Positions 1 to 64,000 of a DNA stretch of 64,000 nucleotides are shown piece by piece. The notes under the pieces are model-generated. The model was given only the letters and a program-made list of their open reading frames with translations, was not told where the DNA came from and did not search any database. Source of the DNA: Podarcis filfolensis. Its lineage: Eukaryota. How positions within the stretch are numbered: the stretch's first letter is position 1; each line of letters starts with the position of its first letter. Made by a program: the position numbers and the translations under genes. The stretch lies in assembly GCA_964270895.1 (NCBI GenBank), contig OZ185439.1; one strand, written 5' to 3'.

Positions 1-966
1 CTACAGTTGTTATTGTGCACTATTTGCAGAGCTTTTTCACCAAGTGGTTTGTAAATCTTTGTACTATGTGTGTGCTAATACATAAATCATCCATTCTAGA
101 TTTTTCTAGCATATGACATTCCACATGTATGTGTTTGCATGGCTGATTGAGAATGGTATAACAAGCAGTGGCTTGGATAATTATCCTGCACTTTTATAAA
201 ATAATGCCCACAAATAATGACAAAGTGTTCTGTCCTGTGAGTGCACAGAATAATGCAGTAACATGCAATTTCTCAGGCACAAGACAGGCCAATATTTGAT
301 GAGCAGCCAGGTAACAACAGGACCTTTGGCTTTGTAGCTGACTATGCAAGCAGTGCTGAAAGTAGTGTGAGGACTAGTATTTTCCCCTTCTCATGTTCAC
401 ACCAAAGTTGAATAGCAGTAGGAACCTGTCTGCTCAGTAATCCTTCCTCCTTTACTGTAAGAGCAGGAAGCACTGGATATTATGTCCTGGTCAAATTTAT
501 TCCTATTTTTATAGGTAGTTAAAAGAAACAATTCAACCAAACCTAATGATGAGCTGAGAAGATGTGACTATTAAGAGGGCATAAGGGTGTCCCCCCCCAC
601 ACACACTTGAACTGGAAGGAACAAAATACTCCTTCAAAATATTTATATATATGAAAAACAAAGTGGCGTGCATTTTTAATCTTTTCATAGGCAAAGTTGT
701 TTTGTAAGAGAATGTAGTAAGCAACGATATTTAAGTAATCTGGCTGCAGAAAGCACATGGCACTATGTTTATGCTACTGTTGATATATCTTGTACAATTC
801 AGATATTTTGTGAGGGGGTTACAACATTGGAGTGGTTAAAAGGACCAGGTAAACTTCAGTTTTGGGAAAGGTATAATGGGGAAAATAAAATGTTAATAGG
901 TGCAGACTTGTGTTCAGTATTGTAGAATGTTGGAGAAGAGGTGGAATGGCCTACAGATAGAAGATT

Positions 967-986
967 TATATATATATATATATATA
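967..986. repeat. (TA)n microsatellite
   Basis: Seen directly. Confidence 0.9.
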
Positions 987-3045
987 AATATTTCCCGCTT
1001 CCTTTTCTGTCCTTGTTAATGATTATGCATTGTGAATCTTCTTGGTACTTTAAGATTGCAACTGATTTCTTTTAGGTCAACAGTGAGCCTGCAGAGGGTG
1101 CTTAGGGTTTGGGGAATCATTAAAAACACCAGGATGAAAACATCAGAATGGGGGCTAGTTGGTACTAGCTGCCAACAATACAGTTGCAGCTGCCACAAGG
1201 AACAGGGTTGTTTAGGATTTATCAGCTGGCAGATATGTTGTCATAGTAACCCAAAGCAAGGCTTTAAATCTCCCTCAGTGCACAAAAGGGTAAGCCTCTT
1301 AGCATCATCTCTTTCTCACTCATCTTCACACCAAACTTTCCTAGCGATTGGAGACTGCTCAATAATGGTAAACTCAGGTGGCCAGTGCTGACAGGACTGT
1401 AGCCAAAATGGGGCCACTGAGAATCAATTGCTTAGTACAAAAGAAAGAAAGAATAAAACCATGTTGGGGTAATCCACACCCAACCACTCCAAAAAACAGC
1501 CAAAACAGGACGGAGCATGCTCAGTAGCAACAAAATTAAAAACTACAAATTGGAAAAGTAAAAGGAATACTGGTGGGATAGAGAGGCGAGTGAAAAATCT
1601 TGCTTGGAGGGAATGGCTGACTGAAACCCTAAACAGGAACATTTCTTTTAGGGCGGAAGATAGGCTTCAAAATTTTGTTGTATTTGTCCTGGTGTGGAAA
1701 CAGGCAGGTTTGCAACTACTATAGTTGCAGATCGCCAAGAAACACCCTTAGGAATGAGATGGTGTCGCTTCCAGCAAGGCCTGCACTTGCACCTTTATTT
1801 GTCTGCACACTTGCCGTCTTTGCTTAGCCCTACAAGTGGCACACATGGCATTTTCATCCAGATTTTGGTAAGGGCAGTTATTCTTCTATCAAAATACTGG
1901 AGACTATAAACTTGCCCTGTATTAAATAACTATAATAGATTCTTTACTTGCTTGAGGAATGTGTGAATGTATGTGGCATTATATAGGGGAGAAATGTATG
2001 GTCCCTACCTTCTCAGAAGCACATGAAATTAAGAAGAAAGCACATTGTGCAGGAGAGGACAATGGTCCTCAAACTGTGGTCTGCAGGCTTCATTCAGCTG
2101 GTTCATGGAATGATTGTAGACAAGGACAAGGGGTGGGCATTCTCACTCTACAACATCCCTGAGCATGGCAGCCTCAAACCCTCTACTCCCAATCTTCCCA
2201 CTTGAGCATGAAAGTCTGAAAGAAGCTTCTCAGCATGTTCAGCTAAACATTCTTAGAAGCCTCCACACAACTGGGAAACCTGGTAATTCACAACTTCAGA
2301 TTGCAAGAGGGCATTCGGCCAAACATCTGAACTTTGTACTAAGTGTGTGAAGTCTAGGAGTGGAGAGGGCAGGACCAGTGTGTTTTGGGGTGGGGTGGAC
2401 ATTAAGGTAGTGGCACATTCATCCCAGGCCCCCAACACACTTTTTGCCCTTGCATGTTCAGGCTACATATCCAAAGGGGACGACTTGTGATGAAGTGGAG
2501 CTTGTCGAGAGCAGGGAAACTAGGATCCAAGAGGGAAGCTAGACTAGCATTCACTCAGTCAAAATGATATCAGGTAAATGTAAAGTACCCTTTAAAAGGA
2601 ACAAGTTTAAATTTTCAAGATTACGTAATATAAAAATGTGTTGTTTGGCAGTCTGTTGTTATGGCAATACATTTAGTAGGCCAACCAACATATTGCACAA
2701 TAGTGCACAAGCTCTCAAGTTCTCCAGAACTCTTGATTAGACTAGATGGCTTAACAGTCTTCCAAAAAATGACAAAAGGTTGCTGTACTTCTTTTTCATT
2801 TTGGCTGAAGAGCGGTACAAAATTATTTAAGTCAATAAAATTAAGTTTCTCTTCAGCCATGCCCATGTTCTGCATTATCAACTTGTACATTTTGTAAATA
2901 TAAAATAAAACAATCATCAGGTATCATTATGAGGGGATTATAGCTTAGACACACTAGAAAACCTTGTAAATGGTCCAAGCATTCTAATTTTGTTATTTTT
3001 CTGTTGTGAACTGCCCTCAGCTCTTCATATGAAGGGCGGTATACA

Positions 3046-3090
<45 letters not shown>

Positions 3091-3094
3091 TATT
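3046..3094. repeat. (ATT)n microsatellite
   Basis: About 16 perfect units. Confidence 0.95.
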
Positions 3095-3499
3095 CAAGTG
3101 GTGGTGAGGGCTGTGGGGAAGTATAAATCTCCCAAGCATAGGCATTATCTGGGCGTACCCATATCTCCAGCATGGACCATCCTCCAAGTAGCAGAATGTG
3201 ACGAACACTATTTCAGGGAGCAATCGTTTCTGTTAGAGCTCAGTCTGAATCCCCTTGGCTTTGGTCTTATTCATAAAACTCCTCATATACATTCAGAGGT
3301 ATCTTGTTCTTCCTCTTCAGAGGAAGAGGCCCCAGATTTCTCCCCCCACCCCCGCGTTTTCAGGAAACTAATTTTGAAAAGTACAGTTCTTGTGTTGCTT
3401 TCATACTGTTAAACCTTTGTCTTATAGTGTGGTCTGTTGACTAGATACAAATAAATGAATCTAAATCTCAGCTACTCACTATGTTGTTGGTATTTTACC

Positions 3500-3850
3500 C
3501 AGAGGCAACTATACATGTAATTCAGCATGTGCCAATTTGTGTGATGGACAATGCAATGCTCCTGCTCTCAGGTGCCAGTATTTCAAGATATATTGTTGTG
3601 CCTTATGCAGGGAATATAGCAGATTCACTGTATTCTTTTTGGAGCCTGCTAAAAACATTCCTGTTTAGACAACCCTACCCAGTTCCTTAGAAATAATTTT
3701 ATTAGAAGTAATTTTGATATGTTTTAGTATTTTAACTTGTGCATGTTTAAAGTAGGTCTGTAATTCTTCTGCTTTATATTTTGTAAACCACTTTGAAGGT
3801 TGTTGTTTACAATCAAGCTATGTATAACTTTTATGAAATCCTAATAATAA
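3500..3850 (+). mobile_element. L2-like LINE 3' fragment
   Basis: gcctgctaaaaacattcctgtttagacaaccctaccc ... gtaaaccactttgaaggttg..caatcaagctatgtata..taataataa; a similar short tail at ~2995-3045 precedes the (ATT)n. Confidence 0.55.
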
Positions 3851-4911
3851 TATCCAGGGAGGCAGGGACTGTCCAGTAATACAGCCTTCTTTAGGCTAAT
3901 CTTCTGAACATGATAAATGAATATGACTGGCTGTCAAATACGACTAACTCCTGAAATAATACTTGGTTAATAACTCTGTGTGTAAAATTATTGTGAGGGT
4001 ACTTAAAGCTGCCAAAATGTGCATAGCAACCAACTGGAAGAAGGCAATTGCTCCATCAGCTTATTTGTTTCATTTCATTTCATTTCAATCCCACATTTCT
4101 ACCAAAAAAGGCTCCCAGAGTGACTTATGAATCTCAGTAATAACCACATTAAAAACACATTACGTAAGGGAAAGTGTTGGGGAAGAATGTGATAAAAAGC
4201 ATACTGTGGCACTGTTTCTTAGCTACAGAAAATATATTTGATGCATATATGACCACAATCCAAATTTTACAATGTTAACCACTTCTAAATTGTATGGAAT
4301 TTTTTGACAATTGACAATCACAATTAAAATAGCGATTAATAGGCAACAGGTGTATATCTCTATTGAAAGATGGGACTTTTATTTGCAGGATAAAGCCATA
4401 AAGAAGGCATAGATTATATGCTTTGGTAGTTAAATTGGCCGCTGCTTTATTTTTGACTTTGCAGAAGATTAAAGGTAGACAATCATGAGTTACTATGTAA
4501 ATAACAATAGCAGGTTAATCATCACATTCAACTCTGGTTCCCTGGACAACATTTTAAAAACTGAGGCGGAAGCCTATGGTCCTGCTGGCCAACCTAAACA
4601 TTTTGTGGATGAGTTGATCTAGCGTAGGGTTTGCCATATCTGAAGAAAGCTATGCACTATCTTCTCCTCAAAAACAGAGAACCCGAGAGCAAGGCCAGGG
4701 ACAGGGCTGGTGTGTGGTGCTGTGCTCTCCTGAACACGCTTGCCAAAGACAAGGGTCAGCCTTTAAGAAGCCAATGTTTGGAAGGCTGCTTGTGCATTGC
4801 TGCCAGCATGTAGGCTTTGTATGGAAGTGCCCTTCTTGTTGAAAAATCTGATTAAGAATCTGTTTTGAAGTTTGTCCCCTTCTCTCCCCCCCCCCTTTTC
4901 TTATTTTTCAG

Positions 4912-18729
<13,818 letters not shown>

Positions 18730-20120
18730 AGTCAAGGGTGCTGGCATCAGTGCTGCCCAACATCTGGATGTGGGAGCCACTGGGGAAAAACACACTGCTG
18801 CCATCTCTTCTCTATGAAAGGAAACTGGAGGCAGGAGCAGGAAGTGTGCTAGCCTGATTATAGACCATGCACTTTCACCTATTAATGGTTTGTTACATTG
18901 GAGAGATACCCAGAGAACAAAATGGCACAAGCCACTGTGCGGTCATGGCCCTCTATCTAAAAAATTTAGGGTGGCTGACACAGGAATGCTTCTGTGCTAT
19001 AATTCCCCCGTGCCAGAAAGCCCAGAGTAGACTCCACAGAAAAACAAAAGCATGCAACTGTGTAGGCTACTGGGACATTCCCTATTTATATCCAAAACAC
19101 TCAGGATGCTAGCAAGTGAATGTCTTAATATTGTACCCTTATGTGGTTGTAGGGTGATGTTGCTAATAATGGACAGCAAGTTTCATTTATCTGACTGCAG
19201 CCTTAGTTATTTCATTAACCCTATTCTAGCGGAAAGGGAAGGAGGGCAGGGAAAAGGTCAGCAAGGCAGCAGAAACTTGCGTTAAGTTCTCATGGGAGAG
19301 AGATTACTATTTCCCCCCTTGTGTCATGTAAAAAGGGGGGGGGAATACAATGGTGCCACATTCATTCATGAACTATAAAGAAACAGTGTTCACTTGTAAC
19401 TAATCAGAACAGTCTTAACTTTCAGCTGGGGTGGAAAGGGGATTCAGCAATCTCAAATAGGCTATTCGTTTTCATCTTAACAAGGCTGAATGAGATCGAC
19501 TACAAATCTGTGTTGTCAGTTCAAATCACTCATTTTGCCTCAACTTCTGCAGGTCGTGGGTCTCCAGCCAACTCTTTAATCTCAGCATTTCCTCATTACA
19601 ACCACTATGTGAGTGGCAAGCTACAGTACTCCTGCCCATCCCTCCTAACATGCCTTATGTAGAGTGGTCCAGCAGCTGCTCACAACAAGTGCCAGGCTCA
19701 CTGAGGGATATATATAGCAGCTGATTGGGGCAGGAAGAGCCCTCGGGTAACTCAGTGTGCCCACTCCAAGAGGGGGAACGTGATTTCAGCCAAGCTTATA
19801 CATGGAGCCTTAGTTATTGTGTATTTTTAATTGTCAGTTTTCCATTGTTTGTAAATATATAATATGGATTATATAATATTTCATCCAATGTGTCACCATG
19901 CAGAGGGGAATGTTGTGCTATCAAAAATGGAACCAACAAACCTAAAAACCCTGTGGCTGAAGAGAGAAGCAAGTGCTGTGCTTCCTGCACTGGATTCATG
20001 TATGTCATTCACATTGAATGATAAGGATAAATTCTTGGCTCTTGCAGCTGAGCACAATGTCTAAATAAAGGTTAGACGTAGCATTTGGAGTCAATAAATG
20101 TACTTACTTTATTTCTCTGT
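18730..20120 (+). other. NDST2: NDST2 3' UTR (putative)
   Basis: Runs from the stop codon to AATAAA at 20064 and 20093, followed by a U/GU-rich tract; contains TGTAAATA (Pumilio-type element) at 19850-19857. The end point is inferred. Confidence 0.6.
20064..20113. terminator. Polyadenylation signals: + strand AATAAA at 20064-20069 and 20093-20098; - strand AATAAA at 20108-20113
   Basis: ctAAATAAAg ... tcAATAAAtgtacttacTTTATTtctctgtg, lying between the two convergent stop codons. Confidence 0.6.
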
Positions 20121-23047
20121 GACTAGTGTTCGGTTGTACCACACCTCCACAACAGCCAGCTATGAACGTACAAGGAAACAAAGCAGCTGCTTCAACACTG
20201 CATGGCAGAGATCGCCCTGGACCCCACGATGGCTAAAAGGGGCCCATGGCTATTTTACCTCTCTTGTGCATGTGCCAAAAAAACATACTGGGCTTTTCAC
20301 ACAATAGGTGGCCAGATAACCTGCCCTGCACCCCCTGCTACTTCAACTAGCTTCTGCAAATGAATAAAAGCGGAACTCACCAACAACATTTCCCTCCTCT
20401 TAGAATGGCAATGGCGCCCACGTGAGAGGTTCTGGCTGAAAAAAAAGCCCTGATTAAAGCCACCACCTGTGGCAGTTAGATATCACTTCTCTCAAGACAG
20501 CTAATTAGGATTGTAAGGATTTGAACACACCAAGTTCAGATAACGAGTTTCCTCAGGAAGCAGTCGTTTACAATGGCAAGATGTTGATACCGACATCAAG
20601 TTATATCTCCAATGTTTATATCTATTAATTGAGAGCATATGCTAGCTGCCGATAACATACACATATACTCATTTGTAACTGGAAAAAAGTTAAACTGCAA
20701 AAACCGAGAAGTATTGCTGCACTTGTACTTAGAGCACTACCACTGAGAAAGGCTGCACAATTCCAAAAAGGGTCCAGTCTATAATCACAAAGAAACACAA
20801 CATTTCATAGGAGGAAGCAAAATAAAGGACTTAATAGACAGTAGGGGCCGCAAAAAAACAGTTGAGACTATGACATATTAATGATCCACCATGAATAATG
20901 TGCTCAAACAAAAGAAGAAAAGCTGAAATCTTTTATGCATGCCCTTGCCTTACCTGCCCCATATTTAGCTTTTATAATAATCACAGGCACAAAAACACTT
21001 AGACAGGTGGGTGCGTATTAAAACCGGGCTGGGCACATGCTATGGAAAGTGATAGATGCAACTACTGTCAAACCACTCACAGTAACCAACTTAAATTGAA
21101 ACATGCCAAGAAAGTCTGACATTTCATCTTGAGAGAGAAAACTTTGAAAAATTAAGAGGATTAATGGAAAAGGCTGAAAGGGAGACGAAAGAGCCACACT
21201 GGCAGGAATCTGCCTAAAAGCACATAACAGGACTGCAAACAGAATTCACAGCACAGGTGTCGAAAAATACAAACCCATTCAATGGGCCGGTTAACAAACA
21301 AAGGCCAAGGAAACTATAAAAAGGCAAGACAGCTTCCAAGGGTAGAAGTCTTGTTTACTGGAAGCACAAACTCTGCCAAAACAAATATTTGAAAAAATCT
21401 TTAGCAGATACCAACACCAGGATCTTAGAGGACAGAAACCCAGAGCAGAACCATCATTTTTTTTTGGGGGGGGGGGGTGGGGGTGGAAAGCACAATGCCA
21501 GATACAAGTGACAAAAACCTAGGGCTTCTTGATAAACCATAAGTCAGTGGATCCAGCTAGCATACACAGTATCTCCTAGAAGTGTTGCTGTTACAAAAAT
21601 ACAATTATTTCTCATAACCTATCAGTAAAAACAGCCTCCTTTATAGTGTAAGACTAGGAAGTATGCAACGCCACACCAGGGGTTTTTTTTTGGGGGGGGG
21701 GGAGAATAATACTATCTTCTCCTTGCCTTAAGGGCCAGTAGCTGAACTTCTTTACTTGAAAAATTAGTAGATAACAGTATCAAAGCTACTAATAGTGAAA
21801 GGAAGAATCAGAACTACCAGAGAGGGAAGCTGTCAGTAAACAACCTAGAATTTTGTGAGCATGCCTGTGTTAGAAATGCCCCCAAACAACTTAACAAGGT
21901 AAATTGCAAAGAGGTAAAGAACAATCAAAACAGGAAAGGAAAGGACAATGTCAGGAATAATCCATCTGTGTTTAGGAGCAAGAAAGCCCAAACCCCCTTC
22001 TTCACATTCTAACCTGCCTCGGATGACCTGCCTTTTTCTAACCAGGTTAGCTCATTGCCTAGTACTGTGTGTTAGCATGGTGAGCAGAATCGCAATGAAA
22101 TTCTGGTGTACGTCAAAGACCATTCGTGTTACAAGGTAACAACCTCCTGCTGCAGGCAGTCTTAAAGTTCCGTGTTTTATCGCATCCTCAGCATGATTAA
22201 CAGAAGGATGGAGAAGAGAATCAGTCTAAGAAAATGAGTGTTTTAATCAGGAAACTGAAACAAGGAATAAGAAATTGATTACAGGAGAGCTAACATCCCA
22301 GCCAAAGTAACATGACTGTACAACTCAGAACCACCATGGTTGGAACATCCTACAAAGCCTGATGACAGAAACTCTTTGGGGCCACAGTCCAAGCAGCAAA
22401 GAGACTGCAGTAGCCAGCTCAACACTGTTCTGGGGCCTTTTGCCCATCCAAACATGTAGGCAGTGCTGGCTGACGGAGCTCTTTCCACTTCAACCTGAGC
22501 TCCTCTGGGTAGCTGCTGCAGGCGGAATGGTGACGGAGGAGCCCAGGATGCGCAAAAAGAAAACTCTTCTGGCCCTATGATGAATGAAATTTTTAGAACC
22601 TTATAGAAAGTAGTATACATATTTATAAATGCTAAAATAAATATTATAAAGGACAGGCTCCACCCTACGCCCTTAACATGCAGGCACACACGCACACACA
22701 CACACCCTCATTTAGAAAACTGCACAGGAAGGGGGCTGAAAGCACTGGCCAAGTATCAGCCAGCCGGACAACTCTCCCTCTCCCCCCCCAACCCCCGCAA
22801 CTCTCACACAGAAAACACTCTCATACACACCCACGTACTTCCTTGCACTTGCAAAACTACTTTCTTGACTCCACCTGCTGGGGAGAAGAAAACAAGGGAA
22901 GTGGAGCACAGTCACAGTTGCACAAAGAGGAATGCCTTGGTATAAATACATCAAATCAGTGGTTTCCAACAGCTAAAAAAAAAAAAGATCCGGTATGGAA
23001 GGGTGCCACGAACAGAACTCTAGCTAAAAGAAGCCACCCCCAAGCCG
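20085..23047 (-). other. ZSWIM8: ZSWIM8 3' UTR (putative, up to about 3 kb)
   Basis: U-rich on the - strand, no recognisable interspersed repeat; proximal ATTAAA at 22242-22247 and distal AATAAA at 20108-20113. The end point is inferred. Confidence 0.5.
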
Positions 23048-23251
23048 TCATGGTGAAAAGGTGGTCATTTCCAAAGAGACCCTTTGCCACAAATCCTTAG
23101 TCTGCTTGCTGCGCTTCAGGTTCTGAAGGATGTCATTGAATTGCATCATGCCCATAGGGGTCAGGCAGAAGGCGCTTCTGGCGCTGCGAATGGCATTCAC
23201 AAAGTCATCGTAGTCTGCCGGAGTGAGGTGGATCAGCCGGTGGTGGATGTA
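23048..23251 (-). CDS. ZSWIM8: ZSWIM8 last coding exon YIHHRLIHLTPADYDD...SLEMTTFSP*
   Basis: cccctaaag|TAC; TGA at 23050-23048. Confidence 0.95.
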   Translation of the reverse strand, partial: YIHHRLIHLTPADYDDFVNAIRSARSAFCLTPMGMMQFNDILQNLKRSKQTKDLWQRVSLEMTTFSP

Positions 23252-26200
23252 CTTTAGGGGACACAAGGGGGAAATGATGTTCAGATACAGCCTCCAAGGT
23301 AATAATGCATTTTCCATGTTCTACCTGATCACACTCTTCCCCTTTTGCTGCTGTGGTGGCAGAAATGGCTTACATAATAGGTAGGTTGTGGAGGAAGGGA
23401 CAGGCTGGCCCAAGATCCCTCAACAACGTTGACTCAAGAGTCAAGGTTCAGCTTTTAAGCTCTGCCCTACACTGGCTCTTATTCTCCCAAAGGAGGGATG
23501 GCAAGCAGACTTTGAGGCCCAGGATCAACACAACAAAACAAAAGGCCATCTAGACAGTCAAGCAATACTGTAATAAGGACTTAATTCTCAGTTTTCTCAA
23601 CACATACACTAAATGAGAGATGAAGAATCTCATTCTGCCAGCCTTTAAGGGGCATTAGGAGGTTATTCACCTACTATTAACCTACAAGTGCTTTGACTTA
23701 ACAGCCTTCACGTTATCCAGGCAGGTATTTAACTGATGGTGTGGCTATGCTTTCTGGAGCTGCAAGGAGCACCTAGGTGAAGCAAGCTTGACCCAATGGA
23801 AAGGAAGGGGCATACATACCTGTATGTATGCCTGCTGGCACCTCTGTACCAACTGGTGGAAGGCTGGTGTGCGCAGGTGATTGTGGACATGGGCAGGATT
23901 GAGCCTCTGCAGGGATTCCATGATGATCTCTTGCAACACAAAAGGGCTCAGAACCCCCTTGGCTGCACCAAGACAGAATTGATGCACATAGTTGACACCT
24001 GCAGAAAAACAAAGGTGGATGCAGTTGAGTAGGAAGAACAGGCAAGGCATACTGAAAAACCAAGAGGACAACTACTTCTCCTCCTTAGCAAGGGGCAGAG
24101 CACAGCATCTACAAATCAGCTGCAATGAGCCAGAGCACACATCAGGCAGGGGAGAATCTGCCAACCTTGCTTACTCTTCACTTACCAGCAATTAAAACTG
24201 TATTGAGGAATCTAGCTAATACAAGAGTAATCCACAAACACTGCTTTTCTTTTTATAGAACTTAGCAAATTTCTAAATTACACTTGGACTAATGCATGGG
24301 CCTTATCCACACGCCCAAAGGTGTGGGTTTTTTTTTTTTGTTTCCCCACCCCTATGTATTTTTATGTTCTGCTGCTCCTCCAGGTCTCTCACTCTGATAT
24401 CATGATGCCAAGAGTTGTTTTGTTTTCTTAAAAAAACACCCCAGTCCGGCAATTTTTCTGTTTTTAAAATAGAATTATTTGTAGTTCCTGAAGTTACCTG
24501 CTGTGATGCCGGAATGTTTTTATGGCCCATCAAATATCCCCCCTTTTTTTTAAAAAGAGGGGGGTTACTTGTAGCCACTTTTATGGGGGTCCCAGACCAT
24601 AGGCCACACCTACTATGGTATGGGACCCCCATACAGCTGACCACGGGTCAATGCAGTCCTTGGCCCAAAAAAGGTTAGCCATCCCTGCAGTGCCTAAAAA
24701 ACCCCTTTAAGCTGCTCAGTTTTGGTGTCATTTACATCTCCATGCGATAGTCTTCTGTTATGGATCAGAAGCGACAATATTTACTGTGGTCTCTCTTTGC
24801 AAATTAATTTTATTTTCCACATTTTATCCAGTTCTAGAATCAATGCCACTGCTACAGTATGGGCAATCAGATGAAGATACACAAAAAGCAGAAGAGCTTG
24901 GCGGAAAATGTTGCCTTGGGACTAAGTGAACCTTTACTCACAGAAAAACAAGTGTTTTTCTGCCTTGGGCCTTACCTAATTTGGCAGCTAATCCCAGGAG
25001 CCATTTCACATCTTCTGTATAGGGTGGGCTGCGTGAGAAGTTGTTGGGGTGGTCATTGTGAGCTCTGCGGCCAAGCATCTCCAGTGCCAACATTCCTGCA
25101 GGGAAGTGCAAATTCAAAATTTCAGACAACCAAGTTAAGCCCCACAAAACTTAAGAGGAGAAGTGCCCACCCATTCGCAACCATTTCACAGAAATGACCT
25201 AGGAGATGGCAATTATGCCAAATGGTGTCTCTGCTTATCTTTGCAAGGTGGTAAAAAGGTTGACAACATTTGTAATCCCTGTGGATTTGGGAGAAGACGC
25301 TTGCAGAACGATCTGGAGGTGAGAAGCAGCGAGTGGGGGGAAGCATAAATATACATCTTCCTCTGCTCTTTCAAAAGCAGCTTTAAAAAAAACAAATAGA
25401 AAGCCAGCAGGACTTTTTTTTTTCATTTTTTGTTTTGTTTAAACACAGACATAAACATTCACCATTCAGTTATGCCCTCAGTTCCTATGCAAAACAACAC
25501 TCTCTGAACAGGTCTGTGTTAGGCTTCCCCCTCTGCTCCTGTACTCTTTCATATTTGTGACAACAGCCAAAACAGGGAGACAATATTTCCAAGGGGACTC
25601 CAGTGACACAAACCCCTCCTCTACATCATTCTGCCATAGAATGGATAAGGACACCAACCACAATATGGAGAGCAACTCAGGACAGTCTGGATTCTCCATA
25701 TATAAGGAGTTTTGAAAATGCCCAGGTTCCCACTGGCAATCAATTTCAATACGGCCAACTGGGAATCCAACTGCAAGTAAATACAAACCTAGGCCAGAGT
25801 AGTATAGGGATACACTGTGACCAGGGAAAGCCAGAACATTTCAGGCTGACCCCAAATTCTGGACATCTTACAAGCACACCTACCTGGGGGATACTTCCTA
25901 GACTAGTACATTTTACCACAGTGTTAAATGGTAAAGGATAACAACTTGCTCCATCCCAGATATGCCCATCTTATGCCCCAAGGATTTGGATGTCAGCCCA
26001 AAGCCAGGACTGGAAGGCATGCCTTCACCTTCCCTTCAAAGCAAAGGGCAGAGAGCAACAAGCTCTACCCCAGCTGGACTCCCTTTCAAACTCCACTTTA
26101 GGAGATTATGTGCTAGAGATAGAAAGCAAACTGTGCAGTGCTTGTGAGCCTTGACAAGCGGAGGCTTTGAACAGCATTGAGGGAACACATGACGGATCTT

Positions 26201-29200
26201 CACCCTGCTCCCTTTCCATTTCATTGTGTGTCTCCTTCTTCACACTCCAAGAACCCTACAGGTGTCTGTATAGTCTACTTAGGAGGGAAACTTGGTTAAG
26301 GTTGAAGAATAATCAAGATAGCCCAGAAGGCTGTGTTAACATAGTAAAATTTAGAAATAAGTGACCGAGTCCCCCAATTAACATTCTTTGTTCCATATAA
26401 ATATGCAGTGATCAATTCCTTTTCCTGTAATTACTATGATTTTATTTGACTGCAGTAGGCGGAGATGAAAAAGGAAGTATCGTTGGTTGGTTTATTTGTG
26501 TTTAAATTTTTATTTTTGCAAAAAGAGACAGCTTTACAGAAATCACTGAAACATGCAAACTCTTCGCATCCATTCACCTTCTAATAGCCACTAGGAACTT
26601 TATTCCTCCTCCAATCCCCATTTTATATGACAGTGTACATTTTATTTTGTTCAGTGCCCCAAAATAACACCACATAGGCTGTTTTGGATCTCCACCCTCA
26701 GAACACAGTTGGAATTATGTTACATCCATTCTATAGGCATTCCAAAAGGGGCCAACTTTGATTTCTAGGAATCTGCAAGATAATCCATTTTGTAATCAAT
26801 CCAGGACATTACATTTAAACACCACAATCAGCCCTGAAAACCAAAGTTCTCAATAGCCCTGCAACACTAGCAGGGTGTGAACCATTCAATGTGACCAAGT
26901 CCTGGCAGTCACTCATAACCAATGCAGTCAAGGATGGGCATCTGGTATCAAGACCTTAAGAGATTTGAGGACTCATCACAAAGCAGAGGTTGAGGGGAGT
27001 TCCATCTCCCTCCTTGGAACAGTAATCAAAGCTTATTTTACACATGTCTTCTGCTCAGAACAGGTCATATTGAACAAGGTGGTTCACATGGTTGAGTCTT
27101 ACAAGCCTGTCATTTCTAGCCCAGTTACCTCACACCATGACCATGGGCTTTGTTCCATTTACATCTGCAATAGTTTCTCCTCCCATTTCATGGGAGACCC
27201 AGTGCCAGTCCTGCAATGCAGCAGAATGGGGCATTTGGTTTCCACTTCGGGCAGCAAAATAAGTTCAGCCAACAGTGGTGAGTCAGCCTGATCAAAGTTT
27301 GGTTTCTCGAGAATCAAGAACCTCTTCAAGACAGTAGCTCAACTGTGCTTGTCTGGCACAGCAAGGTACCAGAATGCTTATGAATGAGGTGCCAAAATTC
27401 AGATAAAGGCTGTACATGTGGTGCCCACAGGGCATAGGTCCATGAAAGACTCCCAACTGCACAAAACATGCCTGTTGAAAGCAGTCAGAAGGGCTTGTTC
27501 TGCTTTAACCCCAGAAACACTGGATAGCCCTTGGCTTTTTGTCACAGTCAGTGTCTCAGCATGGGCCATACTAATCATGAGGGACACAAAGGAGGCAGAT
27601 TATTATCACTATAATGAAGCAGAGAAGCTGCTGGCATCCTTGAGACTGATGTACCTGAGGGAGATCCTGAATGCACCCAACAGCTATACTTTGCTTGGGC
27701 CCAGGTGTAATGTCAAGCTGTCCAATTATATGACCAGATTCCTGAGCCTGATTGCCAAGAGCATGGGGTGGGGTTGCAGGGATCTTTAAGCCACTGGTTT
27801 CTACCATCCTCTCCTTGGCTCCTGGTATTGAGGTAGCTTGATATTCCTAATGTGATCCTCAGAGGCCCTGGCACTTAGACCTTTTGATGCTGAAGCTGGC
27901 TTTCTTCCATGCCCAGTTTTCTACTGAATTCAAGCTCCCTGCCCTGCAATTATTTTACTTGGAAGGCAAGAGGAAGCAACTCAGGGCTCAAGTACTCTGA
28001 GCTCCAGAGGACACTGACCTCAAGGAGAACCTGAGTGTGACATGTTTTCTACAACATGGACTAGTTGTGCATTATGTGCCAGAGACTCAACTATACGTAG
28101 GTAAAAGGGACTATCTCAGCTACCAAGTATCCATCCTCATACTCCATATCTCTCTGAATCAATTTGAAGGCTCACTCCACACTAGATTCATAACATGCAC
28201 CTTCCCCCACCCCCGGCCTGGCAAAAAATCCCCTCCTTATGTATGTATCTACTCACCAAGACCATTTTAACATTCACCCCAATCCTATGAACCTCTCAGT
28301 ATTGTAGAAGTCTTTCCTCAACAGACTATTTCTGCCTCAGGACTGCTGACAGCTGGTGCACTCACATTACTGATTGGCACACTTCTTCGCACTGTAATTC
28401 CATCCCCCAAACCCACTTACATTCCCCTCAAAAGATGCATGCACTGCAAGCTTCTGTGATCGGCTTGTAAGTCTTGTGGCTATGCATTCCAGCCTAAACC
28501 AAACAACAGTCTAAAACCACTTCATCACGTGAGAATTAGCACACCTTCCCAATTGACCTTGGGCACAAGAGTCAATTTTCACATACGGTTGCCCTGTCCT
28601 GAATTGCAGGTGAGAGGGTTGCAAGAGCCACAATTAACTGTCCTTACCAACTCGGTAGGCAGAGTGGAGGTGATGCACGCCTTGATTGCCTGCAGGCTGG
28701 CTGTGCTGCTCATCCTCCGAAGGAAAGCCGCCTGTGACAAGGGAGCTGGGCTGAGAAGATAGACTCGTCAAGGAAGTCCCTTGAATCGCTGGGAATGTAG
28801 ACCCTGCATGAACACTTCCTACTGGAGAAAACAAACAACAGTATAAAGGGGAGGGGGGGAATATTGGCATCAAACAGCTATAGCACTTCAGCCAACTACG
28901 TCCTGCCCCAAACTGTATCATATACCTGTGGGGTTAATATTAACTCTGGTAGTAACACGGTAGACAGAGGAAACATAAGCAAGTAGACCCAGAAGTACAT
29001 GTCCTAGAAAATCTAAAGAAGGCTCACTTGTTTGCCTTCTCTGTGAGCAGGCTTTATAATGTAGTTCCCAAGAGCCAAACCTTATTACAGCATCGTGTCC
29101 CTTTGCAGACAATGGGAAGCCAGCAAGTAATGTATCAGGACAGTCTTTACACCAACAGCAGAATAATTGGGGAAGATGAAATAAGCGACACCAACTGTTT

Positions 29201-29719
29201 GGGACCCTGGGACACAATTGGATTTTTATGGGAGTATTCTGCAGGCACTGATCCCTCTGTTTCTCCCCACCCCACCAGACAGAAAACATGTGCACACTTG
29301 GACACACACGTAATGTCACTTTTCCAACGAGTCTTTCTAAGCAAAAGTTAGATCCAGCAGAACTGAAATAGATCGCCTTTAATTTGCATGATTTTACACA
29401 GGGCCTCTGAACAATCACTATTGAATTAAAGCTTATACTGGTAGACTACACAGTCAAAAATCTCAGAGCCAGTGCTTGCTAGTAACACAAAAACATTGAT
29501 CCTCATGGATCTAGCATAGGTTGACAAATCACACAGGTGACCTATGATTTCAAGGTGGCTATGGAAAATTATGAGGGTCCATAAGGATCCACCCCTTAAG
29601 ATTCATATTTTTATGCCATGGCAGCTTTAGAAAATACCACAAGTGATTTTTATAGTTCAGTCGAGGTGATTTGATGAGGGGAGCCCCCCCCTTAAAAAAA
29701 TTATGTGATTTCAATACGA

Positions 29720-29765
<46 letters not shown>

Positions 29766-32700
29766 TTATTATTATTATATTTTTTTACTGCATTCACCTT
29801 GGCTGCACATTTGCCTTCCCTCCCTGGCACTCCATTCTCTTGCTCCTGACTCCTGTGATGCCTCACTTCTTCCCTGCAGGCTACTCCCATTTTCTACTGC
29901 CCAGTCTCTCAGACTAATGCCCTTTCCCTCCTACCCTCTCAGTCACTCTGCTTGCCAATCAGCTGCTGATCCAAGCCTTGGAAAATATAGAACTGAAAGA
30001 GAACCACTCTTCCAACTTCTTCCTACAACTCCATGCACTTTGAGGGGGGGGAGCTAGCAGTCAGGGGACAGTAAGTGGGTGAAGGGGACACTGAGTCTAC
30101 ACCAAGAGACTTTCTTACAGGGGTCATTGCACCCACAGGCCAACCACCCCTTTCTTTAGATGTGCAATTTTATGACACAATCTTTGGAAACCTAGTAATA
30201 GCTATACCATGTTTGGTAGACCAACATCCCACCTGCTACAGACCACTGCAGGTCAATTTTAAGAAAGTCCCACTTAAAGCTGTTTACTCCCAAGCCTGAG
30301 AAGTTTTAAGGATTCATGGAGGGCTCTTTCTCATTCGTAGCCTAAGGATTCTACCTAATAGTCGCTGAAGCTTTCATAATTTCCTAAGAGGATAAAGGAA
30401 TTGTGCTGGCAGTATGTTTTCATTTTAAACATGGTATATATGGTTGTTGTTTTTTAAAGCATAAATAAAACCCTTAACAAATTTTTAAAATGTTGTATGC
30501 ACCCAGAGGTTGCATTGTAGAGGCGCAGAGACCAGTTCTGCCCCCCCCACAAGCCTGCAAGGAAACCTAACAGAAAAAGTCACTTGTGTTCATCTTGCCA
30601 TCTTCCTTCCTCATATGCTTCAGAACAATATGAAGGTTTATGACATCATGACTAGGGATTCTGTTGAGGCCGATTTCCTCTTGCACATAAGTCAGACACC
30701 TACATGTCTCATGGTTCACAGTAGCACAACAAAGCACCCCTATTCCTGTGTCACAGTAGGTGAGCTCCATAAGCCTCAGCAAAACTAGAACCACCATTCA
30801 GCTAGGACGCTACACAAGACACAGCAAGACTGAAATACTCACTTGCTACATTGGAAGACAGAGACAGCCCAGTCTCGGCATGGTATGGATGCACAGCGAT
30901 CTGCGTCATGGATGGGACAGGCACTCCCGGGAAGGACACTGCTGTAGCTGCCAAAGATGGGGTAGTGACCGAGTATGGGTACTGTGCTCCAATGAATGCT
31001 GGGTGGACACCCTGCAAAGGAAGAGGACAGGGTAACCCTGCCTTGCGCCCAAAACACAAGGCAGGGTTTTTCAGGAGGGGCCTCCAAGCAACCCAACTAT
31101 CTAGTACCGAAAACTCCATTCCCAACCCAACTCCTGAAAGCCTAGAACCCTCACCGTGCTCACTGGGCCATTCTAAGCAGAATTCTTCCAAGGAGGAGGA
31201 ATGTGACGGGAGACAAAACAGCCACTATGCCTATCTTAGGCATTCTCCCCATCCCCATAAACTGGCATGAGAAAATGTAAGGTTTATCAGTAAATACTAA
31301 CAATTTGTAAATTAGTACAAATTTAATAATTCTGACACAAACAGGGAGAGCAACGATGAGATATATACCCACAAAAAAATGCATCTTTATACAAAGATTC
31401 GGACTTTTGGTCCCTCTAACCCATTACTGCCCCTAACTAGAAGTGACTCTAAGGGCTTGGACAGGGGCTTTTCCCAGCTGCCATTTGCATGCACAGGGTC
31501 CCAAGTTTCGTCCTTGGCACATCCTAGTGCTGTGCTTTCACCCTTTTCGTTATGGTCCCACACTGAAACCAGCAAAACTAAATAATCCGGCTTGCCATCC
31601 TTCTATTCACCTAAGCCACAATGCTAGGGAGAACAGAAAGAGATATTCCCCCCGAGATGCTTACCCTACAAAAGATAACTTACTTGGGGATAAGCTGAGC
31701 CAGGAACAGGAAAGACCGCTGGACGTGGCATGTGCTGGATAGGGTGCCCGATATACTGAGGGTTGCAAGGGATGTGGGTCTGGAGTGTTGTATAAGGGTG
31801 CAGACCCTGGGTGTGCGCATGTGCCATTGCTGGCCCCGCCATGGTGTGCTGCTGGTAGATTGTCGACCCCACCGAAATTACGGGCACCACCGTTGCTGCT
31901 GCTGTCACCGCAGCCGCGACAGTCACTGTGGTGGGTTCTGACGTCACTCTGGTATCTGCCAGTCCACGCACTGCTTCGCAGGATGCCCGGGCTCCACTTG
32001 CACTGCAGCCTGTGGCTCCCTCTCTCTGAGCAAGAGTTCCGCCAACAGTTTGTTCGTACAACCAGTACCACTGGTGAGCAACTTCAAACAGGACTTCAGG
32101 GTAAACACCACCTCCTTTGGCTGCCTCCTCTACGGCCAAGCATGCCTTCTCCAGCATTAGATTATCCTGCAATATTAGGAAAGGTACTGATGATTTAAGG
32201 TGTTTTATACTGCCCTTTGCAATTTACAATTAAAGTGTAATTGCAATCAAGCTAATAGCTCTGAACCAAACAGTCAACCTTATAGAATTCTACCTAAAGA
32301 GAGCCAGTGTGGTGTAGTGGTTAAGAGCGGTAGTCACGTAATCTGGGGAACCGGGTTCGCGTCTCCGCTCCTCCACATGCAGCTGCTGGGTGACCTTGGG
32401 CCAGTCACACTTCTCTGAAGTCTCTCAGCCCCACTCACCCCACAGAGTGTTTGTTGTGGGGGAGGAAGGGAAAGGAGAATGTTAGCCGCTTTGAGACTCC
32501 TGAAGGGGAGTGAAAGGCGGGATATCAAATCCAAACTCTTCTTCTTCTCTTCTTGGTAAAATAAAATAAAAAAGACTCTGCCTGGGACAAAAACGGCATT
32601 AAGACAGGCATCAACCAACCCTGTCTGGAAAGAGCATTCTACAAGTGTGATGCCACATCAAGAAGGGTCCCTCTTTGATAGCCACCCACATCTCTCCGGG

Positions 32701-35700
32701 TGGCATCTGCAGGAGCATGGGTGTCTGCAGGGAGGAGTCATATTTCTTGTATCTCCAGCTTTTATTTAAAAACAAAACCCTCCAGCACTTGCAGAACCCA
32801 AGTTATGAGGTAGAATGTGCATGCACTCTCCTGTGGGAAACTAACTTGCTCCTGCCTTTCAGTGGCTTTTAGCCAATGAGTGTCATAGCTGTCTGATATT
32901 TAAGAAAGCAGACCTAACCAAGTAGACAAATAGAAGGGTAGAATGACATGTCCCATATATGTCTATATAGAAAGATCTTGTTCCTTTTTAAGTCTTTCCT
33001 GCTGGCCTTCAGATATCCGGGATTGTACTGTAACTGTGAGTTGGTAAAAGGTAAGCAGGAGCAAAAAAATAACAGCAAAGATGGAGGTTCATGTTTTTCT
33101 CTCTCTAATCTTATTTCATAGAAACAAAAAACAAAAAAACCAGTGATTTCACCCCTGAGTTTGTAAACATTTTTTTAAAAAAAATGCAGATAAAATCTAT
33201 CCCTATTATACCCATGTGGCTAGGAGTGTGTTATTTATTTATTTGATTTAGTACAAAACATCACTAGGTGGCTGACATACCAGCCCTGCAAGGTAACCCA
33301 ATTATACCCATCTTGTTGGCATGTGAGTGTGTGAATGACAACCTTAAAGTGTAACCTAGTGTTTTATCCTAGAATTGGGATTTTTTTTTGGGGGGGAGGC
33401 AAAATGTGATGTGTGAAGTTGATTGTGGAAGCAGTGCAATTAATGGCTGACGTGGGTGCAGAGAGCCAATTGAAAGGACTGAGGTTTTTAGGTGCGAGTG
33501 ACAGTGGCAGCGTATGTCATCTGGGTGCCAAGTCAATAAGTCAATGAACAGCATGAAAAGCAACAGAGAGGTAAGACCTGTTCTGCTAATTTCTAAGAGG
33601 CCAGGTCTCTCCAGGTCTCATCACCAGTCAGCAGATCTACCAGAAATGGAAAACTAGCTCCCTGGTGCTAGTTATTTATATCAATGTATTAGGAATATGC
33701 ACTTTTCACCCTCCCCAAGAAAAATCCCTGCAGATGCCTATGCACAGGAGGCCTGTTACAATAGCTAGGTGCATATGGCTGCATTATAAAGCAGAAAGAC
33801 CTATAAAGTGTAAGGTCCATATTTCATTAACGGCCAAATTCTAATACAGAAAATATTGGATGAGTGTATGGAGAAAATATAAGGGCACCCATATAAGAAA
33901 TGTAGTGGATCAAAATAAATTTATTTTACTTTGGAATACCACAAAATAACTTATAGTAGTGGCAGTTATTTAAGTTGTTCCTTTGGAGCTTTTGGAGATA
34001 AACTCCTGACTTTAAAAATCTAAAACATTTATCTCTCTAGCATTTTGGGGGTCCAGTTTTTTTATATAATTTTTTTTAAGACCTCAGACAAAACACTAAA
34101 TGCAAACACTAAAAGACTGCAACACTAAATGCAAAAAGAAGGAACAGACGAACCCAATTGCACTTGACAGAATCGACAGAGACCTCTGAACTGCTCACCT
34201 GCTCCTTGCACTGGACCAGGGCTCTCTGGATCTCGTTTGGGTTCAAGGCATGGGCATGTGGCAAGCAGCTCAATGCCAGCTCAGCGGCTGCTCGCACCAT
34301 GTTGGAATCCCTAGCTCTGGAAGCCCTGTCAGCCAGGGACGCTACCTCCGGAGGGGTCAGGTGCCCATCCCAGCACTCCACCAGGATGTTCAAGGCTGCA
34401 CTGCCAATCTCCATGGCTTGCCCTAGAAACCAGGGAAAAGAGGATGCACAACAAACTATTCAGGTGTCTACAAGACTCAATACACGTATTATGGCATAGG
34501 CTTTCATGGATGAGAGTGCAATATCCTGAATTGGCAGGTACACACATGGAAGTGGGGGTTGTAAGCAGTGCGGCTAGAGAGAAATGCAATGCAATAAACA
34601 CAGGCTGCGACAAATAAATTAAAGCTTAGATGTATATTAAGGTCACTACAGCAAGCACTCATAAAGCAGTGCTGGTAATATAAATATCCTGGCATTGGTA
34701 AGCTAACCAAAAGAGACCCTTTCAGCAATAAACTCCTTATATAGAGGAGCCTCAATATTCTGTAGGTGACTTCTGGTCTCCAGTTGTCAGGAGCCTGCCT
34801 CTGCAAAAAGGAAAACCCATTTGCAGTAGTGCAAGTGGTTCTACCAGAGCTCCCTTCTATATTAGTTTTTCCCATCTATGATGCTTACCTTTATGCTACT
34901 AGTGGAAAAGCAAGCACTCTGCTAGATTTGAGTTTTGTAAGCTCTGTGAACAGAGTGAAACACAGATCTTAACACTATTAATAGGGGCAAATATTTATTT
35001 ATGATGTGCAAAGTAAGTTACAATATTTACCTTGTTTGCCTTTGCAGCTTCCCAGGTTCCCAACTTCATCAAATTTCCAAGTTTGCAACTGGGAAACTGA
35101 AAATGCGACTTGCCCAGACCATTGCTGGGATCTGAACTCAAAGGTCTCCCAAGTACTCAGCCAAACATCTACCTACTGAACCCTGGGCTCTGAATGTGGT
35201 GCCCCATAGGCGCAATGGCACCAATGAACGCCTCTCCAAACACCCATGAAACCTCTTCCCCCACTGCTCCCCTTCACCAGGAGTTGTCTTTTTCCTCCTG
35301 TTTGCAGTGATCTGAAGAGATCTGAGAGAGGAAGTGGGTGAAGCATTGCTCCTTTCTACTTCCTCTTACAAATTCTCTTGCTCGCTAGGCTGATCTTGCC
35401 ACCCAAGCAAAAAGCAGAGCAACCTGGAGGGAAGACAGGAAAGCATTCTGAAAGGAAAAACGAAGCGGCAAGATACTGGGCTGCTTCCCAGAGGCCACAG
35501 CAGACATTTTGTGACTGGCAAAGCTCTCCGTGTCAGCAATTTTGTGGTGGCACCTACAACCATTTGTGGAAACTCCATATGTATCTCTGGGCGCAGAAAG
35601 GTTGGAAGCTCCTGTGCTGGACCATCAAGGCTTCTAAACTCATATTTCATATTTCATTCTTACCTAGTTAAAGCCACATATGGATTTCTCGCTCCTATGT

Positions 35701-38700
35701 ACAAAGACCCCCTTTCGAAATGCCGACAAAGGGAACAAAAGCAGGGAAGAGGAAGGGTGAAGGCAACACAATATAGAGATGTAAGAGAAACCTGTATCCT
35801 TGTGAGATTAAGCACTTTTTATATATATAAAAAAGTCAAGACAAAGTTAAACCTAAAAGAAAGTTGATGCATCCAAATTCAGGAAAGCCAGAATTAAATT
35901 GCCTTTTACTCCTGAGTTTCTTGGGATGGCTCTGGGCAAGCTGCATGTCTCTCCCTGGCTAATTAACCCCACAGCAGATAAAATAATACATTTATATATA
36001 AAATCTATGAGTTTTGTAGTAGCGCTTGGAAACTTCCTTTCATGTTAGTGTCATAAAGCAAAGGACACCGAAGACATTTGCTAAAGGGCTACAGATGTAA
36101 CTCTTTTGAACAGGGGTGGGGAACCTCCAGTTCACTGGCCAAATTAGGTCTCGCATATAGATCCCAATCTGCCCCACAAGGCCATTCCCCCCCAAAACCC
36201 ATGTTCACCTGCACCACACCTGACAGCATCAGTGATGTCAGTTGTGGGGAAGTTAGAGACACAACTGCAAACTGACTGGCTTAAAGTGCAGTCCTGATTG
36301 TTCTTTGGCAAGCAAGGCTTGGTGTCAATCAACAGCAATCAACTGTGGCAACCTGATCCCTCCTGGCACCATTATTCTATGGTCAAGCATTACCCAGAGG
36401 CTTCCCAAACTGTAAACTCAGCTATACAGATTGTGCTAGCAAATTTAGCCATGAGTTCTTAAAAGTTAGTAGCTAAGTAAGGTCACCCTCTGGGGAAGGA
36501 TTCCTAAAAACCAAACCTGGTTCCTACCTGTAATCCAAGAGACGTGGGAGGAATAGGTTCGAGACAGCCAGTTGGGAGAGACAAAGTTGTGCAACCCCAG
36601 TGCATAGAGACCAATCTCGAAGGCGCAGAGGTGGAGGTTGCGATGAGGACCCTGGTGGCCGCCACTAGAGGATGGGTGGGTGAAAATGGAAGTACTGCTG
36701 TTTCCACCCGCCTTGATGAGAACTGTCTTGGCCAGCTCAAAATAGAAATGTGCAGCTGCTTCCGAGGGCTGATTTGGGACATGAGGAGCATGGCTCTCTG
36801 GACGCCTGCCCTTATACCTGAAAGGAACAAAGTGAAATATATAGGAAGTGAACTTAAAACTTGCACACCCACCATAGAAAGGAAGCTCAGATAAGGCATC
36901 ATATTGAGGGTTTTCCAAAAGATAAAATGTTCAGACTTTGCACTCTCCAGAGAAGAAACTCTGCAAGAACTGGGCCACTACTGAGAATACTTCACTATTT
37001 GCTCTTGTCATATGACCCCAGGGATCAAAGGAGCACTCGTTTAATTTATAATTTCAAAATGAGTGCGACCAAAAAAGTAATAGTGAGTTCACCTGCTGAA
37101 TTTCTAGGTCTATTTCTGCCTGGCTCTCCCATTGAGACTCCCAACTTATTATTATATTACCCTTCATCCAAGCAGTTCAGAACATAAAAATACAAAATGA
37201 GAGCACAAAATACATAATAAAACAAAAACGAAATGAATAACAGTAACCCCCATTCCTCAAACACATTTAAAAGGCCATAGAATCTTAATCAGCCAAATGC
37301 CTGGTTGAAGAGGAACGTTTTCACCAGGGACCTAAAGATATGTAACAAAGGCCCCAGGTGAGCCTCCCTGGAGATCCCATCTCCATTCAGCTACCCCAAG
37401 AAAATATTTGAGGGGACCAACCCCCCCAAAGTTGGTGGGAATTGCTGCCCCCCCAAAAAAATTTTATTCACCTTGGTGCCCCTGCACACAAAGATTATGA
37501 TTGCAGGGTCTGGGTGAAAAGCCTCCTTGTGATATATTTCTAATGAAGATAACCTTTTATTTTATTTTATTAAATATACTGCCCTTCATCCAACAATGTC
37601 ATCCTTGGGAGATCCAAATACTGAAAAGATGCACAACTTTGGAAAACAGACAGTGGCTCTTACCTGCCGACCTCCACCGTCTTTGCACGTGCTCCTCCAC
37701 TAGCTCTCCTGCTTCCACTGGAGGATGAGGAGCCCAGGGAGTCGCTGGAAGAGCTACTGATGCTATCGCTGTCCTGCCCTCTGCCCCAGGAAGTGGCTGC
37801 CCATCCTCCCCGCAGAGGCCGCCTGCTGAGGGTTGGAGAACTGTCCGAGGTGGTTTCTGGAGCACTGCTGTCAATGCTGGCCATTCCTGCAACACCACAG
37901 TCAAAGGGCACAGCAGCAGGTGAGCAGGTCGGCAGTACACAAAACCACAGTTTTACAACAGGGAACATTCTTCTCCCCACCCCCATCCCACCCCAAAAAA
38001 CAAGCTGAAACATTTCAAGTAAGTCAGAACCTAGAGATGTAAGCTGACCAGAAAAGCTAGAGAGCTGATATACCAAAATCTCAGAAGTCACTAATTCAAA
38101 CTTATATGAGCCATGAACCTACTAGGTGAGGATACTATCTTACTTTGCAGCTGTGTTGGGGATTACTGAAAATGTGGTGGAATTGAGTATCTTTTCAGTG
38201 AGCCAGAACAAATCTTTAAAGCTTAAACAGCCTGGGCCATGTTAAGAACTGTTCTCTCCCTTTTGTCAGCTGAGATAATCTTCAGAGGCCCTTCACCATC
38301 CCACCTTCAGAAATTAGGCAGGTGCCTACGTTGAGAGAGGACTTTTTTTTTTTAGTTGTACTTGGGCTCTGCAACTCTCCCTAAACACTCATTCACCCAA
38401 AACACTCGTTCACCTTTAGGCAACAGGTGAAGCCTGACTTATTCTCATTGGCCTTGAACAGTATTTAGGTTCTTTTTACTGGTTTTAGCTTGTTCTTGGT
38501 TTCTGCCCTCTTGCTGTTGTATCTTTTGTAATTTCTACTGTTATTTGTATTTGATGTCCACCATTTTTATATGGGTTTGCTTTCAAGCTGCCGTGGGGAC
38601 ACGTTACTTAAATCCACTTCATATTTAAATCTCCTAATATTTAAAAAATCTGTAAGAAGAATACAGAAAAGCAACACTAAAACTATGAAGCAGTATAATT

Positions 38701-41700
38701 TAAAAAAAAAGTAAAGCAGCATGTTGGGTCAGGAAAAGCATGGATAAAAAGAAATGTCTTCACAAGGTGTCTGAAACAACTAATGGATGATGCTTCATGT
38801 ATGGCTGAGGGAAGGAAATTTCACAGTGAGGGGGCAATAGCAGAAAATGCCCATTTTCAGGCCACAAGTAAAATTTCCTCAGATTATCTAAGTGAACTTA
38901 TAGCAGCATGCTGAATTGGTCCTGCCCTTCCTTGAATTTGGAGCAACAGACCACTGCCTTGGCTTATTGCAATATATCAGGGATGTCCAATCTACTGGTC
39001 AATCCCTGCGAGGTTTTGGTCGATCGCAGTCGATCGCTGGCCCCCTTCCGGCCCCGCACCCTCGCCCTCCATTGTTGGAGAACGGAAGACGGAGTTTACA
39101 AACCCAGGCTGTTTTCCCCACTGCAATCCTTCTTTGACCCCAAAATAATGTAAAAACATTTCACACCCCCTCCCAAGGCTAAGCAAATTATGCCTCCCGA
39201 ACCCCCTAAAACGGGGCTTTTCCCCTCCTCCAAAAAAGCTTTGACCTAAACCCCAATAAAAAACTTTGACCTGAACCCCAATAAAATGGGGGTAGATCAC
39301 TGCCAGTTTTTAATTCTGTGAGCAGATCGCAGTCTCTTGGAAGCTGGCCACCCCCCTGCAATATATGAAGCGACACTCATGGTTTATTTCTCTCAAACAA
39401 ACCATGATCAGTAAGAGAAGAACAAACTTTGGCTTGCCATCATGGTTTGTTTAGAGAGAAACAAACCAAAAGTGCTGGTTTGCAGTCAAAGTAAGCCAGT
39501 GTTTATGCGTTGGCTGAATGGTGCAAACTCCTGTCAAATCTAGCATTACATTTCCAGCAGCGGTCAGCCAGATGCCTCTGGCCACAAGGAGGAAATAAAA
39601 AGCAACAGGCATCTGCTGCTTTATTCTCACTGAAAAGTGAGGTATTCGGGTGGGGGAGTAGGGCTTAACAAAGCCTATGTAGTTAAATGGAATCTTGAGT
39701 CTATGCCTGAATACCATTTGTACTGTGTGCAGTTCTGGGTGCCACATTTTAAGAAGAGTCTAGGCAAACTGCAACTGGTGCAGGGGAAGGCAGCAACAAT
39801 GGTGAGCAGCATGGAAAACAGGTTCTATGAGGAAAGGTTGAAAAACTTGGTGCGCTTAGCCTGGAGAAGAGACGTCTGAGTGGGGACCATGATAGCACTC
39901 TCCAAATACACAGGAGAGGGCTATGACTAGATCTACTGGACCTAAGCGAGAGGAAGGTAGATGATGAAAAACTTCTTGATAGTTCAAGCAGTTCAAGAAC
40001 GGAACCAGTTGCTGGGGAGGGGGTGAGAGAGAGCTAAAATTCCCTGAGAGTCTTTAAGGCAAAGGCAAGGATGCTCTAAGCTCAGGATTTCCTGCATCGA
40101 GGAGAGAGTTGGCCTAAAGGGCCACTATCAACTCTTATGTTCAGGTATATCCTGGCTCTGAATCTGCAGTTTCCATTTAAACATCATGTCTAATATTCTT
40201 AGGGAAAGTGTCTCACAAAGGCTTTGTTTAACCCCCTTTTAAAGCTATCTAAACCAGAGGCCATCTTTTAGCTCTATTATGCATTATATAATGTATACTT
40301 GATTTTGGCAGTCCTAAACTTACTTAAAATCATCTTCAAGGAGTATGCCCAAGTTCTAGTGTTGAAAGAAGTCTACCTTCCATTTCCAGCCACTCATCAT
40401 TTTGTAAAACACTGTCACATCCTAACTACTTCCCCAATCCCACCTAAAAGACCGCCAACTTGTATCCTTTCTGCATAGTAAAGAGTAGCAATGTGGTTGC
40501 CTCTAACTTTCAGTTACCTATTTTTGTTTTGATGGGGTGACCAGAACTGTACACAGTATTCTGTATGTAGCCATGCCACATATTTATACTGGCATTATGC
40601 TTGCTGTCCTTCGCTGTTGGGAGGGGAGAAAAAAAAAGAGAGAGAGAAGCTAAATGTTTTCTGTTTCTACAGCGTAAGTCAAGATAAAAAGAGATGTTGT
40701 CCTCTTGGTAGGAAAAATATGATTGACAGATCTGGAAGATGTGGTTAGTGCATGCCAATAGCATCTTGAAAAAAATTAACTTCTTAGGTTAAATATTTAA
40801 AATTTTTGTTTTAAAAGAATTTAACAATGGAAGAATCCACTATTTTCCACCCAATTAAAAAGAAAGAAGAAAATAGCTTAATTAATTATGTGTCCTGTCC
40901 ACCACTGTATACACACACCACTAATTACTTTGCAAATGTAACCATCTTAATCCAAGCCTGCACAACTTGCAACCCAGCAAGCCAGATGTGGCCTTACATA
41001 GTGACCCACTGGGGGCTCATTAAAACTCACTTGACATACTATGATACAAGTATGGAAGCCGGGTCACAAATTATACAGGCACATATTCTTCTATATGAAT
41101 TCAAAGTGGAGGAACTGAACCAGAGAGCTAAAAGAATAACGATAAACCTGAAACAGAATCTAAGCATTTATTAGTTTGATTACCTCCTTTAAACAATCTG
41201 AACTGCTTTAGGTAAGCCTAGTAACCATTAAAAGCTGGTTAGAAACCCCAGTCCATGAAGCTATGGGGTAACTAATGAGAGGGCTAGGCCAACTTCACTT
41301 TGGCAGTCAGAGAATTCCTCACTGAGTGTGCTGATCCACCAGGGAAGATTTGTGCTTCAGTAAGAAATACTGGAGGTGACAGTATATTAGGATATTAACA
41401 GACAAGCAGACAGACAAGTTCACCATATTAATTCAATTCAAAATGAATGTGCAACAAAGAGCAAACAATTTAACATGCATGAAAGTGATTCCAGAAATGT
41501 AAAACATGCAGAATGAGACAGCAGAAAGTTATGTGCCCCCTGCTCAAAGTTACCTGTGTGCTTCTTTTTTTGTCTGACTGGGGAACCCCAGCACCTCCCA
41601 TTGTAGCCACCTCTATTTCCAAGGGCTAGTCGGCTAGGAACTTTCCCTTCTTGCTTTAAGACACTGGGTTCCATTGGTGGGTCACAAGGGGATCTCTGAG

Positions 41701-44700
41701 GGTTATCTGGGAAAACACAAGAAGTGGCAATTTAAAACAGCAGCAACAGGAAGAGGAGGAATTCATAGGCAGGTGTAACTTTGGCAGACAGGAGACAGTA
41801 GTGGATAATCACAGGCTTCAGTACTGTTCCCCTCTCTTTCCCACATGGTAAAGAAAAGAAGAAGAAGAAGAAGAAGAGTTTGGATTTGATATCCCGCTTT
41901 ATCACTACCCGAAGGAGTCTCAAAGCGGCTAACATTCTCCTTTCCCTTCCTCCCCCACAACAAACACTCTGTGAGGTGAGTGAGGCTGAGAGACTTCAGA
42001 GAAGTGTGACTGGCCCAAGGTCACCCAGCAGCTGCATGTGGAGGAGCGGGGAATCGAACCCAGTTCACCAGATTACGGGTCCACCGCTCTTAACCACTAC
42101 ACCACACTGGCTCTCCCAGTGTGAAACAGAAATCGTGAACGCACACTGCAATTAGAATCGGATTCCGTGAAGGCAAGGAAGATGTCATTCATTTTTTTAT
42201 TCTGCATCACACCTGCATAATAACAGAAGAACTTGACAACCTATGAGACTAGAACAAATATACAGGCAAATGGGGAAAAAATCTGACAGCAACCCACTTC
42301 TCTCATTTCTCCTTCCACTGGTTATTAGAAGACAGCTGTGATCCTGTGGAACAGGAAGTCATACCTTGGGAGCTCTTTTCCAAAAAGGGTTCCGAAGTGT
42401 TGCTCTGGACAGCAGTGGTTACCCCTGCTTGTTGTGTGACGGGTGTTCCTGGGAGGTGCTGAATGGGCGCAGCTGATTGGGTAGCATGTTTGGAAGGAGA
42501 TTTCTGATTGGCTACTGTGGGCTTGCTGGACGAGTAGAATGAACTTAGAGTCTGAGGCTTGTGTGTTTGGCTCTCCCTGTCCAACAGCTTATCCAAGATC
42601 TTTAAACAGAGAGTGGAACAACATGAAAGTTAGCATCTAAACAAAGGAAATGTCAGGAAAGTGGGAATGGGGAATTAGATATGAACAGGGGAGTTCTCCG
42701 AAGACTGCAGAGGGGGGAATTAAGTTTATTACAATCAAGAGAAGCAGAAAGAAGAAAGAATAGAAGAAAGGTCCTTTTGGCAGGAAGAAGACGGAAGTGG
42801 TTTGCCATACCGCTAAATAGCCCAACCTCTTTTGGGCTTTTTACAAACATATTCATACCCACTACCAGGAATAAACATCTAAAAATAAGGAATAAACATC
42901 TAAAATCCTTTTAGGAAATCAGTTTGATCCACTATCTTCAGGTGCCATTGAGAAACAACTACAATTGACATAGGACTCAACACAGATATGGCCTCTTGGG
43001 AGAAATTGTGGAAAATAACAATATACTTCTCGGCATGCTATATATACTCTTAAAAGAGAACCTACAAAAGATGAGATATAGATGGTACCTCACCCCTAGT
43101 AAACTTGTAAAAATGTATTAAAAGGGAACCAATTTATGTTGGAAATGTGAAGAGACTGAAAGGACATTTATACACATGTGGTGGGGTTGCAAGAAAGCCA
43201 AAATGTATTGGGAGATGATATACTCAGAATTAAAAAAGATGTTAAGGGTCTCCTTTCCCAAGAAACCAGAGATGTTCTTATTGAGTATAGTAGAGGGCGA
43301 ACAACCCAAGAAAGTACTTAGTCTTTTCCTCTATGCAATAACAGTGGCCAAAATAATCTATGCCGAAAGGTAGAAGGACAAAAATAGTCCCCCCAAAATA
43401 GGCTGGCAGAATAAGCTAATAGAATACGTGGAGATAGCAATGCTGACTGCCAAGGTAAGAAATCAAGGTGAGTTGAATATAAAAGAACAGTGGGAATACT
43501 TTGGCGAATATTTAAAGAAATATAGCAATCAAATAAGCTTTCAAGTGGGGTTAGATACATGAGCAGCAGTTAAATAAGTAGAAGAAGGGTTGTATTAAAG
43601 GAGATGCAGCTTAAAAAGGACTAAATAAGACCCCATGGAAGTCGAAGAGTAAGATAAACAATGGCAATTGTATAACTGATGTATTAAGATATGTAAAATG
43701 CATAAATAAAATTAAAGAGATAGAGAGAAACTACTATATGCATGATGAAAACAAAAAAAAATCATTATGCTCAGATACCATTAAACAGCCTAAGGTCTGA
43801 ATATCTCCAAATGGGACGTACTTTTTTTAGCTTAGATTGGTCATCCTTGTAAGTGATCATCAGGGCTAGAGCGAGATCTCCCTTCTCCCTTCGGGTGCCT
43901 TCACACAACAGAGGGTGCTCTGCTTCACTCACTGTCGTCTTCATGCCTGGAAGGCAGAGTACAGAATTCAAACATTTATCCTGCTTGTTTTATATAATCT
44001 CTCCGTTTACTTAAGTTAAGTAATAAACCATCAATTATGCTTCCCCATAGCAACATCTGTTCCCTGTGAGGCATCAGGCTTCTCCTTATTACCATTACAT
44101 ATTAAGCTAAGAAGAAAAATTAAGTTCTTGATGACTTGGCAGGATGACCAAAGTTACATCTCTTCATCAGTGAGAGATGAGGCCTGGCATAAGAAAGAAA
44201 AGCTAAGCACTCACCAAGAGCAGCGACAGCTGCCTCAAAACCTAGCTCTTCATCTCCAGGCATTTCATTATTCCAATTACGGCTTGGAGGTCTGGATCCT
44301 GTAGGAGAAACCACTGGGAAAAAGAAAGATGACAAATCAATAGCCAGCTCTATCATGCAAGGATTGCCTAGACTGGTAAAAATTTCACAGACTTATGAAG
44401 ATAATAGTCTAAAGCATTGCTTTCTAATGTAAACTAACCTCTATCAAGACCTAGATCTTGGGATTTTACTCAGTTCTATTCTATAAAATAAATCTGTTTA
44501 TTAAATTAACACAACCAAGTATTCTTAAAAGGCCACAAAAGCATCAGACACCTAATCTGCTGGCATCCATTTGTCTCGAGAGACAATGAAGGAGTTCACC
44601 TACACCTAATCACAGGTTTGATATTTGTGAAGACTAGAAAGGAAAAGGTGGGTGCGGGGAGTTACAAAGTAGAATGAATTAATTTGGCAAGGCTGCTAGT

Positions 44701-47700
44701 ATAGTAAAGCTGGAAACAGGACTGCAGTCACCACAAGGAAGTGTTTATGTCCTTAAAATTCCATCCTGAAAACTATGGAATTTGTTCTTGGATCTGGTGG
44801 TTTACCTGGGCAAAACCTGCAGCAGAAGTTCAGTATGTTTTGAGAGTATGTTTCGAGAATATGGACATAGTCCCTGAACTTGCTATGTAACTGCAGGGTT
44901 CAAGGAAGCTTCCGGACATTGGACGGGGCAGGACAGCTATGTGGTCCCTGAGATTAATCAAATAAGAGCTCAGTTCAGGTAAGCTCTACAACCCAACTGA
45001 AGGTTCCATTTATATGTGTCAGTTGTAAAAGGTCCAGCCCATACAACTGAGTTAAGTGCCTCCAGAGCTCTCTCATGCATGAGAGTTTGGGCAGTACTGG
45101 AGATCCACATTCATGATGTGCAGGATGATCTCACACATACAAGTGCTAAGTGGCTTCTATAAAGGCATGGGACTGTGGAGCTTGTTCTGCAGAAGTCTGT
45201 CCTCAAGATTTAGGAAGAGAAGCAAGTCATCATACACCCTTTCCCAAAGATTTGGCATGTACCGATTCCTCTTCTTTAGACAAATCTGAAGGGCTTTACC
45301 TGGCGTGCATAAGACATCAAATATGAAGCTGGCCAACATAAGAGGCAAGACAGGGCGGTAATCACACAGGGTTCCTTCCCTCAGCTCTTCAGCTCTTCCC
45401 CGAATAGTGTTCATCTCATTAGAGCCAAGTGGAATTTTCTTCAGCAAGGCCACAATTTCAGACTCCTGATATGCCAGCTTTACCTGTGTGTCACACAAAA
45501 GCCAGGAATAAAACAAATTCACAGGGCCTCTCTACAGAGACATTGGATAACGAAAGTAACACAGAAGTGCTTTAAATGATGCACAAAAAAACATCACTAA
45601 GCCTCCATTTTCTCAGATCAAGCAACAGTGGCTAACAGTTTAAGGCTGCCTCATACCCACGGGCTACCAGGAAACTCCCTGACCTTGGTTTTCTGTAACG
45701 TCACATCAAAGTCCATCTAAGCACACACTTACCTCCAAAGCCTTGGTAGAGGCTGGCGGCCTCTGCAGTTCCAGAGCAAACATGCCAATCTGGAAGGCTA
45801 GATTGTGGTATTCCTGCCGTTCACTCAGCACGGTCAGCAGGAAAGCAGCTTTGGATAAGGTGTTTGTTGCCATCCATGTCTGCTTGCTGGTGGATACCTT
45901 GTTTTTCTTTCCCTGTGGGATAAACAGTTTAAACATAGGGAAACTGACAGACTAAGTTAGTTTCACTTTAAGTCGGGGGACTCAATTTACAAATGGAACA
46001 CACTCAACAGGAAGCGAAACATGTTCTTATTCCAAGGCAAAGTTTACAAACCAAAACACCTACTTCCAGATTTGCAGCATTCTTAAACCAAGTTGTTCAT
46101 AAACTAAGCTTTTCTTAAACCAAGGTACCACTGTACAGCTCTTTAATAGCCTTTTCCTGAATAAACTGGGGGGGGGGAGGGTTAACAGACCTTAATTTTC
46201 TGACTCGATTAATAAAAAGATCTGCACTACACTGTGCTGTTGAACTTTTCAAACCGCATTAAGAAGGCTGATTTTAATGAAAAGTTGCATATTTTTAATT
46301 AGGAGATTAGTAATTTCACGGTTAAGAACCCAACCTGGTGACTTGCTAATTGGTAATTTGTCAGATGGCCCTAGAAATTTATCTGGTCTCCTCGATTTCA
46401 CAGGACATCTCCATTAAAAAAGCAGCTGAGGCATGAGTATGCATTCAATAGTTCCCACAATCAAAACTGATGCAGCTGATGAATTCATTCAGCTTTTCTG
46501 CAAGAGTTCATCTGCATAGAACAACAATTCCACTGTGTGAAGCATTAAAATTATGACTACTTGGTATATCTTGTGATGGGACTGGTTACAGAATTCAGGA
46601 TCCTGAGAATTCAACACACTCTTTAATTAACATGGTTCTAGTCATGCAGATAATGAAATCTCTATCATCAAAGAAAAATTCATCAAGAGTGTACCTTAGG
46701 CAAACTATGTCAGTTTATATGAACTGAGTTACTTTTAAAGGTATTTTTTTTTTAAAGAAAAATACTGGACAAAGAAAATTGCCCTGGACTCTGGGCAATA
46801 TTGCATACAGTATTTGTCCACAGCAAAGCATAGCTCTGAAAGAGAAACCATTTCTGTCCTGCTATTATACTACACTTCCCCCTTCCATTCAAACAGTCCC
46901 CATAGCAGCTCTGTACCTTGGTTGGGGGCTGTTCCACTTTGAGATCAGGAGGGTTGGCCAGCAAGTCCTTGGCAAGCTCAACTGTGAGGCGACAGGCTTC
47001 ATTGCTGTAACCATGTGCATAGAGAGCCTCTGCACAAGCAAACAGGATCTGTAAACGAAGGGTTGCAAACAGAACAGATTCAAGCCCTTGCTTTTTCAGA
47101 TCATCAATACAGAGTTTAGATTTATGGGTAAAAACTCAACAAACTACCTCAGGATGACTTTTCAGAATACAATTTAGGGCCCAAGACTCAGTTATTTCTT
47201 TGTTTTTATTTCCATCACTGAGTTGCATTCTTATTGAGGGGGACGATAAGGGAGGGAAATCTCCTGCAAATAACGAAGAACCAAAGACCTCAGGTATAGG
47301 TACTGCCACGGGCATAGAGGGTTGTTGTAGCATACTGGCCAAGACAATGAGCCAGAAAGTTTCTGTGTTAAATACCACCTCAGCAACTACCTCATTAGGT
47401 GGCTGCAACCATGTCACTACTCTAGCCTCACATTTGCAACTATGACAACAACGTATGCTGCTGATTTAGAAGACCACTGGCCTTCATAGCGCAGCACTGT
47501 CCAGTTAATCTGCCTTGCAGCAGTTCTACGGTGTCAGGCAGAAGTATTTCCTAGCCCTGCTACCTATGATCCACCTTTAAAGGAAGATGCTAGGGACTGG
47601 ACCAAGGACCTACTTTCTGCATACAAAGTGTGTGCTCTACAGCTGGCTAGGAGGCAGGGAGGTCATCCCTATAACATTAACCTACCTTACAGAGCTGTTT

Positions 47701-50700
47701 GCAAGGAGCAACATATGCAAAGTGTATGCAAAAACTCAAAAAATGCTACATAAATGCTACATGTCATTAAAATGTGAAACATGACTGAAACATATCCTGT
47801 TCTTTTCCAAGGCATACCATTACACTCAATTATTTGGGGGGACAGAAGAAACAATCCATAATCAACACACAAATCGTAAATTGTACATTTCCTTTTGGCT
47901 TTATAGATCTTATCCCTTGGCTGTAAGCAGGAGGTGAGCTTTGGAACTTCCCTGAACTTGTATACATTTGCAGGAGCCTAGACACACAGATTTTTGTAGG
48001 TGATTTTACACACATGCTCCCCTTACCTCCATGCGGTTTTCCTGCTCCAAGGGCTTTATCCCAGCAAATATGTCTTGTTCTTCTTCTACCCCTCCCTCAG
48101 CCTTGTCATCCTCTTCCTTAGCAACCTCCTGGGGATTCAGATAGTACACCTGGTAGTCGTCTTCCTCCTCTTCTCCTCCTCCTCCAGCAGCACCATTCTC
48201 CCCCACTTCCTTGGGCTTCAAACTCACCCCACCAGTACTTTCATCAGGGCAAGGAATGTCATCGTCTCCACTACCCACTTCCCCCACTGGGTCCTTTGGG
48301 TTCTTCTTGCTGGATGGACTACTCCTGAGGGTGGGCTCAGTTGCCTCTGAGAAATACACCCCACCATCATCCTCAAAGGTATCCCTGTAACTTCTGCTCA
48401 ACGGGCTGTCTGTGAAGCTGAACGTGTTGCTAGCCTCGGCGCCAAGGGCCAAACTGCTGTCATCTAAAGCCAACTCGGCCAAGTCCGGTTCCAGAGAGCT
48501 GTCCTCGCTGCTCATGCGACGCTTCCCGCTATGTTTGCTGGCCAAGGTCTTTCCCACTGGAAGCTTGCCACCCTTGTTCACAGCCGTCTTGTAGGCAGCT
48601 TTATCACCTTCGGCTGAAAGTCTTCTCAGGACCCGCTGGGGAGCTTCAGACACAACTTTCCGCTTCCCAATGAGTTCTTTGGGGCGCACAGCGGGCTCCT
48701 GAGAGGCAGGGTGAGACCGATCCCCTAGTTGCAAGCACGTCCCCGAAACATCCAGACCATGAGCTCTCCCCGCTTCACAGATGGCTTCTCCACACTGCGG
48801 TCGGCAGTTTCGCTGCTGGATGGCCTTTACCCAACAAAAGGAGTTCTTCTTGTCAGCATTGCTGTACGTGATGCCTGGAATTGGATAGGCCTCCTCCCAG
48901 TTGAAGTAACAAGCTTCCACAGCTGGCTTGAACCCCTGGAATAGTTTCTCAAGGGATTTTTTGTGCTGTCCCCTTTTGACGTTGTCTATTACCTTCAATT
49001 GCCACTGCCTCAGTTGTGTGCACAAATCCCTCCGCCTAGAATTACAGGGGAGAAGGAACATGTAAGTGGCACAGAGGAGCTACAAAGCAAGATTTCCAGA
49101 TTTATAGTTTCCGCCCCATCCAAGATACAGTGGAACCTCAGGCTACGTACTGTCCTCCTTACGAATGCTTCGGGTAACGAGCTCCGCTAACCAGGAAGTG
49201 GATGCCCCTAGTTGCGAACTTTGCCCCAGGATGTGAGCGGAAGTCGCGCGCCAGCAGCGGGAGGCCCCATTAGCAAAATTAAGAACAGTTTCGGCTTAAG
49301 AACGGACCTCCGGAACGAATTAAGTTCGTAACCGGAGGTACCACTGTACTAAATTCAGGTCCTCCTTACAAACTTTCCTTTGTTACTTTTATCACTGAGC
49401 TGTGATGAGGAGTTACACAGCCAATTCAGATTTCTTAATACTCTTGACTGCATTTATATTAGATAGCATCAAGCCTCAGATGATCAAGAACATATAAAGC
49501 TGTCTTATGCATAGACAGACCATTTGACAACCTTGCTTAATAGTGTTTACTCTGCCTCAAAATAACTCTCCAAAGATTCAGACAGGGGCCTTTCCCACCC
49601 CTGCTACGTCAGATATTTTAATAAAAAAATGCCGGCAACGCATGTGCTCTCATTCCCACTGAAGTAACTCTGAGGGTAGTAAACAGTGTCTGCATCCATC
49701 CTCTGCTAATATGGTAGTCAGAGGTCTCCAAGCAAGCTTTTAACAAGTACCACAAATTGATCCCTCTTTCATGCTTTAATATAATCTTCTTTTCTTGGTA
49801 GCAAAACCCAACAGTATGATAAGCAAACGCCATCCACCATCACTATGTATCAGAAGTATAGAGGGTTATGAAGCAGTGCAAGGCCAAAGAAGCACAGGAT
49901 ACAATAGGGACGTAATATGGGAGTTTTGATGGCAATCTTCCCTCCACCCTCTGCATGTTTTGGATCTGTAACTACTTCAAACCTAAATATTTCAAACGCA
50001 GAAAATAGAGATCCATTAATGGGCTGGTTGTCAAAATGTCACATTTTACAGCTTCATTAAGGTCTGATCCCACTACCTACCGATGAGGGCTGATGGTCGG
50101 ATCCAAGACAGCAAGCCTCCAGAGAACCACCATCTCATCGCACATGCTTGCACAAGCATGAGCAGCCACTTCTGACTGGCCGTTGCTACGGCCAGTGTGC
50201 CCACTTGCACTGCTATGGGATGCAGATGTCCTTACACTGTACCACCAGCCGGTTATCTGAGAGAGAGGATGCAGACATGTTAAGACACATAATTCCACGC
50301 TTAACAGACAACAAGGGAAGTACACCTTTGCCTTACTAAAAAGTATCTGCCCTAAAAATAATACTGCACTGCTTTTCTGCAGGATGTTCACAGCTGGGTC
50401 AAGAAGTCTTGAGACCTCAATATCCCCCAAGGCTTACTACATTGTCATCACGCCCTTCCCCTCCCCAACGCACTGTGAATCAAATCGCTTTTGTGGACTG
50501 TCCTCAGAATTCTTCACAAGTCAGGGTATAAATGCCTTAAATAATATATATATATATCTAATAGTACCTGCTCGTAGGTCAGGCACTGGTCTGTTAGAAT
50601 TTCTAGCAGAGGGGCTGCATTGGTGTCCCGTCTCTTGAACATCTCCCGAACAATAGAAAGTAAGTTCCAGATGCCCTCCGGCTCCCTCCCCCTCAGAGGA

Positions 50701-53700
50701 CGCAAGAGACAGGCCCATTCGGCGGCAGCTGGGGGCTCCGTGGACGAAAGGTACATAGAGTTCACATCACTGTGAAATTTGACAAGATAGAGGTTAGGAG
50801 GAAAAGTCAAGGTAACAAACAGAAGCAGAATAGCTGTTGCTGTAACTCTAAAGGTGGAAAAGTTATTTTATAGCCTTCATCATCTCCAGCCTTCAGCCCA
50901 ATAATGAGAGACCTAGCACTATTACTCCCATTTCTTCAAATGAACGACAGAGATGTACACTAGAGGCCGGTCATCACATCTACAGCTTATACAAGAACTC
51001 GTATCTACCAGGTCCAACACTCTGAATTTTGCAGCACCCTTATTACAAGTTGCATCATTTCACAGTAAAAAAATTCCAACTAAAAATAAAATATTGTTTG
51101 ACACAGCTGTGTTGATGCTGATGAGTAAAAGGCAAACCTGAACAAGCTGGATAAGGTTGTGCATTAGGCCCAGTTACTTGGGCTATGGCTGTAAATGGCT
51201 TTCTTGGGTGAAAAATTTGCCTACGTTACACAAAGAATCTTATCCATCAAAGATAACTGAAACATATTAATCTGTCAATCCTGCGCTTTAGTCATCTGAC
51301 CACAAATGCTATTAGGTCTCATATGTTTCCAGTAAATCCATCAGTATGTCCTAGAACAACAAAATACTCCAACATGGCTACACACTTCTGGAAAGGATCG
51401 TTAAGAGATGGGTAAGCTGCAGTGCTGGTAAGACACTATATATATAATTATCTCTTCATTTAAGGACTCCTGATACATTTCCAGAGAGTTTGCTAGAACT
51501 CCTTTTGGAAACCATTGGAGTAAACTGAGTCCAATCTTCTATTTGTCAAAAGATTGTGGTTTCGGTCCGCTGCATCAAAACACTGGATCACTATGGTGAG
51601 CACACAGAAGAGGAATTCACAGGTAAGCAAATTCTCAGTTCTTCCTACTATACTTGTCACCATTCAGCAGTCCAGATTCGAGGGCTTAATAGAACTGAGC
51701 CCCAATTGCACAAGGGAGGGATATTTGCTGTTTGAACACAAGGTTGGTGAAAGCACGGAAGCAGCCTTCAATCAATGGTGGCCACTGCAGATGCAAAAAC
51801 ACTGCTGTCAGAGTGTCTAGAGTCAATGTGTGAAACAGAACCGTATACCTTCTTCCTGTATGAAAGTCAAGGAAGTAACGGTTCCTCTAAGCAAGTGTGC
51901 TACAATTCCAACAGGTGGTGATTCATCCAAGGCCTTTAGAAGTTGGCTTTGTTCTTTGGGGGTCACTCCATCTCTCCCCTAAACCCAGTAATTGACAAAG
52001 GAGGTACACCATTTCTTGAAGGCTCAACTTCCCCGTATGTACCCACTTGAGTGCCTTGAGCTGTGAAACTGGCACGTTTACAACTAGCACATAATGTTTG
52101 TTCTGCTCATGAATTGATCCTTCTGTGTCACAGCACCAACCCTCTGGAACTCCCAGCATATTAGTATTAGGCAGGCACCTTCGCTATATTGTTTTTGATG
52201 CCTGCTAAAATCTTCTAGGTTTAGGCAAGCCCACCCCGACATTGAATTTTATTCTGTATTATTAAATGGTTGATCAAAGCTACATTTTCATTAAAAAAAT
52301 ATGTCTACTTGTTTTTAAAGTTTGATTTTATCACTTTTTTATTATGTATATTTTACATTGTTTCATGTAAGCCATTTAGATATTTTCATTACTTAAGCCA
52401 TATATACATATTATTAAACAAAAACAAGTAATTCTGTGCCAAAAGATTAAGGGCTTGTCCAACGTTTGGGCAACACCCCTTTTTCTTTCAAGATGTTTAA
52501 GGCGAAAGAGGTTTTTGCTCACAGTGGGAACTACAAGTGACTTTAAGGACACAGGAAGGGTGAAGCTACATTCATGTAAAATGCAGAATCCCAAGTTACA
52601 GTGGTGCCCCGCAAGACGAATGCCTCGCAAGACGGAAAACTCGCTAGACGAAAGGGTTTTCCGTTTTTTGAGCTGCTTCGCAAGACGAATTTCCCTATGG
52701 GCTTGCCTCGCAAGACGAAAACGTCTTGCAAGTTTGTTTCCTTTTTCTTAACACCGTTAATACAGTTGCGACTTGACTTCGAGGAGCAACTCATAGAACG
52801 CAGTGTACATAGTAGCCTTTTTTGAGGTTTTTAAAGACTTTGGTGATTTTTGAAGCTTTTCCAAAACTTCTTTTGCAGCCATTTGGTAAGTTAAGCTTTT
52901 AAAACTTTTTTTAGGGGGGGTTGGATTTTGGGTTGGGGGGTTTGGAATTCAAGGACTTGGTGTTGGGGAGGGGTTTGCAAGAATCTGGAAGCTTGTGTTT
53001 TTTTTCTGCATTTTTATGATTTTCTGTGACCACTGGGCCACTCTGCTGTTTTTTAAAAAAATTTCTGGGTTTGAATTTTGAAATGCTCTTTACAGAATGT
53101 GTGACTTTAAAGAGCACTTAATAAACTCTTGTTGTACCAAATTTGGCTTTGTTTGGACTTTTTTTGACCATAGGAATGCATTAATTGATTTTCAATGCAT
53201 TCCTATGGGATTTTGTGCTTCGCAAGACGAAAAATTCGCTAGACAAAAAAATTCGTGGAACGAATTAATTTCGTCTTGCGAGGCACCACTGTATCTGTGA
53301 ACATAAGGGAACATGAATAGTGAAGTCCTGTAATGGCAATAAGGAATATAATATTGAGAAATGAAGAAGGGGGAATGACTCTCAAGGGTTCAGAAATTTG
53401 CTTGATGAACCACTGGACGGCAGGATGCAAGGCCACTCTAAGAAAATGCTTTACATGTGGAATGGGAGACACCTGTTCACTAAAGATATGAGGGAGCTTA
53501 AAGCAGCCATCCAAGTACACAAAGGATGTTAGATTTAACCCCTAAATTAAGCCAACCTTGGAGAAAAACTAGAACAGCAGGGAATGGAGCTGCCAAGAGA
53601 CCAAGTCCCTTGTCCTGGCAAAATAATGTCCAAGTACCCAAAGAGTGAAATCCCTCCTCACTGTAAGTAGGGTGTCCAACTCTATATAGCTGAGTAATCC

Positions 53701-56700
53701 AAGTCTACTTAACCTTTCTCTCTGCCTAGAAATGAAGAGGAGTGGTTTTGAATAACAAAGGCCACCACTGACTGAGCAGGACACACAGGCTACTAGCCTG
53801 ATAGGAGAGGACATCTCAGTCACGGGGGGGGGGGGGGGAGCGAAGAGATCTCAGCCCATTCCATCCAGATACTGGCAAGAACTCTCACAAGTAGGGGAAA
53901 GACAAAAACCCATCAAGAATCTTTGCTTCATGAAAAGAAGTTTGATTTCTGCGTTGTGATGGGAATGCAAGAAGATCCCATAGGAGGGCCGTAAAATGTG
54001 AGGTCAAAGACATGAGCATGAAGGCTCTATTCCTCGGGATCCAAGTTCTGCCTGCATATTATCCTTTCCTTTGAGGTGAAGGGCCCAGAATGAGACACAG
54101 TCCTCGGCACAAGACAGGAGATGTGATTCACTTCTGTTTGTTCAGGTACAACACAGTTGGCATGTTGTGTCTGTATGATGACATGGGCCCCTTGATGCTT
54201 GCGCTGAAAGTGGAGACAAGCCAGGAAGATTGCCGTTTGCTCATTAATGATGAAGCTGGCTTTATGAGCTACATCATTATCACAACATGTGCCCAGACCA
54301 TCAAGCTGGCATTAGCATCACTTTTCTAGATGTGGATCTGACAGCAAAAGGAGTAGTAGTTCTGTAGCAACCAGGGATGGCTTAAAGACTGGAGACACTG
54401 GAATTGTATAACCACCTACAGTCATAACGAATCCTTGATGTGACTGCATGATAAAGCTGCAGTGGTCAAAAACGGGCCAACCTCAAGACACCAGATCCAT
54501 TCAAGCTACTAGTGTAGCTTGAAAGATGAGCCAGAATGCCCATCACTTGAAGGGCTAGCAAATGTTCTGGAAAACTGTAGCTTGCAGTCTCTATAATTAC
54601 ACCCAGGTTCTCCATCATGAAAGAAAGGAAGAGATAACTCAGTAGGGAGGCTATTACTAATGCCAGGTACCTCTGGTTCTTTCTACATCCAGATACTGAT
54701 AAGAATGTTGCTAAGATAAGGATGAGCTTCAGCGCCCCAAAGTCCAAGGTCTGCAGTGCTTTCCACTAGTAACTTGGTGAAGGTTCTTGTACAGAAAGCT
54801 ATAGCAAGGTCAGTGTAAAGTACTGAAAATGAGGTTTCCTATGAAGCAAAGCAAATAATCTGCTATGCAAAATTCACTGGGATGCGATCTTTTGAGGTTT
54901 ATGCATGTCAGGAACTCACCTGGGGCCACTGTCATTAAAATGGAGGCCCGAGTATCCAGCGAAACCTGACTTTTCGGTTTCAGGGTGGCCTTTCCCTCTC
55001 CCATTTTTTCTTGAGCACATGAACAAGGAGAGAGCAGACACTTTTGACTCTTTGTAGGTAGGGCACAAGTTCAATAAACCAAGCCTTCAGCAGCTTCTGG
55101 GTGATCTCTCACACAAACTTTCACTTTGCCAAGGCTATGGCACAGGAAAGACAAAAAAGATAGCTGTGATATCCCTGCCAGCACCAGCCAGGACTCGAGG
55201 TGAACCATCGCCTATACCCAACTGTCTGATGTAGCCAGATCCTACATGGGAACAAAATTTTGCACACAGCCCACTACCTGGGTGTGGAAGGCCATCTGGA
55301 CACTGAACCCATTGGAAATTTTAGTGTGTGTTGCAGGAGCATTTTCTGGATCCTTTTCCATTTATCACTTGTCCCCTCTGCTCAGTCACCTTCAAACTTA
55401 CGTAAAGACAGACTTGGTAGTCAGCTATTCTCCCCACAGTTAGAACCAGAGCCACTGGTTGAAACTGTGGATGCTGTGATCCTAGCTGCATATTGCAGCA
55501 CATGAACAATGCCATCAAGCAGGGTAGGAGGTGCTGCTGTACAATTAACTACAAATTTGAGCTGCTCTTGGGTTTTTGTTTCCAGTGCTGCCATTTCAGC
55601 CATGTGAGGGCCATCCTGGAGCATAGAAACACAGCAGCAGCCATTAAAGATCTCCTAAACACAACCTCAGTCCTTCTAGCTGTCTAGTCTCAAGGCATCT
55701 CCCTCTGGAATCAGACAGGAGTCGCTGGTTACAGATGCTGTTGCCTCAAAATTAGGAAACATCTACTCCTTGGAATCAAATGAGAAAGGATGAATATATT
55801 GCAGTGCTTTGGTTGTGAGTGGTACCTTTTCAGTCCATGACCAATGTGTTGACTGAACATCTCCAAAATAAAGGACCAAGAGCATTGTCTTCTGGGTCTT
55901 AGGAGCCATGCCATGAACTTGAATTCTATCAGGGATCTATCATAGGAATCTGCAGCTGGAGCATTTCCAGGACCTTAGTCTAGATCATCAGGAATGCAGA
56001 AGCAGAACACAGACACCAAGGTGTTCCCTTTCCATCTCCAAAAGATTCAGAGAGCAAACTTGACTCAATATATTGGTGATCAGCATTCAAACCAACCAAT
56101 TGGTGCCTCCTGCATTAAACTCTTCAGTAGGTCTCAGCCATGTCTATTCCTATGTTCTTTTTGATGACTCAAGACAAAAAGAGAGAAATCATGAATGCCC
56201 TGAACTACTCACTGGAGCTGGAAATAAGATTCTCTACCATCCCTCTGTTAAATCGATGTGAAAGCAGTTATTTCTAAAAGGCAAAGGCAAGCATCCATCT
56301 TGTGAAGCCTTGTATTACCCATAGGCTCCCTATGGTAAGATGAAGATGGGCAGATGAACTGCAGTCCTTGGTATCCCAGAGGCAGTTACATTAATGCCTA
56401 GAGAAATGAAGAGAATTCCCCAAACATTTGAAGCCATTTGCGGAGCAGCAGTACACATCTGGACTGATGAACTGTCTCAGCTGGAGTTCTGTTTTCCTGA
56501 CTCACTGGGGAGTGCCACGAGCTGATCTCCATCTTCAACCAGGACCTGTGCTGGAGTTGGGAGCTTCAACAAGGGCTCAAGGCTTTCTCTTGATTTTGTC
56601 CAAGAGTACTCAGAGGATACCCTCTCCATTGTAACAGTATGTAGGAGGAGGAAAGTAAACTGGAGATCAAATTGCAAGCCCCCTGAGGGTTCTCTTCTAC

Positions 56701-57864
56701 AGTGTAATGCTGGGGCGGAATAAAAGGCAAGCAAAGCACTGATTGATCACTTAGGAGCAAAGTCGCAGATAAGCCAGCTTCTTGACCACCACCACCCCCC
56801 AAGAAAGATGGAGCCCTAGTGCAATGCAGAAGGAGCCACCAAACCAGTTTTAAGTAGAAACTTGAATGGCATGATACAAACTATTATTATTTATTAAATT
56901 TATATGCTCCATAGATCTCAGGACAGTTCACAACATAAAAATACTAGATAAAAAACACAAAATACATGAGAACAAGAACAAATCAATATCCCCACCCCCC
57001 ACCCCAAACACATTTAAAAGGGTTTGGATGTTAATCAGCCCAAGGCCTGATTGAAGCGGAACTTTTTTGCCTGGCACCAAAGGAAGTATAGGGCAATCTA
57101 GCCATCCATTTAGCAGAAGACATGTACAGAATGCAATGGCCAGGGTACTGATGAGAACTACTAAACTACTATCCAGGCAAATATTATGGTTTCACTGGTT
57201 GCGTGTGTTCCGTGCAGATGACCACTGCACCTGAAGACCATCAGTCAGGTCGTGCATCTGCAGCAGTGACCAGAGGAGGAGTGCAGAAAGAAGAAACGCC
57301 ATGGTACACTTGCATCAGCACAACTGGACACTTTCATCTGCCCCAGCTGCAACAAAACTTGTCTCTCTTGTCTTGATCTCTAAAGCCACAGCAGGCACTG
57401 TAAATCTCCAACAGTTTGACTTCACCTCTGAAAGCAAATGCTTCCACTGTCTCCCAAGACAGATGCCAACAACACTGACATATGCCAACAACCCTAAGCA
57501 GCATGGGCCCAAATATCCAAAGGAGCACCTCCTCACATATAGACCTGCCCATATGTTAGGATCTGGTGGCAATTCTGCAGCACTGTGAAGTTCAAGGGTA
57601 AGAGGTTCATGAGAAGACCTTCTCTGTGGTGGTCCACAGGTTGTGCCCCTTCTTATGAGGTGTGCCTGCCCCACAGGCTTTGGTGGCGGAGGATGAGTTC
57701 AGAGTATCACTTGTTCCACAGTGTTGCTGCTGGTTTTGCTTGCCAATATTGTCTATTTGATGGCTTTGTGTTGTTATACAATATGTGGCCTGTTTGGTTT
57801 TTTTAAGCTGCACATAAATCTCCCTTGAAACTGCATTGTGAAGACTGGGCTGTACATGTGTGTA

Positions 57865-57919
<55 letters not shown>

Positions 57920-60449
57920 AGGGAGAAGATACTTGATATACAGCTTGCTATAAGAAGAGTTCTGTCCTTTTTCTATGCACTAAACTTGCTTGTATGGAAG
58001 AGCATTCAGACAAACATGCAACCAGAAATGATGCATCAAATCTTGATGGAAAACAAAGCCCTTTGACATCAACTCATTTGAAGGTGCACAATCACTGCCA
58101 GTTAGGTGACAAATCACCTTTGAAGGAGTTCTTCTCAGCACTGATCAAATGATGGGCACTGTGAGCAGCACCTTTGAAAATGCACTATCTGTGGTGAACT
58201 CCCATAACACAGCTGATTCCAGATCCACCTTTACCCTAGAATCACATATGAAGTTGGGTATTGGGCAAATGGGTGTGGTTTGGGAGAAATGACCTTGCAG
58301 GGCTAATTAGGCTCAGAGACCGGACATTCCCCACCACTGCACCAGAAACTGGTCTCTGAAAAAAGCTGACATTGTGTTCCAACAATAGCCGATGGTTTGC
58401 TGTCCTGACTAGACAAATTCTCGGTTAAACACACAGGGCAAAGCAATACAAATACTGACATTTATAACTTAGAAGCAACCACAAAATATAGATTCAGACC
58501 ACCTTCAGAGAAATCATAGCCAAAAGGTGTGCCCGCACAATTTAAACTAATTTGTTCAAGTATAGCCTATTAGCCACTTATGACTGTCAGCCAGATGCTT
58601 GACAAACCATCTATTTTCACTGCCTGACCCAGTCTGCAAAAATGGGGGGGGGGGGTCAAGCACCTGGCAGGCTATGATAGAAGGCATGAGGTTGTGTTTG
58701 GTTTGGTGAACCACCACAAGTTGTGAAGGAAAAAGGAAAAAAAGAATTTACCTAAAGACAACAGGAGATGGACCACAAAATTTGTGAAGGGTTTTCTTTA
58801 TGTTGTCACTTAATGTAGATTCATCCAAGTACCAGGTGCTTTGATCTGAGGCAGAGGGACCGGCAGTGGGATCTTAAGAAAAAAACAGATACATTTTTGC
58901 ATATGTTTCTGTAAGTGGTTTATCTTCCCCATTTACCCAGAGTGGCAGGTGAAAGAGTACACCTGAGCTTCATTCCAAATATATTTATGTTTTTTTAAAA
59001 AAAATAATTTTTATTAACTGGCCAATCACATCAAATTAAATCACATCACATAAATTCCAAATTACAAAGCCAAATTTTTAAATTTTGTTGGGGGAACCCA
59101 TACTTCAAGATCCAAAGGGGGATTCAGATCATCTTCTTATTACTGCGTTAATGTCCAAATCAGTCCCAATCAGTCCAAACAAAATTCATAATTCTATCCA
59201 GTCTTATCTTGGTGTTTTCACATCATATCTTGTTCATATAATTTCTATTTCTACGATCTCTTCTGTTAGTCTCCTTAAGCCGATAAGCAAAATAATAATC
59301 CTGTGTGGATTTCCCGTTCCTCCACTAAGTCCAGACGGTTTCCATATATCTCCTTCGTAGATAACATCGCTCTTTCCATCATAAATTTGGCATTTGTCGC
59401 TCTTAAGTTCCACCGAGAAGTTAATCCACGATATGTAAACAACTCTATTTCTCTCTTTCTCCTCCCAGACCCAAGAGCTCCAACAATGCCTCCCAAAATG
59501 GCGACGGCATTTTTAACTGCGTCATTCTAAAACTCTTAGCTTTCCAGCTTCATCTTGAAACATTGCTTTGGTTCGAAAGTTTATCTCCACACAGCCTTAA
59601 ATCCACAGCTTAAGTCCTTAGTTTCTGACTCATTAGGGGAGGGGATTCTTGTTAAATCACATAAGAAAAAGGAAGGCAGGTTTTTCCCCCCCTCCCCCCT
59701 CAGTCATACCGTATCTTGACGTATCTTCTCATATTTTATTCTTGTCTTGTTATCAGAGATCTCTTCTGTCAGCAGTCTTTACTCCCCTTTTTCCTTGAAG
59801 CATGTGCAATTTATCTCGTCCAAATTGTTTCTTTTGAAGATGCTTGCAACTAGCGGCGCGAATCAGGGACGGCGTCCAGGAGTGCCGGAATCCCACAGGA
59901 GGGCTTTGTGCCTAGTGCCCCCACCCCCACAAATTCGGGGGTGGTATAGGGCACAGCAGGCAAGAGCCGTCCCCCCCACAATCCTGGGGGGGGTTAAGGA
60001 GGCTAATTACCCCCATCATAGCCTCCAAATTACCTCGTGTGGGTCCGAGAGATGTTATTGTCAGCCATCTTCTGATGCGCCACCTAGTGGCCCCCCCATT
60101 CCAAATATATTTATGAAAGCTCAAACAAAACTGTACTCTCATCCCAGTGGTACCACATGGTGGATTAAAAGAAACCCTAAGAAAATAATGTTTCATTTCT
60201 CACCACTCATAAGCCAACAGGCCAAGAGGATTCTCTGTTTATTCTTTCGACTGTGCTGCCCTCCCCCTTACCAATCACAGAGCACAATGCCCTAGCATTT
60301 CAAAAACAAAGTTTGCCTATTTGAAAGCTATTATTTATATTAACATACAGAATTCCGGTAGAGTTACCTGGGGCTCCACATACAGTATTGATAGCAGTGG
60401 ACTGAGAAGAGAGCAACTCATCCAGCAAACGCTGAGCAGTAGGAAGGAT
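23048..60449 (-). CDS. ZSWIM8: ZSWIM8 (zinc finger SWIM-type 8; TDMD E3 ligase adaptor), spliced CDS, 5'-partial (21 exons)
   Basis: complement join(60449-60368,58872-58752,50769-50568,50256-50081,49035-48027,47048-46917,45912-45733,45483-45300,44313-44215,43946-43822,42599-42365,41706-41554,37886-37664,36817-36528,34422-34199,32166-31684,31011-30843,28821-28648,25095-24976,23998-23820,23251-23048) = 4764 nt, phases consistent, all GT-AG. Peptides such as ILPTAQRLLDELLSSQSTAINTVCGAP and YIHHRLIHLTPADYDDFVNAIRSARSAFCLTPMGMMQF match recalled vertebrate ZSWIM8. Confidence 0.96.
23820..23998 (-). CDS. ZSWIM8: ZSWIM8 exon (179 nt) GVNYVHQFC...QRCQQAYIQ
   Basis: ttctgcag|GT ... CAG|gtatgt. Confidence 0.95.
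24300..24689. mobile_element. MITE remnant (hAT-like right end) with an internal hairpin
   Basis: Ends ggcccaaaaaaggttagccatccctg; 52 nt hairpin at 24582-24633; left end unclear. Confidence 0.5.
24976..25095 (-). CDS. ZSWIM8: ZSWIM8 exon (120 nt) GMLALEMLGRRAHNDHPNNFSRSPPYTEDVKWLLGLAAKL
   Basis: ccctgcag|GA ... TTAG|gtaagg. Confidence 0.95.
28648..28821 (-). CDS. ZSWIM8: ZSWIM8 exon (174 nt) IGSVHAGSTFPAIQG...HLHSAYRV
   Basis: tttctccag|TA ... GTTG|gtaagg; tandem CAG/TAG acceptor. Confidence 0.92.
29719..29778. repeat. (ATT)n microsatellite
   Basis: About 19 units with one interruption. Confidence 0.95.
30843..31011 (-). CDS. ZSWIM8: ZSWIM8 exon (169 nt) GVHPAFIGAQYPYSV...LSSNVA
   Basis: cctttgcag|GGT ... 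GCAA|gtgagt. Confidence 0.94.
31684..32166 (-). CDS. ZSWIM8: ZSWIM8 exon (483 nt) DNLMLEKACLAVEEAAKGGG...VPGSAYPQ
   Basis: atattgcag|GAT ... CAA|gtaagt. Confidence 0.95.
32303..32554 (+). mobile_element. tRNA-derived CORE SINE, Squam3-like
   Basis: gccagtgtggtgtagtggttaagagc (A box) ... gggttcgcgtc (B box), CORE-like tgggtgaccttgggccagtcac, 3' gcgggatatcaaatccaaac(tct)n. Confidence 0.9.
34199..34422 (-). CDS. ZSWIM8: ZSWIM8 exon (224 nt) GQAMEIGSAAL...ALVQCKEQ
   Basis: gtttctag|GG ... CAG|gtgagc. Confidence 0.95.
35088..35188 (-). mobile_element. MIR-like ancient SINE fragment
   Basis: gggaaactga..gacttgcccag..ctgggatctgaactc resembles the reverse MIR core. Confidence 0.4.
36113..36250. 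mobile_element. hAT-like MITE left-end fragment
   Basis: caggggtggggaacctccag..ggccaaat terminus; a related right end ccggacattccccaccactg occurs near 58320-58339. Confidence 0.45.
36528..36817 (-). CDS. ZSWIM8: ZSWIM8 exon (290 nt) YKGRRPESHAPHVPNQ...SSHVSWIT
   Basis: cctttcag|G ... ACAG|gtagga. Confidence 0.95.
37145..37380 (-). mobile_element. L2-like LINE 3' fragment
   Basis: aaacacatttaaaaggcc..aatcagccaaatgcctggttgaagaggaacgtttt; near-copy at 56880-57100. Confidence 0.6.
37664..37886 (-). CDS. ZSWIM8: ZSWIM8 exon (223 nt) MASIDSSAPETTSDSS...AKTVEVGR (Ser-rich)
   Basis: tgttgcag|GA ... GCAG|gtaaga. Confidence 0.95.
38285..38880. mobile_element. Two degenerate L2-like 3' fragments in opposite orientation
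   Basis: + strand: gagagaggactttt..cacctttaggcaacaggtgaag..ggccttg; - strand: aaaagcatggataaaaagaaatgtcttcac..gggaaggaaattttcacag. Confidence 0.45.
38978..39358. mobile_element. hAT-type MITE with an 8 bp TSD
   Basis: caatatat|cagggatgtccaa ... ctggccacccccctg|caatatat; TSD at 38970-38977 and 39359-39366. Confidence 0.85.
39665..40135 (+). mobile_element. CR1 LINE 3' fragment
   Basis: YCVQFWVPHFKKSLGKLQLVQGKAATMVSSMENRFYEERLKNL..LAWRR matches the CR1 ORF2 C-terminus. Confidence 0.85.
40205..40585 (-). mobile_element. CR1 LINE fragment
   Basis: Reverse complement gaatactgtgtacagttctggtcacccca (EYCVQFWSP); degenerate downstream. Confidence 0.7.
41554..41706 (-). CDS. ZSWIM8: ZSWIM8 exon (153 nt) DNPQRSPCDPPMEP...EGKVPSRLALG...KKKHT
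   Basis: ttttcccag|AT ... ACAG|gtaact. Confidence 0.93.
41857..42111 (-). mobile_element. tRNA-derived CORE SINE, Squam3-like (second copy)
   Basis: Reverse complement closely matches the 32303 copy; long (CTT)n tail at 41857-41877. Confidence 0.9.
42365..42599 (-). CDS. ZSWIM8: ZSWIM8 exon (235 nt) ILDKLLDRESQTHKPQ...EKSSQ
   Basis: gtttaaag|ATC ... CAAG|gtatga. Confidence 0.94.
42945..43720 (+). mobile_element. 5'-truncated L1/Tx1-type LINE 3' end (ORF2 C-terminus plus 3' UTR)
   Basis: [53 protein letters not shown]: the Cys/His C-terminal motif of non-mammalian L1 ORF2; followed by AATAAA and an A-rich tail. Confidence 0.85.
43822..43946 (-). CDS. ZSWIM8: ZSWIM8 exon (125 nt) MKTTVSEAEHPLLCEG...DQSKLKK
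   Basis: ccttccag|GC ... AAA|gtacgt. Confidence 0.95.
44215..44313 (-). CDS. ZSWIM8: ZSWIM8 exon (99 or 84 nt) (VVSPT)GSRPPSRNWNNEMPGDEELGFEAAVAAL
   Basis: Two in-frame acceptors (exon start 44313 or 44298); donor CTTG|gtgagt. Confidence 0.93.
45300..45483 (-). CDS. ZSWIM8: ZSWIM8 exon (184 nt) VKLAYQESEIVALLKK...FDVLCTP
   Basis: cacacag|GTA ... CCAG|gtaaag. Confidence 0.95.
45733..45912 (-). CDS. ZSWIM8: ZSWIM8 exon (180 nt) GKKNKVSTSKQTW...PPASTKALE
   Basis: tcccacag|GGA ... GAG|gtaagt. Confidence 0.95.
45970..46134. mobile_element. Tigger-like MITE right-end fragment
   Basis: Ends in aaccaaggtaccactgTA, the same terminus type as the 49128 element; left end not recognisable. Confidence 0.55.
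46917..47048 (-). CDS. ZSWIM8: ZSWIM8 exon (132 nt) ILFACAEALYAHGYSNEAC...DLKVEQPPTK
   Basis: cgtttacag|ATC ... AAG|gtacag. Confidence 0.94.
47495..47650 (-). mobile_element. Old tRNA-derived SINE fragment; related tail piece at 49488-49612
   Basis: gatgctagggactggaccaaggacc..tctgcatacaaag..gtgctcta is the reverse of a tRNA-like head; degenerate. Confidence 0.45.
48027..49035 (-). CDS. ZSWIM8: ZSWIM8 large exon (1009 nt) RRDLCTQLRQWQLKVI...LEQENRME, with acidic low-complexity region
   Basis: aattctag|G ... GAG|gtaagg; lies inside the 351 aa ORF 48006..49061. Confidence 0.96.
49128..49346. mobile_element. Tigger-like MITE (219 bp)
   Basis: TA|cagtggaacctcaggctacg ... cgtaaccggaggtaccactg|TA; imperfect TIRs, TA TSD. 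Confidence 0.85.
50081..50256 (-). CDS. ZSWIM8: ZSWIM8 exon (176 nt) ITGWWYSVRTSASHSS...DPTISPH
   Basis: ctctctcag|ATA ... CG|gtaggt. Confidence 0.95.
50568..50769 (-). CDS. ZSWIM8: ZSWIM8 exon (202 nt) DVNSMYLSSTEPPAAAEW...QCLTYEQ
   Basis: atttcacag|T ... CAG|gtacta. Confidence 0.95.
52599..53291. mobile_element. Tc1/mariner (Tigger/pogo-like) MITE inserted in the DIRS YR gene
   Basis: TA|cagtggtgccccgcaagacgaa ... ttcgtcttgcgaggcaccactg|TA; TA duplication at 52597-98 and 53292-93; repeated cgcaagacgaa subterminal motifs. Confidence 0.9.
56880..57100 (-). mobile_element. L2-like LINE 3' fragment inserted in the DIRS gag region
   Basis: aaacacatttaaaaggg..ttaatcagcccaaggcctgattgaagcggaactttt; similar to 37145-37380. 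Confidence 0.6.
57857..57920. repeat. Compound (TG)/(TA)n(GA)n microsatellite
   Basis: Seen directly. Confidence 0.95.
58752..58872 (-). CDS. ZSWIM8: ZSWIM8 exon (121 nt) DPTAGPSASDQSTWYLDESTLSDNIKKTLHKFCGPSPVVF
   Basis: ttttcttaag|AT ... TTTAG|gtaaat; absent from the ORF track, found by manual translation. Confidence 0.95.
58990..60096 (-). mobile_element. Non-autonomous L1-type retroposon (about 1.1 kb, no intact ORF)
   Basis: 19 bp TSD cattccaaatatatttatg at 58971-58989 and 60097-60115; - strand starts GGGGGGCCACTAGGTGGCGCATCAGAAGATGGCTGAC and ends AATAAA...A7. Confidence 0.85.
60077..60090 (-). promoter_or_regulatory. CTCF consensus motif CCACTAGGTGGCGC
   Basis: Matches the CTCF core CCASYAGRKGGCRS at all 14 positions; binding untested. 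Confidence 0.55.
60368..60449 (-). CDS. ZSWIM8: ZSWIM8 exon (82 nt) ILPTAQRLLDELLSSQSTAINTVCGAP
   Basis: cacacacag|ATC ... CCAG|gtaact; most 5' ZSWIM8 exon found in the window. Confidence 0.95.
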
Positions 60450-61874
60450 CTGTGTGTGAGAAAAACATTTAACACTGACTGTCTCTCCCATGAGTTAGAT
60501 CTATTAAAAATTATCAAAAGGTGTGCTATCAAATCAAATTTCTCACTAGTACTTCATCTATTTCCAAAACAATGCATACAACCCAGTTCACCAAAACGCT
60601 TAAATATATCAATCTGCAGCTAGAGAATTACCGTGATAAATGTGTTTTGCATGATTATGTATTTTATATTTTTACTAATTTTAGAAAATATTTCATGGTA
60701 TAGTACTTTATTAAATGCATAATGCTGCTTGTTATGTAAGTCAGAAGCAAAGGCTGATAGTTACTGGATGAAATAATTTATATTTCTAAGATGAAAAGAA
60801 GCTCCTTGTTTAGAATGCACAAATATTCATAATTTAAGGAACAGTGCTCGGTTTTCAAAGAAACTTCAACTGGTTCAGAACACTAGTTGCTAGACTGAGA
60901 TGTGGAGCAGCTAAAATGGATCTTATCTTGGCAATACTCAAATAATTTTATGCACTACAAGCTTGTCTTTGGGCACAATTCAAATTCGCAGTTTTAATTG
61001 TTAAAGTTTAAACTCATTAGGGCTGGGGTATCTGAAGAACAGCATCATTCCATATGAACCAGTCTGATTTTTGCTCCCTCTAGTAAGGTCCAACTCTGCC
61101 CTTATCTTTTGAGGGTCTCTGCAGTAGTGGTGCTTCAGCTATGGAATTCCCCTCTCCTTTATGTTCACCTTGCATCAAATATGCTAACTTTTAAGTACGT
61201 TTCCGTTTTCCTGGGCATTTAGCAGTGTATGCAGTTTTTTAGGCACTCTGATTTCAAACTGGTGTTTATTTGCAGCTAGTTGTTTTTAAAGTAGCCGTAT
61301 TCAGAGCTTTTTTTCCCCCAGCCAGAATGCATCAGAACGCAGTTCCAACACCTCTCCCAACACCACAGCTCTGGCTCATGAAAAGACTCTCCCTGGAGCG
61401 CAAAAAGGACACGCGTGCTATCAACCTTTCCTACTCCCCACAATCCTATGATTCGATGGCTAGCCCACCGGGCTGCACTTCTAATGCCAGGCTGCAGGAG
61501 GGAGCAAAATGCCGCCGGGCTTACTGGCAGTTCTGCACAGAGGTGCTTTAAGTCAGCGGAATGGAACTTTCATGTTTCAGGTGCAGCCCATGGGCGGCAA
61601 ACCAGCTACTCACGAACGCGGAGCTTTACTCGGCGCACATGCTTCCCCTAAGCTGTGCTGAGGTGCCTTCTTTCCAGGCTGCGACTGATGGCAGCGGAGC
61701 GCTGAACCGTCGCGTGTCTCTGGGGTTCACACCAGGATTTCCTTTTTGCCTGCTTGGTCAGGCTGGGAAGCAAACTTTTGAGGGGAACTCTCTCCCATCG
61801 CCATGGGTAAGTGCAAGATCCTCCCTGGTAGGGGACACACAGCGGAGGGCATAGGAGACTGTTTTGGTTTTTAT

Positions 61875-62010
61875 TCATAGAATTGTGGGGAGTTGGAAGG
61901 GAACCCGAGGGTCATCTAAGTCCAACCCCCCTGCGATGCAGGGATCTCAGCTATAGCATCCATGGCAGATGGCCATTTGGCTTCTGCTTTGAAATCTCCC
62001 AAAGAAGAGT
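61875..62010 (-). mobile_element. CR1-type 3' terminus
   Basis: catagaattgtggggagttggaagggaacccgagggtcatctaagtccaacccc is the reverse of the CR1 tail. Confidence 0.75.
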
Positions 62011-62220
62011 TTCTTGAAGGGAAATTATCAAAACGGCCATGTTGTCTGGGAGTAATTCCCTTTTTCATGATTTCCCAAACAAGGATATTGCAAACTTTTA
62101 CCTTTCAATAAAAAGTTGTTTGTATCATTGAGTGCTCTGTTATTGTGTTTTTCTTTTAAGACAAAATAAGTTAATGTATGAGTTGTTTTTTTCTAAACTA
62201 AAACCTCAGTATTCAGGTTA

Positions 62221-62971
62221 CCGTATTTTTCGCACCATAGGACGCACTTTTTCCCCTCCAAAAATGAAGGGGAAATGTGTGTGCGTCCTATGGTGCGAAT
62301 GCAGGCTTTCGCTGAAGCCTGGAGAGTGAGAGAGGTCGGTGCGCACCGACCCCTCACGCTCTCCAGGCTTCGCACACCTCTCTGCAAGCAGCGGGAGCCC
62401 AGCGCTGGGCTCCCGCTGCTTGCGGAGACTTGCCTGCATGGCGAAGCCTGCGCGCGCTGAACTCAGCGCGTCCAGGCTTCGCGGACCTCTCCGCAAACAG
62501 CGGGAGCGCTCCCGCTGCTTGCGGAGAGTTGCCAGCATGCCGAAGCCTGCGCGCGCTGAGATCAGCGCGCCCAGGCTTCGCGGACCTCTCCGCAAACAGC
62601 GGGAGCGCTCCCGCTGCTTGCAGAGAGTTGCCAGCATACCGAAGCCTGCGCGCGCTGAAATCAGCGCGCCCAGGCTTCGCGGACCTCTCCGCAAACAGCG
62701 GGAGCGGTCCCGCTGCTTGCGGAGAGTTGCCAGCATGCCGAAGCCTGCGCGCGCTGAGATCAGCGCGCCCAGGCTTCGCGGACCTCTCCGCAAACAGCGG
62801 GAGCGCTCCCACGGCTTGCAGAGAGCTGCCTGTTTGGGGGCTGGGGTCGGGGGAAGCTCGAGCTTCCCCAGCCCCGCGCCTGGGGGGAAAATAATTTTTC
62901 CCCTTTATTTCCCCCCCAAAAAACTGGGTGCGCCCTATGGTCCGGTGCGCCCTATGGTGCGAAAAATACGG
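62221..62971. mobile_element. Tc1/mariner (pogo-like) MITE with an internal 99 bp tandem array
   Basis: TA|ccgtatttttcgcaccataggacgcac ... gtgcgccctatggtgcgaaaaatacgg|TA; 27 bp TIR with 1 mismatch, TA TSD. Confidence 0.9.
62382..62820. repeat. 99 bp GC/CpG-rich minisatellite (about 4.4 units)
   Basis: gcggacctctccgcaaacagcgggagcg recurs at 62481, 62580, 62679 and 62778; a degenerate first unit starts at 62382. Confidence 0.95.
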
Positions 62972-64000
62972 TAAATTGCTGTGTTGGCACTTTGTGATAA
63001 ATAAGTGGGTTTGGGGTTGCAGTTTGGGCACTTGGTCTCTAAAAGGTTTGCCATCACAGTTCTATGGGCACTGGAGAGGGTCTTCTCATGAGCCAGAGGT
63101 GCACAGTGGGGCTTTAATGAGGCTCTTCAGCCTCCCAGGCTAACAGCTGTCCCACAGGAAGAAGCCTTCCTGTGCCTCAGCTCTGTAAGCCGCCCTGCCT
63201 CTCCTGCACATGCAAGCAGAAGGGACAAGGCAGCTTGCAGAGCAGATGTGCATGGAAGAAGCTTCTCTGAGCATCTGCTCTGCCCCTTCACAGAGCTGCC
63301 CTGTCCCTCTTGCTTGTGCGCCTTTCTTTCCTGCATCATTTATTCTAGAAAAAAAGCACTAGCTGCATTCCAAATATGCTATGATCCAGCACAATCCTAT
63401 GCATATTTACTCAGAATATAAGGCCCAGTGTTCAATGAAGCTTACTCCTCATGAAAGAGTGCATAGGATTGCAACAGAAATGTTGGTTTAACTTTACAGT
63501 ATTGTGTTTCTGCCAGCCACATTTGCAGTAACCAAACATTTCAATTCAGAAGCCCTGCTCTGGGTACCTCTCCTTTCAAAAGTGAGCTAAATGGCAGCTG
63601 GAGGTAGGGCCTTCTCAATGGAGGTGCCTCAGTTGTAGCATACTCTTCATAGGAACATAGCAGGTGCCAGCTTCTTTAACTGTGAGTCAGATGTAATACA
63701 TTTTTTATTCTCCCATGCATTGGCTGGATCATTTATTTTTTGCCACCACACCCTACAGTTTCCATTCTTATTTTTAACATCTTGTTTTATCAGACAGTAG
63801 CTATGTCTGGGTTTCTGTTGTTAGCTACCCTGAAAATCTTGCTAAAAGGTAAATACATTTTATTAAAAAAACTTTTTGAAAAATAATTGCACACTACACT
63901 TGAACCCAATCCTAGTTAGCACATGCCTTTCATGCTTCTATTTACTCAAAATCTGCATACCACATGTTCTGGTGTAAACACACTAGCCAAAGGAAGCAGT

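Follow-up and report, generated by a model that had tools for sequence, protein, structure and literature searches.

The 64-kb window of Podarcis filfolensis DNA analysed here (64,000 nucleotides) carries, on its minus strand, a segment of about 1.1 kb enclosed by two identical short sequences, and this locus raises the question of what kind of element was inserted, by what means it multiplies, and what the transcription factor motifs at its head might do. The segment is probably a recent and complete member of a non-autonomous retroposon family, high in copy number and non-coding, with a unit length of ~1.1 kb, which would be transcribed by RNA polymerase II and mobilised in trans by L1-type machinery. 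The family occurs in P. filfolensis and close relatives.

Extent, insertion site and coding capacity

The retroposon copy is 1,107 bp long (58990..60096, minus strand) and lies between perfect 19-bp target-site duplications (TSDs). The duplicated sequence, CATAAATATATTTGGAATG, is found exactly twice in the window, as the 5' copy at 60097..60115 and the 3' copy at 58971..58989 (both minus strand), with 0 occurrences expected by chance. The element opens with a G6 run (GGGGGG, 60091..60096, minus strand), the presumed transcription start, the length of which varies by about one G, another copy stopping at 60095 (contig loose end in X2). Read along the minus strand, the 3' end consists of the polyadenylation signal AATAAA (59015-59010), AATTA, T8 and A7, the T8-A7 tail occupying 58990..59004 and the signal lying 13 nt ahead of the A tail; a second AATAAA is located at 59735-59740 on the same strand. 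In another copy, A15 directly follows AATAAAAATTATTT (X2 contig loose end at 59002). The nick site on the primed strand is TATTTATG/AAAG, a T-rich/A-rich junction rather than the TTTT/AA consensus, and this single site appears to fit the L1 preference only loosely. An earlier note, made from the letters of the window, had described a retroposed unit with a perfect 19-bp TSD, a G-run start, AATAAA and an A tail, all of which is borne out; the CpGs that it placed in the 5' part are present there but not confined to it, 28 of them being spread along the whole element at an observed/expected ratio of 0.58, against 0.20 in the flanks.

The insertion lies in sense orientation in a coding intron of ZSWIM8, which it lengthened from ~369 to 1,495 nt. 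The upstream host exon (60368..60449, minus strand) encodes ZSWIM8 residues 247-273, 27/27 identical to PDB 9rwz_N (E 9e-11), and is followed by its donor GT at 60367-60366; the downstream exon (58752..58872, minus strand; residues 275-313, 38/39 identical, E 6.5e-21) is preceded by its acceptor AG (58874-58873), which the TSD lies 97 nt away from. Both exons meet in a spliced joint in X15, a spliced-RNA run from another species, and it is this GT..AG joint, together with the lack of depth in the intron flanks, that identifies X15 as RNA. In X5, a run from a sister species, contig 25 (1,951 nt, flanks ~2.6% diverged) connects 58952 with 60097 through 16 intervening letters; since these letters are diverged flank, the X5 site retains a single TSD copy, corresponding to 58971..58989, and no element. 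The insertion is therefore recent, the sister species having a precise empty site.

The first 247 nt of the element (59850..60096, minus strand) form a G+C-rich domain (GC 0.58) with C-run/G-run hairpins, predicted to fold strongly (-122 kcal/mol, z = -4.8 against shuffles), within which a 37-nt direct repeat is found (59914-59950 and 59963-59999, minus strand). The earlier note saw no meaningful open reading frame, and this holds: in the sense direction no stop-to-stop piece exceeds 92 aa, the next longest being 83 aa, and a Pfam search with eight translated pieces gave no match, Transposase_22 included. A PDB search returned no relevant match and none linking the element to a reverse transcriptase, endonuclease or ORF1p, and a HMMER search of a 1.84-billion-protein library returned only the ORF of another copy and one spurious multi-CUB protein. 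No reverse transcriptase, endonuclease or ORF1 domain was found in any piece of at least 85 aa in the 64-kb window. Lacking coding capacity, the element must be mobilised in trans, which supports the earlier proposal to that effect.

SINEs transcribed by RNA polymerase III have a head derived from tRNA, 7SL, 5S or snRNA, an internal Pol III promoter, and usually a length under 600 bp. Searches of the element found no tRNA and, at E up to 1, no Rfam family; an internal T5 run and the length of 1.1 kb disfavour Pol III transcription, and a Pol III SINE was rejected for a unit of 1,107 bp with these properties. Membership of the HAL1 (half-L1) group by a retained ORF1 was likewise discarded, since none of the ORFs is longer than 92 aa or matches Pfam. 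L1-dependent non-autonomous retroposons, for their part, have TSDs of ~7-20 bp and a 3' poly(A) after a polyadenylation signal, lack a reverse transcriptase and endonuclease of their own, and occur as many dispersed copies with different flanks; the element agrees with them in each of these traits.

A high-copy family and the origin of its ends

In X1, a deep DNA run of P. filfolensis, contig depths add up to 0.47-1.03 million within the element and to ~90-130 in its flanks, which match with 0-1 differences; the ratio of ~4,600-10,000 implies a family of several thousand copy-equivalents, summed contig depth not being, by the tool's own warning, the same as copy number. The 5,797 X1 contigs aligned to the element include 37% at an identity of at least 99% and 75% at at least 95%, and hundreds of loose ends lead into unrelated flanks. 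Depth drops exactly at both ends of the element and is flat from the 3' end to the 5' end, collapsing at 60096, so that the copies have one common 5' end and are not 5'-truncated. Among the positions listed, only about 7 set this copy apart from nearly all contigs, and it lies less than ~1% from its family. Common X1 variants at 59184, 59247 and 59686, and a 1-nt deletion at 59986, each account for 20-50% of depth, and internally deleted forms of the family are present among the contigs. The family is found at differing divergence in at least four organisms, and in X15 its summed depth is 100-2,300, a figure to which copies inside other transcripts could contribute, contigs being unable to reveal the starts, ends or strand of RNAs. 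The multi-copy nature that the earlier note proposed to check has thus been found: copy-equivalents of the same length number in the thousands, begin at a common 5' base and have other flanks, and the sister species has an empty site.

These data bear on several alternative origins. The combination of 1.1-kb length, TSD and A tail is typical both of the 5'-truncated 3' end of an ordinary L1 and of a single processed pseudogene, but either origin is extremely improbable. Truncation is argued against by an even depth that extends to the same 5' base in thousands of copies, and by the finding that a copy so close to its family (less than ~1%) has neither an ORF2 C-terminal reading frame nor homology to one; the ordinary truncated L1 that the earlier note set against its own reading is accordingly contradicted by the fixed 5' end and the absence of ORF1/ORF2 homology. 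A lone pseudogene is at odds with the high copy number, and a processed pseudogene, understood as one or a handful of copies of a spliced cellular mRNA whose parent gene bears introns, was rejected on the thousands of copy-equivalents and the lack of protein homology. A uniform 5' end and a poly(A) tail would also be expected if one or a few cellular non-coding Pol II genes with an external promoter had been retrocopied thousands of times, giving copies that were inactive from the outset and whose CTCF and YY1 motifs simply derive from the transcript start of such a gene; transcription of daughter copies from heads of their own is, moreover, presumptive. Such an origin is nonetheless unlikely: the common variants and internally deleted forms in X1, together with the differing divergence across organisms, fit several active sources over time, and a Pol II transcript of 1.1 kb that carries no promoter would be exceptional in giving rise to copies by the thousand.

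A closer connection to L1 is a refinement of the retroposon family explanation rather than an exclusive alternative to it. In its strict form—an internally deleted L1 with the head of an L1 5' UTR and the tail of an L1 3' UTR, as the earlier note read it—it is conceivable, though we consider it somewhat doubtful. In X5 and X15, depth over the outermost ~75-105 nt at either end is 3-10 times that of the body, with 28,495 in the X5 tail bin and 14,252 in the head bin against ~1,500-6,000 inside, and there are X15 contigs which match only 59003-59108 (tail) or only ~60020-60093 (head) before running into unrelated sequence, as expected of modules common to other repeat families. The order of a G-run and then a GCCAT-type box also mirrors the way in which human L1 begins (PMC11602158). 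Against this, the Pfam, PDB and 1.84-billion-protein searches revealed no remnant of ORF1 or of the tip of ORF2, and within the one long open stretch copies differ by indels whose lengths are not divisible by three. The terminal excess is, furthermore, only 1.2-1.5-fold in the same-species run X1, and a higher divergence of the body between species, if present, could also give the depth profile of X5 and X15.

CTCF and YY1-type motifs at the head

Directly after the G6 run, at element positions 7-20 (60077..60090, minus strand), lies CCACTAGGTGGCGC, which matches the CTCF IUPAC core CCASYAGRKGGCRS as no other site in the 64 kb does (0.03 expected). It is followed by ATCAG and then AAGATGGCTGAC, and a YY1-type box with a GCCAT core, AAGATGGC (GCCATCTT on the opposite strand), occupies element positions 26-33 (60064..60071, minus strand). 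The full CTCF core match and YY1-like motif noticed earlier at the head are hence confirmed as motif matches. The GCCAT core of the YY1 box has been described as essential (PMC11602158). As the bare 8-mer AAGATGGC is no commoner in the window than by chance (4 found, 3.25 expected), it is the position of the head box, and not the frequency of the 8-mer, that is suggestive. Further inside, in orientation opposite to the head box, a long YY1-type consensus, CGCCATTTT within GTCGCCATTTTG, is found at 59495..59503 (minus strand). This internal site is the only occurrence of CGCCATNTT in 64 kb, 0.97 being expected, and it is one base off the mouse L1 Tf motif GTCGCCATCTTG and the Peg3/Xist motif GCCGCCATTTTG (PMC11602158).

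Among the differences listed, none with a share of at least 20% falls within 60047-60096 in any of the four runs. Under the mechanism proposed below, each new copy would be expected to bring with it the consensus CTCF motif (positions 7-20). This motif may belong to the promoter of the element and, going by motif matches, its copies could add candidate CTCF sites to the host genome; a literature search for a lizard CTCF binding map tied to repeats found none. The chances are about even that the 14-mer acts otherwise, through another factor, through silencing by CpG methylation, or in RNA structure only. The support for CTCF is the motif match, the motif of this young, CpG-retaining and presumably methylated repeat contains a CpG, and GGUGGCGCAUCAG pairs with CUGAUUCGCGCCGCU ~220 nt downstream in the predicted fold. 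On the other side stand a perfect 14-nt core match that is unique in 64 kb, the lack of a frequent motif variant across the four runs among the differences listed, and the binding of repeat-borne CTCF motifs in mammals (PMC3368268).

Proposed mechanism and comparison with known systems

For the L1-mobilised Pol II retroposon that we favour, transcription would be performed by RNA polymerase II from a promoter within the first ~250 nt of the element, the GCCAT-type YY1 box at +26 directing initiation to the G-run in the manner of human L1. Cleavage and polyadenylation of the transcript would take place at the element's own AATAAA, and an autonomous L1-type LINE would then supply the endonuclease and reverse transcriptase that copy it into new sites in trans by target-primed reverse transcription. 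A driver of the L1 type is suggested by the length of the TSD together with the AATAAA and A tail.

The lizard element resembles SVA and other mammalian L1-dependent Pol II retroposons in being non-coding, about a kilobase in length, and equipped with AATAAA, poly(A) and a TSD of ~15-20 bp; like the SVA-type retroposons, it is present in thousands of copies and must borrow the enzymes of a LINE. Unlike SVA, however, it has neither Alu-like, VNTR or SINE-R modules nor a 5' hexamer repeat; what it has instead is a compact head bearing motifs for CTCF and YY1. Its host is a lizard and its driver a presumptive one. With the mammalian HAL1 it has in common a retroposed unit without reverse transcriptase, L1-style ends, and termini possibly common to other families, but HAL1 retains ORF1, whereas the lizard element has neither ORF1 nor any other recognisable ORF and L1 is only a candidate ancestor.

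The spreading of CTCF motifs has been described for rodent B2, dog and opossum SINEs, with binding shown by ChIP (PMC3368268). The lizard element is, like these, a young, lineage-specific, high-copy retroposon with a CTCF core motif. Those SINEs, however, are short Pol III units with the motif inside the body and ChIP-shown binding, whereas the lizard element is 1.1 kb long and of Pol II type and has its motif, a candidate binding site, at the extreme 5' tip beside a YY1 box.

The 5' UTR of human L1 starts with a G-run, followed by a YY1 site at ~+13. YY1 places the transcription start of L1 (PMC11602158), and the lizard element agrees with the human start in having a G-run at +1 and a GCCAT-core box nearby in the same orientation. 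The lizard box, in contrast, is located at +26 rather than ~+13, with the CTCF consensus wedged between G-run and box, and the likeness seen between the two starts is one of architecture.

Boundaries and coding capacity of the element

The 1,107-bp minus-strand insertion at 58990-60096 belongs to a genuine retroposon family that is non-coding, young and present in many copies. At its two ends stands the 19-mer CATAAATATATTTGGAATG, found as exact minus-strand copies at 60115-60097 and 58989-58971 that stand 1,107 bp apart (60096-58990); the 64 kb holds no further copy of this 19-mer even at two mismatches, with 0 expected by chance. On the minus strand the 5' end reads GGGGGG, followed by CCACTAGGTGGCGC, ATCAG and AAGATGGCTGAC, and the 3' end reads AATAAA-AATTA-T8-A7. 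The earlier note, a first reading from sequence, had described a perfect 19-bp TSD, a G-run with a full CTCF core match and a YY1-type box at the minus-strand start, and AATAAA with a short A tail, and each of these features could be read directly at its place. The CpG-containing 5' part that it had also described does contain CpGs but is not where they end, since 28 CpGs run along the full element (o/e 0.58 vs 0.20 in the flanks). The first 247 nt are G+C-rich, with a 37-nt direct repeat and C-run/G-run hairpins, and their predicted RNA fold is far better than that of shuffles (z = -4.8). The nick site of this copy, a single site, is TATTTATG/AAAG, which is T-rich/A-rich and differs from the L1 consensus.

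The longest sense stop-to-stop pieces reach 92 and 83 aa. Eight such pieces from both strands gave no Pfam match, and phmmer searches of the PDB with the two sense pieces of 92 and 83 aa brought up no relevant structure, the chance-level matches alone being an L,D-transpeptidase (E ~1) and a designed Kelch repeat (no stretch passing). A word search with a 125-aa antisense piece returned nothing, and one with the 92-aa sense piece returned solely P0001, the 57-aa ORF of another copy (98% identity). When the 92-aa piece (59237-59512, minus strand) was searched with HMMER against 1.84 billion representative proteins, P0001 and P0002 alone were matched, the latter a bacterial six-CUB secreted protein (E 1e-6) whose score is the sum of five weak repeats; this match was judged spurious, as the piece has no Pfam CUB match of its own and no CUB protein of a vertebrate scored. 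Indels of 1, 2 and 4 nt separate the copies within the sole long open stretch, which together with the absence of protein homology identifies the element as non-coding and agrees with the earlier reading that it has no meaningful ORF.

Several familiar identities can be set aside on these grounds. No L1 ORF1 or ORF2 remnant was seen in the element by Pfam, PDB, word or large-library protein searches, and the element is not a truncated L1; nor, with thousands of copy-equivalents and no protein homology, is it a lone processed pseudogene. ARAGORN found no tRNA in the element and an Rfam search with a limit of E = 1 matched no family, so it has no small-RNA head; as it also carries an internal T5 run and is 1.1 kb long, a Pol III SINE is excluded. 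In the window's 148 longest stop-to-stop pieces Pfam matched no RT, EN or ORF1 domain, which leaves the window without an L1 partner. One metagenome scan looked for the exact 31-nt head and another for its degenerate CTCF-N5-YY1 form, each with 0 matches.

Copy number, subfamilies and age of the insertion

Public sequencing runs were aligned to 58400-60700 as a test of copy number, blastn of the element having found no second copy or related repeat elsewhere in the window. Contigs of X1, a deep DNA run, match both flanks at 0-1 differences, so that X1 evidently comes from the same species. Word depth in the flanks is ~90-130, and summed depth within the element is 0.47-1.03 million, a ratio of ~4,600-10,000 which, summed contig depth not being copy number, was read as copy-equivalents in the order of several thousand; with 1.1 kb per copy the family would total a few megabases. 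The 5,797 X1 contigs on the element divide into 2,137 at >=99% identity, 2,234 at 95-99%, 1,179 at 90-95% and 247 below 90%. Depth in X1 is level from the 3' to the 5' end and drops exactly at 60096 and 58990, from which it follows that most copies are complete and begin at a common 5' terminus, a feature that distinguishes them from 5'-truncated L1 copies. With copies in such numbers and with sharp common ends, the multi-copy status that the earlier note had only supposed is confirmed.

Another copy, in the public run X2, stops at 60095 and continues into an unrelated flank, and an X2 contig carries A15 directly 3' of AATAAAAATTATTT, showing that the family is polyadenylated. The copy in the window has about seven listed differences from nearly all contigs (59218, 59336, 59409, 59423, 59528, 59965 and 60046) and thus lies within less than ~1% of the family. 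Several variants in X1 make up 20-50% of the depth, and copies with internal deletions also occur there (joints 59154>59449, 59286>59564, 59647>59758 and 59153>59193), which together indicate subfamilies, shorter ones included. The family is also present in organism C, a sister species, where the depth ratio is in the hundreds to thousands, and in organisms B and G.

The age of this particular insertion is bounded by a 1,951-nt contig of X5, a run from organism C, that spans both flanks at ~2.6% divergence and joins 58952 to 60097 with 16 letters between. These letters correspond to 58953-58970 in diverged form, and a single copy of the 19-mer follows them. The contig is a precise empty site and organism C does not have this insertion, so that the insertion is either younger than the split of the lineages or still polymorphic.

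An insertion within a ZSWIM8 intron

A contig of 3,916 nt from X15, a run from organism G, joins 58872 to 60368, and the ends of the skipped stretch read CT..AC on the plus strand, equivalent to GT..AG on the minus strand. The two flanking minus-strand exons were matched one by one, not as a spliced model, to ZSWIM8 in PDB 9rwz chain N: the exon at 60449-60368 is identical to residues 247-273, and that at 58872-58752 covers residues 275-313 with 38/39 identical. Further ZSWIM8 exons lie downstream on the minus strand, with the TPR and C-terminal domains at ~48.0-50.9 kb. The element therefore sits in sense orientation within a coding intron of ZSWIM8 that is 1,495 nt long, and as the insertion accounts for 1,126 nt, the ancestral intron would have measured ~369 nt. 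From the TSD end to the intron acceptor there are 97 nt. This copy brings into the short intron a CTCF motif along with two AATAAA signals in sense orientation, which may alter the processing of ZSWIM8, a highly conserved gene. The window also has pieces that match heparan sulfate N-deacetylase and sulfotransferase domains, which look like an NDST-type gene beside ZSWIM8, and upstream of the two ZSWIM8 exons lies a G+C-rich stretch at 62200-63000 (GC 0.67-0.69) with long open frames on both strands and weak repeat-type Pfam matches.

X15 is recognised as an RNA library by its spliced exons and by a depth of zero in the intron flanks. Its summed depth on the element is 100-2,300, so family sequences are present in RNA, although contigs do not reveal whether such RNA begins at the 5' base of the element itself.

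Head motifs, mobilisation and wider meaning

The 14-mer at element positions 7-20 is a perfect match, in fixed orientation, to the CTCF core CCASYAGRKGGCRS, of which the 64-kb window holds n=1 match vs 0.03 expected. Behind the G-run, at +26 to +33, AAGATGGC carries the YY1 GCCAT core on the opposite strand. The bare 8-mer is about as common as chance would give (4 found, 3.25 expected), and the position alone of this YY1-type box is suggestive. In the human L1 YY1 site the GCCAT core has the same orientation. A further YY1-type motif match, GTCGCCATTTTG, lies in mid-element at 59495-59503 on the minus strand, its orientation being the reverse of that of the head box; it is the one instance of CGCCATNTT in 64 kb and differs by a single base from the motifs that PMC11602158 quotes for mouse L1 Tf and for Peg3/Xist. 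Among the differences listed for four runs, none that is frequent falls in the first 50 nt. By its motif match the CTCF sequence is a candidate site, and methylation could block binding because the motif holds a CpG and the young repeat still keeps its CpGs. In rodents, dog and opossum, CTCF sites that SINEs carry are bound (PMC3368268), and no report of repeat-borne CTCF spread outside mammals was found in the literature.

The family is most likely an L1-dependent retroposon, a reading based on the fixed 5' end, AATAAA, poly(A), the 19-bp TSD, thousands of young copies lacking enzymes of their own, and presence in RNA. L1 alone among the squamate LINE clades is known to give poly(A) tails together with TSDs of such length. 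Transcription by Pol II would proceed from a promoter downstream of the start, inside the element, because daughter copies could otherwise not act as sources, yet the subfamilies suggest several sources. The GCCAT box may help to fix where transcription begins, a role that YY1 has at the 5' end of human L1 (PMC11602158), and an L1-type ORF2 protein would then copy the polyadenylated RNA in trans. That the ends of the element descend strictly from L1, as the earlier note had proposed, is somewhat doubtful. The terminal bins of X5 and X15 are 3-10 times deeper than the element body, and X15 contigs match just the last ~105 nt (59003-59108) or the first ~75 nt (60020-60093) before continuing into other sequence, a profile expected if the termini are common to other repeat families, so that head and tail may be shared modules. 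However, the terminal excess in the same-species run X1 is only 1.2-1.5-fold, and stronger between-species divergence of the element body would give a similar depth profile.

A more far-reaching reading, and an unlikely one, would make the head a compact internal Pol II promoter that recruits YY1 with CTCF, or its germline paralogue CTCFL/BORIS, so that transcription begins at the G-run. In rising to thousands of young copies, the family would on this reading have spread lineage-specific CTCF sites of defined orientation through lacertid genomes, and a part of these would form boundaries. No lizard family of this kind was found described in the literature. In wall-lizard assemblies ~12% is unclassified repeats, and the Repbase library accounts for only 6% (PMC10214862); the family may be part of this unclassified ~12%, and it is plausibly undescribed.

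The family widens the picture in which lizards host diverse L1 parasites, and it lets one ask whether retroposon transcription uses CTCF together with YY1. Thousands of near-identical young copies, if each is headed by a perfect CTCF core, would offer a clean test in a reptile, and since insertions differ between sister species, as in the ZSWIM8 intron, the origin of new CTCF sites and boundaries can be asked about outside mammals. Repeat-driven CTCF spread is known from mammals alone, where it proceeds via Pol III SINEs (PMC3368268). If the promoter and CTCF-seeding reading were true, the family would be the first case outside mammals of a CTCF expansion driven by repeats, and also the first in which the carrier is an L1-dependent Pol II retroposon and not a Pol III SINE.
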